A stretch of DNA of 64,000 nt from Planctomycetota bacterium (GCA_965223265.1 OZ244999.1:7296001-7360000), one strand, 5' to 3'. Shown: positions 1 through 64,000, counted from the stretch's first letter. The notes: generated from the letters alone by a model not told the origin. Numbers and translations are program-made.

Positions 1-1
1 C

Positions 2-82
2 GTCATCTACGGCGACCAAGTGCTGCGCTCGAGTACCGGATACATCACCTGCGAGGCTGAAGACGGGTCGACGGTACGCTAG
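2..82 (+). CDS. 3' end of a CDS running in from the left edge (partial)
   Basis: Open frame VIYGDQVLRSSTGYITCEAEDGSTVR ending at TAG 80-82, with GC-rich codon style; too short to identify. Confidence 0.4.
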   Translation, partial: VIYGDQVLRSSTGYITCEAEDGSTVR

Positions 83-219
83 TCGCCCCCCGTAGCGCGC
101 GCCGATGGCGACTGAGACGATTTAGGTATTCGCCGCGACACGGCCGCTTGCCGATCTGAGTACAAGGCGTGCCCTTCGAGAAGGGTGCCTTTCGTCCCCT
201 TGGCAGAATAGCTCGAGCC

Positions 220-2217
220 GTGAAGAAGTACGTATTCAACGTCTATCTCGGTGGCCAGCTCGTCCACTTCAATATTCCGATCCGCGGCACTGTCTCTCTC
301 GGCCGGAGTCAGTCGAACGCGATTCTGCTGCCGGATGCGACGATTGGCCTCCAGCATTTGTCGCTCGAGGTGTGCGTCTGCGAGACGAAACAGCGGATCG
401 TCGTACGAGATCACGGCGGGCCAGGCGGGACATTCGTCAATGATGAACCGATCGAGGAACGAGAAGTCGCGGCCGGCGATCTCATCAAGGCCGGGCCTTA
501 CGTCATTGAGATCTGCGAACTCTACAAGAACCACGTTCCCCAGTTGCGCGACGACCCCTCCCAAACCGTCGTGTTTGCGGGAGATCCGTTCAGTGACCAG
601 GGCAGCGCGGCGGCGAGGCTCCAGGCGCTTCACGACCTCTCCATGAGCCTGCCTGACCTGCCGACTCCAGTTCTTCTCGAACGGGCGGCTCTGACGGTGC
701 AGCGAGGACTGAAGTATAGCCACCTCTGCGTATTGCTGAACGGTCAGGAAGAACTCCTCTCGTGCACAACGTGGAACGCAAAAGGCCCGTGCAATCGAGA
801 CGAGATGCCAGTGAGTCGCACGCTCATCAGCCGCTGCCTTGCCACCGGCAACGCCGTTATCTCCGAGAACGTCCGTCTCGATCGGCGCTTCTCGAAATCG
901 CAGAGCCTCCGACTTCAAGGAGTCGCTTCGGCGCTCTGCGTACCGCTACGCGCGCACGAGCAACAACTCGGACTCATCTATTGCACGCGCCGCGAGCCGG
1001 GCAACCCGTTCAATCACGAGGACCTTCAATACCTTATGGTCGTCGCGAGTCAGATCGCCGTTTGTCTAGGCCACCAGCGCACGATCAACCGCCTGAAATC
1101 GAGTGCGAGGACACTCTCGTCGATTCTCGACCATCTACGTCACGGCATACTCGTCTGCGATGCGGACTTCAACGTACTATGCGCCAACAGCCCCGCCCGC
1201 GAGATCTTAGGCCACAGACGCATCATTGGCTTACCGGTGAGCTCTGTTCTGTCAGACTATCAACACAACTTCGACGAAGTTCGAATGTCAGGCGCCACGG
1301 AATTCCAAGTCTGTCTACCGTCCGAGGAAGAACAAGCTCAACGGTTTATCGCCGCGATTCACCCGCTGCCTGATCAGTACCACGCCGACTGGAGCTGCCT
1401 GATCACGTTCCACGATGACTCCGAACGTCGCGAAGCTGAGCACGCAAAGATCGCGTTCGTCAACCAGTTGGCACACAAGCTACGAACGCCTCTAACGGTG
1501 TTTCTCGGCGTTCTCTCGCTCTTAGAGGAGCAGCTCGGTGTTACGTCGAACAAGGAAATCGACTGGTTGCTGCGGACCGGAGGCGACAGCTGCGACGAGA
1601 TGACCCGAATCATCGAGCGATTCATGTCGTTTGCTTCCATCAACCTCCATGATGGACTCGAACCACGCGACGAATTCTATCTCGATTTACAGACTCTCGT
1701 CGATCAGGCGATCGATCATGCGCGCAACCTCCCAAGCGTCCAAGACCTTCGAATCTCAGTAGATCTCTGCAACTCAGCGTACGAAGTTCGGATCGACAAC
1801 GAACAGATCGTTCAGTGCTTTACGCAGATCATCGAAAACGCCGGCAAGTTCGCAGGCAAAGGCGCGCACCTGGTCGTCACCTCCGCTCTGGGTGAGTCCG
1901 GCGAGTTGCAAGTGCGATTCGCAGATGATGGCGTCGGCATCCCCACGGAGGAACAGGAGCTCGTGTTTGCTCCTTTTCATCAGATCGACCCGGACAACAC
2001 GGGTCAGATTCCGGGGATGGGATTAGGTCTCTGGTGGGCGCGCGAGGTGCTCCGCGCACACGGCGGTGACGTCGAGCTCAGGAGCGCAGCCGACGGCGAG
2101 AGCGCTGAGAATCCTGGCACAGAGATTTTCATCACCATCCCGGCCAGACGTGTCGTCGACTCGGTCGTCGAGCGGCAGTCAAACGACGACACCATTCACG
2201 AGCTTAGTGACACCTAG
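220..2217 (+). CDS. FHA-GAF-PAS sensor histidine kinase
   Basis: FHA-like N-terminus (LGRS...H...GTFVN), GAF (SALCVPL...LGLIY), PAS-like segment, H-box AHKLRTPLT, N-box ENAGKF, G1 DDGVGI, G2 GMGLGL. ORF open from 169; GTG 220 is the likelier start. Confidence 0.88.
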   Translation: MKKYVFNVYLGGQLVHFNIPIRGTVSLGRSQSNAILLPDATIGLQHLSLEVCVCETKQRIVVRDHGGPGGTFVNDEPIEEREVAAGDLIKAGPYVIEICELYKNHVPQLRDDPSQTVVFAGDPFSDQGSAAARLQALHDLSMSLPDLPTPVLLERAALTVQRGLKYSHLCVLLNGQEELLSCTTWNAKGPCNRDEMPVSRTLISRCLATGNAVISENVRLDRRFSKSQSLRLQGVASALCVPLRAHEQQLGLIYCTRREPGNPFNHEDLQYLMVVASQIAVCLGHQRTINRLKSSARTLSSILDHLRHGILVCDADFNVLCANSPAREILGHRRIIGLPVSSVLSDYQHNFDEVRMSGATEFQVCLPSEEEQAQRFIAAIHPLPDQYHADWSCLITFHDDSERREAEHAKIAFVNQLAHKLRTPLTVFLGVLSLLEEQLGVTSNKEIDWLLRTGGDSCDEMTRIIERFMSFASINLHDGLEPRDEFYLDLQTLVDQAIDHARNLPSVQDLRISVDLCNSAYEVRIDNEQIVQCFTQIIENAGKFAGKGAHLVVTSALGESGELQVRFADDGVGIPTEEQELVFAPFHQIDPDNTGQIPGMGLGLWWAREVLRAHGGDVELRSAADGESAENPGTEIFITIPARRVVDSVVERQSNDDTIHELSDT

Positions 2218-3818
2218 TCGACAACCATGCGTCAATAAGTGACGGCGCCGCGCCGACCCGCTCGTAGAGCACAAATGGCTCGGACACGGCACGAAGCTCG
2301 GGTCCAACAACGCGCCCGGCCCCACCGCCGTCGTCGCCAACACCTGTCCACTCCCCCGACGGGAAGAAGAGCAGCGGTTCACGCGCAATCCCATTTGCCG
2401 TCGGGAACAGGAGCGGCCCGAAGACCCACGCATCGGCGGCCTGCCAGGCGCGACGATCCGTTGGCGCGTCAAAGAACACCGGCCGCAGCTGCGGCCTGAG
2501 GCGGGACGCTGCGGCAGCCCGATCCGGTTGGCGCTCAAACTGAGCCGCCGCTTTGACGAAGCAAAACCAACCAGCCAGCGCCTGAAACTCGTGCGGCGTT
2601 AGAGAATGGAGATCTCTCTCTCCATCCGCGTCGACCTCAAAACACAGCGTCGGTCGTGCCAGCGCCAACGACCTGAACGACTCAGCTCCCACGACGCCGG
2701 GCAGGGCAGTCAGAGGCAGAACGACACAGACTCGCCGGCCGGCAAGCGCGCCGCGAAACGTTCGCACGCGTGCCCGGTCAAGATGGGCAGTTTTTCGGAG
2801 GACGACTTCGTCAACCTCGGGCGTTGGTAGACTCCAATCGCCGCCGCCGCGAACGTTCTGTGGCGCGAGCTCCCGCACGCCGCGATCGCGAATCTCGAGC
2901 AGAATCTTCGGTTCGGCGCCAAATCCGCGCAGCTGCGCACTGATACGCCGCGCGACGCTACTGGCGCGGCGCTCGTCGTCTCCACGCACAAGCAATCGCC
3001 CCGCGTCGACTCCGTCAGACAATGCTTCACCATCATCATCTCTTGGCTGCGCCGAGAAACGACGACCACTCAAGCGGCGCCAAGTTCGCCGCGGAGGACC
3101 TTGGCAGAGGCGAATTTCCATGACTGCGCCGCGGCTCTCAACCCGAAACGCCCCTGAGTCAGGCGCGAACACCGCAACGCCACTCTCGCCCTGCGCGCTG
3201 AACGCATATCCAGCGGACGAAAACACCAAGGAGACATCGCGGAAACGCGCTGCATCTGGCCGTTCGTCGCCCGAGAAAAGCGCCGCGTCCACTCCATAGA
3301 GAATCTCGTCGCGCTGGGGCACCCAGTCGCATCTCAGCCCACGCGTTACCGCCGCCGCGGCAAAACGTACCGACAACGTCTTATCGGCCTCACTCCACAC
3401 GGTCTCGACGGACACGCGGTGGGAGCCGCCACCGCTGACGGTGAAATCGTGCCGCGAGGCTGCCGTCCGGCCGCTCGCCTCGGCCGCCACGACCAGAGTG
3501 CTAAGATCTACCCACGGTCCATCCTCGCGAAGTTCAAGCGCGCTGCGATCCCGGACCGCACGCATGGCGAGAATCGGCCGACCCGACGCGAGAACCGACA
3601 GCCTAAAGGGAGCCCGCTCAAGGTAGATCAGGTACGGGCCGAGGCGCCGACGCGTGATGTCGTCGAGACCAGACCTCGGACTCTCATCGGAAGCGGCGTC
3701 GAGCACCCAAAATGGCAAGAAAACGCTGAGAATCGCGCCAAAGATCGAGAAGCCTCTAAAAAGCAGCAGTTCAACGACTAAAGTTATGGGAACTCGCGTT
3801 CGACGCACCCCCGATAAC
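2204..3818 (-). CDS. divergent GH31-like (alpha-glucosidase/xylosidase fold) protein, probably catalytically degenerate
   Basis: Hydrophobic N-terminal segment; GH31-like motifs DEILYG, LVFSSAGY, RPVFFDAPTDRRAWQAADAWVFGP, FPSGEW. Start uncertain (ORF open to 4213). Confidence 0.55.
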
Positions 3819-4310
3819 ATTCGTAAACTCCACTGCCATGGGTGTTTTCGTGTCTTGGCGGGGCTCTTTTTGGCTGGTAAACAACACCGCCTTTGGTACA
3901 CTCGTGCGGTCAAGTGCGGCCCGGTCTTCACGACGAAACTAACAGACGGAGTCTTCCGGAGGAAGAGATTCCGGGGCCGCGGAGAGGTCTGATCGCGGTG
4001 GTTCATCCGAGCAGAAGGATCGGTTCCTGTTAGTATCATGTCCGCCTGCGCCGGCCACGAGGCGTTAACGCACAACGCACGCCAACCGCGGTTTTCCGCA
4101 GCGATTCGACGCCGTGCAGAGGCGACCACAACGATGTGAGGGCTACACAACTGAGGCACGCCAACATGGCTTGTGGGCGCTGGCGCTGCCCGACTCCCCA
4201 CGCCGCGGCCCACATTCGTTGACTACGTTCCTACAAGTGCGATCGTGGTTGCACTTGGCGGATTTCGGTTTCACCCGCACAGTTTTTCCCTGAGCTTCCG
4301 AGACGAAAAC

Positions 4311-6692
4311 GTGCAGCTGACAGAACTCGCGGGCGCGGACGACGCGTCCGGATCGACCCTGCCGCCGAAAACAAGACTCGACGCTGCCATACAAGCAACG
4401 CGGGGTTTCCTACGCTCGATCTTTCGGCGCGGTGACGATTATCAACCCGAGGACGTGCTTTGGAGCCGCAAGACCGTCCGCGCGCGCGACGAAGACCGAG
4501 ACGACGAGACGCGGCTGGGCTACTGGATTGGCGAACTCGAGGCGGACACAACTCTCGAGTCGGACTATATCCTCTTTCTCTACTTTCTCGATAAAGAGGC
4601 CTACCGCGACAAGATTCGCAAGCTCGCCAACTTCATTCGAACGCAGCAACTTGAAGACGGTTCGTGGAACATCTTCCACAACGGCCCGCCGGAGATCAGC
4701 GCGTCGGTCAAGGCGTACTTCGCGCTGAAACTCGCGGGCTACGCCGTCGATGAACCGTTCATGAAGAAGGCCCGTGACGCAATTCTTCGCATGGGTGGCG
4801 CAGAAAACGTCAACAACTACACGAAAATCTATCTTTCGTTTCTCAATCAGTTCAACTGGAAAGAGATCCCTGCAATCCCACCGGAGATCATCCTTCTGCC
4901 GCGCTTCTTCTACTTCAACGTCTACGAGATTTCGTATTGGTCACGCGCGATTTTGATCCCGCTGTCGATCCTCTACGCGAAGAAGCCCAATCACAAGCAG
5001 ACCCCGGAAGTCACCATTGAAGAGATCTTCGCCGGCTCGAACGGCAACAACGGTCGCACCGACGAGGCGAGCGATCGTGTTGCCGCTGATCATATCGGCG
5101 CGCCGGCAGCCGACGCCGAGGCGTCAATGGCCGTGGCGAGGGATGCGGACAGCTCTCAGGCGGAGCAGGGACACCCGGCGATCGGATCGAACGGCGCGAG
5201 TTTCAACGACGCCATCGATTCGAGTTCTGCGACCAACGGCGGCCTGAAGATCCCGAAGGACCCCAATCTTCTTTCGTGGCGTAACTTTTTCGTTCTCGTC
5301 GACAGGATCCTGCGCCTGATCGAAAAGACACCGCTCAAACCCCTGCGCGGCATCGCGCTCAAGAAGGCAGAAGCGTGGGTCATATCGCGCTCAGAGGACT
5401 CCGACGGACTCGGCGCGATCTTTCCCTCGATGGTGAACAGCGTCATGGCCATGCGCTGCCTCGGTCATGACGAGAGTCATCCATGCTTCGCAACCAATCT
5501 GAAGAAGCTTCAGGAGCTGGAAATTGAAGACGGTGACTGCATTCGGCTCCAGCCTTGCCTGTCGCCGGTATGGGACACGGGGCTCGTCATCAACGCGCTT
5601 GTGGAAGCGGGCGCAGCGCCCGACGAGCCGGAGATCATCGAGGGCGCGCGCTGGCTGCTCACCAAAGAAGTTCGCAAGCCTGGCGATTGGAATCAGCGCG
5701 TTCGCGGGGTTGAGACCAGCGGTTGGCCTTTTCAATTCCGCAACGAGTTTTACCCTGACGTCGATGACACCGCCGCCGTCCTGCTGGCTCTCGAACGATG
5801 CGACCACACGAAGGTTCCCGGCCTCGAAGACTCCATCACGCGGGGGCTGAACTGGACGTTGAATATGCAGTGCAGCAACGGCGGCTGGGCCGCTTTCGAC
5901 GTGGACATCGACCATGCGCTCCTCACGCACGTGCCGTACGCCGATCACAACGCCATGCTCGATCCCGCTTGCGCCGATATCACCGGAAGAGTTCTCGAGA
6001 TGCTCGGCCGCTTTCCAGACTTGAGATCCAACCCCGTATACCGAGACGCCATCGCGCGCGGCGTCAAGTATCTCGTCGACTCCCAGCTTGCCGACGGCTC
6101 ATGGTTTGGCCGCTGGGGCGTCAACTATATCTACGGCACGTGGCAGGCGGTGAAGGGGCTGATGGCGGTCGGAGAAAACCCTCAAGCGCCGCACGTCCGC
6201 AAAGCTGTCGCCTGGCTAGTCGAACACCAAAACAGTGACGGCGGGTGGGGCGAAACTTGCGACTCCTACCGTGATGTCAAACTCAGCGGCCGTGGCACGA
6301 GCACGGTGTCGCAGACGTCCTGGGCAGTGATGGCCCTGGTGGCAACAGGCAGCGCTGACTCGCCCGCAGTCGAGCAAGGCGTTGATTTTCTCCTCCGTCG
6401 TCAGAAAAGCGATGGAACTTGGGACGAGGACGAATTCACGGGGACCGGATTCCCAGACGTGTTCTATCTGCGCTACCACCTCTACCGCGTGACGTTTCCG
6501 CTCTTCGCTTTGGGATACTACCGCAACGTCAAGTATTCCCAGAAGCCCATCGCAGCTCCAGCGAAGACGATCCCGCTCGCCAGAGCCAAGCCGAGGGGCT
6601 TGGATCTTCTTTCCCTACGCTCACTGCGGGGGAACCTCTTCCGCGGCGGCTCGAAACCTGAGACGGACGGCCAGTCAGTCACTAGCAGCTGA
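4311..6692 (+). CDS. shc: squalene-hopene cyclase
   Basis: YPDVDDTAAV (DXDDTA) catalytic motif; QW repeats (QLEDGSW, QCSNGGW, QLADGSW, QNSDGGW, QKSDGTW); SPVWDTG; RWGVNYIYGT; TGTGFP.VFYLRY. ORF open from 4173; GTG 4311 chosen as start. Confidence 0.96.
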   Translation: MQLTELAGADDASGSTLPPKTRLDAAIQATRGFLRSIFRRGDDYQPEDVLWSRKTVRARDEDRDDETRLGYWIGELEADTTLESDYILFLYFLDKEAYRDKIRKLANFIRTQQLEDGSWNIFHNGPPEISASVKAYFALKLAGYAVDEPFMKKARDAILRMGGAENVNNYTKIYLSFLNQFNWKEIPAIPPEIILLPRFFYFNVYEISYWSRAILIPLSILYAKKPNHKQTPEVTIEEIFAGSNGNNGRTDEASDRVAADHIGAPAADAEASMAVARDADSSQAEQGHPAIGSNGASFNDAIDSSSATNGGLKIPKDPNLLSWRNFFVLVDRILRLIEKTPLKPLRGIALKKAEAWVISRSEDSDGLGAIFPSMVNSVMAMRCLGHDESHPCFATNLKKLQELEIEDGDCIRLQPCLSPVWDTGLVINALVEAGAAPDEPEIIEGARWLLTKEVRKPGDWNQRVRGVETSGWPFQFRNEFYPDVDDTAAVLLALERCDHTKVPGLEDSITRGLNWTLNMQCSNGGWAAFDVDIDHALLTHVPYADHNAMLDPACADITGRVLEMLGRFPDLRSNPVYRDAIARGVKYLVDSQLADGSWFGRWGVNYIYGTWQAVKGLMAVGENPQAPHVRKAVAWLVEHQNSDGGWGETCDSYRDVKLSGRGTSTVSQTSWAVMALVATGSADSPAVEQGVDFLLRRQKSDGTWDEDEFTGTGFPDVFYLRYHLYRVTFPLFALGYYRNVKYSQKPIAAPAKTIPLARAKPRGLDLLSLRSLRGNLFRGGSKPETDGQSVTSS

Positions 6693-6695
6693 ACC

Positions 6696-7490
6696 ATGAC
6701 CCGGGAGCGCGCCAAGCAGAAGGTCGACTGCGCGATCTTCGTGGCGCTGCGCGAAGAGATGCGACCGCTGACGCCGCTGCTAAAAAAGCGTCAGGCCTGC
6801 CGTGCAAGCGACGGCAGGCGTTTCACGTGCGGCACCGTGGGACCACACACGGTCTCCCTCTGTCGCACTGGAATCGGCAGCGAACTGGCAGAAGCGCGCG
6901 CGCTCAGTCTCATTGAGACCGTCACGCCCAGGCGCGTCTTGGCCCTCGGATTCGCCGGTGGACTCCAGCCCCACCTACGTCCCGGACACCTGGTGCTCGC
7001 TGAGAAGGTATCGAATGCGGCAGGATTTGACAGCGACGTCCCAAGGGCGCCGCACGGCTGGGGGCCACCGCGGTACGTTCGTGAGCGACCCATAGCCATC
7101 CCAACCATGACCGTCGTGTGGGGCCATCTCATCAGCGTCGATCGAGTGCTCCGCGGACAGAAGGAGAAACGCGCGGCCGGCGCCGCATTGGCCGCCGACG
7201 CCGTCGACATGGAGTCGGCCGCGATCGCCGCGGTCGCCGCAGCCAACTCTATCCCGACGCTTTGCGCGCGCGCAATTCTCGATCCGTGCGACTTGGAACT
7301 GCCGTTCGACTTTGGTCAAATCGTCACCCCGGATGGCCAGACACGGCCGTTCAAAGCTCTCTTGACACTTGGCACTCGCCCCAGCACCTGGCCGTCGCTC
7401 GCGGCGTTGAGATCCGCCGCAGGTCAAGCGGCAACCGCCTTGGCGCAGGCACTTCCCGCGCTGCTGGACCTCCTGGAGCCGGAGTCGTGA
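6696..7490 (+). CDS. hpnG: hopanoid-associated nucleoside phosphorylase (HpnG-like, PNP/MTAN family)
   Basis: TGIG, GFAGGL..LRPG.LV and AVDMESAAIA motifs; starts 3 bp after the shc stop. Confidence 0.8.
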   Translation: MTRERAKQKVDCAIFVALREEMRPLTPLLKKRQACRASDGRRFTCGTVGPHTVSLCRTGIGSELAEARALSLIETVTPRRVLALGFAGGLQPHLRPGHLVLAEKVSNAAGFDSDVPRAPHGWGPPRYVRERPIAIPTMTVVWGHLISVDRVLRGQKEKRAAGAALAADAVDMESAAIAAVAAANSIPTLCARAILDPCDLELPFDFGQIVTPDGQTRPFKALLTLGTRPSTWPSLAALRSAAGQAATALAQALPALLDLLEPES

Positions 7491-7590
7491 GCGACCGTAG
7501 GTGTTAGCAACCAATCAATGCCGCGGCGTCGGCATCGGCGCCGAACCAGGCGCATGTCGGCCCGCGAGCGGGTCTAGCTCCCCTGCAGTA

Positions 7591-8133
7591 ATGAACCGAC
7601 AACCGCAGACACTCGAGCCCGTCACGAGACTCAGACGTCGCGCGACCCTCCACGCCGTTCGCGCACCCGAGCTCGATCGCTATCTCGACCGAAGAAACAT
7701 CGACCTCGTCATCACCGACGAAGTCCAGGCTCTCCAGGTGAGGTTTCGCCGTGCACTCGAGGTCTTCGAGCACCGCGTCGAGTCGGCGCTGGCAACAACA
7801 GCTCGTGCTCTGCGTCACCGGCTCCTACTGATTCTTGTTGCCGCCCTCGTCACGGCCATCAGCGCCGCCGGAGTGGAATGGTCCTCTCGGCTCCAGCCGG
7901 TTTTGCTTGGCGTCAGCGCCTTGACGATCGCGCTCCTCGCCGGCGACATGTGGTTCATCCACCAAGATCAACGCCAGCTACGGCACGCAGCTCGTGTGTT
8001 GGAGCAGTTCGATCCAAGTTCATGTGAAACCGCCGCAAAGGCCTTAGCCCTAGCCGACGAGATCCTGGGCCTCGCGCGCGCGCTCGGCGCAGTCGAACCA
8101 CGCACGTCGGACAGCAGCGATGCCGACGCTTAG
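7591..8133 (+). CDS. hypothetical membrane protein (2 TM)
   Basis: Two hydrophobic helices (LLLILVAALVTAISAAGV; VLLGVSALTIALLAG); co-oriented after hpnG; ORF open from 7501. Confidence 0.6.
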   Translation: MNRQPQTLEPVTRLRRRATLHAVRAPELDRYLDRRNIDLVITDEVQALQVRFRRALEVFEHRVESALATTARALRHRLLLILVAALVTAISAAGVEWSSRLQPVLLGVSALTIALLAGDMWFIHQDQRQLRHAARVLEQFDPSSCETAAKALALADEILGLARALGAVEPRTSDSSDADA

Positions 8134-8292
8134 CAGCCCGTTGAAAAAGTCATTCGGCCGAGAAACCGGCCTCTTCACGCCCAGCTCGACCGCGTCAATA
8201 CTCGAAAATCTCGGAGATTACCTGCGTTTGCCGCGGCCGATCTGGACGCGAAGAGACCAGTTTTCGGCTCGAAGCACTTTTTCAACAGGCTG
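8134..8292. mobile_element. MITE-like foldback element, family A, copy 1 (159 bp)
   Basis: Terminal IRs CAGCCCGTTGAAAAAGT / ACTTTTTCAACAGGCTG, flanked by a TTAG direct repeat; near-identical copies at 29379, 40633 and 55898. Confidence 0.85.
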
Positions 8293-8306
8293 TTAGCCTC
8301 GAGTTT

Positions 8307-8478
8307 GGCCTGTCTGAAAACATGCTTCGAGATGAAGACCGGCCGCTTCGCGTTCAAATCAGCCGCAGCGAACGGAGGAAATCTCCAGCCTCTTCCATGA
8401 GATGTACTGGCGGCTCGCCGCGGCTGATCTGGGCGTAAAGAGGCCAGTTTCTCAGCCGATTGACTCGTTCAACAGGCG
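8307..8478. mobile_element. family A element, degenerate copy 2 (inverted relative to copy 1)
   Basis: Aligns along its length to the other copies (gcttcga...cgcttcgcgt...ctcgccgcggctgatctgggcgt...ttcaacagg), with decayed ends. Confidence 0.75.
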
Positions 8479-8546
8479 GTTTAGGTTCGATTCACTCGAG
8501 CCGGGCAGGCCGCACCGCTCGCGACGCGGCCTGCTCCAACGCCGAG

Positions 8547-9398
8547 TTATTTGCCGGGCAGGTCGTTGTAGAGCCGACTCGCCTGCGCCAACCACTCGAC
8601 ATGATCGGCCGAGTGATCTGGCGGACTCGGGAGCGCCATGAGTTGATCAAGCGCGGCGCGGGCACCGTCGAAGTCGCCGATCTCAAGCAAGGCGCCGGCG
8701 TAGGCGAGGTGATTGCCACCGAACTGGGGACATTCCTCTGTCGCCTGGCGTAGGTACGCCATTCCTTCTTCGGCCGTACCAATGGAAAGCAGCGGGTACT
8801 CGCGCGTTGCGACGAGCAACTCGCCGAGTTCGCGCGCCGGCCCGCAGTGATCCAGGGTGGAATCGAGGTAGTACGCCATGCTGAGGTGCTCTTTAGTTCG
8901 TAGCGCGAGCTTGTCCGGCTTCATTCTCCGGATCTCGAAGAGACGCTTCAGGTTGAGTCCGTAATAGTAGTAGGACTCGGCGTGAACGCTCGACTTCGCT
9001 TTCGACACCGCCTCCTTGCCCCACCAGACCCCCTGCTTCGCGTAAGCTTCCTGCTCGCCGCGCGTCGAATGGTTCGCTAGCCAAGCGCAAGCTCGAGCGC
9101 CGCGCCACAGCGCGCCGTAGTTGTTGACGCTGGAGATCGAGTGAAGGCTCGTCTCGCGCGAGAGCTTGACGCCGGCCGGAGTTCGTGGCTCCGCGTACTG
9201 CTGGTCGATCTCCTTCATGCGCTTGGCGAGCGCCGATTCGGTCAATGCCGCGGGCTCGTAGGGGAGGCTGGGATTGACAATCGATTCCAGCTCGACGATC
9301 GGAGGCGTGTCGCTACAGCTGACGGCGACAGCCATCAGGGCGCCCAACAGACCAATCCCCACACAGCTCCCAAGCTCACTTCGCATCAAACGCATCAT
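8547..9398 (-). CDS. TPR lipoprotein, TatT/BstC-like
   Basis: Signal peptide with lipobox-like AVSC; TPR-like helices; LDSTLDHCGPARELGELL...YPLLSIG motif resembling TRAP T-component family; overlaps the upstream gene. Confidence 0.7.
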   Translation of the reverse strand: MMRLMRSELGSCVGIGLLGALMAVAVSCSDTPPIVELESIVNPSLPYEPAALTESALAKRMKEIDQQYAEPRTPAGVKLSRETSLHSISSVNNYGALWRGARACAWLANHSTRGEQEAYAKQGVWWGKEAVSKAKSSVHAESYYYYGLNLKRLFEIRRMKPDKLALRTKEHLSMAYYLDSTLDHCGPARELGELLVATREYPLLSIGTAEEGMAYLRQATEECPQFGGNHLAYAGALLEIGDFDGARAALDQLMALPSPPDHSADHVEWLAQASRLYNDLPGK

Positions 9399-10554
9399 AC
9401 TTTCCCTCCACACTTCTGAGCCATTTCTGGCGTAACTCCACAAATCCTCGCACACCCATCGTCTTCACGAGTGGCTTCGCCTTCGGGCGCTTCGACAGGG
9501 AAAGCAGCGCTTCTTTGAGTCGCCGCCTCTGCTCAGAGGTCAATCCTCTGCCAGCCGTTTCACCCTGCAGCTGAGCCGCTCGCAAGCCACCTCGCGCGTG
9601 GCGTGCCAACGATTCGCTCCTCGTCGTCTCTTCAGACTGACCTTGATCCTTCTTCTCTTCGATGGCGCTGCATGACTCGGGTCTGAGTCGGCCCTGCAGC
9701 GCCGTCTTCGCTCCGCCACCGGTGCCAGGACCGGTGCCCTGACGCTGATCCTTCCTGAGAGGACGTGCCGGCAGCGAAAAGAAGACGAAAATTGATTCCG
9801 GATAGTATTCCGACTCGAGAAGTTTCTCCACTTTTTTCCCCGGTGAAACCTCCCCAAGCGCGGCGAACTCGCGACCCGTCAGCACCACTGCGTCGACCCT
9901 ACCGCGATGGAGGCGACGCAGCGCGCGCGACACCCTCAGCGTCGGCCGGATCTGCCACGCATCGATCGCCGCCTCTTTTCCCAGCACGACACGTCGCAAA
10001 AACTCGGGCTCGTAAAGTGGACCACCGGCTACCTTCTTGCCGGCAAGGTCTTTGAGGCGCCGAAACGAACCCGCGCGAACGACGGCGACGACGCGATCCC
10101 CTGGCTCCGACTCGAGCTGCGCGTCGAGACCGAACTGACGTCGGTAGCGGAGATAGAATCCAAGGCTGACGAGTCCAAACGCCGGTTTTTTCTCCTCGAT
10201 CACTTTGGCCGCGCTTTCAGGCACGTTGTGGTAGGAACCCTCGAGCGATTCGATACCGCTCTGGGCTGCAAGGTCAGCCGAAAAACGCCGCATGAATCCC
10301 TCAGCTTCGGCGGTCGATCCGGGATATCCCGGTTGCACGATGATCCACCTCACAGCGTCCGCGGCGTTGGCGTGCGAACTGACAAGCGCGACGGTGATCG
10401 CCAGCGCCAGCACCACGGCTCGTAGCCGCGTTCTGCTTCGGTGGCCCAGGCGCTGGCCAAAGCTGGCGCGCGGGCAGAAGGGACCACCTTGCCTCGAACC
10501 CTCGTCAAAGTACCTGATCAAGCAGCTCATGACGTAACCCCTTGATGATCTCAC
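9376..10554 (-). CDS. periplasmic substrate-binding protein, PhnD/BstB-like
   Basis: Signal peptide (RLRAVVLALAITVALVSSHANA); type II PBP motifs VVRAGSFRRLKDLAGKKVA and GRVDAVVL; 4-bp GTGA overlap with the RND gene stop (alternative ATG at 10530). Confidence 0.7.
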   Translation of the reverse strand: MRSSRGYVMSCLIRYFDEGSRQGGPFCPRASFGQRLGHRSRTRLRAVVLALAITVALVSSHANAADAVRWIIVQPGYPGSTAEAEGFMRRFSADLAAQSGIESLEGSYHNVPESAAKVIEEKKPAFGLVSLGFYLRYRRQFGLDAQLESEPGDRVVAVVRAGSFRRLKDLAGKKVAGGPLYEPEFLRRVVLGKEAAIDAWQIRPTLRVSRALRRLHRGRVDAVVLTGREFAALGEVSPGKKVEKLLESEYYPESIFVFFSLPARPLRKDQRQGTGPGTGGGAKTALQGRLRPESCSAIEEKKDQGQSEETTRSESLARHARGGLRAAQLQGETAGRGLTSEQRRRLKEALLSLSKRPKAKPLVKTMGVRGFVELRQKWLRSVEGKYDAFDAK

Positions 10555-13469
10555 ATGGCTGATGCGCTCGACTGCCGTTTCTCGGCGCCTCGCGCTGCGT
10601 TACTCGAAACCCAACCGAGCCGCGACAGCACCTCGACGACCGCGGGAAGCAGAAAGACCGTGGCGCACAAAATCGTCAAGCATCCACACATCATCAACCA
10701 TCCCAGGCTTGCAACTCCACGATGATGAGCCAAGGTCAAGGAACCGAACCCAGCCATCGTGGTGATGAACGAGAGACAGACCGCGGAGGCGGTCGTACGG
10801 CTCATCTCGGCGGTCGAGCCGCATTCGCGATGGCGATGCATCATGTGAACACCACCGTCGACGCCGCAGCCGATCAGAATCGGCAGTGCGAAAAAGTTCG
10901 CAAGATTGAACTCAAGCGACAATGCCGGCATAAGCTGCAAGAGCCAAAAGAGACCGAACCCAACGGGCAGGAGGGCGAGGACCGTGCGCACCACGCTGCG
11001 GAAATCAACAAGGAGAAAACAAGCAACGATTAGCAGCGAGTACACCGCCGCGGTGAGGAACCCCTCACGCATGAGACGGGCCGATTCGAAGACCTGCAGT
11101 GGCGTTCCAGTGACTTCAGGGCTGACCTCGGCAGTAGCGCGGACAAACTCGGCCATGTTGTCGCGCTGCCAGATGTCCTTGCGAGGGTAGGCGTAGAGGA
11201 GGAGACGACCGTGCTCGGAGACGAACCTCTCTCGCACCAGTTCAGGCAAGGTCGCAATCTCGAGAGCCGGCGGACGCAAAAGGCGCGAAAGTTTCCGGCG
11301 CAGCGCCAACATTTCCGCGAACCACGTCTGCTGAAACGACTCGAGGCGATCTTTCACGGCCTGTGCATCTGCGCCGGCGTCTGCGACGACATCAAGCACC
11401 GTTTCGATGGACTCGATCCAATCGCTTAGCTGCGCGATCAGTGTGTGCCGCGCCGGCTCCATCGCTCGCAAGTCGCCATCCGTTGACATCGATCGCGTCG
11501 CTGCTGCGGAGGCACCCGACCGCAGCGCGTTCGGCGTCGGAGACGAGTTCTGCTCGTCGACTCCCGCGGTCCGCGCCAGTTGGCTTACCGCCGTGTCAAG
11601 GCGATCGATGAGTGTTTCAAGTGCCGAAGTGAGCGCGGTGACGTCAACGTCAGCCGCACCTGGTCTCTCCTCAAGCGACTCAACCACCGCCGCCGCCGGA
11701 TCGAGCATAGTTCGTCGCAGCGTCTGATCCGGAGCGATGAAGTCGCGCACGCTCTCCGTCTGTCCGACGATGCCGGCATCCCGGAGCGCCTGCAGCTTGT
11801 TGCGAATCGCATCGAGCTCGGTGAGAGATTGGGCAATGTAGACGGCCTGCCACGTGGAGGCGTCCGACTCCTCGGCAAGTAGCCGCTCGTACTTCACCGA
11901 CTCGAGCTCCTGCGATTGAAGCTCCAAGAGGTTGAAGTTGTACTCGACGCCGCGAAAACGTGTGGCACCGAAGAGGGTAGGGATCAAGAGCAGGAGAATC
12001 ACCGCATAGCGATAGCGTGGCACAAGCTCTAGCCCGGGCATGCGCAGAGGCGTCGGAGGGTGCAGCGTTCGCCGCCGCGCCAGCGCCCGGTCGGAGACGA
12101 CGATCAGCGCCGGCAGCAACGTCAGCGTGGTGAAGAGGCACACCAGCACACCAGCGCCAGCAACGAAACCCAGTTCTCTGAGTCCCTTAAAGTGGACGAG
12201 CATCGCGGTGCCAAACGCCCCTGCCGTCGTCACGCCACCGGTAAAGATGCCGACGCCTGTCGTCTCGAGCGTGTTCGTAATGGCTCGACCGATCTCCGAC
12301 GAGCTGCGCAGTTCGTCTTGATACCGAGCAACCAAGTGGATGCCGAAATCGATTCCGAGCCCTACCAACATGGCGGCAAAGACGATCGATAGGAGTGTGA
12401 GGTAGCCAATCGTCAGCGCAACGACACCGAACGTGATCGCAATGGACGTGACCAAAACGACCGCTGCGAGCAGCGGACGCCGAAGGCGACGGAATGTGAT
12501 AGCGAAAAGGAGCACAACCGTGAGCAGAGCGAGAACCGTGGCGCGCCGCATATCTCGATCGGTCGTCGTCATCTCGTCGGCCTGCAGCACCGGACGCCCG
12601 GTCAGTCCCACCTCTGCACCCGGAAACTGCGCGCGAACACGATCGAGTGCAGCGCGAATTTCTCGGAGGGGCTCCTGGATCACCGCCAAAGTCTCGTAGT
12701 TCTTCTCAGGCATGATCAGCACAAAAGCCAATTCGCCGTTGGTGCTGAACAGATAACCGTTGTCGCGCGGATGCTGGGTCTGTGTCAGCTCTTCCCCGAG
12801 TCTTGCGCTCAAGCTCTTACTCGACACCCCGGCTACAGCAGCTTGCAACGAGTCAAGATAAGCACCCAGGATCCTTCCGCCCCATTCGAGTCGGGCGTCT
12901 CCTGGCACCGAATCGCTACCGCCATCACTCATCAACTCCGAAGCAAGGAATTCTGTGAACCCAGCGAGCGTGGTGAGATGCGCGAAACGCTCGAGGAGGG
13001 GAGCGTCGCGCGTCAGCGTCTCGGCGAGCCCAGCCAGGTGTTGATTGTCGTAGCGCGCTAGCAGAAGGAGCGAGTCGCCGAACGCGTCGGAAGCGACCCG
13101 ATGGTAAACGCGATGGACGTGCTGCGGCAGTTGGCTGAGCTCTGCCGAGATGGCGTCGGCGATGCGAGCCGCACGCGCTGGATCGTCCGCGACTTGGATG
13201 ACGACGTAGAGAAACTCCTGATCGCCGAACTCGTCGACGAAATTCATGTAGCGGCGGTGGTAGTCCAAGTCGGTCGAAACCAGATCGTTCTGATCGGTTC
13301 GAATCTCGAGCTTGAGGATTGCTGCCGTGACTGCACCAGCTGCCACCATCGCGTAGCCAACGATCACGAGCCACGGGTGACGGGCGACCCACCGACCGAC
13401 ACCGCGAAGAGCGCGGGGCGCCCATCTCTGCCGCCGTGCTGCGTCCGGGGTTGTCGGCGGTTGCACCAT
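10551..13469 (-). CDS. hpnN: MMPL/RND transporter, HpnN-like hopanoid transporter
   Basis: Two RND halves with GLGIDFGIH and IGCGVDGGVH TM motifs; VGLTGRPVLQADEM; YNFNLLELQS...ESVKYE; adjacent to shc. ORF open to 13532. Confidence 0.88.
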   Translation of the reverse strand: MVQPPTTPDAARRQRWAPRALRGVGRWVARHPWLVIVGYAMVAAGAVTAAILKLEIRTDQNDLVSTDLDYHRRYMNFVDEFGDQEFLYVVIQVADDPARAARIADAISAELSQLPQHVHRVYHRVASDAFGDSLLLLARYDNQHLAGLAETLTRDAPLLERFAHLTTLAGFTEFLASELMSDGGSDSVPGDARLEWGGRILGAYLDSLQAAVAGVSSKSLSARLGEELTQTQHPRDNGYLFSTNGELAFVLIMPEKNYETLAVIQEPLREIRAALDRVRAQFPGAEVGLTGRPVLQADEMTTTDRDMRRATVLALLTVVLLFAITFRRLRRPLLAAVVLVTSIAITFGVVALTIGYLTLLSIVFAAMLVGLGIDFGIHLVARYQDELRSSSEIGRAITNTLETTGVGIFTGGVTTAGAFGTAMLVHFKGLRELGFVAGAGVLVCLFTTLTLLPALIVVSDRALARRRTLHPPTPLRMPGLELVPRYRYAVILLLLIPTLFGATRFRGVEYNFNLLELQSQELESVKYERLLAEESDASTWQAVYIAQSLTELDAIRNKLQALRDAGIVGQTESVRDFIAPDQTLRRTMLDPAAAVVESLEERPGAADVDVTALTSALETLIDRLDTAVSQLARTAGVDEQNSSPTPNALRSGASAAATRSMSTDGDLRAMEPARHTLIAQLSDWIESIETVLDVVADAGADAQAVKDRLESFQQTWFAEMLALRRKLSRLLRPPALEIATLPELVRERFVSEHGRLLLYAYPRKDIWQRDNMAEFVRATAEVSPEVTGTPLQVFESARLMREGFLTAAVYSLLIVACFLLVDFRSVVRTVLALLPVGFGLFWLLQLMPALSLEFNLANFFALPILIGCGVDGGVHMMHRHRECGSTAEMSRTTASAVCLSFITTMAGFGSLTLAHHRGVASLGWLMMCGCLTILCATVFLLPAVVEVLSRLGWVSSNAARGAEKRQSSASAM

Positions 13470-13820
13470 CTCGATGAGCAGCCTCGTGCGGTTGTCGGAA
13501 TCAGAAAACGGCGTCGAGACGTAGCTGCGCACCGCTCCAGGACAGGCGAGGAACTACGTGGCGCTCGCGCTGCCGGTCACGTATGATACTCCCTTTCGCC
13601 TCTCGTTCAATCGACGCACCACGTGCCAGTCGAAGCGTAGAAAACTCCAGGCACAGCCCGCTCAGAGAGTCATTCGGGCTGCGAAGAGAGTCTTCGAGTC
13701 GAAAACTGTTCGTCGGGGATCGCTCGGAGCGACGCTGCCCAGCGCCGCTCCTTGGCTTTGACCCTACTGGCAGCCCCAATCCCGACGCGCGTTGTCGAGA
13801 CTCAAAACCGGAAGAAACTC

Positions 13821-15044
13821 ATGTCGTTCTCCACCATCGAAACTGCCGTGAACGCCATCAAGAATGGCGACCTTGTCATCGTCGTCGACGCGGAAGATCG
13901 AGAGAACGAAGGCGACTTCATCTGCGCTGCAGAGAAGATCAATGCCGAAAAAGTCAATTTCATGGTTAAGAAGGGAGGCGGTCTACTGTGCGTGACGATG
14001 CTTCCCGATCGCGCGACGGAGCTGGACCTACCCCTCGCGCCCATCACACCGGGACGCTACGCACCGCTGAACCGCACCGCCTTCACCACCACCGTTGACA
14101 AAATCACCTGCAAGACGGGTGTCTCCGCGGCAGAGCGCGCCGAGACGATCGCAGCTATCGTCGACGAGAAAACGCGCCCCGAGGATCTAGCGCGACCAGG
14201 GCACGTGCATCCGATCATCGCACAGGAGGGAGGCGTCCTGCGGCGCGCCGGACACACCGAAGCGTCTGTCGATCTGGCCAAGCTGGCGGACTGTCGCCCG
14301 GTCGGTGTCTTGATCGAGATCCTCGACGACGACGGCAGGATGGCGCGACGCGACCGTCTGCTTGAAGTCGCGGCCGAGCATGATACCCCTATCGTTACGA
14401 TCGCTGATCTTATCCGCTACCGACGTCGGCACGAGAAACTCGTTCACCGCATCGCGAGCGCAGATCTGCCGACGCGCTTCGGCAAGTTTCGCGTCTATGG
14501 GTTCGACGTCGCCCACGACACACAGCAGCCAATCGCTCTGGTCATGGGAGACGTCACGAAAGCCAAAGCGCCGCTGGTGCGCATGCATTCTTCTTGCTTT
14601 ACGGGCGATCTGCTTTCGAGCTTGCGCTGCGAGTGCGGCGATCAACTGCACATCGCGCTCGAGATGATCGCAGCCGAAGGCGCCGGAGTCGTCGTCTATC
14701 TCCCCCAGGAAGGTCGCGGCATCGGCCTGATCGAAAAGATCAAGGCTTACGAGCTGCAGGACGGTGGTCTCGACACCGTCGAGGCGAACGAAGCCCTGGG
14801 CTACCGCGCGGATATGCGCGACTATGGGGTCGGCATCCAGATCCTTAAAGATCTCGGACTCAGCGAGATCCGGCTGCTGACGAACAACCGGAAGAAGACG
14901 GACTCGTTCATCTACTACGGCTATGACTTGACCGTGGTCCGGCAAGAGCCTCTTCTAGCACCACCGCGCCCGGAGAGGCGTAAGTACCTCCAGACCAAAC
15001 GTGACAAACTGGGTCACGATCTGCCAGCCGACGAAGAGGAGTGA
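13821..15044 (+). CDS. ribBA: bifunctional DHBP synthase / GTP cyclohydrolase II
   Basis: DRENEGD, RRAGHTEA, RMHSSCFTGD..SLRCECG, QEGRGIGL, RLLTNN motifs. Confidence 0.96.
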   Translation: MSFSTIETAVNAIKNGDLVIVVDAEDRENEGDFICAAEKINAEKVNFMVKKGGGLLCVTMLPDRATELDLPLAPITPGRYAPLNRTAFTTTVDKITCKTGVSAAERAETIAAIVDEKTRPEDLARPGHVHPIIAQEGGVLRRAGHTEASVDLAKLADCRPVGVLIEILDDDGRMARRDRLLEVAAEHDTPIVTIADLIRYRRRHEKLVHRIASADLPTRFGKFRVYGFDVAHDTQQPIALVMGDVTKAKAPLVRMHSSCFTGDLLSSLRCECGDQLHIALEMIAAEGAGVVVYLPQEGRGIGLIEKIKAYELQDGGLDTVEANEALGYRADMRDYGVGIQILKDLGLSEIRLLTNNRKKTDSFIYYGYDLTVVRQEPLLAPPRPERRKYLQTKRDKLGHDLPADEEE

Positions 15045-15177
15045 CGGCAGCGACGCCGCACGAAACGTGGGGCGGGACAACCCACCGGCGTGAATAAGCG
15101 GGCCCGCTCGACGTCCAACAGAGACCTGCGCGGGCAGGCCACTCCGGGGCTCTGGAGGAGGAGGCAGAACTCAGTCC

Positions 15178-18100
15178 ATGTCGTCAAGAACGAACACGCG
15201 GCGTTACTCGATCATTGGCACGGCAGCACGCGTTGTGGTCGCCCTCACTTTCGTCGCCGCGTCGGTGCTTGCCGGCACCTATTTGGCGCTGCCTCTCCTT
15301 GGCCTTCGCGGCGACCTCAACGCACTCGTGGCAGGAATCGTGCGCTCAGCGTTCAGCGTTCCGGTGAGTATCGGTGCCGTCGTGACCGAACCCCTAAGCC
15401 ACCTATCGATCACACGCCTGCGCACCGTGGCTCTAAACGCGCAGGGCAAAGTCAACTTCGCCACCGACGAAATCTCGTTTCACTACGACCCGTTGGAGTT
15501 GATTGCCGGAAACTTGCAAAAGATCGAAATCCGCGGCCCGACCATGTACTTGAATCTCGACGCTGACTTGAACGGAGTCGCACAGATGCCGACTCTTCCA
15601 GCCGAGGATGGCGTCGGTAGACCACCCCCACCACCCGGGACCCGACTCCTGCCGTTTTCCAGCCAAGAAACGATTCTCCACAGCGGTGACGTCACCCTAC
15701 GAGTGGGCGGTCGTGAGCTGCACCTCGAAAACCTTTCTGTGCATGTTCACAACCTTGGCGCAGCCCACGACCAACGCTTCAGCGTTCGGCTGGCGGCTTT
15801 CGGCGCTGCTCTCAAAGTGGATGGCCGCCTCGACGTCACCACTGGAAGCGACGGAGCGCGCCGTTACACATTCGTCGACACGACCGTTTCAGTTGAGCGT
15901 CTCGCCCTCCGGCGTCTGATCGAATGGCTCGCAAGCGCGGAGGTCGTAGCGGCGGCAACGAGCGAGACGGAGGCAGCGCGGCCGGCAGAGTCCGAGACGC
16001 GTTCCGCATCGCGAACGGCGGCGGACGCCGGGCCGGCTGCGGATGCGGACAATACAGACTCAGAATCAAACTCAGACTCAGAATCGGAATTGGCGTCAGT
16101 CTCGGTGTCGGCTTCGGACTCCACGCTAGGCATCGCTGCGTCCACGCTCTCGGCTCGCCGACGCGCAGCACCGCTCTCGGGCCTCTCCCACCAACTGCTG
16201 GACCTTCTTCAGCAGGCGTCCGGCAGCGTCCAGGTTGAAGGCGCACTCCGAGGCACGTGGCCGGATCGAGTGGAACTCACACTCACGTCTCGTGGCCATG
16301 ACCTCGAAACCCGCTACGCAGACGCGCTCACCGTCTCGGACGGCGCTGCGAACTTGACGCTTGAGTGTGTCGCCCTTGGGGGACTCGATTCGGTTAGGTT
16401 CCGGCTTGAGAGTGGGCTTTCGGGGCAGCTCGAGTCGAGCGCGCTGGTGACACAGCAGCAGGCCCGGCTGTCCGCGAACGGGGACGTCTCTCGCACATCG
16501 TCCGCGGGAGCGGCAGGCTATCGGTTGAACCTCGAAGACTTCGAAGCCGAGTTGATCAGTCACGTCCTGGGCGGCGGGCAGAACGCTCAGAGTGAAGAGA
16601 GACGAACTGAACCGTCACGCACACGCGGACGCCTGTCCCAAGCCACGTTTGATACGACGCAGAGTCGTCTCGCCGTCGCGACTGTCGACATCGCCTCGTC
16701 ACCCGTGCCGGCAGCCCACATTCTGGCGCACCTGCCAGAATCACTGCGACCGCGTCACTGGGGAGTCGAAGTCGGCGACACGCGCGTATCCGTTGATTTC
16801 CAAGCGCGTGACGTTGAACTCGATGAGCTGGGGCTCGCAGGAAAGCTCATGGCGAATCTCGCCTTCGAGCCCACGGACATTCGGTGGGCGCGCCGCGAAA
16901 CAGAGGCGCGGGGCGTCGGTCTCGACGTCGGTGTCGAAATCGTCTCCATGCGCGAGCGCAGCGACCTCAGAGTCGAAACAGTCAACAGCTCTGACGATCC
17001 GGGACACTTGCAGCTGCGAGGCCAAGCCGCGCTTCGTTTCGAGGAAGCGCTTGTTGGCGACGTCTACCTGCCGACGAGCATGCGCCCGTGGCAACTCGAC
17101 GTTCGCAGCACCTACGGAACCGGCGGTGACAGCGCGGCGGCAATCGAGATCGAAAGCGCGCGTCTCGAAGCCGCACCGTTCGGCACCGTTTTCGTGACCG
17201 GGCACGTAATCCCGGCGCCAGCCACGAGGGACGGTGGCGACGCCCGAGAGCCAGCAGTCGCATTGGAAGTGCGCACGGGGAAGCTCGACGTTTCGCGACT
17301 TTTTTCGACTCTCGTCGTCGAACCGCACACCCTGACCTATCCGTGGCTTGCCGAAGCGGAACTCGACGGGCGCGGCGCCGTCGACGCTGAAATCCTCGGT
17401 ACGTTCAAGGCTCTGCGGGCCACCGGCCGCGTCCGACTGGAAAAGTCACACGCCAAGGTCGCGTCACTCGCCGCAACGGGGCTGAACGTCGATCTTCCGT
17501 TCACGATTCGCCCGCTTGCAGAACAGCCGCCGAAGTCGGGCTTCATCAAGGCGAAACTGTTCAACGTCGCAGGCGTTCGCTTGAACGACGTGTCAGTGGA
17601 GCTACGACACCGCGCCGGAGTCTACGACGTTGCACAGCCCGTGACCCTGCCACTCTTCGGCGGCAGGTTGAACCTGTCGCGCCTGACGCTGTTCGGCGGG
17701 CCGGGACGCGACGTGCCGACGTGGCGGGCCGAACTGAGTGCTGAAGATCTTGATCTCGAGGAGATGACACAGTTCGCCGGGTGGCCGACGATCCGCGGCA
17801 CAATGAACGCCGTGGCGCGTCCGCTTCACTTTCGGCAAGGCCATCTCGACTGGAGCGGCCATCTGGAGCTCCGCGCGTTCGGCGGTCGCATCCGCTTTTC
17901 CGATCTGACGCTCGATGATGTACTGCAGCCGTACGCGAGCCTCCAACTTGGCGAGGGTTCGATCGAGAACGTCCGTTTGCGTGAGATGGGCGAGACGTTT
18001 CACTTCGGCATCATGAGCGGGATACTCACCGGAAGAGCGAAGAACTTTCAACTCACCGCGGGCGAGCTGTCGGCGTTCGATCTCAAGCTTCACACAATAC

Positions 18101-18465
18101 CCACGCCAGGAGTCGAACAGTACGTCGACCGACGAGCGGCGGACAGTCTCCGGCGCACACTCAGTGGTCCGCTCGGCGCCGTCGAAGAAGGTCTCTTCTC
18201 GAAGTTCTACTATCAAGATTTTGGATTCTCCGCCAGCCTGCGCGATGGTGCGCTCTATCTCCAGGGCGACCATCGCGAAGGCGATACGGAGTACATCATG
18301 TTAGGACGCTGGTACCAGGTTCCCAGCATCAGTATCATCAACAGCAAGCCAGGGCGCCCCTACGACTGGGAAGCGATCGTCGCGAATGTTCGTTCGATCT
18401 ATGAACGCAAGCAAGAGTCGTCCTCGAAGACCCGACGCTCGGCACCAGACGCACCAACGAAATGA
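15178..18465 (+). CDS. AsmA-like/YdbH-type intermembrane bridge protein
   Basis: N-terminal TM anchor, long beta-rich body, C-terminal LFGGRL...DLDLEEMT...AFGGRI repeats; directly upstream of a YnbE/YdbL-like gene. Confidence 0.7.
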   Translation: MSSRTNTRRYSIIGTAARVVVALTFVAASVLAGTYLALPLLGLRGDLNALVAGIVRSAFSVPVSIGAVVTEPLSHLSITRLRTVALNAQGKVNFATDEISFHYDPLELIAGNLQKIEIRGPTMYLNLDADLNGVAQMPTLPAEDGVGRPPPPPGTRLLPFSSQETILHSGDVTLRVGGRELHLENLSVHVHNLGAAHDQRFSVRLAAFGAALKVDGRLDVTTGSDGARRYTFVDTTVSVERLALRRLIEWLASAEVVAAATSETEAARPAESETRSASRTAADAGPAADADNTDSESNSDSESELASVSVSASDSTLGIAASTLSARRRAAPLSGLSHQLLDLLQQASGSVQVEGALRGTWPDRVELTLTSRGHDLETRYADALTVSDGAANLTLECVALGGLDSVRFRLESGLSGQLESSALVTQQQARLSANGDVSRTSSAGAAGYRLNLEDFEAELISHVLGGGQNAQSEERRTEPSRTRGRLSQATFDTTQSRLAVATVDIASSPVPAAHILAHLPESLRPRHWGVEVGDTRVSVDFQARDVELDELGLAGKLMANLAFEPTDIRWARRETEARGVGLDVGVEIVSMRERSDLRVETVNSSDDPGHLQLRGQAALRFEEALVGDVYLPTSMRPWQLDVRSTYGTGGDSAAAIEIESARLEAAPFGTVFVTGHVIPAPATRDGGDAREPAVALEVRTGKLDVSRLFSTLVVEPHTLTYPWLAEAELDGRGAVDAEILGTFKALRATGRVRLEKSHAKVASLAATGLNVDLPFTIRPLAEQPPKSGFIKAKLFNVAGVRLNDVSVELRHRAGVYDVAQPVTLPLFGGRLNLSRLTLFGGPGRDVPTWRAELSAEDLDLEEMTQFAGWPTIRGTMNAVARPLHFRQGHLDWSGHLELRAFGGRIRFSDLTLDDVLQPYASLQLGEGSIENVRLREMGETFHFGIMSGILTGRAKNFQLTAGELSAFDLKLHTIPTPGVEQYVDRRAADSLRRTLSGPLGAVEEGLFSKFYYQDFGFSASLRDGALYLQGDHREGDTEYIMLGRWYQVPSISIINSKPGRPYDWEAIVANVRSIYERKQESSSKTRRSAPDAPTK

Positions 18466-18503
18466 CGCCATGCGCTTGAGCGAGCTTTCAGGAAGGAGGC
18501 GTG

Positions 18504-19265
18504 ATGAGATCCCATGCTCTGTTCAAGTTCTGCGTTCACCCTTCGGAATCACCTAGGTCGACCATCTCCGCGGGGTCTCTGAGTGTGTGCGCACTCTTGG
18601 TCGGCTGCAGCATCAACATCCATATCCACTTCCCAGAGAAAGAGCTCGAAGACGCTGCCGACCAGATCGTCGAAGAAGTGCGTCCGACCATCGCGGTGAA
18701 CGACGTCGATTCCGAATCGAGAGAATTCGAACCACCGATTCTCGATCAACCGGTCGCACCAGAAGAGAGCGAAGAAGAGGTCAGAGTCGCTCCGGACCAA
18801 GAGCGCAGCGTGTGGGTCAGCTGGATTCTGGGTCGAAGGGCGCACGCTCAAGCGGCGACTGAGAAGATCAAAATCAACATCTCGTCGCCGAAGATCACGA
18901 AGATTAAGTTGTCGCTGAGAAAGCGCTTCCCGAAGCTAGTGCCGCACTACAAAAGCGGCAAGATCGGCGAAGGGTTTGACGGCTTCGTCGCGCTACGCGC
19001 AAAGAAACTCGGCCTCAAAGAGAAACGCGACCTCACCAAACTTCTCGCTGCAGAGAACATCGATCGGCGGAACCTCTACACGGCGATCGCGGTAGAGAAC
19101 GAAATCGATAAAAAGGACATTGGCAAAGTCGGCGAAGTCTTTAGCCGGTCGTGGCAAAAGAAGTGTCTGCCGGGATGGTGGATCGAACCAGTGAAAGGCA
19201 AGTGGGAGAAGAAGAAGAAAAAGAAAAAGAAGGACTCGAGCGTTCGCGCGGAGACTCAAGCCTGA
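18504..19265 (+). CDS. YnbE-like lipoprotein fused to a YdbL/DUF1318 domain
   Basis: Lipobox LLVGC followed by SINIHIHFP; DUF1318-like KIGEGFDGFV, AENIDRRNLYTAIA, PGWWIE..GKW; poly-Lys tail. Confidence 0.8.
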   Translation: MRSHALFKFCVHPSESPRSTISAGSLSVCALLVGCSINIHIHFPEKELEDAADQIVEEVRPTIAVNDVDSESREFEPPILDQPVAPEESEEEVRVAPDQERSVWVSWILGRRAHAQAATEKIKINISSPKITKIKLSLRKRFPKLVPHYKSGKIGEGFDGFVALRAKKLGLKEKRDLTKLLAAENIDRRNLYTAIAVENEIDKKDIGKVGEVFSRSWQKKCLPGWWIEPVKGKWEKKKKKKKKDSSVRAETQA

Positions 19266-20255
19266 ATGAGTCTATCGCGCTTCCTGTCGCTCTACTGGTT
19301 TCTCATCCTCCTGGTCGTCGCCATCATCCTCGGAACACTGGCGCCGAATGCGGCGCACGTCGTCCGCAGCTCCGGATTTGTCATTCCCACGCTCGTCGGC
19401 GTGACGCTCTTCATCTCCGGCTTTACTCTCGACACCGGGCGCTTGATTCAGCAAGCGACCAACTTTCGCGCGATCGCGCTAGCGACGACGGCCACGTATC
19501 TCGTAGCGCCTCTGGCGGCCTACCTTCTTGCCGGGCTGTGGGCACCCGCATCGGTGGAAAAGAGTCAGCACTTTCTACCGGCACTGATGATCATGGCAGC
19601 GCAGGCGAGCACACTGGCAACGTCGATTGCACTCACCATGGTCGCCGCTGGCAACAAAGAGCTCGCCCTGATTCTGACACTCGCCTCGAGCCTCCTCACC
19701 GTGGTGCTGACTCCGATCATACTCGACGTCAGCCTCGGAGCAGTTGTCGCGTTCGACACGTCGCAAATGATCCGAGACATCGGGCTCGCTGTGGCGCTAC
19801 CCGTTTTTCTCGGTCAGATCGCCCGCCGTTTCCTGTGGAATCTCGCCGCGCCGCTGAAGCGTCCCCTGCGCGTTGTTCCCCAACTGATCATTCTTGTGTT
19901 CGTTTACACAGGATTCGCCAGCGCCGCTACGAAGCTTCAACAAGAGCCGGAGCTGGCGGCACTTTTTTTCGGCGCATGCGCCTCGCTGCATGTCCTTCTT
20001 TTGACCTGGAACTTCTCAGCAGCCCTCCTCTTCAAACTGCCGGCGTCGGACCGAACCGCTTTGGTCTTTTGCGGTTCCCAAAAGACGCTGCCGAACGGCA
20101 TCTTGGTGTGGACGAAGTTTTTTCCAGCCAACCCATACGGCGCCGTGCCTCTCGTCCTCTATCACCTTTGCCAACTCGTCATCGACACGCTACTCGTCCC
20201 TCTTTTCGAGAAGCAGAATGCCGGATCGTCGACGCCACCGCGGCAAACATCCTGA
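19266..20255 (+). CDS. bile acid:sodium symporter family (SBF-like) transporter
   Basis: About 9-10 TM helices; FCGSQKTLPNG and PLVLYHLCQL motifs. Confidence 0.88.
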   Translation: MSLSRFLSLYWFLILLVVAIILGTLAPNAAHVVRSSGFVIPTLVGVTLFISGFTLDTGRLIQQATNFRAIALATTATYLVAPLAAYLLAGLWAPASVEKSQHFLPALMIMAAQASTLATSIALTMVAAGNKELALILTLASSLLTVVLTPIILDVSLGAVVAFDTSQMIRDIGLAVALPVFLGQIARRFLWNLAAPLKRPLRVVPQLIILVFVYTGFASAATKLQQEPELAALFFGACASLHVLLLTWNFSAALLFKLPASDRTALVFCGSQKTLPNGILVWTKFFPANPYGAVPLVLYHLCQLVIDTLLVPLFEKQNAGSSTPPRQTS

Positions 20256-20961
20256 CGACGCGCGGCTGTTCTCCGTCTCGCAGCATGAAGCGCTGCGAGA
20301 CGCCGTGAGTGATCTGTCCTGGCTGCTGACGAGAGACTATGCGACCCCCTCGGCGGTCAAACTCGTCGGTGACCGCTACTCGCTGACCTCGAGGCAGCGA
20401 AACGCGGTCGGCAGGAGCGCCTGCTCCGACGAGTCGCTGGTGACTCGCGCCGCCTCCGAACGTCAGTTGCCCGCGCCGGGTGTCCGTCGAATCCACGTCG
20501 ACGCATACAACGTTCTGATCACCGTCGAGAGCCTGCTGGCAGGAGCCTACTTGTTTCGGGGCCGGGACGGCTGCATTCGAGATGTAGCGAGCCTGCACGG
20601 CACGTACCGTCTTGTCGAGGAGACGCCGCGAGCCCTAGAAGAAATCGGCGCACTCATCCGTCGGCTCGACATCGAAGAAGCGGTCTGGCTTCTCGACGCA
20701 CCCGTGTCAAACTCCGGTCGACTCGCCAGCCAGCTACGAGAGCTCGCAGCGCAGCGGGGTTGGCAATGGTCGGCACACGTGGTGCAGAACCCAGACCGCG
20801 AACTCGTCGCGGCGACATCGGAGCCAGTGGCCAGCACTACAGTGGTCGCGTCGTCAGACAGCTGGGTCCTCGAGCGCTGCGGCGCCTGGTGCAATCTCGT
20901 CGCCCATTTGATCGACGCTCACGCGGGCGATGATCAAGTCATCGATCTCGCTCCGGCTTAA
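20218..20961 (+). CDS. DUF434 domain protein
   Basis: LREAVSDLSWLLTRDY-like start, DAYNVLITVES, DGCIRDVASLHGTY, LDAPVSNSG. Confidence 0.8.
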   Translation: MPDRRRHRGKHPDDARLFSVSQHEALRDAVSDLSWLLTRDYATPSAVKLVGDRYSLTSRQRNAVGRSACSDESLVTRAASERQLPAPGVRRIHVDAYNVLITVESLLAGAYLFRGRDGCIRDVASLHGTYRLVEETPRALEEIGALIRRLDIEEAVWLLDAPVSNSGRLASQLRELAAQRGWQWSAHVVQNPDRELVAATSEPVASTTVVASSDSWVLERCGAWCNLVAHLIDAHAGDDQVIDLAPA

Positions 20962-21071
20962 CAGCCTGTTGAGAATTCGAGCTATGACGGAGCTGGTGCC
21001 GGTTGCCGAGGAGATACTCGCGCCGACTCTTTTCTTTGGGCCACCTGCGTCAGGCTTGCTTCACGGGCCGA

Positions 21072-21194
21072 CTACTTCGACGCTTTCTCTTCCTTTTTGC
21101 GCCGGCGGCGCTTGCTCTTCGGAGAGGGGCGCGTCTTTCCATTCGTACCGCGGCAAATCTTGCTGCGCCGACCGCGAGGATCACCTCGTCCCAT
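21072..21194 (-). CDS. 30S ribosomal protein bTHX (THX) family, 40 aa
   Basis: Hand translation MGRGDPRGRRSKICRGTNGKTRPSPKSKRRRRKKEEKASK*; matches the THX pattern MG(K/R)GD....GKI.RGT.GK.RP; AGGAG RBS upstream; below the ORF-track cutoff. Confidence 0.85.
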   Translation of the reverse strand: MGRGDPRGRRSKICRGTNGKTRPSPKSKRRRRKKEEKASK

Positions 21195-21341
21195 GTCTCA
21201 CTCCTGGTTCTATTGGCTAGTGCAGCGATCAAGGATCGCGCCGATGAGTTCGAAAAGTCGATCGGGCGGAACACCGCACCGACGAACGGTGCCGCGCACC
21301 GAGTCACGCAGCTTAGCCCTGCCGACGGCGCCGCGCAACCG

Positions 21342-21695
21342 TCAAAGAAGCTCCCGAACGTTTTCGGGCGGCCGACCCAGCACCGCCTTGCCGCCGCGCA
21401 GCACGATGGGACGCTCGATGAGGATCGGATTTTCACTCATCAGCTGCAGCCACTCGTCCCGCGTCATGTCGGCGGTCGGCGCGACTCCGAGCTCCTTGAG
21501 CCGCGGTTCCTTCTTGCGCAGCAGTTCCTGGGGCTCAAGGCCCAAGCGCTGGCAGATCTCATCGAGCTGCTGCGGTGTTGGCGGATCTTTGAGGTATTCG
21601 ATGACCTCGACTTCGGCGCCTTCGGCCTCGAGGAGCGAGAAAGTCTGACGGCTCTTGCTGCAGCGCGGATTGTGGTAGATCGTCACCTTCGGCAT
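21342..21695 (-). CDS. arsC: arsenate reductase, glutaredoxin-dependent ArsC family
   Basis: YHNPRCSKSR active site, IEYLKDPP, LIERPIV, LGRPPE. Confidence 0.9.
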   Translation of the reverse strand: MPKVTIYHNPRCSKSRQTFSLLEAEGAEVEVIEYLKDPPTPQQLDEICQRLGLEPQELLRKKEPRLKELGVAPTADMTRDEWLQLMSENPILIERPIVLRGGKAVLGRPPENVRELL

Positions 21696-21828
21696 GTGTC
21701 ACCAATCCCGGTCGCCTCTTGCGTCGCCGTGCTAGCGGCGACCAAACCTGCTCGCCGCGCATGGTAGCCGATCGGCGGCCTCCGCACCAGGCGTCGTCGA
21801 TAACAGAAGGTCGCGGACACGGCGGCGG

Positions 21829-23379
21829 CTACTTCTCGCCCCGATCCTCGTGCAGCTCCTGGCGGCCGTCCAGCCGCACATAGGTATCCTCGTCGATTCT
21901 GCGCGCCCGACCAGCGCCGGCCAGGTACTCGAGCGCCGCACGCGTCGTTCGCTCGGTGAGCTCGAGCATGCGACCATGGACTGAGGGATAGATCACCGCG
22001 GCAATCTCGCCAACAGTGCGTGGTGTCCTGTCCAAGCGCTGAAAGCACTGTTCGATGCGCCGGTGCCGATGCTTGAGCGTCCCCTCGATCAGCTGCGCCG
22101 GCGCTTCAGAGGGCGAGCCGTGCGATGGATAGAGAACCTTAGCGTCGAGGTCACCGATGCGACGCAGCGAATCAAAGTAGTCGGCAAGATCTCCGCCAGG
22201 TGAACCGACGTACATGCTGACGATTGTCGAAACGAGATCACCGACAAGGGCGGAGCCGTGGCGTCGATCGTAGAGCGCGATGTGACCGGCGGCGTGACCG
22301 GGTGTGAACAGAACCTCAAGTTCCCAGCTGCGGCGCCCGTCGGGACTGCGTCCGAGTGCGATCCGGTCCCCGTCCGCGAGCACCCGGTCGACTGGCCGTT
22401 TGAGAAGCTCTGCGGTTGTCGCATGGGCCCAGACCGGAAGCTCGAATTGAGCTGCGACAGCGTCGAGTGCGCCGACATGATCGGGGTGGTGATGCGTCAG
22501 GACAACGGCAAGAGGCGTGTGGCCACGCGCGACGCGGCGCTCGATGACCGCAAGGAGATGTCTCCGCGGCGTCGGTTCTCGAGGTGCGGGGTCGACCACG
22601 ATGAACTCTTCGTCACCGACCAAGAAGGCATTCGTCGGTGTCGTCTCGGGAAGAGGTGGTGTCTTCAGCGGCACGATCTCGTACCCGGGCGCAAACGCCA
22701 CCGCACGATCAGACTCGTCGAACTCGGACGGGCAGGCGCGGAGCGTCTGGATCGCCTCGTCGAGCGGCCGCGATAAAAACTCCTCGAGCACCGCGACGAT
22801 GGGCGCAGCCAGTTTGATCTCTCCTCCGCGCCACGCGGCGAGCGCCGCCGAAGGCCGAAACCAGCCGCCGCTGGTGAGCTCACCGTCGACGATGGACGGC
22901 GCCGCCGGCCGGCGCGTCAGAAAGAACGTTGTGTCATAACGACGCCGCGAGAACTTCGGCGTCACAAGCCGAGTCAGTGTTTCGACGTCTACGCGCGCCA
23001 ATTTGTAGCCTGCAGACTCGACAAAATCCCAAAAGAGAGAGGCATCTGCGTCCACCGCAAGTAGCTTGTGCCGCAGCTCAGACAGCGCAGCAGCGGTGAC
23101 CTCGCACAGCTGAGGCTCGTCGAGGAGGAGCACGCCGGTCTCCTCGAACAACTCGCGGATGGCGCACGCAAGCACAAGATCCTCGTCAGCCCGCGTCAGG
23201 CCAAGCCGCCCGGCGTCTTCGTTCTCGGTGCAGCCGCCGGGAAACGCGTAGCAGCCCGCAAACGCCCTGAGGCGCGCAGAGCGCTCAACAAGGAAGACCT
23301 CAAGGTCATCGGCGTGTCCCGACAACACCGTCCCGCCCGCGAGTGGGCGAATCAGAACTACCAGCGCGGAGCGAAGCAT
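21829..23379 (-). CDS. NUDIX + metallo-beta-lactamase (LACTB2-like) fusion
   Basis: NUDIX FPGG...AIRELFEETGV, RRYDTTFF; MBL THHHPDHVG, TPGHAAGH, GD, PSHG; C-terminal winged-helix-like segment. Confidence 0.88.
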   Translation of the reverse strand: MLRSALVVLIRPLAGGTVLSGHADDLEVFLVERSARLRAFAGCYAFPGGCTENEDAGRLGLTRADEDLVLACAIRELFEETGVLLLDEPQLCEVTAAALSELRHKLLAVDADASLFWDFVESAGYKLARVDVETLTRLVTPKFSRRRYDTTFFLTRRPAAPSIVDGELTSGGWFRPSAALAAWRGGEIKLAAPIVAVLEEFLSRPLDEAIQTLRACPSEFDESDRAVAFAPGYEIVPLKTPPLPETTPTNAFLVGDEEFIVVDPAPREPTPRRHLLAVIERRVARGHTPLAVVLTHHHPDHVGALDAVAAQFELPVWAHATTAELLKRPVDRVLADGDRIALGRSPDGRRSWELEVLFTPGHAAGHIALYDRRHGSALVGDLVSTIVSMYVGSPGGDLADYFDSLRRIGDLDAKVLYPSHGSPSEAPAQLIEGTLKHRHRRIEQCFQRLDRTPRTVGEIAAVIYPSVHGRMLELTERTTRAALEYLAGAGRARRIDEDTYVRLDGRQELHEDRGEK

Positions 23380-23387
23380 GTTGAGCC

Positions 23388-24656
23388 TCAGCGGAAGCGG
23401 CGACGAAAGAGCGCGAAGATCTCCTTTGCACGCTCGATCTGTGCGGAGCGTTCGGAAGTTTGAAGCGGCGCGGACGGCGGTGAGGCGCCCTCACCATGAC
23501 ACTGGGAACAATTCCTCGAGGCGTCCGATTCGGCCATGACCAGTTCGGTCATGACATGAGTCAGCTCGCGCGCCGACTTGGCGGCGACGCCCGCCTCACC
23601 CACGGCCTCACCAGGAATCTTGGAGGCGATCTCCGAGACACACTCCGAAGAGCTCTGGCGCCATGGAGGCTCGCCGCGACGCCACCTCGTGCGGTCAAAC
23701 TGCCACACCGCCCAGCGCCGCCCAGCGCCATAGCCTTCGAGGATCAAACACTCACTTGGCAGGGGCAAAAAGAGAGGCCTACCCTCAGGCGACTGGGCAA
23801 CGCGCAGGCGCAGGATCGCCCGCACGTCGTCCGCGCCGCTCACGTCGCGTCGCCGCAGCGCGATCGTCCACCGCAAGTCGGCAGGGTTGAGCAGGTGCTC
23901 GGCGGGAAGCCGCGGAAAATTGATCTCCCAACTGCCTCTGGTTAGTGGCGGGGGCGCTGGCGATACGAACGTTGGCGCGGCGATCTGCAAAGCGGTGGCG
24001 CTCACGACCTCTGCCGCCTTCTCCAGAGTGAGACGTCGAAGTCGATCGAGGTCAGGCGCCGCTGTGTTCAGGTCGGTTTCGAGACCGTTTTCGCTCTCGG
24101 GATGAAGCCCTGCACGCAGTGGCCCCTGCGACGCCAGCAGATGCGCGAAAGCAAGTACGTCGCAGTGAAAGAGAAGCGACGCGCCATTGGCCCCGGGCGA
24201 CCCGGCGACGGCACGATCGGACGCCAGATCGTCACCGATTTCTGCGAGGAGCGCGGCGAGCTCGGCGAAGTCTTCGGGACTGTACTCGCCGGCCCAAGGG
24301 GTCGGACGGTCTGCCGGGGCCGGTGCGTCCTCCGACGATGAGCCAGCGTCCATTGGACTTGGGCCACCGACCGCCGCAGCCGCCGCGGCAGCGCCCTCTT
24401 GAAGTCGCTGGCGACGCCGAAACGCGCGCTGAAACCATCGATTCCGTGCGTCTGCCGCATTGTCAGCATAGATTGGTAACAGCCACTGCGACGACGGCGA
24501 CGGCGACGATGGCAACCGCGGTGGAATCTCGTAGCACGAGGCGAGAAGAGTCACGCTCAACGAAATCGCCGCGGCTCTCAGCCACAGGCAAGCAGGAGCA
24601 AGACGAGCCAGGCGGCGCCGGCACAGCTGAGGTGGAGACGTTCCGGATTCCCTCAT
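23388..24656 (-). CDS. hypothetical lipoprotein with C-terminal CxxCH (putative c-type cytochrome)
   Basis: Lipobox-like LLASC after a hydrophobic stretch; CSQCH near the C-terminus; stop 8 bp before the NUDIX-MBL start. Confidence 0.5.
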   Translation of the reverse strand: MRESGTSPPQLCRRRLARLAPACLWLRAAAISLSVTLLASCYEIPPRLPSSPSPSSQWLLPIYADNAADARNRWFQRAFRRRQRLQEGAAAAAAAVGGPSPMDAGSSSEDAPAPADRPTPWAGEYSPEDFAELAALLAEIGDDLASDRAVAGSPGANGASLLFHCDVLAFAHLLASQGPLRAGLHPESENGLETDLNTAAPDLDRLRRLTLEKAAEVVSATALQIAAPTFVSPAPPPLTRGSWEINFPRLPAEHLLNPADLRWTIALRRRDVSGADDVRAILRLRVAQSPEGRPLFLPLPSECLILEGYGAGRRWAVWQFDRTRWRRGEPPWRQSSSECVSEIASKIPGEAVGEAGVAAKSARELTHVMTELVMAESDASRNCSQCHGEGASPPSAPLQTSERSAQIERAKEIFALFRRRFR

Positions 24657-24750
24657 GATCTTCAGAAACAGCGGCTGGGAAACGATAAAAAGAAGTCCGG
24701 TGTACCGGGAAAGAGCCGATCGCCCCTGAGAGACTGAGGAGTTCGCTTTC

Positions 24751-25608
24751 ATGACGCCACGAGCACGGAGGAGCCTCTCGCCCGACGAGTTCGTTCTCTC
24801 AGTCATCATTCCCGTTTACAACGAGAGAGAGACTGTCACCGAGCTCATCGCTCGCGTCAAGGGGGCGCCGTTCAAGAAGCAGATTGTCGTCGTCGATGAC
24901 GCCTCCTCGGATGGCACGCAAGAGCAGCTGCAACAACTCGACACGGCCGGAGAAATCGATCATCTCATTCTGCACGAGCGGAATCGAGGCAAAGGCGCCG
25001 CTCTCCGCTCGGGCTTCGCCGCCGCGCAGGGTGACGTGGTCTTGATCCAAGACGCCGACCTCGAATACGACCCGGCGGAATACCCCAAGCTTCTACAGCC
25101 GTTCTTCGAGGGCCGCGCAGACGTCGTTTACGGCTCACGTTTTCTCACCGGCATGGCGCACCGCGTCCTGTTCTTCTGGCACATGCTGGCCAACAAGAGT
25201 TTGACGCTCCTCTCCAACATGTTCACGAATCTCAACCTGACCGACATGGAGACTTGCTACAAAGTCTTTCGGCGGGAGGTGATTCAGGCGATCGAGCTCA
25301 AGGAGGACCGCTTCGGTTTCGAGCCGGAGGTCACGGCCAAGGTAGCGAAGCTTCGTTGCCGCATTTACGAAGTCGGCATCTCCTACGACGGACGGAGCTA
25401 CGGCGAAGGCAAGAAGATCGGCTGGAAGGACGCGGTGTCCGCGTTTATCTGCGTTCTACGCTACAACCTCTTCTATCGCCCCTCGAAGAGCATCGACGAA
25501 ATCCTCGGCACGTCGGCAGGCGGCGACGAACAGCAGTCGGATAGCGACTCCAGCGCTACCGGCGACGAAAGCGGCGTCACCGCGTTCGATACCCGGACGG
25601 CGAACTGA
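24751..25608 (+). CDS. glycosyltransferase family 2 (DPM1/polyprenol-phosphate glycosyltransferase-like)
   Basis: [60 protein letters not shown]. Confidence 0.93.
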
Positions 25609-25756
25609 TCGGCCATCGTCGCATCCCAGCTCGCGCAGCGCTGGGTAGCCTTGATCGGCCTCGTTGCCGCGGCTACCATGGCCCAGCCCACGAGCTCCCC
25701 ACGGCATTCACAGCGTGTTGAGCTCGGTCACAGCTGAATATGGAGATGGTGTCCCG

Positions 25757-26716
25757 ATGAAAACACTTGTTTCATGCACACTCTGCCTTGGGCTTCTTGG
25801 CGCGGTTCTCGTCGCAGGCTGCCAGCCGAGCGACAGTGGCCGGCCCCAACTCGCCTTCGTGACGAACAACCCGAGCGACTTCTGGAAGTTCGCGCGCGCC
25901 GGCATTCGCAAAGCGGAAAAAGAGTTCGGTGTCGACGTGGAGTTTCTAACCCCAGGCGATGGCACGGCAGGACGTCAGCGAACGCTCATCGAGACGGAAA
26001 TCGCCCGCGGCAAGCAGGGTATGGCGGTGAGCGTTCTCGATCCCAAGGGTGCAATCGACTTGTTGAACGAAGCCGCCAAGAAGATGCATGTTGTTACGCA
26101 AGATTCCGATTGCCCCGAGTCGAACCGGCGCGCATACATCGGCACGAACAATGTCGACGCTGGTCGCGTCGCGGGCGAAGAGATCGTCAAGGCGCTTCCT
26201 GAAGGCGGCAACGTTGTTCTTTTCGTGGGCAAGCTCGACGTGGCGAACGCGCGCGAACGCCGACAGGGCATCATCGAAGCCACGAAAGATCACGGCGTCA
26301 AGATCTTAGAGACGTTTACCGACGAGGGGGATCGACCGCGAGCGCAGCAAAACGTGCGCAATGCGCTGAACAAGTACCAGGACGTGGATGCTTTGGTCGG
26401 GCTGTGGGAATACAATCCGCCGGCAATCATTCGCGTCGTCAAGGAGAAGAAGCTCGAAGGCAAGATCAAGATCGTTGGCTTCGACGAAAACGATGCCACA
26501 CTGCAGGCGATCGAAGACGGCGTCGTCGAATCGACCGTCGTCCAGCAGCCCTACGAGTTCGGATACCAGTCAATCCGCACGCTCTCTCGCCTGATTCGAA
26601 ACGAAGACCCAGAGATTCCCGCGAATGGCCTTCTCTATATCCCCGTGAAAGTCATCAACAAGTCGAACGTCAAAGAGTTCCGCAAGTCTGTGGCGGAGAT
26701 GCTTGCCGAAGGTTGA
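25757..26716 (+). CDS. sugar ABC transporter substrate-binding lipoprotein (RbsB-like)
   Basis: Lipobox VAGC; YIGTNNVDAG; KIVGFD; VVQQPYEFGY. Confidence 0.92.
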   Translation: MKTLVSCTLCLGLLGAVLVAGCQPSDSGRPQLAFVTNNPSDFWKFARAGIRKAEKEFGVDVEFLTPGDGTAGRQRTLIETEIARGKQGMAVSVLDPKGAIDLLNEAAKKMHVVTQDSDCPESNRRAYIGTNNVDAGRVAGEEIVKALPEGGNVVLFVGKLDVANARERRQGIIEATKDHGVKILETFTDEGDRPRAQQNVRNALNKYQDVDALVGLWEYNPPAIIRVVKEKKLEGKIKIVGFDENDATLQAIEDGVVESTVVQQPYEFGYQSIRTLSRLIRNEDPEIPANGLLYIPVKVINKSNVKEFRKSVAEMLAEG

Positions 26717-26824
26717 CACGGACGACCTGAGCCTCCCGCGCCGCCGGTGCCCAGCTGCCTTCTCTCATCATCTCATGTCGATCTGATGCCAAACTCTTCG
26801 GAGCCATGTGACCGAGCGGCAACG

Positions 26825-28351
26825 ATGGGTGGCCGTTCGCGACCACCCGTCCTGAGAGTGTCGCGCGTCGACAAACACTTCCCCGGGGTGCAGGCACTCA
26901 AAGCCGTGTCACTCGAGGTATTCGCCGGTGAGGTGTTGGCGCTCATAGGCGAAAACGGCGCTGGCAAGAGCACGTTGATAAAGATCATCGGCGGCATCTA
27001 TCAACCCGACAGTGGCACGCTGGAGATTGAGGGCCGCGAGGTGCAGTTCCGAAGCGTCCAAGAGTCCCAGCGCGCTGGCATCGCGGTCATCCATCAAGAA
27101 CTCAACCTCGTCGAAAACTTAAGCATCGCTGAGAATATTTACCTTGGTCGACAGCCCCGGCGCACGCGCTGGGGCCTGCAGGACCGACGCGCGCTCGAGC
27201 GCGGCGCGGCGAATGCGCTCGAGCGCGTTGGCCTGGATGTCTCCCCATCGACGCGACTCGATCGACTCAGTCCGGGCCAGAAGCAACTCGTCGAGATCGC
27301 CAAATCGCTGTCACAGGACGCGAAGCTGCTGATCTTTGATGAACCGACGAGTTCTTTGTCGACGCGCGAATCAGAACGCCTCTTCGCACTCATCGACGAG
27401 CTCCGAAATCGTGGCCTGGCCGTCGTCTATATTTCTCATCGGCTCGGCGAGATTTCGCGACTCTCGAAGCGTGTTCAAGTGCTGCGAGACGGTGAGGAAG
27501 CGGGCTTTCTTCACGGCGACGAAATCACGCACGAGGCGATGGTGCGTCTTATGGTCGGTCGACAAATCTCCAGTCACTTCGGACACGAACGCAGAGAGAC
27601 GTTGTCGCGTCGTGTCGTTCTCTCCGTGCGAGATCTTCGGCTGCCCAGCGTACCGCATGCTGTCTCGCTTGACGTCCACGAGGGCGAGATCCTTGGCCTC
27701 GGCGGCTTGGTCGGAGCCGGTCGGAGCGAACTCGTCCGTGCGATTTTCGGCGTCGACCCGATCGAGAGCGGCGAGGTCTACGTCGATGGCGAGCCTGTCC
27801 CGTGTCACTCGCCGCGGCAAGCCATCGCCGCGGGAATCCTGTTGGTACCGGAGGATCGTAAGACGCAAGGACTCATCGTCGACCTGAACGTGGGCGACAA
27901 TGTTACACTTGCCGCCTTGGCGCGGCTCGGCAGGTTCGGGATCCGCCGCCCGCGCCGTGAAGCCGACGCGGCGGCGGCGGAGGTGACGCGCCTCGGCGTA
28001 CGCCCGGCGCGTTTGAGCACGGTTGTGAAGAACCTCAGTGGAGGCAACCAGCAAAAGATCGTTCTCGGCAAGTGGCTGTCGATGGGAGGACGCGTCCTCA
28101 TCCTCGATGAGCCGACGCGCGGCGTCGACGTCGGTGCGAAGGAAGAGATCTACCACCTGATGTCGGAACTGGCTCGCGATGGGCTCGGCATCCTCATGGT
28201 GAGCTCGGAGATGGAAGAGCTCATCGCCATGAGCGACCGGATCGTCGTGCTTCACGAGCGACGTTTGGCTGGCGAGCTCTGCGGCGACGAAATGACCGAA
28301 GAGAACGTGTTGACCCTCGGCACAGGCGGCTTTTTGGGTGCTCGGCCATGA
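26825..28351 (+). CDS. sugar ABC transporter ATP-binding protein (RbsA/MglA-like)
   Basis: GENGAGKST, DEPT twice, LSGGNQQK, PEDRK; ORF open from 26747, start uncertain. Confidence 0.94.
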   Translation: MGGRSRPPVLRVSRVDKHFPGVQALKAVSLEVFAGEVLALIGENGAGKSTLIKIIGGIYQPDSGTLEIEGREVQFRSVQESQRAGIAVIHQELNLVENLSIAENIYLGRQPRRTRWGLQDRRALERGAANALERVGLDVSPSTRLDRLSPGQKQLVEIAKSLSQDAKLLIFDEPTSSLSTRESERLFALIDELRNRGLAVVYISHRLGEISRLSKRVQVLRDGEEAGFLHGDEITHEAMVRLMVGRQISSHFGHERRETLSRRVVLSVRDLRLPSVPHAVSLDVHEGEILGLGGLVGAGRSELVRAIFGVDPIESGEVYVDGEPVPCHSPRQAIAAGILLVPEDRKTQGLIVDLNVGDNVTLAALARLGRFGIRRPRREADAAAAEVTRLGVRPARLSTVVKNLSGGNQQKIVLGKWLSMGGRVLILDEPTRGVDVGAKEEIYHLMSELARDGLGILMVSSEMEELIAMSDRIVVLHERRLAGELCGDEMTEENVLTLGTGGFLGARP

Positions 28352-29352
28352 AAGCGCGGAGATCCCCCAGCGCCGACAACTCAGAGCGCCGGTTCTCGGA
28401 CGTCACCGTGCAGGTTTGGGGCATGGCGGCTCTTCTCCTCGGTCTGGTCGTGATCTCGTGGCTGACCGATCCACGTTTTCTCAGCGCCTACAACCTGCAG
28501 ACGATGAGTCGTGAAATCGCCATCTTGGCGCTTTTCGCCATCGGCCAGGGGATCGTCATCATCGCCGGAGGCATCGACCTCTCCGTGGGCTCGATTGTTT
28601 GCTTCGTTGGTCTCAATACGATCACGTTTCTGGCGCCGGAGTACGGCTACGGCTGGCCCGTTTTCGCGGTTCTGGCCGCAGCGCTATTCTTCAGCACCTC
28701 CCTCGGTGCGCTGCACGGTGTTCTCGTTTGCCATCTAAGACTGCAACCGTTCATGGTGACCCTATGTTCCTTGTTGATCTACCGCAGCCTCGCCCGCGGC
28801 GTCAGCGACGACCAGACACGAGCCTATCGCGCGGTCGACCTCGAACTGTTCAGCTCACTCGGCCGCGACATGGTTCTTCACGTCCCCGTTCCCGTGTGGA
28901 TCCTCTTGGGGACCGGGATCGTGTTGGCGATGTTCATGAACTTCGTCGTCTACGGGCGGTACCTGTTCGCCATCGGCTACAACCTCGAGGCCGCCCGCTT
29001 CTCCGGAGTGCGCACGCACACTCTCCGGGTCGCCACCTTCGCGCTGAGCGGGTTTCTCGCCGGACTTGCGGGGATTCTCGAGGCCAGCCAGATCGGTAGC
29101 GTCGCACCATCGACCTCAGGGTTAGCCTATGAGCTCCACGGCATCACCGCCGCGGTGCTGGGTGGCTGCGCGCTGCGCGGAGGCCAAGGCTCGATCATCG
29201 GCATCATCATCGGCGCCGCAATTCTCAAAGTCATGCAGCGGATGATCGTCTTCCTTGGACTTGGGACCCACTGGACCGACGCTGTGATCGGCTCAGTGCT
29301 CCTCGTCGCGGTGGTGACCGACTCGCTGGTCAAGCGACGGCGAGGAACGTAG
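28348..29352 (+). CDS. sugar ABC transporter permease (RbsC-like)
   Basis: GGIDLSVGS, EAARFSGV, YEL.GITAAVLGG; ATGA overlap with the ATPase. Confidence 0.93.
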   Translation: MKARRSPSADNSERRFSDVTVQVWGMAALLLGLVVISWLTDPRFLSAYNLQTMSREIAILALFAIGQGIVIIAGGIDLSVGSIVCFVGLNTITFLAPEYGYGWPVFAVLAAALFFSTSLGALHGVLVCHLRLQPFMVTLCSLLIYRSLARGVSDDQTRAYRAVDLELFSSLGRDMVLHVPVPVWILLGTGIVLAMFMNFVVYGRYLFAIGYNLEAARFSGVRTHTLRVATFALSGFLAGLAGILEASQIGSVAPSTSGLAYELHGITAAVLGGCALRGGQGSIIGIIIGAAILKVMQRMIVFLGLGTHWTDAVIGSVLLVAVVTDSLVKRRRGT

Positions 29353-29378
29353 GCTGTAGGGGCAGCCTGCTAAGCTAA

Positions 29379-29537
29379 CAGCCTGTTGAAAAAGTGCTTC
29401 GAGTCGAAAACTGGTCGCTTCGCGTCCAGATCGGCCGCGGCGAACGTAGGTAATCTCCGAGATTTTCGAGGCTCGCCGCGGTCGATCTGGGCGTGAAGAG
29501 GCCAGTTTCTCGGCCGAATGACTTTTTCAACGGGCTG
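29379..29537. mobile_element. family A element, copy 3 (159 bp)
   Basis: CAGCCTGTTGAAAAAGT...ACTTTTTCAACGGGCTG flanked on both sides by CTAAGCTAA; lies between convergent genes. Confidence 0.85.
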
Positions 29538-29542
29538 CTAAG

Positions 29543-31339
29543 CTAAGTGTCTTCCTTCGCCGACGTGTTGCGTCGACTACGGCGACGCGGGCGACGCCTG
29601 CGTGGGCGACTCGATCGGTCCGCCGCGCCTTCGGCGCCACCTTCAGTGGGCTTCGGCCGCTCCGCTGCGGCTCCGGAATCACCCCCAGAGGCAGCTCGAT
29701 CCGAGTCTGACTTCGTCTTTTTGCGTCCGCCGCGTCGACGACGAGGACGCCGCTTCTTCTCCCCTCGTTCGTCTTTCCCCTTCTGTCCCGAGCTTGAAGC
29801 TGGACGCGCGGCGGGAGTAGGAGTCGGCTTATCTGGAATGAGACTCTCGTCGATGTCGAAATAGTCAGTCTTAACGAAGTCGTCCTCGATCTCATCGAGT
29901 CGCAACAGCTTCGGTTTCTCTGTCACCGGGCGAGGACGCGACCACTGGCTGGCGGCAGCGGCACTCTCACTCTCCGACTCCGGTGCCGCCTCCTCGGGAT
30001 CACGCGGGCGCCGCCGCTCGTCCGGTGGCGGCGTTTCCGTGGCTGGCCGCGACGACGACGATCGCTTCCCGCCGCGTCCACCACGACGTCTCTTGGCGGC
30101 AGGCGACCGCCGGCTCGCTTCGCCACGTTCCGTCGATTCTCCAGCCTCGCCAGATCGAGATCTCGAACGACGGCGACGGTGGCGTGCGGGGCCGACCCGC
30201 TCGACCTCGTGCGCCATGCTCATGATCTTCTCCCAGCTCTGCATCTCCCGCGAGCCGACGAGAGAAATGGCCAAACCAGCGTTCCGCGCCCGCCCTGTCC
30301 GGCCGATCCGATGGACGTAGGAATCTTGGTCGTCCGGAATCTCATAGTTGATCACCATGCCGACCTTCTCGATGTCCAACCCCCGCGACGCGACATCAGT
30401 GCACACGAGCACGCGAACATCTTTGGAGCGAAATGAATCCAGTACTTTAAACCGTACATCTTGCTCCTGGTCGCCGTGGAGGGCACCGGCACTGTAGCCG
30501 TGGCCCCAGAGCATGCGGTCGAGATCGATCGTTTGACGTCGCGTGTTGCAAAAAATGATCGCTTGGCCATCCGGATGATCGTCGAGAACCTTGCACAGCT
30601 CCTTAAACTTGTCTCGCGAACTCGTCTCTATGTACTGCTGCACAATCTCACCGGCAGCCGTCGAGCCTTCGCTGGTCGAAAGCATGACAGGATCTCGCAT
30701 GTACTTCTTGAGGAGACCTTTAATCTCGTTCGGAATCGTCGCCGAAAAAAGCAAAGTTTGCCGCTCCGACGGCGTAGCTTGCAGGATCGACGAAACGTCG
30801 TCAATGAAACCCATGTCCAGCATGCGATCGGCTTCGTCGAGCACGACGAGCTCACACCACACGAGGGAAAGGAGCCGTTCACGCAGGAAGTCCAGTACAC
30901 GCCCAGGCGTGCCAACGACGACCTGTGAACCGCTGCGCAGCTTCATGAGCTGCTCACTGGCGTGAACGCCGCCGACGAGCAAGACAACGCCGAGCCCGCG
31001 TGACGCGCCCAAGGCCTCGACCACTTGAGCAACCTGCTGCGCTAATTCTCTTGTCGGTGTCAGGACGAGCGCCTGCGTCGCAACGCGCTGAGTGTCGATG
31101 CGGTCGACGAGCGGCGCAGCGAATCCCAAGGTCTTCCCGGTGCCCGTCTCGGCCTTACCGACGACGTCGCGCTTCTCGAGAATCGGGCCGATGCAGAGAT
31201 CTTGGATCGCGGTTGGCGAATGGATGCCCATATCGGCGATCGCCGTAAGAACATCCTCCGACAGTCCGAACTCCGAAAAAGTCTTCGGCCCCTGATCTAG
31301 TTCATCCATGTTTGAAGGGCTTCGCATCGCCTCACCCAC
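29543..31339 (-). CDS. DEAD-box RNA helicase with long R/S-rich C-terminal tail
   Basis: Q motif, AETGTGKT, PTRELA, GTPGR, DEAD, SAT, HRIGRTGR; start may be 31327 or 31309. Confidence 0.95.
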   Translation of the reverse strand: MGEAMRSPSNMDELDQGPKTFSEFGLSEDVLTAIADMGIHSPTAIQDLCIGPILEKRDVVGKAETGTGKTLGFAAPLVDRIDTQRVATQALVLTPTRELAQQVAQVVEALGASRGLGVVLLVGGVHASEQLMKLRSGSQVVVGTPGRVLDFLRERLLSLVWCELVVLDEADRMLDMGFIDDVSSILQATPSERQTLLFSATIPNEIKGLLKKYMRDPVMLSTSEGSTAAGEIVQQYIETSSRDKFKELCKVLDDHPDGQAIIFCNTRRQTIDLDRMLWGHGYSAGALHGDQEQDVRFKVLDSFRSKDVRVLVCTDVASRGLDIEKVGMVINYEIPDDQDSYVHRIGRTGRARNAGLAISLVGSREMQSWEKIMSMAHEVERVGPARHRRRRSRSRSGEAGESTERGEASRRSPAAKRRRGGRGGKRSSSSRPATETPPPDERRRPRDPEEAAPESESESAAAASQWSRPRPVTEKPKLLRLDEIEDDFVKTDYFDIDESLIPDKPTPTPAARPASSSGQKGKDERGEKKRRPRRRRGGRKKTKSDSDRAASGGDSGAAAERPKPTEGGAEGAADRSSRPRRRRPRRRSRRNTSAKEDT

Positions 31340-31502
31340 CCCGTTGACGAGGGCGGCGTCGAAGGCTTTGGCTCTACTTCGCCACCGTTCGGCTGGCGAA
31401 AGAGGGCTATTCTATCGGTGGAGTCGAGAAAAGAACAGCCACTCCAGCAGACGCCGGCGACCGACCTCACCGCCCCGGCAAACGGGCTCTTGCTTGGAGA
31501 CT

Positions 31503-33083
31503 TCAGTTTGTCGCATCCTCTTTTGGGACAACATCTTGAATCGCCTCTGAACGGCCAAAGAGAAGGTAGACGGCCGCCAAGGTTTGTCGCGCCTCGCGAT
31601 CAGCTTTCCCCGCATCTCGCACCAGCGCTTCAGCCAGAGGCACCGCCCGCGGATCTCGCAACCGCGCGTAAGCGCTGAGCAGGAGCTGGCGGGTGCGTCG
31701 ATGGCGGGGGAAGTAGGCAAGTGCCCGCTGGTAGTACGCCGACGCCTCCCTCAGTCGCTGTCGCGACGTCGCCGACGACTCCGGCGTCGACTTCACCAGT
31801 TCAGAAACCTCATGGGAATGCGCGCCCGGGTCGAGAGCGAGCGCTCGCGCCACGCTGTAGCGGAACGCGGCCGCCTCGAAGAGCGGCACGAGACTGATCA
31901 AGAAGGCGGTTGCAAGAAGCCTCGCCGTCCACGTCCAGCGACCGTCTCTGACGAGCGGTCTCCCCAGTGCCGTGAACTCCTGCCGCGATGACACAAGTCT
32001 GATGAGCGTGAACAACATGAAGCCGTGACCGAACGCAAGCGTGGCGGCAAGAAAGTGGCCGCCGTAGAGAAGGTCCACGAGAAGAAACGTTGTTACCGCG
32101 CTCGCAGCCACCACGAGCTCACCCCAAAGAGGCAAAGTATACTCGGGGGCGCGACTGGTCTCGGCACCATCCCTCTCTTCGGGGCTCCTCCTCGACGAAG
32201 GATTCCTAGCGCTGTACGCCAACGCGTTCTGCGGACACGCTTCGATGCAGAGGTGGCAACGGACACAGTCGAGGCTGCGAACAGCACCGAACTGCGTCGT
32301 CTCTCGATGCACGTCGATCGCCGTCGGACACGCTGCGGTGCACGGCGCCACGTCCACCGATCGAGTTCCAGACGCACCGAGAGGCGCGCCCCCGCAGACG
32401 TGGTTCAGCGGTCCGCCGTCACCGCCCGTAGCGTCGTTCGCAGCGCCGACGTCCGCCTCCACGGTACGAATGCCGCCGTTACTGCGACAACCAGCGACTC
32501 GGCGTACACGAAAAAGAGACGTCCACTCGGTGACACGAAACAATGCTCCGTACGGACACACGAAGCGACAGAAACCGCGGCTCCCTAAAAAGAGAAGGAT
32601 GCCCATGCCGCAGCACAGAAATGTGACGATCGATAGGACATATCCCGGCAAGGTGTCCCAAGGTGCGACGGCGGCAAGGTCCACTTTCAACGCCCACTCC
32701 CCACGCTGCCATCGCCGCAACTGAGGTAAGAGAAAGATCATGACGAGAATCGCCCACGGGGCCCAGTGCAGGAATCGAGTGCGCACGACCGGAGCCTTCC
32801 AGCCTAGCTTACGCAGAAGCCACGCGGCGAAGTCCTGCGTCGCGCCGAAATGGCATCCCCAACTGCAGAACAAGCGGCCGAACAGGAGCGCGGTAGCGTA
32901 GACGACCAAAGTCAGCAGAGCACCGGCGGTCACCAGCCCTTCGCCGAGGAAGTGCCGAAAAAACGATTGGAAGTCGAGAGCCCCGACCGACCGCCAATCA
33001 AGCACGTAATACGCCACCACGTGCGCGACGAGTGCGACGTGCAGCAGGATCTGAAAGACGACGCGAGCTTGCGATGTTTTCAT
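31503..33083 (-). CDS. membrane 4Fe-4S binding protein (NapH/MauN/CcoG-like) with C-terminal TPR-like region
   Basis: GRLFCSWGCHFG, FCRFVCPYG, CTAACP, CVRCHLCIEACP; multiple TM helices. Confidence 0.82.
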   Translation of the reverse strand: MKTSQARVVFQILLHVALVAHVVAYYVLDWRSVGALDFQSFFRHFLGEGLVTAGALLTLVVYATALLFGRLFCSWGCHFGATQDFAAWLLRKLGWKAPVVRTRFLHWAPWAILVMIFLLPQLRRWQRGEWALKVDLAAVAPWDTLPGYVLSIVTFLCCGMGILLFLGSRGFCRFVCPYGALFRVTEWTSLFRVRRVAGCRSNGGIRTVEADVGAANDATGGDGGPLNHVCGGAPLGASGTRSVDVAPCTAACPTAIDVHRETTQFGAVRSLDCVRCHLCIEACPQNALAYSARNPSSRRSPEERDGAETSRAPEYTLPLWGELVVAASAVTTFLLVDLLYGGHFLAATLAFGHGFMLFTLIRLVSSRQEFTALGRPLVRDGRWTWTARLLATAFLISLVPLFEAAAFRYSVARALALDPGAHSHEVSELVKSTPESSATSRQRLREASAYYQRALAYFPRHRRTRQLLLSAYARLRDPRAVPLAEALVRDAGKADREARQTLAAVYLLFGRSEAIQDVVPKEDATN

Positions 33084-33584
33084 AGGACGACGTGTCGGCG
33101 GGGCGAGACTCGCGGCGCCTCGACGCGCCGGTGCCGCGTCGCAAGAGAGAAGCCCGCGGCTCGATTCGCTCCTTCACATCATTCGGCAGCGCGGCGCGCG
33201 ATCCTGTCGATCCTGCTTCGAATCGTTACATGAGCGCGCCAAGCCACAGGCAACGTTGTCACGAACGAACGCCTCTGCCGCGAGACACGATTCGCTAGGT
33301 ACGGCCGCGCGCCCCGCACTGCACAGTGCTGAGCCTGGTGCCTCCGTCCAGTGTCGCACACAGCTGCGAGAGAGACTACTGCAAGCTTGTCGACCCTCTG
33401 CCCGATAACCTCTGCGGGGCCGGCCTCGTGCATCTGCGCGGCGTTTACGGCGGCACTCAGGACCTGGCCCTGGTGTCTTTCTTTTGGTCTAGAGAAACAT
33501 CAAAATGGCGCAGCTGACGCCATCTCGTCACGTCGGTTGCGTTCCGTCGATCCACGTCTGCGTTTCCACTCTCTGGAGGGCGTC

Positions 33585-33974
33585 ATGAAGAGCGAAGACC
33601 CACGGGAAACCCTCGCCACGCGTCGACTCGTCATGTACTCGGATCTGAACGCCGCAGGGCGCCTCTTTGGTGGCCGCTTGATGGAATGGCTCGACGAGGC
33701 CACAGCCATGGTCGCCATGCGGATCATGCAAAGCCGCAGCATCGTCACGAAAAAGTTCGGCGAGGTCACGTTTGACGCCCCAGGGATGCTCGGCGATGAA
33801 GTAGAAATCTGGTGCCGAATCGCGAAAGAAGGTCGTACGTCCCTGACACTGGACTGTGAAGTGCGCGTGCGGTCGGTAACAGGTGACAAGACGCGTAGAA
33901 TCTGCACCTCGACGGTGGTGTACGTCGCTCTCGACGGCGATGGGCGCCCGACACCGTGGAAGGTCACGCGGTAA
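33585..33974 (+). CDS. hotdog-fold acyl-CoA thioesterase (YciA-like)
   Basis: DLNAAGRLFGGRLMEWLDE, EGRTSL, YVALDGDGRP; GGAGG RBS upstream. Confidence 0.9.
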   Translation: MKSEDPRETLATRRLVMYSDLNAAGRLFGGRLMEWLDEATAMVAMRIMQSRSIVTKKFGEVTFDAPGMLGDEVEIWCRIAKEGRTSLTLDCEVRVRSVTGDKTRRICTSTVVYVALDGDGRPTPWKVTR

Positions 33975-33996
33975 TGGAGGTTGACGGAGCGACGGC

Positions 33997-35556
33997 TCAG
34001 TGACGGAAGTGGCGCCTGCCGGTGACCACCATCGCAATGTTGCGCTCGTTCGCCGCGGCAATGACCTCCGCGTCGCGGACACTCCCACCCGGCTGCACGA
34101 CGGCCGTGGCTCCCGCGTCAGCGGCGGCGATGAGTCCGTCGGCGAACGGAAAAAACGCGTCAGACGCCACGGCCGCGCCACGAAGGTCGATGCCCGCCTG
34201 TGCCGCCTTCATCTCAGCAACCCGCACGGAATCGACGCGAGACATTTGACCCGCACCGACTGCGAGCGTGCGGTCATTCGAGGCGAAGAGAATAGCGTTC
34301 GACTTCACCGCCCGCACCACGCGCCAACCAAAGCGGAGCGCGTCCAACTCTGCAGGCGTCGGTTGGCGCTCGGTGACAACGTCAAACGGTTCGTGCGCCA
34401 GCGAGCCAACGTCGGATGTTTGCGCGAGGACGCCACCCGGTACAGCCCGAAGCTGCACCGACTCGTTAGCAAACAAACGCCGCGGGCAGCGCAGTAGAAT
34501 TCGGTTCTTCTTGTTTCGCAGCAGCTCGAGTGCTTCAGCGGAAAAGTCCGGGGCCACAAGAATCTCGATAAAGTGACCCCGCATCGCGGCCGCCGCTTCC
34601 GCATCGATCGCTTGGCTGCTGACGACGACTCCGCCGCTGGCCGAAACAGCGTCTGTCGCCAGGGCTTTGTCCCACGCCTCCTTAACGCTGCTCCCGATCG
34701 CCGCGCCGCACGGGTTCGAGTGTTTGACGATGACCACAGCGCAGCCGAGCTCGCCAAGGTTTTCGGCAAGCTCCTTCGTCCCCATCAGATCGAGAATATT
34801 ATTGTACGAGATCTCCTTGCCGTGCAGCTGCTCGAACGGTTCCAAAACGGCGCCGTACAATGCGGCACGCTGATGAGGATTCTCTCCGTAGCGCAGACTT
34901 CGCTCGCGACAGAGCTGCAGCTCCAGAGATGACGGTAGCTCGAGCTCGGCGGGTGATTCAGCCTGGCCGGCAAGGTATCGAGCGATTGCGGAATCGTAGG
35001 CAGCAGTACGTCGAAACGCCTTGAGCGCCATACGCTGGCGAAACTCGAGTTCAGTCGCGCCGGCGTTGGCTTGCATCTGAGAAACCACCTCGCCATAGTC
35101 CCCCGGCGAGACGATCACAGTCACATGGGCATGGTTTTTCGCCGCACTTCGCGTCATACCAGGACCACCGATGTCGATTTGCTCGATCGCCTCAGCTCGC
35201 GTCACCCCTGGCTTCGCCACGGTGGCTTCAAACGGATAGAGATTGACGACGACGAGATCAATCGATTCGAACCCTTCGCGCTCCACGGTATCCGCATGTG
35301 ACTTCTCGTCTCGCCGCCACAAAAGACCAGCGTGGACGCGGTGGTGAAGCGTCTTGATGCGCCCGTCGAGCATCTCCGCAAGTCCCGTGAAATCTTCGAT
35401 AGGGCGGACCGAAATGCCTGCTTCTTCAAGCGCCTTGGCAGTGCCACCGGTCGAAATGATTTCAACGTCGAACTCTCTGAGCTGCGCGACGAAGTCTACG
35501 AGGCCAGACTTGTCGGAAACACTGACGAGCGCACGACGAATGGGATTCTGCGTCAT
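33997..35556 (-). CDS. purH: bifunctional AICAR transformylase / IMP cyclohydrolase
   Basis: [65 protein letters not shown]. Confidence 0.97.
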
Positions 35557-35925
35557 ATGTTCTTGTTCCTCAAAAGCGGTCGGGAAAGACGCCATCAATC
35601 TTACTGCTGTGTCGCTGACAAGAAAAAACTTTCGCCGACAGCGAAACACGGCAGGCCGTGGTCCACGTTGCGCTGCTTGACTGAGTTCCTGAGTCACAGA
35701 GCCGCCGCAGCAGGGAAGCGCAGCAGGAGCCGAGGCGTCACCCGCCGGCCGATAATCGGCCGACGAGTCGAAAAAGCGCCCCACCAACACGATTCGTGCA
35801 AAGGCGATAGTTCCATCGGTCGATGCAGAAAAGAGCAGCGTTTGGCGATGCCGGGGTCGACATCTGCGATCTCGTAGCGACTCTCGTCGCCGAAACGGTT
35901 TTCTGCAGCATAGGATCACGACGCG

Positions 35926-36978
35926 ATGACCGAGCCGGAAGCCTCGAAGACAAGCCTCGAAAGCCGATTGGGGGTCTTCCTCCTGAAGGACCCCACGATG
36001 ATCGAGCGCCTCCCGTCCACCCTGGCTAAGCTGCTGGACAAGCTCGTCGAGGCGAACTCATTGGAGCCCGTTCTCTACCACCTCGTTGAGGAAAACGACG
36101 CGTTGTCGACGATCTCCGCTGACCGACTCTCGAGATGGAAGATGTCGCGGCTGTGCTCCAGCGCCCGAGCTTCAAGCTATCGAGCCACGTTCGACGAGCT
36201 CATCGAACGATTCACCGAAGCCAACGTTCCAGTGCGGCTCTTGCGGAGCACGCAAGTCGCCTTCTACCTGTGCGAAGATCCGGAACTTCACCCGATCGCA
36301 GAACTCGAGCTTCAAGTGCCACTCGATCGTAGCGTGGCAGCGTACAAGCTACTCAAGTCTCACGGTTTCAACGAGCTCGACGATTTGGCGGAGATCGCGG
36401 AGAGCGTTTCTCACCACCTACCACGTCTCGAGCGCGACGGTGTGACGGTCACACTCTTCAAGCGTTCCTGCCTCGGCCTGGGGGTTGACCCGGATGACCC
36501 GTTTCCCATGTTGCGTCCCGTGGCGCAGAACAACCCCGAAGTGCTACGCGGCGAGCCGCTCATGACACTACTGGTCCTGGAGATTTTCGAGCAATGCTTC
36601 CGACGCGCGTTAGCTACCTTGCTTGACCTACACCGCGTCCTGCATCAACTCAAAATCGACTGGGCCGTCGTCTCCGAAATCGTTGCCCGGCTCGGCGCGG
36701 AGCGCCACTTCTTCTGTATCTGCCGTCTTCTCCAAGAACTGTTCGATTCCCCAGTCGACGCAGAGTTCCTGCAGAAGCTTGAGGCCCACGACAGTGTCAC
36801 CCAGGAATTCGCATCAGAGGCATTGCCTCTGGCCCGCCGGCTTGTCGTCACCGCGCCGATTCCGCTCGACGAGCTGCGCCAGGTCCAAGGTTACTTCGCC
36901 GCTGAAGAAGTACACGACGCCGAACTCGCGCGGGAGACTCAGGTGCTGCCGCGCCTGAACGTCCAGCCACGCCCGTGA
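35926..36978 (+). CDS. NTP_transf_5-like nucleotidyltransferase-fold protein, degenerate active site
   Basis: LIERFTEANVPVRLLRS...YLCEDPELHPIAELELQV resembles LKG...Y.DP.LRPM.DIDLLV; later LLDL...IDW motif. Confidence 0.6.
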   Translation: MTEPEASKTSLESRLGVFLLKDPTMIERLPSTLAKLLDKLVEANSLEPVLYHLVEENDALSTISADRLSRWKMSRLCSSARASSYRATFDELIERFTEANVPVRLLRSTQVAFYLCEDPELHPIAELELQVPLDRSVAAYKLLKSHGFNELDDLAEIAESVSHHLPRLERDGVTVTLFKRSCLGLGVDPDDPFPMLRPVAQNNPEVLRGEPLMTLLVLEIFEQCFRRALATLLDLHRVLHQLKIDWAVVSEIVARLGAERHFFCICRLLQELFDSPVDAEFLQKLEAHDSVTQEFASEALPLARRLVVTAPIPLDELRQVQGYFAAEEVHDAELARETQVLPRLNVQPRP

Positions 36979-37141
36979 GTCGCAGCTCAGATTCTGTCGC
37001 CAGATCTCGCATCGGCACCGCCAGGCGCGATGGTTTACATCGGCCGCTAAACCGCTAAGCTGTCGAGCGGGACGCTGGAGTCGGGCGAGCGCTAGACACC
37101 AGCGAGCATCGTTTCGGTCCGCGCGGATCGCGGGAGTCGCC

Positions 37142-38233
37142 ATGAAGAACCCAATTTCCACGTCGCCCCTCGGCGCCGTTGTTGTCACTGCTGCAGCGAT
37201 GGCTTCGGTATTCTACGCCTGGCCTGCATCCGGCTCAGCCGTAGACCGATCGGAATCGAGGCATACTCCGTCACGCGTCGTGCCGCCCGCGCTACAGCCC
37301 GGCGACACCATCGCCTTGGTAGCTCCCGCAAGTTCAGTGGACACTGCGACGTTTAAAAATGCGGCAACCATCCTTCGGGACCTCGGCTTCCGGGTCGTCT
37401 ACTACCCCGCCGCCACGCGCCGCGGCTATCTCGCCGCCGACGATTCGACGCGCGCGGGTGAGTTGAACGCGTTCATTCGCAGCCCAGACGTCAAGGCGAT
37501 CATCTGCATGCGAGGCGGCTATGGCACACCTCGAATCCTCGACAAGGTCGACTACAACACTCTCAGGTCTAACCCCAAGATTCTCGTCGGCTATAGCGAC
37601 ATCACCGCACTTCTCCTCGCCGCCGAACGCCACGCAGGTCTCGTCGTCTTCCACGGCCCGATCGGGGCGGATCTTGTGAGTGGGGCGAAGAAAGGATTCT
37701 CTCCCTTCACCGCGGACCACTTATGGCCGGCGCTGGGCGGTGACACGTCTCGGTTTTCCCGCTGGGGACGGCAACCCGGCGAGAGATTTCGCGCACTGGT
37801 ATCCGGCGAAGCCAGCGGCCGACTCACCGGAGGCAACCTCAGCTTGGTGTGCGCGACACTCGGCACTCCGTATGAGATCGACACTCGCGACGCGATTCTG
37901 TTCCTCGAAGACGTCAACGAAAAGGCGTTTCGCATTGACCGTATGCTCGCACAGCTGCGGCTCTCCGGAAAACTGAAGACGATTCGTGGCGTCGTGCTCG
38001 GCAGTTTTCTCAACTGCGGCAAGGAACGGGACGCGATTCCTCTCGATACAATCTTTCACGACTATTTCGAATCGCTTGGTGTGCCCGTGTTGGCAGGCTT
38101 CCCGGCCGGTCACGGCTTACGCGATCATGCCATGTTGCCACTAGGTGCAAGGGTCCGACTTGATGCGACGGCCGGCACTCTCTCGATCTTGGAAAACATA
38201 GTTGATCCGGTCCTTCCGTCCAGCGGCGAATGA
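37142..38233 (+). CDS. LD-carboxypeptidase (peptidase S66)
   Basis: PGDTIALVAPAS, RGGYG, GYSDIT (Ser), GGNL, LEDVNE (Glu), AGH (His); N-terminal signal-like segment. Confidence 0.93.
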   Translation: MKNPISTSPLGAVVVTAAAMASVFYAWPASGSAVDRSESRHTPSRVVPPALQPGDTIALVAPASSVDTATFKNAATILRDLGFRVVYYPAATRRGYLAADDSTRAGELNAFIRSPDVKAIICMRGGYGTPRILDKVDYNTLRSNPKILVGYSDITALLLAAERHAGLVVFHGPIGADLVSGAKKGFSPFTADHLWPALGGDTSRFSRWGRQPGERFRALVSGEASGRLTGGNLSLVCATLGTPYEIDTRDAILFLEDVNEKAFRIDRMLAQLRLSGKLKTIRGVVLGSFLNCGKERDAIPLDTIFHDYFESLGVPVLAGFPAGHGLRDHAMLPLGARVRLDATAGTLSILENIVDPVLPSSGE

Positions 38234-38290
38234 GCCTGGAATCAAGCGAGAGGACCGCCGCCGCGAAATGGCTGAACTCGAGCGGAGATT

Positions 38291-40297
38291 ATGACACCCG
38301 GACGCGGCACCCAGCCAACCTCCTCCCCGCCGGGAAAACGTTGGCCTGCAGCAGGAGTGATCCTCATCGCGCTTGCCGCTTACGCGAACACACTCCCAGG
38401 CGACTTCGTCTTCGACGACCAAGAGTTGATCGAAAAAGACGCGGGGCTCCGCGATTTCGATCTCCGACGCATCTTCCTATCGGACTATTGGGGTCCGCGG
38501 CGGGCAAGCAATGTCTATCGCCCGGTCGTGCTCTTGACCTACGCACTCAATTTTCGCTGCGGCGACGCGGCGTGGGGCTTCCATCTCGTCAACGTTCTTC
38601 TCAACGCCGCAGTGGCGCTGCTGAGCTACTGGGTTCTGGTACAACTGGTCGGCGATCAACTGGTGGCGTTTCTCTGCGCTTCGCTCTATGCCTTGCTGCC
38701 GATCCACGTCGAGGCCGTCGCCAACATCGTGGGACGTGCTGAACTGCTGGCGGCAGCAGCGACTTTCGCGGCATGGTTGATCGTGCTCAAGGATCCATCG
38801 CCGACGGGAGCGCGCGCCTGGCGACAGACAGTCGGTGTCGGCATGCTGACGTTCGTCGGTATGCTCGCCAAAGAAAACAGCGTCGTCATCCTGCCTCTGC
38901 TACTCGTCACCGCCGCGATTCGCCGCCAAACGCTCCCGTGGGGGGCATTCCTCGGCGCGGCGATCGCGATCGGTGCCAACCTGCTCGTTCGGCGCGTTGG
39001 GGTTGACGCGACGGACCTTGGCGCGTCGCTCATCGACAACCCGCTGGCGCACGTTGAACCCTTGACGCGCGGCGTCAACGCGCTGGGGCTTCTTGGCGTC
39101 TACGCCTTCAAGACAGTCGCCCCTTTTCACCTCTCGGCAGATTATTCCTACAACCAAATCCCGGTCAAGCCACTCGGCAGTGCACTGACTTGGTTCAGCG
39201 CCGGGACGGTCGTACTCGGCGCAGGGGCGACCATAACGCTAGCGTGGCGCCGCCTGCCGTTGCTAGCACTCGCTACGACTTTCTTTTTGATCGCCTTTCT
39301 TCCGACTTCGAACGTCCTCTTTCCGATCGGCACAATTTTCGCGGAACGCTTAGCGTTTCTGCCGTCGTTCGCGTATCCACTTCTTCTCGCCGCCGTCACA
39401 ACCAAGTTCCTGGAGCGCCAACCGACGAGAAGGCGCCCTATAGTCTGCACGGTCCTAGCGCTCCTCTGTTTGCTGTACGGGGGACGCTCGATCGTGCGCA
39501 ACGAGGACTGGAGCACGCGCCAAACGCTCAAAGCGCGGATCGCACTCGATGCTCCCAACAGCACCCGAAGCCACTCGATCGCCGCTGAGGCTCACATGCT
39601 GAAGGCGGAAGAGCATCGACTGAGCTCTGGCCCTGAGAGCCAGCAAGCGCAGGCTGCTTTTGCGCTCGCCACGCAAAAGCTCAAGCGTGCCCTCGAGATC
39701 TATCCAAACAATACGCGCTCGCTCGCGAAGCTAGGCCAGCTGCACCTTGACTTCGGCCACCCCGACGAGGCGCTCAAATACTTAAACTCAAGCCACGACG
39801 CGATGCGGAAGACCAAAACACCGGTACCGGAGGCACTCATCTTCCGCGCTCAAGCGCTCGTCATGCTTGGTCGGCCTGAGGAAGCGCAGAACGACCTTAC
39901 AGAGTATTTCGCCTACACGCGGCGCACGTCGTACCCGGTTCACTTCACCGCCCACCAGTTCCTCGGGATGGCCCTCGCCGCGCAGGGACGGCTCGAGGCG
40001 GCGCTGCGGGAATTCACCGCGGCGGTTGATCTGCGACCTGACCTGCCAGAAATTTGGCGCAATCGCGGCTACTGCCGTTCACTTTTGGGGCAGTTCGACG
40101 CAGCGATCACAGACTACCAAGTTGGTGCGGACGTCTGCCGTCGACTCGGAGTGTTCTACGCGCCGCCGCCACGAGAAAGTGTCTGGCTTTTCTATCGGTT
40201 GATCGCCAACGCCCATCGAGAAACTGGCAACGAAGGAGCGGCGCAAAAGTTCGAGGCGGAAGCGGCGCAGATGCAGTCAGCCCACACTGCGAGGTAG
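38291..40297 (+). CDS. TMTC-like (DUF1736) GT-C membrane protein with TPRs, putative protein O-mannosyltransferase
   Basis: FVFDD, YRP, HVEAVANIVGRAELL, AKE, LSADYS, FAERLAFLPS, RNEDW; C-terminal TPRs. Confidence 0.85.
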   Translation: MTPGRGTQPTSSPPGKRWPAAGVILIALAAYANTLPGDFVFDDQELIEKDAGLRDFDLRRIFLSDYWGPRRASNVYRPVVLLTYALNFRCGDAAWGFHLVNVLLNAAVALLSYWVLVQLVGDQLVAFLCASLYALLPIHVEAVANIVGRAELLAAAATFAAWLIVLKDPSPTGARAWRQTVGVGMLTFVGMLAKENSVVILPLLLVTAAIRRQTLPWGAFLGAAIAIGANLLVRRVGVDATDLGASLIDNPLAHVEPLTRGVNALGLLGVYAFKTVAPFHLSADYSYNQIPVKPLGSALTWFSAGTVVLGAGATITLAWRRLPLLALATTFFLIAFLPTSNVLFPIGTIFAERLAFLPSFAYPLLLAAVTTKFLERQPTRRRPIVCTVLALLCLLYGGRSIVRNEDWSTRQTLKARIALDAPNSTRSHSIAAEAHMLKAEEHRLSSGPESQQAQAAFALATQKLKRALEIYPNNTRSLAKLGQLHLDFGHPDEALKYLNSSHDAMRKTKTPVPEALIFRAQALVMLGRPEEAQNDLTEYFAYTRRTSYPVHFTAHQFLGMALAAQGRLEAALREFTAAVDLRPDLPEIWRNRGYCRSLLGQFDAAITDYQVGADVCRRLGVFYAPPPRESVWLFYRLIANAHRETGNEGAAQKFEAEAAQMQSAHTAR

Positions 40298-40370
40298 GCA
40301 GCGCAAAGATCGGCTCCGGAGATCCAGTCGGCCTCGGAGATGAATACGACGACACTACCCATCGGCGCGG

Positions 40371-40633
40371 GTTACCTCGAGTTTGGCCATTTCGCGCCGG
40401 CCTGGCCGGACGAGTTTCGCGGGGGTTCCGAGGCCCTTTCGACTTTTTCGTACCCTGAGAACCCTTGTGCCCATTCAAAATCTCCTGTCCGGCCCTTCGG
40501 GGAACGCCAGGAGCGCCGATGCCTGCGCCCGTCCTCCGCCACGACCCGAGCGGGATCGCGCCCGAGTCGCTCCTTGGCCTCGACGCTCCTGGCGCTGGCA
40601 GGCTCGACGCGAAATGGCCAAACTCGAGGTAAC
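40371..40633. mobile_element. MITE-like element, family B (263 bp, perfect 26-bp terminal IRs)
   Basis: GTTACCTCGAGTTTGGCCATTTCGCG (40371-40396) and its exact reverse complement (40608-40633); non-coding interior; 14-bp end remnant at 8297-8310. Confidence 0.75.
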
Positions 40634-40810
40634 AGCCCGCCTGAAAAAGTGCTTCGAGCCGAAAACTGGTCTCTTTGCGTCCAGATCGGCCGCGGCAAAC
40701 GCAGGTAATCTCCGAGCCCTCTTCTATAAGGTATTACGGCGAGTATTGACACGGTCGAGCTGGGCGTGAAGAGGCCGGTTCTCGGCCGAATGACTTTTTC
40801 AGGCGGGCTG
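40633..40810. mobile_element. family A element, copy 4 (178 bp)
   Basis: Perfect 18-bp IRs CAGCCCGCCTGAAAAAGT / ACTTTTTCAGGCGGGCTG; body aligns to the other copies. Confidence 0.85.
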
Positions 40811-40876
40811 GTAGAGTCACCCAACTCACGCGTTCACCCCCAGCCCACCCCTCACCATAGACGAGGAAGGAGATCG

Positions 40877-41590
40877 ATGTCTCGTTCTCTTGAAGATCAG
40901 CACGTACTTCTCACCGGCGCCTCGCATGGAATCGGCCGCGAGCTCGCGTTTCAGCTTGCAGGTGATGGCGTCAAGTTGTCGATCTGCGGACGCGACGCTG
41001 AAGCCCTCGACGACACTGCGAGTCGTTGCCGACGCAGCGGTTCACCGCACGTTCACACTGGCGCGTTCGATCTCTGCGACGACGCACAGTTGATGCAGTT
41101 CATTTCCGACGCTGTCGCGACGAACGGCGATGTCGACATCCTCGTCAACAACGCCGCATGGAACCAAAAGGGACTGGTGCACGAGGCTCCGATCGACGAC
41201 TTCGATGCCATCGTCGGCGTCGGACTGCGGGCACCTTTTCTCTTCATCCGCTCGATTCTGCCTCGCATGATCGAACGCCGGTCCGGACACATCATCAACG
41301 TCCTGTCCACCGTATGCCACTTCGGGAACGAACGTATGGCGGTGTACACCGCCGCGAAGAACGGCCTCGAAGGTCTCCACAGTGTCCTCGTCAAAGAAGC
41401 GCGCGAACATGACATCAAGGTCACTGCGGTGTATCCGGGAGGAACGGACACCGGCTTTCGTCCTAACAAGCGCCCCGACTACATGCGCCCGGAGAGCGCC
41501 GCTCAAGCGATCCGCGCGACTCTTCTTTTGCCGCCTGATGTCGTGGTGCACGACCTCACCTTCAGGCCTATGGTCGAAACCAACTTCTGA
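40877..41590 (+). CDS. SDR family oxidoreductase
   Basis: TGASHGIG, DILVNNA, YTAAK, YPGGTDT; AGGAG RBS. Confidence 0.93.
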   Translation: MSRSLEDQHVLLTGASHGIGRELAFQLAGDGVKLSICGRDAEALDDTASRCRRSGSPHVHTGAFDLCDDAQLMQFISDAVATNGDVDILVNNAAWNQKGLVHEAPIDDFDAIVGVGLRAPFLFIRSILPRMIERRSGHIINVLSTVCHFGNERMAVYTAAKNGLEGLHSVLVKEAREHDIKVTAVYPGGTDTGFRPNKRPDYMRPESAAQAIRATLLLPPDVVVHDLTFRPMVETNF

Positions 41591-41760
41591 GTTATCCTCA
41601 ACGCCTTCAGAACGAAGCGGAAGTGCGCACTCGCTCGCCGTATGGCGCACAATCGGTGGCGCGCTCGCGCACCGTCTCTTGCAGACGCTCGTAATGCTGC
41701 CGCACGGAGCACTCGATGAACGAGCAATGTTCTGAGTCTTCAACGCCACGCGGAGAGCCG

Positions 41761-42063
41761 GTGACAGAAAAGATCTTCGTCTACGGGACGCTGATGAACC
41801 ACAAGGTTCAGCAACGCGTCATCGGTCGCACCGTCGTCGGTCGCCCGGATCGTTTGAGGGGATACGAAAAGAGAAGCGTGCGCCAAGGGTCTCGCACGTA
41901 TCCGCGCGTCGAGCCGGGCAGCGGAGATGCTATCGTCTCGGGGCTAGTGCTGGAAGTCAGCCCTGAGGAACTCGAGTGCCTCGATGACTACGAGGGCGAC
42001 GATTACCGGCGCCTGCGTGTGATCGTGGAGTCAGGCCTGAAATGCTGGGCCTACGTCCGCTGA
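41761..42063 (+). CDS. gamma-glutamylcyclotransferase (AIG2-like)
   Basis: IFVYGTL, YP, LDDYEG..Y.R; start GTG 41761 or ATG 41716. Confidence 0.88.
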   Translation: MTEKIFVYGTLMNHKVQQRVIGRTVVGRPDRLRGYEKRSVRQGSRTYPRVEPGSGDAIVSGLVLEVSPEELECLDDYEGDDYRRLRVIVESGLKCWAYVR

Positions 42064-42471
42064 CCCGAAGCCCGACGCGGCGCGGGTCCGAGCTTGGTGG
42101 ATGTTCAGCTCGAGTTTAGGTAGTGTCCCGACGAAACACCTCGGCGGTCCGCGACTGCAGCCTCCGCGACTCAATGATTTCCCCCGTCGCAGGAAGCTGA
42201 TATCATGTGGCCGTCGGTCTGAAACTCGTCTAACCCGGGTCGCTTGCAATACCGCATTGCCGACAGTCAACGCGTGCGGAGCTGCGGCGTTCGATCCGTC
42301 GGAACGGCTGCATCGCACGACATCGTGCGCAGTCTCAATGCCGTCGCGGTGCGCGTCGTAGGCAACGTGTGAAGATCCACACGGAGTCTTCGGGATGGGG
42401 GAGTCCGTCCGTCACGAGAGCTGATTCGCGAGCGAAGTACAGCTGACTTGGTAAGTCTCTCGTGGGAAACC

Positions 42472-44724
42472 GTGCGCGCAACTCGTCCCTTCCCCATCCT
42501 GATATTGCAGGTTCTGCTGCTGTGTCAAGTCATCGCAGCGGCGGATGGCGATACATCTGCTGCCAAGCGAGAACAGGCGAAGCCGAAGATTCGTCGCGAC
42601 ACGATTGAGTCGGGCGCAGATTGGACCGAACCGCAGAAAGGTGAGCGTCATTTCCGCGCCATAAAGGTCGACGAGCCTCCTGTCGTCGACGGTCGTCTCA
42701 ACGACCGCGCCTGGGAGCTTGCGGACGACCCCGGCCCCTTGTTTCAAACCCAACCGGACGCAGGGGCCCCAGCGACCGAACCGACAACCTTCCGCATGGT
42801 CTACGACAGCGATGCTATCTACATCGCCATCTGGTGCTTCGACGCCGAACCACAAAAGATCATTGGACGCGAGATGGCGCGTGATGGATCGATCTTTCAA
42901 GACGACTGGGTCATCATCGTCGTCGATACCTTCTTCGATCAACGCAACGGCTATTACTTGGCGTTCAATCCAGTTGCGGCGCGCTACGATGCGCTGATTA
43001 CGAACAACACGGGCTTCAACGAAAGCTGGAACGCCATCTGGACGGTGCGAACCTCCATCGACGACGAAGGATGGAAGGCGGAGATCATGGTGCCGCTGAA
43101 GTCGATCAGCTTCAACCCGGCCACTGACACGTGGGGATTCAACGTCGTCCGCAACGTCAAACGCAAAAACGAGCGCACGCGATGGAGCAACTACGAGGTG
43201 CGCGTCAACAACTACGATTTCGTCGAGGCAGGCACGGTCTCTGGACTCAATGGACTGCACCAGGGTCTCGGACTCGACATCAAACCTTACGCGCTGAGCC
43301 GCTTCAACCACGACCGCGTCAAGGAAGACGACGACTTGACGTTCGATTTCGGCGGGGACATCCGCTACCGCATCACACCCAACCTCACCACCAGCTTGAG
43401 TTACAACACAGACTTCGCAGAAACCGAGGTGGACGCACGCCAGATCAACCTCACACGCTTCCCACTCTTCTTTCCGGAGAAGCGAGGGTTTTTCCTCGAG
43501 GATTCGGGCATCTTCGATTTCGGGGGACTGAGCTCCTCCCAGTTCCTGCCGTTCTTCAGCCGCCGTGTCGGCCTGAGTGAACAAGGAGAGGTCGTGCCGA
43601 TCCTCGCTGCGGCCAAGCTGACGGGGCGCGTCAACAGCTACAACGTTGGGATCATGGACGCGGTGCTCGAGGACCACGATGGACTTGGCGAGCGCAACGC
43701 CCTGGTAACCCGCGTGTCAAAAAACGTGTTCGATCAATCGACCGTGGGAATGATCACAACGTTCGGTGACCCGAATACGCGAAACGACAACGTCGTCAGC
43801 GGGCTCGATTTCGGACTCAAGACAAACGAACTTTTCGGCGACCAGATTCTCCAAGTAGACGGGTACGGAATCGGTAGCTACACAGAGGGGGAGCAGTTCG
43901 AAGACAACTACTCCTACGGCCTCTCGGTTTCCTATCCGAACGAGCCGTACATCGCTAGCGCCCGCGCCTATCAAATCGATGAGGGGTTCGATGCGGCTTT
44001 AGGCTTCGTGCCGCGAACAGCAATCCGAGCCTACAATAGCTCGCTGAGCTTCAGACCGCGACCGAAGTCTCTGGACGCTGTACGACGTCTGTTGTTTTCG
44101 TACAGCACGACCCACTTCACCGACCTCAGCAATCGACTCGAGACGGCACGGCATGGCGTGATTCCTTTCTGGGTGCAGTTCGACTCCGGCGACGAAATCT
44201 GGTTTCAAGTCGAACGTGAATTCGACGGCCCCCTAGAAGATTTTGAGATTAGCGAGGGAGTCACCATTCCGGCCGACGACTACTGGTGGACGCATGCGAC
44301 GATCGGCGTCGACAGCGCGACGAAGCGCTTGGTCAGCATCACCCCGACCTACAGCTTCGGCGAATTCTATGATGGGAATCGAGAGGTCTACAATCTGTCG
44401 ACGACGCTCACGCTCATCCCACGCGTCATCACCCAGCTTTCCTACACGCTCAACCAGGTGCGGCTGCCGGCAGGCGATTTCAACACTCGGCTCGCATCAC
44501 TGCGCCTGCAGTTCAACTTCACTCCGGATCTCGTGTGGAACAACTTCGTTCAGTTCGACAGCGTCAGCGATTCGATCGGTTTGAATAGTCGCGTTCGCTG
44601 GGGAATTCACCCGGGCACAGATCTCTTCGTCGTCGTCAATCAGAACACAAACCGAGGAAGCGGCCGCATTCGATTCCTCGAGACCGAGCTGACCGTAAAG
44701 CTGGGCGTGACTCTAAGGTTCTGA
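42472..44724 (+). CDS. CBM9-like / DUF5916 exported (likely outer-membrane beta-barrel) protein
   Basis: Signal peptide; PVVDGRLND..W; W.AEI.VPLKSI; NTDFAETEVD; RFPLFFPEKRGFFLE; C-terminal LRF. Start approximate. Confidence 0.85.
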   Translation: MRATRPFPILILQVLLLCQVIAAADGDTSAAKREQAKPKIRRDTIESGADWTEPQKGERHFRAIKVDEPPVVDGRLNDRAWELADDPGPLFQTQPDAGAPATEPTTFRMVYDSDAIYIAIWCFDAEPQKIIGREMARDGSIFQDDWVIIVVDTFFDQRNGYYLAFNPVAARYDALITNNTGFNESWNAIWTVRTSIDDEGWKAEIMVPLKSISFNPATDTWGFNVVRNVKRKNERTRWSNYEVRVNNYDFVEAGTVSGLNGLHQGLGLDIKPYALSRFNHDRVKEDDDLTFDFGGDIRYRITPNLTTSLSYNTDFAETEVDARQINLTRFPLFFPEKRGFFLEDSGIFDFGGLSSSQFLPFFSRRVGLSEQGEVVPILAAAKLTGRVNSYNVGIMDAVLEDHDGLGERNALVTRVSKNVFDQSTVGMITTFGDPNTRNDNVVSGLDFGLKTNELFGDQILQVDGYGIGSYTEGEQFEDNYSYGLSVSYPNEPYIASARAYQIDEGFDAALGFVPRTAIRAYNSSLSFRPRPKSLDAVRRLLFSYSTTHFTDLSNRLETARHGVIPFWVQFDSGDEIWFQVEREFDGPLEDFEISEGVTIPADDYWWTHATIGVDSATKRLVSITPTYSFGEFYDGNREVYNLSTTLTLIPRVITQLSYTLNQVRLPAGDFNTRLASLRLQFNFTPDLVWNNFVQFDSVSDSIGLNSRVRWGIHPGTDLFVVVNQNTNRGSGRIRFLETELTVKLGVTLRF

Positions 44725-44819
44725 GTCCGGAATATGACGAAGCGACGGCACGAACGCACGATCGCCTTTCCCTTGAACTCAACCCGACTTTAGACTAACG
44801 TAACAGCGTAAGTGTTATA

Positions 44820-44905
44820 CGTTCTTCGCTGGGGGTGCCTTCGAGGCTGAGAGCAAACCCCTTGAACCTGAACCGGATAGCACCGGCGTAGGGAAGCGAC
44901 CTAAC
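44820..44905 (+). promoter_or_regulatory. TPP riboswitch
   Basis: GGGGTGC...CTGAGA..AACCC..GAACCTGA.CCGG.TA..ACCGGCGTAGGGA consensus with P1 TCGCT/AGCGA; directly upstream of thiC. Confidence 0.93.
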
Positions 44906-45020
44906 CCAGGTTCGACTCATGGAAGATTCATGAGGAACACCGGGTTCAGTCGATCCAGGCCGTCGAAACGACCCTCAGACCCGCTTCCGTCGATATCTTC
45001 GAACTCGTCACGAAAGGTGG

Positions 45021-46745
45021 TTGAGAGTGAATCGAGCCAACCCGCAGAGCGACTTTGACCGCTCGTATCGTCTCCCCCCAGTCGGCGGCAACCCCTCAAA
45101 TCTGAAAGCGGTGACCAACCCCGGCAGCTTTGCGAATCCGCCTCAAGTTGGCGGCCAAAAGACCTTCAGCTCGCCTGATACCCCAGGGATGCCAGAGCCT
45201 TCAACCGTCACGGCTCTCGACTGGGAAAACGAATCGGGTCGAACTCCAATCACTCAACTCGAAAAGGCGCGCGCCGGGATCACTACGCCTGAGATGCATC
45301 GCGTTGCCGAGCGCGAACCCCACCTATCGGCCGAAGAGGTTCGAGCCGAAGTAGCTGCGGGACGCATGATCATCCCCGCAAACATCCGCCATCTAAGCTA
45401 TCGCCTTGATCCCATGTGCATCGGTCGTGCAAGCCTAACCAAGATCAATGCCAACATGGGGGCATCACCGGTGAGCTCGGGAACCGACGAGGAGCTGGAG
45501 AAGCTGCGCTGGGCAGAACGATGGGGCGCCGACACAGTCATGGATTTGTCGACTGGCGGACGCATCGAGCAGTGCCGAGAGGCTATGGTGCAAAATGCCC
45601 GCGTACCGATCGGGACCGTGCCGATCTATTCGATGATCATCGGTCGGCGCATCGAAGATCTCGACTACGACACCATTTTGAGCTCTCTCGAGCATCAAGC
45701 GAAACAAGGTGTCGACTATTTCACGATCCACGCAGGAGTCCTCCAAGAGCACTTGCCTCTCGTCAAAGATCGACTCATCGGCATCGTCTCACGCGGCGGC
45801 AGTTTGCTCGCGAAGTGGATGCTGATCCACGGCAAGCAAAACCCGATGTACGACCTCTTCGATGAAATCTGCGACATCATGCGCGAGTACGACGTGTCCT
45901 TCAGCCTCGGTGACGGGCTACGTCCCGGCGGGCTCGCGGACGCATCGGACGCGGCACAGCTCGCAGAACTGCAAACGCTTGGTGAACTCACGGAACGCGC
46001 GTGGGCTAAGGGCGTGCAGGTGATGATCGAGGGTCCGGGCCACGTACCGCTGGATCAGATCGAATACAACATGAAGCTTCAGCGGCGACTCTGCCACGGC
46101 GCGCCGTTCTATGTTCTCGGCCCACTGGTCACGGACATCTTCCCGGGCTACGATCACATAACGTCGTGCATCGGAGCGACCTCCGCGGCGTACCATGGTG
46201 CTTCGATGCTCTGCTACGTAACGCCCAAGGAGCACCTCGGACTGCCGAAGAAAGACGACGTCAAGCAGGGGTGCGTTGCCTACAAGATCGCAGCCCACGC
46301 AGCCGACATCGCTCTGGGCATCCCTGGTTCGAGAGATCAAGACGACGAACTGACGAAGGCCCGCGCGGCGCTGAACTGGGAAAAACACTTCGACCTCTCG
46401 TTTGACCCCGACACGGCGCGTGCGTTTCACGACGAAGACCTCGACGTCGACACGGATTTCTGCGCCATGTGCGGTCACGATTGGTGCTCGGTGCGCATCT
46501 CGAAAGAAATCACGGAGTTCGCATCCGGCAAGGCCGACGAGTTCGTACCCGAACGCAAGGCGAAGCGGTCGGCAGCCTTGACGCCCGAGCAGCAAGAAAT
46601 CTTAGAAAAGCGAGGCGTGCTCTCACCCGAAGAGATCCACGCGCTTGCCAGCAAAGGCACACACCGCAGGGCCGCCTGCCACTCTGACATCGTCGCTGAT
46701 GCCAATGAGGCAAAGAGGCTTCAGGAGTCGGTCCTCGACAACTGA
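45021..46745 (+). CDS. thiC: phosphomethylpyrimidine synthase
   Basis: [51 protein letters not shown] (CxxCxxxxC); start 45021 or 45027. Confidence 0.97.
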
Positions 46746-46751
46746 TGCCCA

Positions 46752-47420
46752 TCAGCCATCGTTGACGAGCCGCAGCAGCGTATCCGCACTCAGATCGAGC
46801 AGCGATCCGACGACGCTGTCCGCCCGCTGTAGCTCCTGGCGCGTTTTCGTCGTCGTCACTGCGACCACCTGCGCACCCGCCGCGATCGCTGCCTCGACCC
46901 CTTGGGGCGCATCCTCGATCACGATGCAGCGCCGCGGCGGCAGCCCGAGCTTGCGCGCGGCGATGAGAAACACGTCCGGATGTGGCTTCCCGCGTGTCAC
47001 CTCATCTCCGGTTGAAAGCGCATGAAAACAGTCACGTACACCCAGTAGGTCTAACACCAGCTCCACATTCGCGGCTGGCGCGGACGATCCGATCGCGAGC
47101 GCCCAGCCGCGCGCGGTGAGATCGGCGATGAGTTCCCGGGCCCCAGGCAACACCTCAACGCGCTGCGCCGCAACGGAACGAAAGAGTTCTTCCTTGCGCG
47201 CCGAAAGCCGATCGATTTCCTGTTCACTCGGTTTGCCCTCGACCCAAAGAGGAATGATCTGTCGATTGTGCATGCCAAAGGTGTCGTCAAAGATCTGACG
47301 CGGGCACGGCGTCCCGAGCTCCTCGCCCAGTCGGCACCACGAAGCATAGTGAGCCTCGCGTGACTCGATGAGGACCCCGTCCATATCAAAGATCACACCC
47401 ACGGCAGACGGTTCAGGCAT
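46752..47420 (-). CDS. HAD-IA family phosphatase (beta-phosphoglucomutase-like)
   Basis: FDMDGVL, GKPHPD.F, IEDAPQGV.AA.AAG. Confidence 0.92.
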   Translation of the reverse strand: MPEPSAVGVIFDMDGVLIESREAHYASWCRLGEELGTPCPRQIFDDTFGMHNRQIIPLWVEGKPSEQEIDRLSARKEELFRSVAAQRVEVLPGARELIADLTARGWALAIGSSAPAANVELVLDLLGVRDCFHALSTGDEVTRGKPHPDVFLIAARKLGLPPRRCIVIEDAPQGVEAAIAAGAQVVAVTTTKTRQELQRADSVVGSLLDLSADTLLRLVNDG

Positions 47421-47611
47421 GCGATTCCTCGTTGGCGTCCCTCGCCGCGGCAAGACCAATCGCTTCGGGCGTTGGTACCGCCGACTCAAAGCGCCCCAGA
47501 TTACCGGTCGCGGAAACAAATGCACACCTGGAACTTCTGTGGCAGCCGCCACAGAGCCGATACAATCCATCGAAGCGACTGCTTCATCGCCCGGCGTCAA
47601 CAGGTGCGACC

Positions 47612-48340
47612 ATGATCTCGACCCCCGGTCCTTCCGATACCGAGACGATGCACCGCATCGTCGTACTGCGCCATGGAATCCTCCTTAATCGATTCTTCAT
47701 GGTGCCAATGCAGCGGTTCTTCGAGAAGCGCGGCTATGTCGTCTACAACCGTAGCTATCCGTCGACGCGTAAGTACATCGAAGACCACGCCAAGGACTTA
47801 GCGGATGAGCTGCGTGCACTGAAGAGCGAACTCGAGCTCCGCGGCACACCCTACGAACTCTATGCCGTGACACACAGCCTGGGCGGATTGATCCTGCGCT
47901 ACGCCCTGACGCATTGCGACGCCCCCGCCCCGAAGCGGGCCGTGTTGATGGTGCCGCCCAACCGCGGCGCTGAGACCGCACGACGGCTGTGCAAGTTTCC
48001 GCCGTACCGCTGGATAGCGGGCCGGAAAAGTGCCAAACAACTGACGGAGGAGCCCCCCGGCATCTTTGAGGCCTGCGGCATTCCGAGCGCGACCCAAATC
48101 GGGGTCATCGCCGGGCAAGTGAGGTTCCGCTTGCTGCCGACGCACCTTCAGAAACCGAACGACGGCGTCGTTAGCGTCGCCGAAGCCCAGCTCGAGCCCC
48201 TTGCGCTCCGCGTGCTACCCTACAGCCACACGCCGATCCTTTTCGTTCGTCGCGCCATGGAGGAAGCCGATCACTTTCTCAAGTGCGGCGAATTTCGCGA
48301 CTCCAAGAAAGGACGTGCGTACAGCACCGTGGACACGTAG
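47612..48340 (+). CDS. alpha/beta hydrolase (lipase/esterase-like)
   Basis: LRHGIL, THSLGG nucleophile elbow, PPNRG, NDGVV, H. Confidence 0.85.
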   Translation: MISTPGPSDTETMHRIVVLRHGILLNRFFMVPMQRFFEKRGYVVYNRSYPSTRKYIEDHAKDLADELRALKSELELRGTPYELYAVTHSLGGLILRYALTHCDAPAPKRAVLMVPPNRGAETARRLCKFPPYRWIAGRKSAKQLTEEPPGIFEACGIPSATQIGVIAGQVRFRLLPTHLQKPNDGVVSVAEAQLEPLALRVLPYSHTPILFVRRAMEEADHFLKCGEFRDSKKGRAYSTVDT

Positions 48341-48496
48341 ACAGCGCTTCACGGAGCGAAGTAGACGCGTCCAAGGTCGCAGGATGATCTAGACTGTGCA
48401 TGAGCGCGAGGCTCGGGACTTGGCTGCGAAGTGCTGTTCGGAACGCCAAGCGATCTCTATCGTCGTCCTTTCTCTCCAACTTAGGGCCGAGTTTTG

Positions 48497-49327
48497 ATGG
48501 CCACACCCAACAGCGCCCTCTTCGCCGTTCTCGGTGCCAGCAATGTGACATTCTCCTTGCCACAGCTCCTTGACGCGGCCCAGGAGAGACTGGGCGACCG
48601 AGTCGTGGACTATTTTGTCGCGCACGGCCCGGGGCGATCCTATGGTTCGTACTCTGGTGTAGCCCTTATGGCCTTTCCGGCTTTGAGCCGGTGTGATCTC
48701 TACGCAGCCCTCGAGTCGCGTGCCGAGCAGTGTGACGGCGCGGCAGTGCACACGCTGTTCACCGACATCGGGAACGATCTTCCGTACGGTGCAAGCGTTG
48801 ACGACATTCTCGGTTGGGTCGGCGATTCCGTCCGCCGCTGCCAATCGTTCGGTGCGAACGTCGCCGTCACCGCGCTACCGGCGGAGAGCGTGCGCCGTGT
48901 GCCGGCCTGGAAATACCACGTGCTGCGGCGGCTCTACTACCCATCGTGCACCCTGTCGCAGGCCGAACTCATGGCACGTGTCCTCGAGCTGCAATCGAAA
49001 CTGCCGCAGCTGTGCGACGTCCTCGGAGTACGCCTTCTCAGCGCACCGAGCGACTGGTACGGCTTTGACCATTTCCATCTCAGCCTGACGAAAAGGCGGC
49101 ACGCCTTCTCAACCTGGTTCTCGGCTCTGCTGGGTACGAACGGCATCGACTCGCCCGCCGTACCGAAGGCGCAGCTTCAGCACTCCAGTAGGCTGTCGGG
49201 GCCGCGCAACACAGCCGCCGCGGTGCGTCTCTGGAGACCGTCTGAACTGCGGCTCTGTGGTCGGCTCCTACGTCGTGCCCAGGCGGGTCGCGCAATCGCG
49301 CCGGCGGCTCGCCTGTTTCTCTTCTGA
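48497..49327 (+). CDS. SGNH/GDSL-like hydrolase
   Basis: Block I VLGASN, block III DIGND, block V DHFH. Confidence 0.7.
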   Translation: MATPNSALFAVLGASNVTFSLPQLLDAAQERLGDRVVDYFVAHGPGRSYGSYSGVALMAFPALSRCDLYAALESRAEQCDGAAVHTLFTDIGNDLPYGASVDDILGWVGDSVRRCQSFGANVAVTALPAESVRRVPAWKYHVLRRLYYPSCTLSQAELMARVLELQSKLPQLCDVLGVRLLSAPSDWYGFDHFHLSLTKRRHAFSTWFSALLGTNGIDSPAVPKAQLQHSSRLSGPRNTAAAVRLWRPSELRLCGRLLRRAQAGRAIAPAARLFLF

Positions 49328-49601
49328 CTCCGCTCCCAACGCCGCGGTTGTCCGGATCCTCGCCGGCGCCGTCGCCTTCGGTCGCGCCTACTCGCGACGA
49401 CGGTCACGCGGCTGACGACGCTGTCGCGATACCGGAGCTTCGCGCCGCATCGAAGCGCGAAAGGCGACCCACAACGAGGAGGACGGGTCCACGCCACCCA
49501 CTGTCGGCGCCGACACCCGCACGAAAGACTGCGCGCTCAGAACCGCCGTTGACTTCCCCGTAAAGCTTGAAATAATCGTGCACTCTACGAAAGGACAATC
49601 C

Positions 49602-51266
49602 ATGAATGCGGCCCCGAATCAAGCTCCTCGGCACGACTACGACCTCATGAAAGAGGTCATCTCACTCTGCAAACAGCGCGGCTTCGTGTTCCAGTCTAGC
49701 GAGATCTACGGCGGCCTGAAGAGCTGTTATGACTACGGCCCGCTTGGGGTCGAGCTCAAACGTAACATCATGAACGAGTGGTGGCGTACCACGGTTCACG
49801 CGCGTGAGGACGTGGTCGGCTTGGACGCGTCGATCATCATGCACCCGAAGGTTTGGCATGCGTCGGGGCACCTCTCCGGGTTTTCGGATCCGCTCGTCGA
49901 TTGTCTGATTAGCAAGGAACGCTTCCGCGCCGATCACGCACCGCGCCCGTCCGTCGGGGATGAACTACCCTTGACATGCTCTGACAAGGGACAGGCAAAG
50001 GTTTACCAAAAGGCCATTCAAGAACGCTTCGACATCACCCTCTCCCGCCAGGGCAAGATTCTGACAGGTCTACGGGTCATGGATGCGGACACCGTCGGCT
50101 TTTTCCCAGAAGACGCCACCGAGGCGGCAGCAGAGTTCCCGTTTCGCGGCTACGTCAGCCCCGAGATCGGCAGTCCGTTTCTCAGCGACGAACGACAGTT
50201 CAACCTCATGTTTCGCTCGACGCTCGGCTCCATCGACCCGCTCGACGAAATGGCCAAAGAGCTCGCTGGGAAGAGTCTCGAGGCTGCAGAGATCCGCAAG
50301 CTCCTCGAGCACAAGATGAAGGAGTCAGCCGTCTACCTACGCCCTGAAACAGCACAGGCTATGTTCGTCCAGTTCGCGAACATCCAGAAAGCCATGGCGG
50401 CGAAAGTCCCTTTCGGCATCGCGCAAATGGGAAAGTCGTTCCGCAACGAGGTGACCGTCGAGCACTTCATCTTTCGCTCCTGCGAGTTCGAGCAGATGGA
50501 ACTCGAGTACTTTGTTGCGCCTGGCGAGCAGAAAAAGTGGCTCGAGTACTGGAAGAACGAACGACTCAGTTGGTATCAGCGCTACGCGAATGACCCGAGC
50601 AAATTCCGTCTGCGACAACACGAAAAAGATGAGCTGGCTCACTATGCAGACGATTGTTACGACATCGAGTACGAGTATCCGTGGGGTTGGGGCGAGCTTG
50701 AGGGCGTGGCGAGCCGGACAGACTACGATCTGAAAAAGCATGCGGAACACTCTGGAGCGCCACTCAATTACTTCGACCAAGAAAAAACCGACCCTCAGAC
50801 AGGCAAAAAGGGATGGCGCTACACACCGTACGTCATCGAGCCGGCAGCCGGCGCGACGAGAACGACGCTCATGTACCTGCTTGACGCCTTCCACTACGAC
50901 TCGCCACGTCCCGACGCGTCGGGCAACGTCAAGGTTCGTCGGGTGCTCAAACTGCATCCAAGGCTGGCCCCCTACAAAGTCGCGGTGTTGCCGCTGGTGA
51001 AAAAGGATGGCATGCCAGAGAGGGCGCGCGAGATCGTCGAGCAGTTCTTCAGCGCCGGCATCAATGCGAGATATGACGAGCAGCACGCGATCGGCAAGCG
51101 CTATTCTCGTCATGACGAGGTTGGCACCCCGTTCTGCTTGACGGTCGACGGGGACTCTCTGAAAGACGGCACCGTAACGCTTCGTGATCGAGATTCGACC
51201 GAGCAAGAGCGAATCAACATCGAGGAAGCCTTCGATGTAGTGAAGAATCGTCTGGAGCGTGATTGA
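49602..51266 (+). CDS. glyQS: glycine--tRNA ligase (homodimeric type)
   Basis: SSEIYGG, YDYGPLG, QFNLMF, LRPETAQ, GKSFRNE, EFEQMELE, ELAHYA, IEP, anticodon-binding domain; AAGGA RBS. Confidence 0.97.
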   Translation: MNAAPNQAPRHDYDLMKEVISLCKQRGFVFQSSEIYGGLKSCYDYGPLGVELKRNIMNEWWRTTVHAREDVVGLDASIIMHPKVWHASGHLSGFSDPLVDCLISKERFRADHAPRPSVGDELPLTCSDKGQAKVYQKAIQERFDITLSRQGKILTGLRVMDADTVGFFPEDATEAAAEFPFRGYVSPEIGSPFLSDERQFNLMFRSTLGSIDPLDEMAKELAGKSLEAAEIRKLLEHKMKESAVYLRPETAQAMFVQFANIQKAMAAKVPFGIAQMGKSFRNEVTVEHFIFRSCEFEQMELEYFVAPGEQKKWLEYWKNERLSWYQRYANDPSKFRLRQHEKDELAHYADDCYDIEYEYPWGWGELEGVASRTDYDLKKHAEHSGAPLNYFDQEKTDPQTGKKGWRYTPYVIEPAAGATRTTLMYLLDAFHYDSPRPDASGNVKVRRVLKLHPRLAPYKVAVLPLVKKDGMPERAREIVEQFFSAGINARYDEQHAIGKRYSRHDEVGTPFCLTVDGDSLKDGTVTLRDRDSTEQERINIEEAFDVVKNRLERD

Positions 51267-51335
51267 CGGACGTGCTATAGCAATCCGTGGAAGAGGATTT
51301 TCGAGGAAGAAGCCGCAGCGAAGCGAAGACGTACG

Positions 51336-52349
51336 ATGCAGACCGTCACGAACAACTTTCGCGCTCAACTCGAGTCGTACAACGGGCCGCTGGACCTCCT
51401 TCTCTATCTGATCAAGAAGGATGAGATCGACGTCCTCGACATCCCCTTGGCGCGCGTCATTGACCAATACCGGATCTATCTCGAGTTGCTCAAGGAGATC
51501 GACCCGAACGTCTGTGGCGACTACATCGTCATGGCGGCGCAGTTGATCGAGATCAAATCGAAACTGCTCTTGCCGCGCCCCGAGGAGGAAGACGGCGATG
51601 ACGAGATGGAAGACCCGCGGCTCGAGCTCGTACAACAACTGCTCGACTTCAAAAAGTACAAAGAACGTTCGCTTCTGCTCGAGGATCGATACGAAGAGTT
51701 TCGCCGCCGGTACCGACGCCCATACGTCGAGATAGAGTTTCAGGAAGATCTCGATGACCCCATCGCGCTCGGCGATGTCTCGATCTGGGATCTTCTCACA
51801 GCGTTTCAGCGCGTGCAGCTCGCGGTCGGGCGACGCGGGCCTCACCGCGTCTTTTTGCGCGAACGCCCAATCTCCGAATACATTGAGACGATCGAGTCAG
51901 CTCTCGTCGACGCGCCAAGGCGAACGATGGCGTTCGCGAGACTCTTCGACAACTACGAGCATCGAGCCGACGCCATCGGACTCTTTCTCGCCATCCTCGA
52001 GCTCGCCAAAGGGTATCGAGTGGCCATCGAACAGGAGCAGTCGTTCGGCGACCTCTTCGTCCGATTGCGGAGCGACGAGGAGACGGCCAAACTGGTCGAG
52101 CTCGAACGCGAGAATCTCGACGAGGACCCGGCAGAGGCTCACCTGCTCCAGGGTGAAGGCGAGGAGGCGCGCTCCCAGCCCATCACTCCCGCCGCGGACC
52201 AGCCCGTGGAGGAGACATCCGAGACAATCGGCGAGGCAAAAGTCTCGCCAGGGCGGACTGTCCTTGGCAGCGGATCGACCGAGACAAACGACGAAGTCGG
52301 TAGACCGGCGAGCGAGCGAGCTGATCCCGAACCTCCGGAAAGCGACTGA
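51336..52349 (+). CDS. scpA: segregation and condensation protein A
   Basis: GPLDLLLYLI, MAAQLIEIKSKLLLP, EDPRLELVQQL, FLAILELAK, QEQSFGD. Confidence 0.93.
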   Translation: MQTVTNNFRAQLESYNGPLDLLLYLIKKDEIDVLDIPLARVIDQYRIYLELLKEIDPNVCGDYIVMAAQLIEIKSKLLLPRPEEEDGDDEMEDPRLELVQQLLDFKKYKERSLLLEDRYEEFRRRYRRPYVEIEFQEDLDDPIALGDVSIWDLLTAFQRVQLAVGRRGPHRVFLRERPISEYIETIESALVDAPRRTMAFARLFDNYEHRADAIGLFLAILELAKGYRVAIEQEQSFGDLFVRLRSDEETAKLVELERENLDEDPAEAHLLQGEGEEARSQPITPAADQPVEETSETIGEAKVSPGRTVLGSGSTETNDEVGRPASERADPEPPESD

Positions 52350-52350
52350 C

Positions 52351-53370
52351 GTGAAGATCGTTTTTCTAGGCTCGGGCGGCTTCGCGGTCCCGATCCTCGA
52401 GCGCCTTCACGAGACCGCGCGAAGCGGCGACCTCGTCTTCGTCATCAGCCGACCGCCTACCCGCCGCGGTCGAGGTCGACGGGTGCAGCCGACGGAAGTG
52501 GCAGAGCGTGCCGAGGCGCTCGGACTGAAGTGCGATACGCCCGCGTCGGCGAACGACACGGCGTACCTCGACGACCTCGAAAAGCTCAACGCAGACCTCT
52601 TCATCGTCGCCGACTACGGCGAACTTCTCAGGCGTCGCATTCGTGAGCTACCGAGAATCGGTATTTTCAATCTCCACGGTTCGCTTCTGCCGCGTTACCG
52701 CGGCGCGGCCCCGGTCGCGCACGCGATTCTCAACGGCGAGATTCGAACCGGCGTGACGCTGTTTCGCATCGAGCGCGGGCTGGATAGCGGCCCGATTGTC
52801 GACACCGCTGGGCTGGAGATCGCGGCTGACGAGACCGCGGGCGAACTCGAAGCTCGGCTAGCGGTGCTCGCCGCTGACTTGCTAGCACGCAATCTCCCGC
52901 GGTTCGCCGACGGGTCGTTCACGGAGTCGCCTCAAGATGAGTCGCTGGCGACTGTGGCGCCTAAACTGAGAAAAAAGGACGGCGAAATCGATTGGTGCGC
53001 CAGCGCAGAGCGCATCGAACGCATGGCACGTGCTTACCAGCCATGGCCGGGCGCCTACAGTCACCTCTACGACAGTCGCGCCCCGCAGCGCACGACGTTT
53101 CGGCGCCTTCGCCCAGTCACACCCCAGCTCGGCGACGGCGAAAACGAAATCTCCGCCGATCTGAAACCAGGGTATGTCTGGATTCCTGACGGCAAAACTC
53201 TCAACATCGTCTGTGGCTCCGGTATCGTCAGAGTCGATGAGATTCAGCGAGCCGGGAAACCACCAATGAGTGCTGCCGCATATCTCAACGGCCAGCGCCT
53301 CAAGAGCGGCGACTACTTCTTCTCGCCGCCGGCTTCGTCCAACTCGAGAGAAAACAGCCTGCCGACGTGA
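52351..53370 (+). CDS. fmt: methionyl-tRNA formyltransferase
   Basis: KIVFLGS..FA, NLHGSLLPRYRGAAP, TGVT...LDSGP, APKL.K.DG.IDW; GTG directly after scpA. Confidence 0.95.
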   Translation: MKIVFLGSGGFAVPILERLHETARSGDLVFVISRPPTRRGRGRRVQPTEVAERAEALGLKCDTPASANDTAYLDDLEKLNADLFIVADYGELLRRRIRELPRIGIFNLHGSLLPRYRGAAPVAHAILNGEIRTGVTLFRIERGLDSGPIVDTAGLEIAADETAGELEARLAVLAADLLARNLPRFADGSFTESPQDESLATVAPKLRKKDGEIDWCASAERIERMARAYQPWPGAYSHLYDSRAPQRTTFRRLRPVTPQLGDGENEISADLKPGYVWIPDGKTLNIVCGSGIVRVDEIQRAGKPPMSAAAYLNGQRLKSGDYFFSPPASSNSRENSLPT

Positions 53371-54815
53371 GCGAAACCACCCCACCGCAAAAATCGCAAA
53401 CCGAAGCGGCCGCTCCAGACGGACGAGTCGAAGTCAGACGACGGGCCATCACGCTTCTCGTCGAAGCGGAGTCGACGCATCAATTCATCGACGACATACT
53501 CGCGCGCACGATCCATCAAGTCGACGAGCGCAACCGCACTCTTCTGCAGGAGATCGTCTACGGTGTCGTGCGCCATATGGCGACGCTCGACGCCATCCTC
53601 GGTTTTTACCTCAAAGTTCCCGTTACCAAGCAGCGCCCCGCCGTGCGCGCGGCGCTTCGTGTCGGGGCCTATCAATCTGTGTTCCTCTCGAGAATCCCGG
53701 CACACGCCGCAGTCTATCAAACAGTCGAAGGACTGAAACGTCTCGACACCTCCGGCGCTCGAGCGGTCGGATTCGCCAACGCCGTGCTGCACCGGCTCAG
53801 CGACGATGTGCTCCGCAAGCAATCGGATCCACCGCTCGACCCGGACGATCCGGCGGTCCTACCGATTCGCCGCGGGTACTGCTTTCTTCGGCGTCCGGTC
53901 TTGCCACTCGTTCGCCTAGATCGCGTTGGACATGTCGCCCTCAAGTATTCGCATCCCAAATGGCTCGTTGCCGCCTGGATCGAACGCTTCGGCGAAGAAG
54001 AGGCGCGTGAGCTGTGCGCCGCCGGAAACACTGTGCCACCCGTCGGCGCCCGCATCACCAAAAAGGCGCCAAGTCGGCAAGAGGTCATGGCGAGCCTGCA
54101 GGCAGACGGCGTCGACGCAGAGTGCGGTGCCCTCGAGAACTCGATTCGCATCTGGCGCAGCGGCCATCTGGCACGAGCGAGCGCGCTGCAGAAGGGATGG
54201 CTCCAGGTTCAAGACGAAACAGCGATTCAAATCGGCGCGGTCCTCAAGCCACCGGCGGGGGCCCGCGTCCTCGATCTCTGCGCCGCCCCGGGAGGCAAGG
54301 CGATGCAGCTTTTGGAGCGTCTCGAGGGGGAAGGCCACTTAGTCGCGGTCGATCGACGCGAGGAAAGGCTCTCGTTGCTACGGTCGAATCTCGACAAGGT
54401 GAACGGCTCCTACAGTGTCGTCGAGGCTCCAGAGGATCCGAGTCAGTTAGATCTTGGCGAGACGTTCACCCACATCATCGTCGACGCGCCCTGCTCCAAC
54501 ACCGGTGTCCTCGCCAGGCGCCCCGAGGCGCGTTGGCGCCTTCGCCGCAGCGACTTCGAGAATCTCGCCAAGCTGCAGCGATCTCTACTCGACGCCGCAT
54601 ACCGCCACCTACGGCCGGGTGGCAAACTTCTTTACTCGACGTGCTCGATCGAGTCCATCGAAAACGAAACCGTGGTCGCAGAGTTCGTCGCTGCGCACCC
54701 AGACCTCACCGAGCTCGAGACCAAGCTCTTTCTCCCGCACCGCACGCCCGGCGACGGGGGTTTCTACAGTCTGCTCCTGAGGGCGCGGGACGGCGAGATG
54801 TCGCTCGGATCGTAG
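53367..54815 (+). CDS. rsmB: 16S rRNA m5C967 methyltransferase (NusB-like + SAM domain)
   Basis: YSHPKW, VQDE, LDLCAAPGGK, DAPCSNTG, YSTCS, DGGF; follows fmt. Confidence 0.92.
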   Translation: MSETTPPQKSQTEAAAPDGRVEVRRRAITLLVEAESTHQFIDDILARTIHQVDERNRTLLQEIVYGVVRHMATLDAILGFYLKVPVTKQRPAVRAALRVGAYQSVFLSRIPAHAAVYQTVEGLKRLDTSGARAVGFANAVLHRLSDDVLRKQSDPPLDPDDPAVLPIRRGYCFLRRPVLPLVRLDRVGHVALKYSHPKWLVAAWIERFGEEEARELCAAGNTVPPVGARITKKAPSRQEVMASLQADGVDAECGALENSIRIWRSGHLARASALQKGWLQVQDETAIQIGAVLKPPAGARVLDLCAAPGGKAMQLLERLEGEGHLVAVDRREERLSLLRSNLDKVNGSYSVVEAPEDPSQLDLGETFTHIIVDAPCSNTGVLARRPEARWRLRRSDFENLAKLQRSLLDAAYRHLRPGGKLLYSTCSIESIENETVVAEFVAAHPDLTELETKLFLPHRTPGDGGFYSLLLRARDGEMSLGS

Positions 54816-54976
54816 CGGCCCGTGCACCAGATCTGTTGGCGTTGCGACTTTCGCTTTCGCCGCCGTTGGGGTCGAGTTCGGGTCGCGCTGCAATGGCGAC
54901 CGAGATTTCCCACTCCACCTGGAAGTTCGTGAGTAGAATCGGCGGTACGCAACGTTTCGATTGCTCCAGAACCAAC

Positions 54977-55897
54977 ATGTTCCCACCGTCCATGAATGCC
55001 ACCACTGCAACGCTGACCGTTTTTCTTTCCCTGATGATGGCGACACCGTCAACGGCGCAGGATGCGCTCGACGTTCGCGTCATGTCATTCAATATCCGCT
55101 ACGGCACGGCCAAAGACGGTGAGAACCATTGGCAGAAGCGCCGTGATCTCGTCTTCGAGCTGCTGCGACAGGAGAAGTGCGACGTTCTTGCTCTCCAGGA
55201 AGTGCTGCGTTTTCAGATGGACGAACTCCTCGCAGCCCTACCCGACTATGCAGCAGTTGGCGTCGGGCGAGATGACGGCAAAGCAGGCGGCGAACATGCG
55301 GCGATTCTCTATCGCAAGAGCCGTTTCGAGGCGCTCGAGAATGCGACGTTCTGGCTCTCTGAGACTCCGGAGATGCCTGGGTCCAAAAGCTGGGGTAGTG
55401 CGCACACCCGCATTTGCACCTGGGCGCGGCTGCGCTCTAAAGCGAGCGGCAAAGGCTTCCTCGTCTTCAATGTCCACCTCGACAACAAGAGTCGTGCTTC
55501 ACGAATTCATTCCGCTCAGCTCATCGCCGAACGCATCGACGCCGTCTCCGACGGCAGCGATCCGGTGATTCTTGCAGGGGATTTCAACGCCGCCGAAGAT
55601 TCACAACCAATGATGTTTCTGCGCGGCGAAGTGCCAGCTGTCGACTCTTCGCGTCTTCTGCAAGCACCCTGGGTGGATACCTTTCGCGCCCGGCATCCTG
55701 ACACGCAGCCGGCTGGAACCTTCAACGGCTTTGTCGGCGACCGCGACGGTGCCAAGATCGACTACATCCTCACGCGCAGCCGGCGAGCCTACGTGCGCGA
55801 GGCCTACATCCTCGATTGGCAAAAGCGCGGTCGCTACCCGTCCGATCACTTTCCCGTTGTCGCCCACTTGGTCCTCGGAGCGTGGCGCACAAGCTAG
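54977..55897 (+). CDS. exported endonuclease/exonuclease/phosphatase family protein
   Basis: Signal peptide; MSFNIRY, LQE, NVHLD, GDFN, IDYI, PSDH.PV. Start 54977 or 54992. Confidence 0.92.
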   Translation: MFPPSMNATTATLTVFLSLMMATPSTAQDALDVRVMSFNIRYGTAKDGENHWQKRRDLVFELLRQEKCDVLALQEVLRFQMDELLAALPDYAAVGVGRDDGKAGGEHAAILYRKSRFEALENATFWLSETPEMPGSKSWGSAHTRICTWARLRSKASGKGFLVFNVHLDNKSRASRIHSAQLIAERIDAVSDGSDPVILAGDFNAAEDSQPMMFLRGEVPAVDSSRLLQAPWVDTFRARHPDTQPAGTFNGFVGDRDGAKIDYILTRSRRAYVREAYILDWQKRGRYPSDHFPVVAHLVLGAWRTS

Positions 55898-56075
55898 CAG
55901 CCCGTTGAAAAAGTCATTCGGCTGAGAAACCGGCCTCTTCACGCCCAGATCAGCCGCGGCGAGCCTCGCCGTGTATATCTTATAGAAGAGGGCTCGGAGA
56001 TTACCTGCGTTCGCCGCGGCTGATCTGGACGCGAAGCGACCAGTTTTCAGCTCGAAGCACTTTTTCAACAGGCTG
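55898..56075. mobile_element. family A element, copy 5 (178 bp)
   Basis: Same TIRs; flanked by CTAG/CTAA; abuts the stop codon of the upstream gene; between convergent genes. Confidence 0.85.
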
Positions 56076-56203
56076 CTAAGCGTAGAGCACGCGCAGCAAG
56101 CTGCGCGCGTCGGAAAGTTCTCACAGCGACGGTGCCGGGCGGGAATGGATCGCACCTCGCCGTCGTCGTTGAGGCAGGCAGACGGACGGATCAAGCCGCC
56201 CGT

Positions 56204-57199
56204 TCAGCTTTGCGTCTGAACCGCGGCCGACGCTGGCTTCTCCCGCCCTTGAGGAACCGGTTCGTTGAGTAGTCGCTTGACGACGCGTTCGAGCGCGGCG
56301 TAGTCCTTGTATCCAGAGAACTTCTCCTTGATCGTGCCGTCGCGCCCGATGAAGAAGGTCGTGGGAAAAGCCTGGACGTCGATTGCAGTCAGGCGAGCAT
56401 AACTCAGCAGTGACAAACGGTAGTTGATGGCTTGTTGGCGAGAAAAACGCTCGATCCGAGTACGGATCGCTTCGTTCGGTTCGCTGTTCTCCCAGGTCAA
56501 GCCGATGATGTCCAGTCCTTCGTCACCGTACTCTCTTTGCAGCCGCACGAAGTGCGGGAGCTCCATGCGACACGGAGGGCACCAGGTTCCCCAGACATCG
56601 ACGATGACGACCTTGCCCTCGAAGTCTTTCTTATCGATCACCTTGCCGTGGATATCCTTTAGACCGTAGGCCATCTCGGCAAGCTCACGTCGTGCCTTGT
56701 CCACTATAGTCACAAATCGTGGATCGCTTCGCAGCGAGCCAAAACCGGGATCAAGCCGAAGCGACTGGGCGTTCCAGAGTCCATGTTCAACGGCTGCTTC
56801 CAGTGCCTCGAACGCTTCTTTGGGTTGACCAAGCCGCGCGAGGTTCGAACCCTTGAGGCGAAAAATCATGGCGCGGTTCGCATCCAATCCCCCGCCTTCT
56901 GCATGCGGCAAGCCGCTCAAAAGGTCATCGAAGACGCGGTTCGCCTGCTCGAACTCCTCGGCCTCCATGTGTCTCGACGCAGTTTGAAACAACAACTGAA
57001 GGCGCTCCACTTCTGCCGCGGTCAACTCGCGCGGCTTCTCTTTCTCTGCCTCCGCGGTCCCGGCTGGCGCTGCACTCGCCGACGTCGACTTCTCGGCGTT
57101 GGGATCGGCACGAAGCGAAGAACCGCCGATCGCGGCGCAAAACGCAGCGACAAGTGGCAGAAAGAACAGACAGGTGACGTATGGGCGGCGGCAGTTCAT
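56204..57199 (-). CDS. TlpA-family thiol-disulfide oxidoreductase with TPR region
   Basis: Signal peptide; TPR-like helices; DVWGTWCPPCRMELP; FPTTFFIGRDG. Confidence 0.9.
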   Translation of the reverse strand: MNCRRPYVTCLFFLPLVAAFCAAIGGSSLRADPNAEKSTSASAAPAGTAEAEKEKPRELTAAEVERLQLLFQTASRHMEAEEFEQANRVFDDLLSGLPHAEGGGLDANRAMIFRLKGSNLARLGQPKEAFEALEAAVEHGLWNAQSLRLDPGFGSLRSDPRFVTIVDKARRELAEMAYGLKDIHGKVIDKKDFEGKVVIVDVWGTWCPPCRMELPHFVRLQREYGDEGLDIIGLTWENSEPNEAIRTRIERFSRQQAINYRLSLLSYARLTAIDVQAFPTTFFIGRDGTIKEKFSGYKDYAALERVVKRLLNEPVPQGREKPASAAVQTQS

Positions 57200-57439
57200 G
57201 GGTTCTCCGGAGGAGTTGGGGTGCGGAAGAGTGAGGTTTCCCCACTTTTATAACGGCTGCGGACGCCCAGGAGTGCCGCTTTTTTCCGTGACGCGCCGAG
57301 TCCGCAGCTCCAAACCAGGGCCTATCACCTGGTTAGGGCATGCCGCCGGGGTGCGGCGGCGCAGAAAAGCGGAACACCAGAAAGCCGCCTGCCGCGACGC
57401 TGCTGTCACCGGCTGGCAATGTGACCAGGCGCCTTCTTC

Positions 57440-58327
57440 CTAACAGCCCGTCTTCGCGGTCGCCGAGACGCCGTAGGTCTCCTTGTCGGCGGGGAATCGC
57501 GCCGACATCACGTCGGCTCGGTAGGCTTCAAGCGCTGACACCGCTTGCTCAAAGACGTTGAGGTAAGCGCGCACGAACTTCGGCGGCCGACCCGGCAGTA
57601 GACCAAGAAGATCGCTGAGGACAAGAATCTGACCGTCGCAGTGAACCCCGGCGCCGATGCCGATGGTCGGAATCGACAGCCGCAGCGTCAGTTCTTCGGC
57701 GAGCGCCTGCGGAATACCCTCGAGAACGAGAGCAAACACGCCAGCCTCTTCCAGTGCAACCGCGTCGTCAACGATCGCGCGTGCCTCTGCGGGTGCCTTG
57801 CCCTGAACGCGATAGCCGCCCATCGCGTGCACTGACTGCGGTGTGAGCCCGATGTGCCCAAGAACCGGTACGCCATTGGCGACGAGGCGTTCGACGAGCG
57901 GAGCACGAAGGCTTCCGCCCTCGAGCTTGATCGCCACGGCGCCCGATTTGACGTAGTCGATCGCACGCTCAACGGCGCTGTCTTCGTCGGCTTGATACGT
58001 GCCGAACGGCATGTCCATGACCAGGAGCGGATGCACCACCGCGCGCGCTACTGCCCTGAGCGCGACCAGCATTTCCTCATGGCTCACTGGCAGTGTGTTT
58101 CGGTAGCCAAGCGCTGTGTTGGCAAGACTATCGCCGACGAGCACCAAATCCATGCCCGCGTAGTCAGCGAGCAGGCCGGAAGGATAGTCGTACGCAGTCA
58201 CGGCGACGATCTTTCGCCCGTTCTCCTTGTAGCGCTGCAGCAGCGGCACCGTCACTTTGCTGCGCTCCGCCCCGCGGCGCCCGTCGCCACCGATTCCACG
58301 CTGACGCGGATCCTGTTGCGCACTCAT
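57440..58327 (-). CDS. panB: 3-methyl-2-oxobutanoate hydroxymethyltransferase
   Basis: TAYDY, LVGDS, DMPF, KLEGG, GHIGLTPQS, IGIGAG..CDGQILV; start uncertain (ORF open to 58369). Confidence 0.96.
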   Translation of the reverse strand: MSAQQDPRQRGIGGDGRRGAERSKVTVPLLQRYKENGRKIVAVTAYDYPSGLLADYAGMDLVLVGDSLANTALGYRNTLPVSHEEMLVALRAVARAVVHPLLVMDMPFGTYQADEDSAVERAIDYVKSGAVAIKLEGGSLRAPLVERLVANGVPVLGHIGLTPQSVHAMGGYRVQGKAPAEARAIVDDAVALEEAGVFALVLEGIPQALAEELTLRLSIPTIGIGAGVHCDGQILVLSDLLGLLPGRPPKFVRAYLNVFEQAVSALEAYRADVMSARFPADKETYGVSATAKTGC

Positions 58328-58521
58328 GTCTTTCGAGCTCCTGAACGCCGTTCTAACAACGGGCTTCACCTTGAGGGACGACCGAGGGCGGATCGAACGA
58401 ATCGTGGATCAGATGCGATCACCCACCGCGTTGAGGCAGACACCTCGGTGCGATCGTCGGGCGCCAGAGCGTAGAGCCCCGGAGCCAAACCGGTCCAGGG
58501 AGCAGGATACGCATCCGACAC

Positions 58522-58575
58522 ATATTCAGCCAATAAATAGTTGATATGAGTAACCATAGGATCTATCAATACATC
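58522..58575. promoter_or_regulatory. AT-rich divergent promoter region with putative LysR operator
   Basis: AT-rich island AATAAATAGTTGATATGAGTAACCATAGGATCTATCAAT with ATAG-gat-CTAT dyad, between divergent panB and the LysR gene. Confidence 0.5.
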
Positions 58576-58630
58576 GTGCCGATGCGGCTGGCTATGGCCC
58601 CACGAAGGTACGACTCCAGGAATTGATCGC

Positions 58631-59497
58631 ATGGACCTTCATAAGCTCAAGGGATTTCATGCCGTGGCGCGTTACGGCGGCTTCACTGCCGCGGCGAGAC
58701 GACTAGGGCTCACGCAGCCGACGCTCAGCCTTCAGGTCAAGGCGCTGGAAACCGAACTCGGGACACGCCTGCTCGAGCGCGCGGCTCGAGGCGTGCAGCT
58801 GACTCCCGAAGGGGAGGTTCTCTTCGATCGAGCTTCGCGCCTCCTGGACGCCGAGGCGGAAATCGACTCGCTCTTTAGCGACCGCACGCGATTCTCGTCG
58901 GCTCGCTTCGCAATCGCGACGAACCAGTCCATCGCGGCTCACATCTTGCCGAAGCGACTGGAAGTCTTCACCGGACGCTTTCCCAACGTGGAAGTCAACA
59001 TCCACAACATGCGGACCGCGGACATTCTCGCCGCCGTGCACGACAACACCATCGACATCGGCATCATTCTGATCGACCCGCGGGACACAGGACTGGTCGC
59101 CCACAGCGTACTGCCTTACGAGATGGTACTCGTGACGCCCCGCGATCACCCACTAAGCCTCAAGCGCCGCGTCACGCTAGCCGACATCGCCGAACATCCC
59201 TTCATCTCTTATACGAAAGACACCGAAACCCGCCAACTCATCGACCAGCCGTTCGAAAACGAGCGGCGCCAAGTCGCGGTCAAGATGGCGCTGGGCAGCA
59301 CGGATCTCATCATAACGTACGTCAGTTTGGGGTACGGGATCGCGATCATCCACAACCTCAACATCGACGAGGCGGATCGGGCACACCTACATGTGCGGCC
59401 GCTCAAGCGGTACTATCGACGGCAATACATACACCTCGTTTACCGCAGCGATGAGTCACTCAGCGCCGTCGCACGTTCCTTCGTCGAGCTCTTCTGA
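58631..59497 (+). CDS. LysR family transcriptional regulator
   Basis: HTH FTAAARRLGLTQPTLSLQVKALE.ELG..LLER....LTPEG; substrate-binding domain. Confidence 0.95.
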   Translation: MDLHKLKGFHAVARYGGFTAAARRLGLTQPTLSLQVKALETELGTRLLERAARGVQLTPEGEVLFDRASRLLDAEAEIDSLFSDRTRFSSARFAIATNQSIAAHILPKRLEVFTGRFPNVEVNIHNMRTADILAAVHDNTIDIGIILIDPRDTGLVAHSVLPYEMVLVTPRDHPLSLKRRVTLADIAEHPFISYTKDTETRQLIDQPFENERRQVAVKMALGSTDLIITYVSLGYGIAIIHNLNIDEADRAHLHVRPLKRYYRRQYIHLVYRSDESLSAVARSFVELF

Positions 59498-59703
59498 AGG
59501 CCGCAAGGCCGCGCAGCCTCGTCGCGCGCGAGAGTTGCTTTTCCTTCGCTTCCGCCGCCCTTTTGCGGCATTAATATTGACCGGAACACGTCGCTCGCGA
59601 CGCGTGCCTCGCCTCACCAAAGATTTCGGCGCCGCGACGTGCGGGCGCCTGTGCACGAACTCCGACCGATCGCACGACAAATCGCCCTACGAGTCAGCGA
59701 CAC

Positions 59704-61035
59704 ATGATGTCTACATCGACCTTCGACACGAACGTAACGTGTGTCGTTATGGGTGGAGGCGCGGGATCACGCCTTTATCCGCTCACCCACCTGCGCAGCA
59801 AGCCCGCAGTTCCGCTCGGCGGCAAGTACCGCCTCATCGATATTCCGATCTCCAACTGCATCAACTCAGGTTTGCGGCGCATATTCATCCTCACGCAATA
59901 CAACTCGACATCACTCCACACCCACATTTCGAGCAGCTATCATTTCGATCGCTTCTCGAAAGCCTTCATCGAGATTCTCGCCGCCCAGCAGTCACCACAG
60001 TACACCGTGGAACACTCGTGGTACGAAGGCACCGCCGACGCGGTGCGCAAAAACATCGTGCGTTTGAAAGAAGCGGGCGGCGACGAGGTGCTGATTCTCT
60101 CCGGCGATCAAATCTACCAGATGAATTTTCAGGAGATTCTACGATCACACCGCGGTTCTGTAGCGAACGATCAACAAGCCTCCGATGTCACGATCGCGGC
60201 GATGCTCGTCAAGAAGGAGCAAGCACGGCAGCTCGGCATCATGAAAATCGACCGCACGGGACGAGTCGTCGCGTTCATCGAGAAGCCGGGCGAGCGCGAT
60301 GATCTGTTTGAAGGGCTGGAAGCATCGCCGGGCGACCTCGATCGCTTCGGCTTGAGCCCGGATGAAGGCGACTACTACTTCGCCAACATGGGGATTTACG
60401 TCTTCAATCGTCGGCGCTTGGAGGCGGCGCTCGAGAACGACTTCTCCGACTTTGGCCGCCAGGTACTCCCTGCGATGCTACGCCAGTGTCAAGTCAGAGC
60501 GCACCCCTTTCATGGCTACTGGGAAGACATCGGAACCATCGGCGCATTCCACCAGGCCAACCTCGAACTCGGCGGCGCCGTACCGCGGTTTAATTTCTAC
60601 CTCGAGGAAAACCCGATTTACACGCGCGCCCGACTCTTGCCGGCGTCGAAGATTCAGAACGCGATCATCACCAGGTCGCTGGTGTCAGACGGCTGCCTGA
60701 TCGAGCAGGCGACGATTGAAGACTCCCTCATTGGCCTCAGGTCGACGGTGGGGCCAGGTTGCGAGATCCGCCGTACCTACGTGATGGGAATGGATTACTA
60801 CGAAACCGAAGAAGAGCGTGAAGAGGATCGGGTGGCGGCGCTCCCGAACGTCGGCATCGGCGCCGATTGCACGATCGAAAACGCAATCATCGACAAGAAC
60901 GCGCGGGTCGGGCGCGGCGTTCGCCTGCTCAACACTAAAGGCCATAAGACGTACGAGGACGGGTACGTCATCGTACGCGACGGCATCGTCGTCGTTCCCC
61001 GCGGCGGCGTCGTGCCAGACGGCTACGAGTTTTGA
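59704..61035 (+). CDS. glgC: glucose-1-phosphate adenylyltransferase
   Basis: GGGAGSRLYPLT..RSKPAVPLGGKYRLIDIP, GTADAVR, LSGDQ, EKP, YWEDIGT, AIIDKNAR. Confidence 0.96.
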   Translation: MMSTSTFDTNVTCVVMGGGAGSRLYPLTHLRSKPAVPLGGKYRLIDIPISNCINSGLRRIFILTQYNSTSLHTHISSSYHFDRFSKAFIEILAAQQSPQYTVEHSWYEGTADAVRKNIVRLKEAGGDEVLILSGDQIYQMNFQEILRSHRGSVANDQQASDVTIAAMLVKKEQARQLGIMKIDRTGRVVAFIEKPGERDDLFEGLEASPGDLDRFGLSPDEGDYYFANMGIYVFNRRRLEAALENDFSDFGRQVLPAMLRQCQVRAHPFHGYWEDIGTIGAFHQANLELGGAVPRFNFYLEENPIYTRARLLPASKIQNAIITRSLVSDGCLIEQATIEDSLIGLRSTVGPGCEIRRTYVMGMDYYETEEEREEDRVAALPNVGIGADCTIENAIIDKNARVGRGVRLLNTKGHKTYEDGYVIVRDGIVVVPRGGVVPDGYEF

Positions 61036-61173
61036 TTTCCCACGTCGGCAGTGCCCACGGAGGCGGAACTGGACTGCAGGCGGGCCGCGCGCGTGCGGCC
61101 GCGACTCGAAACGCCGCTGCTGACGCCCTCTTCGCCGTTCTTGCTTGTCATTCCTGCATCGTTGGGGTCTGCG

Positions 61174-62496
61174 TCAGACGCCGCGGCAAGCGTCGCCATT
61201 GACGTCGGCCATGTCGGACGCAAGACCGCGGATCCGTTGTCGCAGATTCTCGAGCTCGGCACGCTCCGCTTCGATCTGTTCTCGCACCGCCGCCGCGTGC
61301 AAACGTCGCGAGCGCATCGCCTTGAGCCAGGCATATGGCTGCAGCAGAGCTCGCACCTGGATTCGGCTGCGATTTTTGCCGTCACGCCCCTGACCGCCAC
61401 TCTGGACACCATTCTGAACACCATTCTGAACACCATTCTGAACACCAGCGTGCGGCTCGTCCGCAGTTCTGGGTCGATTCCCCCGATTCAAGGACCCCTG
61501 TGCCACGCGCGCCCGCTCGATACTTTTCTCGAGGTCGCTGGTGACGGTTGCCAAGTCGCGCAAAAAGTCGTGGCGCCTCTTCTCGGGCGTACTGCTTTCT
61601 GCATTGTCGGAGTCTCCACGCGAGGCCCGAGTCGCCTCGACGGCCAATCGCGCTGTGAGCTCGCCCACGGCGCAGCGCAGACTCGAGATACAAGCACGCT
61701 CCAAAGACCTCAGGCTCGCCGCCGCTGCCGCTCGCTCCTCTGCGAAACAGCGTCCCAGAAGTCGACTCTCCGCCTCGATCGAACGAGAAGCGCCGACGGC
61801 TTGCTGGCACTGCGCAACTGCTTCGTCACTTACACGCTGTAATGCCGCCAGGGACTGCGCTTGCAGTCGCTTCAAGACCTCGGCCGCAGCGCGGCGCTCT
61901 GCCACCAGCGATTGTCCCAAAAGCCGACTATCGGTTTCCAGCGTAGCGCGAAGGTCCGCAACCTCCGCGCAGCGCAGCCCGAGGTGCCGCAGTTCGGTCT
62001 CTATGCGCTGGAGGACGTCGTCACGTACCGCCAGCTCTCTCTCCACGACCTCTGCCTGAACGCGAACGGCCCGCTCAAGAGGTTCAAGGCGTTCTTCCAA
62101 CGCGCGCTCAATTCGTGTCAGCCTCTCGCTGACTGCATGGCTCACGCTACGCTCGACGCCGCACTCGAGGTCGCGAACCGCGCGCTGAATGACGTCGACC
62201 ACCTCGTGGCGACTCCAGCGGCTGTCGCGAAAGAACAAACGAGCGAGACTCCACCCACGACCGCGGCCTCGTCCCTGTGACGCGAGACTCTGGCTAAGCA
62301 TCGAGGACGCGCCTTGAATGCCAGGCGCGCCGCCCGACGGGGGCGAAGTACCGAAGGCGGCACTCGACTCCGGCGATCGGCGGTTGACGTGGGCGTCCGC
62401 ACCATCGTTATCGTTACGGACGAGCTCGGCGCCGGAGCGACACAGAGAAGCGCCATCCGTCTCGACGCCAGCCACGCCGTTTCGTGAGGTCCTCAT
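61174..62496 (-). CDS. hypothetical alpha-helical/coiled-coil protein with internal duplication
   Basis: Long ORF with purine-rich RBS before ATG 62496; heptad-like helices; internal repeat of about 50 aa; no recognisable domain. Confidence 0.55.
   Translation of the reverse strand: MRTSRNGVAGVETDGASLCRSGAELVRNDNDGADAHVNRRSPESSAAFGTSPPSGGAPGIQGASSMLSQSLASQGRGRGRGWSLARLFFRDSRWSRHEVVDVIQRAVRDLECGVERSVSHAVSERLTRIERALEERLEPLERAVRVQAEVVERELAVRDDVLQRIETELRHLGLRCAEVADLRATLETDSRLLGQSLVAERRAAAEVLKRLQAQSLAALQRVSDEAVAQCQQAVGASRSIEAESRLLGRCFAEERAAAAASLRSLERACISSLRCAVGELTARLAVEATRASRGDSDNAESSTPEKRRHDFLRDLATVTSDLEKSIERARVAQGSLNRGNRPRTADEPHAGVQNGVQNGVQNGVQSGGQGRDGKNRSRIQVRALLQPYAWLKAMRSRRLHAAAVREQIEAERAELENLRQRIRGLASDMADVNGDACRGV
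61394..61446. repeat. 12-bp tandem repeat (ACACCATTCTGA) x3 plus partial units
   Basis: Directly visible; encodes (GVQN)n in frame on the minus strand. Confidence 0.9.
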
Positions 62497-62541
62497 GGGT
62501 ATCTCTTCAATTCCTCTCTTCGCGTCCTGAGCAGCGCTCAA

Positions 62542-62620
62542 CAGCCGGTTGAAAAGTCATGCGGCTGAGACACCGGGCCCCTTCACGCCCAGATCGGCTG
62601 CGATCTTCTTTTCAACGGCG
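62542..62620. mobile_element. family A element, internally deleted/decayed copy
   Basis: CAGCCGGTTGAAAAGTCAT..GGCTGAGA...CTTCACGCCCAGATCGGC then CTTTTCAACGG. Confidence 0.65.
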
Positions 62621-62769
62621 GATTATACCAACCGCGTCGATGGCCTCAACCGCCGCTGATCGACGATGCGTTTACCGATAAAGTCATAGTGGCAACGGCG
62701 CATACCGTCGTGAACCTCGCGAGCGACAGCGAACCACGCAAAGAGACAGCAGATCGAACGCCGCCGGTC

Positions 62770-63864
62770 TCACCCACCGCGGCGCAGCCGGGCGGCCGCG
62801 ACCTCGGGCGGACATGGGTTGAGATAAACTCCAGCGCCGAGCTCAAACCCAGCCAACTGCGCCGTCCGCGGCAGGATCTCGAAGTGCCAGTGAAACGCAC
62901 TAAACTCGTCGACGGAAGCGCTGCGCATGTCAGCAGCCACAGGCGCGCTGTAGAGAATCACGTTGAAGTCAGCCCCCGCGAGTACCGTCTCAAGCCGCCG
63001 ACAACATCCCGAGAGCAGCTGCGCGATCGACTCGAGTTGCTGGTCATCCGTGAGACTGAAGCGGCTCTCGTGAGCCACGGGCATGATCCACTGCTCATAG
63101 GGGAAACGACTGGCGTAGGGGCAGTACGCGATGCAATCGCCGATCGTCGCGATCACTCGTGCGCCGCCGCGCCGTTCATGCTCGACCTCACGACAGAGAA
63201 GACAGTCACCGCGTTCAGCCTGAAAGTGATCAAAGCGCTCACACTGACGCGAGACTAGAGGAGGAATCTTCGTCGCTGCCATGATCTGGGAGTGAGGATG
63301 CTCGATCGTCGCACCCGACAGCAAACCGCAGTTGCGAAAGACCAGCACGTGCTCGATCGTTCCTCGAGCCTCAAGATCGAGCATGCGGTCGCGAAACGCT
63401 GTCAGCACGGCGATCAACTGGGACTGCGAAAAGCTGCGCAGTTGGGCGTTGTGCTCTGGCGTTTCGACCACCACCTCGTGAAAACCTGCGGCAACCGTTT
63501 CTCCCGCAACGACCGCCGTCTGCAAAGGGTTGATAGGCGCCGACGGCGTCGACTCGCCCGTTGATCGATCCCGCGAACTGCGCGACTCGACTTCGCCTGC
63601 GCAAGTGGAGGCACGAAGAGCGGGATACTTGTTGGGTATGACGCGCACGCGCCAGTCGCTACCGCTCCGAGCCTCTCCTGGCACCGTCAACACTGCGTCC
63701 GGCGTCTCCATCTCGCGACCCGGACAGAAGGGGCACAGGCCGCCCGCTTCGCGTGGTGCCAGCAGTTGCCGGACCCGTTCAGCCCCAGGTCGCGTAGCAC
63801 GCTCCGGGGCGACGATTACCCGAGTTTCCAAGAGAGGGTTTTGGCGGTATTCGGGCGGGGCCAT
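62770..63864 (-). CDS. galT: galactose-1-phosphate uridylyltransferase family (GalT/HIT-like)
   Basis: APERATRP, CPFCPG.E, VIPNKYPAL, HEVVVETP.H, EHPHSQI, FHWHFEILPR, AGFELG; ORF open to 63921. Confidence 0.9.
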   Translation of the reverse strand: MAPPEYRQNPLLETRVIVAPERATRPGAERVRQLLAPREAGGLCPFCPGREMETPDAVLTVPGEARSGSDWRVRVIPNKYPALRASTCAGEVESRSSRDRSTGESTPSAPINPLQTAVVAGETVAAGFHEVVVETPEHNAQLRSFSQSQLIAVLTAFRDRMLDLEARGTIEHVLVFRNCGLLSGATIEHPHSQIMAATKIPPLVSRQCERFDHFQAERGDCLLCREVEHERRGGARVIATIGDCIAYCPYASRFPYEQWIMPVAHESRFSLTDDQQLESIAQLLSGCCRRLETVLAGADFNVILYSAPVAADMRSASVDEFSAFHWHFEILPRTAQLAGFELGAGVYLNPCPPEVAAARLRRGG

Positions 63865-64000
63865 GACGATCTCTGAAGTCTCCGGCAATGTCACGCGTAG
63901 CGTCTGGGGCCAGACCACCATGAAGGAGCTCGGCGCTCCAGCTACGCACCTCGGCGCAAGAACCTTGCAAGCTGCGCATCATCAGGCGATAGTCTAGCCT

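Follow-up and report, generated by a model that had tools for sequence, protein, structure and literature searches.

What does a transport system carry, and by which route, when its three genes lie beside the genes of hopanoid synthesis? The question is raised by a locus of a Planctomycetota bacterium, contained in a stretch of 64,000 nt (GCA_965223265.1 OZ244999.1:7296001-7360000) which is called the window here. The features concerned are listed below by position in the window; for two of the genes, the longer frame of the ORF list is given as well.

4173..6692, plus strand: squalene-hopene cyclase (shc), with TIGR01507 match and YPDVDDTA motif
6696..7490, plus strand: HpnG-like nucleosidase/phosphorylase (Pfam PNP_UDP_1; TIGR03468)
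7501..8133, plus strand: small predicted two-helix membrane protein downstream of hpnG, with two hydrophobic stretches in its translation
8547..9398, minus strand: BstC-like (TatT-superfamily) all-helical lipoprotein, 283 aa from ATG at 9398, lipobox Cys28
8547-9455, minus strand: open frame of the lipoprotein in the ORF list, 302 aa
9376..10554, minus strand: BstB-like periplasmic binding protein (PBP), 392 aa (GTG 10554) or 384 aa (ATG 10530)
10551..13469, minus strand: HpnN-like RND/MMPL inner-membrane transporter, 972 aa from ATG at 13469
10551-13532, minus strand: open frame of the RND transporter in the ORF list, 993 aa from GTG at 13532

The original prediction described three overlapping minus-strand genes converging on shc and hpnG, and the ORF coordinates agree with this layout. 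The stop of the RND gene overlaps the GTG start of the PBP by 4 bp (10551-10554), the stop of the PBP overlaps the lipoprotein ATG at 9398 by 23 bp (9376-9398), and shc and hpnG, both on the plus strand and 1-6 kb away, converge on the minus-strand RND-PBP-lipoprotein triad. The start of the PBP is uncertain, as the 384-aa form in the protein collection (P0004) begins at ATG 10530, which would give a 20-bp gap after the RND gene and no 4-bp overlap. The coordinates of shc are those of the longest frame, and its true start is probably further downstream. A Pfam scan of the ORFs in window positions 1-26,716 brought up no gene for an ABC permease, an ABC ATPase or an importer, and the scan of the window ORFs found no TRAP genes near the triad.

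The neighbouring cyclase had been called a squalene-hopene cyclase (SHC) rather than an oxidosqualene cyclase (OSC) for its DVDDTA motif, and this assignment is borne out: the protein contains YPDVDDTA, DCTA is absent, and NCBIfam gives 690 bits to TIGR01507, over the cut-off of 431, versus only 274 bits to the OSC model TIGR03463 (cut-off 851). The HpnG-like protein matches TIGR03468 with 116 bits, below the cut-off of 187, and its gene retains the place after shc in six other loci (L031, L032, L033, L035, L037 and L047). The small membrane protein belongs to no Pfam or NCBIfam family; its homologues occupy the equivalent place in L031, L033 and L035. The whole genome is a single contig of 9.18 Mb, in which there are one true SHC, HpnH and two genes of the squalene-synthase family (SQS_PSY). 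The proposed search of this genome for sterol genes was run, and it turned out that neither oxidosqualene cyclase nor squalene epoxidase was found; HpnM, whose absence had been remarked earlier, was found nowhere in the 9.18 Mb, nor were MlaA and DUF2147. A second SHC-like cyclase gene, with a DADD motif, lies beside a polyprenyl synthetase gene, 3.5 Mb from the triad.

For the RND transporter, Pfam gives an MMPL match of 137 bits. Its best NCBIfam model is HpnN TIGR03480 (507.1 bits; below the cut-off of 751.85), followed by the HpnN model NF052374 (343.6 bits; below the cut-off of 1100), and the score with the BstA model NF045600 is lower than both (277.6 bits; below the cut-off of 1400). 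The closest solved relative is HpnN of Burkholderia multivorans (5KHN, E 2e-54). The TM4 aspartate, D of GLGVD at position 344 in chain 5KHN_B, aligns with D of GLGID in the RND protein, and we take D344 of B. multivorans HpnN to be the residue in TM4 whose charge serves the proton relay. HpnN is also the top family model for the pump in every locus scanned. In a quick tree, the PBP-adjacent RNDs and the planctomycete HpnNs above the cut-off fall into different groups, and an RND above the TIGR03480 cut-off occurs in only 5 of 401 Planctomycetota genomes. The description “BstABC-like” is kept for the carriers, which are of Bst type, but not for the pump, which is nearer to HpnN than to BstA. 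Because it scores 507 bits for HpnN versus 278 bits for BstA, the system, judged by sequence, is an HpnN-type pump with Bst-type carriers and not a copy of BstABC.

The PBP begins with a signal peptide ending ANA/AD and contains an insert of about 70 residues that is disordered and of low complexity. Its sole NCBIfam match is BstB NF045601 (84.8 bits, E 5.5e-24; under the curated equivalog cut-off of 350), its top PDB match by sequence is BstB 7T1M (E 6e-18), and over 222 aa it shares 28% identity with P0130, a protein that passes the BstB cut-off with 407.8 bits. The AF2 model has a pLDDT of 77, with residues 1-29 and 259-327 below 50, and the fold comparison suggested earlier returned 7T1M as the top solved match of this predicted structure (Foldseek E 1.5e-17, TM 0.81 on target). 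A polar binding pocket had been named as evidence against a lipid carrier, and, as far as residues can be aligned, the sequence points the other way: 13 of the 19 cavity residues of BstB could be placed by sequence alignment, and all 13 are identical or hydrophobic in the window PBP. Of these 13, the Tyr and Pro in QPGYPGS, the Ser and Leu in VSLGFYL, one Met and one Phe do not vary across a 17-member alignment.

The lipoprotein has Pfam TPR_19/TPR_14 matches, and its sole NCBIfam match is BstC NF045602 (44.2 bits, E 1.6e-11; below the curated cut-off of 350). It combines a lipoprotein signal with a predicted BstC-like helical fold: the lipobox is AVSC with Cys28, a residue that at least 90% of the 36 homologues aligned have kept. 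The top PDB match by sequence is BstC 7T1S (E 1.4e-7), with which it has GPxRxLG and NHLxYA stretches in common. When the AF2 model (pLDDT 89) was compared with solved structures, 7T1S again came first (E 1e-6, TM 0.78 on target), as the original prediction had anticipated; the TatT-type fatty-acid binder 8G52/8G53 took ranks 3 and 4, and 3U64 rank 6. The Pfam TatT model (PF16811) gave no match even at E <= 1. In a pairwise alignment, the BstC cavity positions correspond to a mix of hydrophobic and charged residues, which leaves a cavity in the lipoprotein no more than putative.

To summarize the linkage of these genes, we compared 7 Planctomycetota MAG loci whose PBPs are 33-48% identical to the window PBP. 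The lipoprotein follows the PBP in all of them (7 of 7), the RND gene precedes it in each assessable locus (6 of 6), and hpnG-shc is convergent on the triad in most (5 of 7). Among 401 Planctomycetota genomes, whose kinship makes the following counts non-independent, the PBP was found in 50. Of these, 47 also have SHC, versus 98 of the 351 genomes without PBP, and an HpnN-like RND (E <= 1e-90) occurs in 48 of 50 versus 52 of 351. In 19 of the 50 genomes the distance between SHC and the PBP is about 6 kb at most, in 30 the RND gene is adjacent, and 37 have one or the other. The 19 genomes have shc near the PBP in convergent, divergent and same-strand layouts. The arrangement also varies by lineage: it is convergent in the window and in L047, all on one strand as shc-hpnG-RND-PBP-lipoprotein in L044, divergent in L045, and PBP-lipoprotein-shc without the RND gene in L042, L043 and L048.

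The expected linkage to shc stands for the triad or the carrier pair in at least nine coded families of Planctomycetota, but fails in families f13 and f57: the triad is far from shc, or on another contig, in f57 and in two complete genomes of f13. One further genome (G040) has RND-PBP, with SHC absent and the lipoprotein not detected. In a different clade of the PBP family, represented by 80 metagenome loci, shc is within 10 kb in only 1. None of 10 HpnN-like loci examined from SHC-bearing lineages without the PBP has a Bst-type neighbour. Only 2 of the 401 genomes have an HpnM that passes its cut-off, in each case directly upstream of an above-cut-off HpnN and near shc, and both genomes are without the PBP, a distribution that excludes HpnM from the PBP-bearing genomes.

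Bst-type carriers and a pump stand beside shc in a genome with no detectable sterol genes; therefore the triad is probably an undescribed hopanoid route to the outer membrane. On homology and gene linkage, we consider it probable that the three proteins form a relay from the inner membrane through the periplasm to the outer membrane. The earlier proposal of a hopanoid relay with Bst-type carriers thus gains support from the fold, sterol-gene, linkage and pocket results, with hopanoids as the presumed ligand. No description of a Bst-type hopanoid route was found in the literature searched. In such a relay, hopanoids that the SHC next to the triad produces and that HpnH/HpnG extend would be lifted from the inner membrane by the proton-driven HpnN-type pump and passed to the secreted BstB-type protein, which would keep the ring system in its hydrophobic cavity. 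The BstB-type protein would then hand them over to the BstC-type lipoprotein, presumably at the outer membrane.

Four other explanations were weighed. The one that survives best, although we regard it as unlikely, is that the same three-part machine carries other hydrophobic cargo and merely sits near shc; squalene, carotenoids, the product of the second SHC-like cyclase and a general envelope lipid would be candidates. The TatT-superfamily relatives of the lipoprotein (8G52, 8G53) bind fatty acids, as stated in PMC11713862, the second cyclase-like gene (DADD) beside a polyprenyl synthetase exists in the genome, and linkage between triad and shc is lacking in f13, f57 and most loci of the second clade. 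However, SHC occurs in 47 of the 50 PBP genomes and within about 6 kb in 19, in differently rearranged layouts, the top model of the pump is HpnN in every locus scanned, and the second cyclase is 3.5 Mb away from the triad.

The system might also handle hopanoids but run inward, in retrograde transport or uptake, or maintain a balance, as has been argued for Mla and TatT/TRAP; we judge this quite unlikely. Work of Doughty et al. 2011 is said to have found that hopanoids depend on HpnN-type RND pumps to get to the outer membrane, which speaks against an inward direction, as does the lack of ABC/TRAP importer genes in window positions 1-26,716. On the other side, PBPs and TatT proteins classically serve importers, according to PMC11713862, and in PMC10942540 no experiment fixes the direction even for BstABC.

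It is very improbable that the triad is a true sterol transporter like BstABC, with the sterols acquired from outside. The nearest characterised proteins are indeed BstB and BstC, but the genome is without detectable OSC or squalene epoxidase, an OSC-like gene occurs in only 1 of the 50 PBP-bearing genomes, all three proteins are far under the Bst cut-offs while the pump prefers the HpnN model, and the neighbours are shc and hpnG. Finally, it is scarcely credible that the PBP is an ordinary phosphonate, phosphite or oxyanion binder of an ABC importer with an unrelated TPR protein next to it: Pfam Phosphonate-bd (PF12974) scores 37.7 bits against a cut-off of 27, and ArrX, PtxB and PhnD appear in the fold search, but that match is limited to the C-terminal 45 residues (334-378), the PhnD model TIGR03431 gives no match at E <= 0.001, the three proteins rank after BstB in Foldseek, no ABC permease or ATPase gene was found within the initial 26.7 kb, and the PBP has the lipoprotein after it in every close locus (7 of 7) and in every assessable locus of a distant clade (50 of 50).

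As to the wider family of the carriers, a profile search with the PBP collected 2388 representative clusters at E <= 0.001, of which 316 reach E <= 1e-30, and 149 of the best 150 matches hit BstB only, among specific-family models. In a FastTree of 173 sequences, which is effectively unrooted and has most branches without taxon or genomic context, 6 members make up the branch with the one protein that passes the BstB cut-off, and the PBPs of planctomycete loci, whether shc-linked or not, fall into at least six separate clades. It is conceivable, though we lean against it, that BstB/BstC-type pairs are a broad and old family that carries polycyclic triterpenoids in the periplasm, with hopanoids as a major, perhaps the original, cargo, and that the sterol BstBC of methanotrophs is a small derived branch. 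If so, the Planctomycetota pair would replace the MlaC-like HpnM route beside HpnN-type pumps, with no common descent between the two.

The two carriers are small and soluble, and could be directly expressed and assayed against hopanoids and sterols. If the relay is real, the ligands known for the Bst fold would include hopanoids besides sterols, and a natural carrier pair would be available for asking how proteins distinguish the two. Gene annotation would also improve, because automated pipelines now label these carriers as phosphonate-binding or TPR proteins.

Among known systems, the triad has its three-part architecture in common with BstABC of Methylococcus capsulatus (Zhai et al., eLife 2024, PMC10942540; 7T1M, 7T1S), which is the one system with such an architecture that has been characterised. 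In both, an RND of MMPL type, a periplasmic binder with PhnD fold and a lipoprotein with TatT fold are encoded next to one another, beside triterpenoid cyclase genes, and the best solved matches of the carriers, by sequence and by predicted fold, are BstB and BstC. In that paper, BstB, BstC and the periplasmic domain of BstA bind 4-methylsterols in vitro, and the transport model is based on binding assays and docking rather than on observed transport. Nevertheless, the identity between the systems is only about 20-28% (85, 44 and 278 bits for PBP, lipoprotein and pump against cut-offs of 350, 350 and 1400), the neighbours are shc and hpnG here but osc and sdmAB there, a sterol pathway is not detectable in the planctomycete genome, and the disordered insert of about 70 residues in the PBP is absent from BstB.

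HpnN, known from Rhodopseudomonas palustris and B. multivorans (5KHN/5KHS), supplies the top family model and the solved relative of the pump; in both cases the pump gene adjoins hopanoid genes, and the TM4 Asp aligns. The pump is nevertheless under both HpnN cut-offs, and its partners are Bst-type instead of HpnM. With the TatT lipoproteins of TRAP-T systems (Tp0956 3U64; Enhygromyxa salina TatT 8G52), which bind lipids, namely fatty acids, by the account in PMC11713862, the lipoprotein has an all-helical TPR-like fold in common, but there is no PF16811 match, no TRAP genes lie near the triad, and BstC ranks higher in Foldseek.

The only proposals that we found for crossing the periplasm after HpnN are HpnM, HpnS and HpnT, all of them computational proposals that concern Pseudomonadota only (Lawrence et al., bioRxiv 2025-26, PMC12324291). 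That model, which describes how hopanoids travel in the periplasm, was itself derived from microsynteny with shc and hpnN, and neither version of the preprint names a Bst protein; counterparts of the three proteins were not found in the planctomycete genome. Their folds are MlaC-like, MlaA-like and lipocalin-like, and so unrelated to the PhnD-fold and TatT-fold carriers of the triad, but the proposed job is alike, namely to bring hopanoids from HpnN over the periplasm to an outer-membrane lipoprotein. The triad is a second, unrelated candidate for a hopanoid route, and comes from a phylum whose cell envelope is unusual.

The triad faces the hopanoid genes on the opposite strand, and the features of this region are listed below (window positions, frames of the triad from the ORF list).

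10551-13532, minus strand, RND pump
9376-10554, minus strand, periplasmic binding protein (PBP)
8547-9455, minus strand, lipoprotein
plus strand, convergent with the triad, squalene-hopene cyclase (SHC; TIGR01507, 690 bits, cut-off 431)
plus strand, convergent with the triad, HpnG-like nucleosidase
7501-8133, plus strand, small membrane protein of no family with two hydrophobic helices

The cyclase is of the SHC type, as the original prediction stated, since it carries YPDVDDTA and no DCTA motif. With the gene starts of that prediction the triad overlaps by 4 bp and 23 bp, of which the 4-bp overlap is uncertain because the gene call in the protein collection starts the PBP 24 bp later, at an ATG. 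The gene of the small two-helix protein is kept downstream of hpnG in three close loci (L031, L033 and L035), and this protein may be part of the hopanoid locus. Upstream of the RND gene lies ribBA on the opposite strand, and promoter-like sites in 6500-14000 are at chance level (1, upstream of RND, vs 1.0 expected from shuffles). Besides, the segment 15178-20255 (plus strand) contains a 1095-aa frame without family, a DUF1318 protein and an SBF-like (bile acid:sodium symporter family) transporter, and all three genes are matched in L031, beyond ribBA as seen from the triad. It is curious that a transporter family named after steroid-like substrates is found near a hopanoid locus. The window covers positions 7,296,001-7,360,000 of a genome of 9.18 Mb in a single contig, and the nearest public relatives of the window are Planctomycetota MAGs.

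The pump is an MMPL-type RND protein, whose best family models are TIGR03480 (HpnN, 507 bits), NF052374 (HpnN, 344 bits) and BstA (278 bits), all under their cut-offs; its position between HpnN and BstA is read from these profile scores, not from a tree. Its closest solved relative is HpnN of Burkholderia multivorans (E 2e-54), and the TM4 Asp of GLGVD in that chain aligns with an Asp in the pump of the window. We take D344 of B. multivorans HpnN to be the charged TM4 residue of the proton relay.

For the PBP, which has a signal peptide, the sole NCBIfam match is BstB (E 5.5e-24) and the closest solved relative by sequence is BstB 7T1M (E 6e-18). The fold agrees with the BstB assignment made from the sequence: the first match of the AlphaFold model (pLDDT 77) is 7T1M (E 1.5e-17, TM 0.81 on target), followed by ArrX, PtxB and PhnD. 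In this model residues 259-327 of the 384-aa form (window 9553-9759) form a predicted disordered insert, rich in Gly and charged residues, which interrupts the fold between one strand and the final helices; an insert of variable length and low complexity occurs at the same site in all 17 close homologues, and BstB is without it. PMC10942540 lists 19 residues for the BstB cavity, which we numbered as chain index + 20, an offset derived from the PBP-7T1M alignment. By alignment, 13 placeable residues of the 19 are identical or hydrophobic in the PBP, among them two pairs that do not vary across the 17-member alignment, the Tyr-Pro of QPGYPGS and the Ser-Leu of VSLGFYL. Glu118, Tyr120 and Asn192 of BstB align with Asp, Val and Thr, respectively.

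The lipoprotein carries a lipobox Cys28 that is nearly invariant among 36 homologues. Its sole NCBIfam match is BstC (E 1.6e-11), its closest solved relative by sequence is BstC 7T1S (E 1.4e-7), and the predicted model (pLDDT 89) again matches 7T1S first (E 1e-6, TM 0.78), followed by the fatty-acid-binding TatT proteins 8G52/8G53, the PTPIP51 TPR domain and Tp0956, so the fold bears out the proposed likeness to BstC. In a pairwise alignment in which the helix register may be off, the cavity residues of BstC fall partly on hydrophobic and partly on charged positions. The predicted complex of mature PBP and lipoprotein had a score of 0.00, which speaks neither for nor against contact. An orphan BstC/TatT-like paralogue is encoded elsewhere in the genome (G000:C1:3568422-3569261, i.e. 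L027:8423-9262, minus strand); its BstC-model score of 66 bits exceeds that of the lipoprotein of the operon, and Pfam TatT matches it as well. Its neighbours are a Ser/Thr kinase gene on one side and, on the other, a 286-aa frame without family; no PBP or RND is near.

The lipid genes of the genome include one true SHC, HpnH (543 bits) and two squalene/phytoene-synthase-family genes. Squalene epoxidase, HpnM, MlaA and DUF2147 were searched for genome-wide, and because the completeness estimate is 91.65% their absences count as "not found"; HpnM, which the original prediction did not see at the locus, was not found elsewhere in the genome either. One more cyclase-like gene is present, 3.5 Mb from the SHC locus:

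G000:C1:3744166-3746229 (L028:7166-9229), minus strand, second divergent SHC-like cyclase of 687 aa, 105 bits on TIGR01787 (squalene/oxidosqualene cyclase subfamily model)

It carries a PDADDTA (DADD) motif, and its neighbours are a prenyltransferase-like gene, a polyprenyl synthetase fused to DUF116, a 4Fe-4S protein and a CobW GTPase. Motif and neighbours fit the "SHC-like" clade without assigned function that is described in PMC12414744, and it is not an oxidosqualene cyclase (OSC).

To place the triad in the phylum, 400 Planctomycetota genomes and the window's own (401) were searched with four queries (PBP, SHC, HpnN-like RND and HpnM). The PBP profile matches 50 of 401 genomes, SHC is above cut-off in 145 and an HpnN-like RND (E <= 1e-90) is found in 100, above cut-off in 5. 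Since the sampled genomes are related to one another, the following proportions are descriptive and not a test: SHC occurs in 47 of the 50 PBP-bearing vs 98 of the 351 PBP-less genomes, and the HpnN-like RND in 48 of 50 (missing in G072 and G198) vs 52 of 351. The PBP-bearing genomes without SHC are G072 (weak PBP match, E 2.9e-4), G295 (84% complete) and G040, in which RND-PBP is present and no lipoprotein was detected. An OSC-like gene (E <= 1e-100) was found in one PBP-bearing genome, G321 (690 bits, under the 851 cut-off), which also has the only weak HpnM-like match among the 50 (40 bits).

The linkage of the triad or carrier pair to shc holds in relatives: in 19 genomes, from the coded families f1, f2, f3, f26, f30, f79, f91, f95 and f102, PBP and shc share a contig and are no more than about 6 kb apart. 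The PBP adjoins RND in 30 of the 50 genomes, RND or shc in 37 and both in 12; fragmented assemblies or weak matches make up most of the remaining 13. The linkage fails in two families: in two complete f13 genomes megabases separate the triad from shc, and f57, with 16 PBP-bearing genomes, keeps an intact triad that never adjoins shc and has weak PBP matches (E 1e-5 to 1e-15).

Gene content of the G+C-rich fetched loci was taken from strand-specific ORF lists and six-frame HMM searches, which gave the following arrangements:

L047 (f2), triad and shc convergent
L044 (f102), single strand, shc-hpnG-RND-PBP-lipoprotein
L045 (f79), shc divergent from RND-PBP-lipoprotein
L043 (f30), shc-lipoprotein-PBP, no RND
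L042:9289-13126 and L048:6911-10753 (f26), PBP-lipoprotein-shc in a row, no RND nearby

In the two f26 loci the middle gene is recognised by our own profile alone (E 1e-22 to 1e-25), and the HpnN-like pumps of these genomes are on other contigs. In all scanned loci the RNDs match HpnN best (447-471 bits) and BstA lower (191-296 bits). All PBPs match BstB (E 1e-4 to 1e-38) except the f57 PBP of L040, which has no NCBIfam match and is recognised only by our own profile (E 7e-14), and those lipoproteins that NCBIfam recognises match BstC (E 1e-13 to 1e-23). The layouts vary between lineages, which points to a functional link between shc and the triad or carrier pair.

Close relatives of the PBP are few: a word-indexed search of 5.8 billion proteins reached only 17, with 35-49% identity. 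A pattern scan with one genome per species gave 7 close loci, all from Planctomycetota MAGs, which were then searched by tblastn with the proteins of the window. The PBP is followed by the lipoprotein in 7 of 7, and RND precedes the PBP in all 6 loci of sufficient extent (L033 begins at the PBP). In five of the seven, hpnG and shc converge on the triad; as for the remaining two, L036 stops just past the lipoprotein, and the last 2.2 kb of the L034 contig are unmatched.

The wider PBP family was collected with a profile of 31 PBPs from 1.84 billion representatives, giving 2388 proteins at E <= 0.001, 721 at E <= 1e-10 and 316 at E <= 1e-30. The BstB model matches 149 of the best 150 of the 2388, and among 68 scanned singly its cut-off is passed by P0130 only (407.8 bits), with four others at 267-282 bits. 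In a FastTree of 173 PBPs, the BstB group of P0130 is a 6-member branch, and the planctomycete PBPs of the fetched loci are spread over at least 6 further clades. In the representative P0150 (871 aa), the C-terminal two-thirds of an HpnN/BstA-like RND (residues 2-576) and a BstB-like PBP (597-867) form one polypeptide. This is either a gene-call run-through or a natural fusion, which, if real, would support direct coupling of pump and PBP. BstB-named clusters in a language-model atlas are commonest in Pseudomonadota, Myxococcota and Planctomycetota and serve as leads only.

A metagenome scan seeded with a 7-row alignment of one other PBP clade, and covering that clade only, gave 80 loci. All 50 assessable loci have the lipoprotein after the PBP. 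An HpnN-like RND lies upstream by tblastn in 2 of the 26 loci having at least 2.8 kb of upstream DNA, a count that is too low for MMPL neighbours in general, since in 2 of 9 long loci Pfam detected divergent MMPL genes missed by tblastn. Only L139 of the 80 has shc within 10 kb of the PBP; on this contig (L139:2288-11607) a GT21-type glycosyltransferase lies between shc and the PBP-lipoprotein pair, and GT21 is presumably the Pfam family of HpnI. The PBP-lipoprotein pair is thus the conserved core, and close linkage of the PBP family to shc is demonstrated for Planctomycetota only.

A different partner accompanies the pump in other lineages of the phylum. HpnM is above cut-off in 2 of 401 genomes, G184 and G264 (family f29), where it lies directly upstream of an above-cut-off HpnN and near shc, with no PBP (G184:C110:15886-21333 and G264:C1:448509-464157). 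This means that the proteobacterial-type HpnM-HpnN route also exists in Planctomycetota, in lineages without the Bst-type pair. In a quick maximum-likelihood tree of 29 RNDs (SH-aLRT support, midpoint root), 18 PBP-adjacent pumps and one f74 pump without PBP form one group of 19 (SH-aLRT 85); the two "true" HpnNs branch as a clade of their own. The phylum therefore has two alternative partner sets, each with one branch of HpnN-type pumps. In SHC-bearing, PBP-negative lineages, none of 10 HpnN-like loci has Bst-type neighbours.

The triad beside shc is thus real, and its interpretation as a hopanoid relay with Bst-type carriers holds as far as sequence evidence reaches: the HpnN-type pump and the Bst-type carriers probably serve hopanoid trafficking. 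The RND, driven by the proton gradient, would take hopanoids out of the inner membrane, the soluble PBP would ferry them through the periplasm and the lipoprotein would take them over at the outer membrane. HpnN is credited, according to papers that cite the work of Doughty et al. (2011), with bringing hopanoids to the outer membrane. Mutants in hpnN are reported to lose hopanoids from the outer membrane and to accumulate them in the inner one. Export is the direction we adopt, in line with this role of HpnN and with the BstABC model proposed in PMC10942540 and PMC11713862.

For Pseudomonadota, HpnM, HpnS and HpnT are proposed in the Lawrence et al. preprint (PMC12324291), whose main text contains no "Bst", "PhnD" or "TatT" in version 1 and no "Bst", "phosphonate" or "TPR" in version 2, and the picture given by a 2026 commentary is the same. 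In the full texts searched, hopanoids and BstB occur together only in the Bst papers, and no link of Bst-type proteins to hopanoids was found. In PMC10942540, BstB and BstC are described as two small clusters set apart from others, with 16 and 13 sequences that invariably lie next to sterol genes, whereas the carriers of the window lie by shc-hpnG. We rate a pump-carrier set tied to hopanoid, not sterol, synthesis as what is new here.
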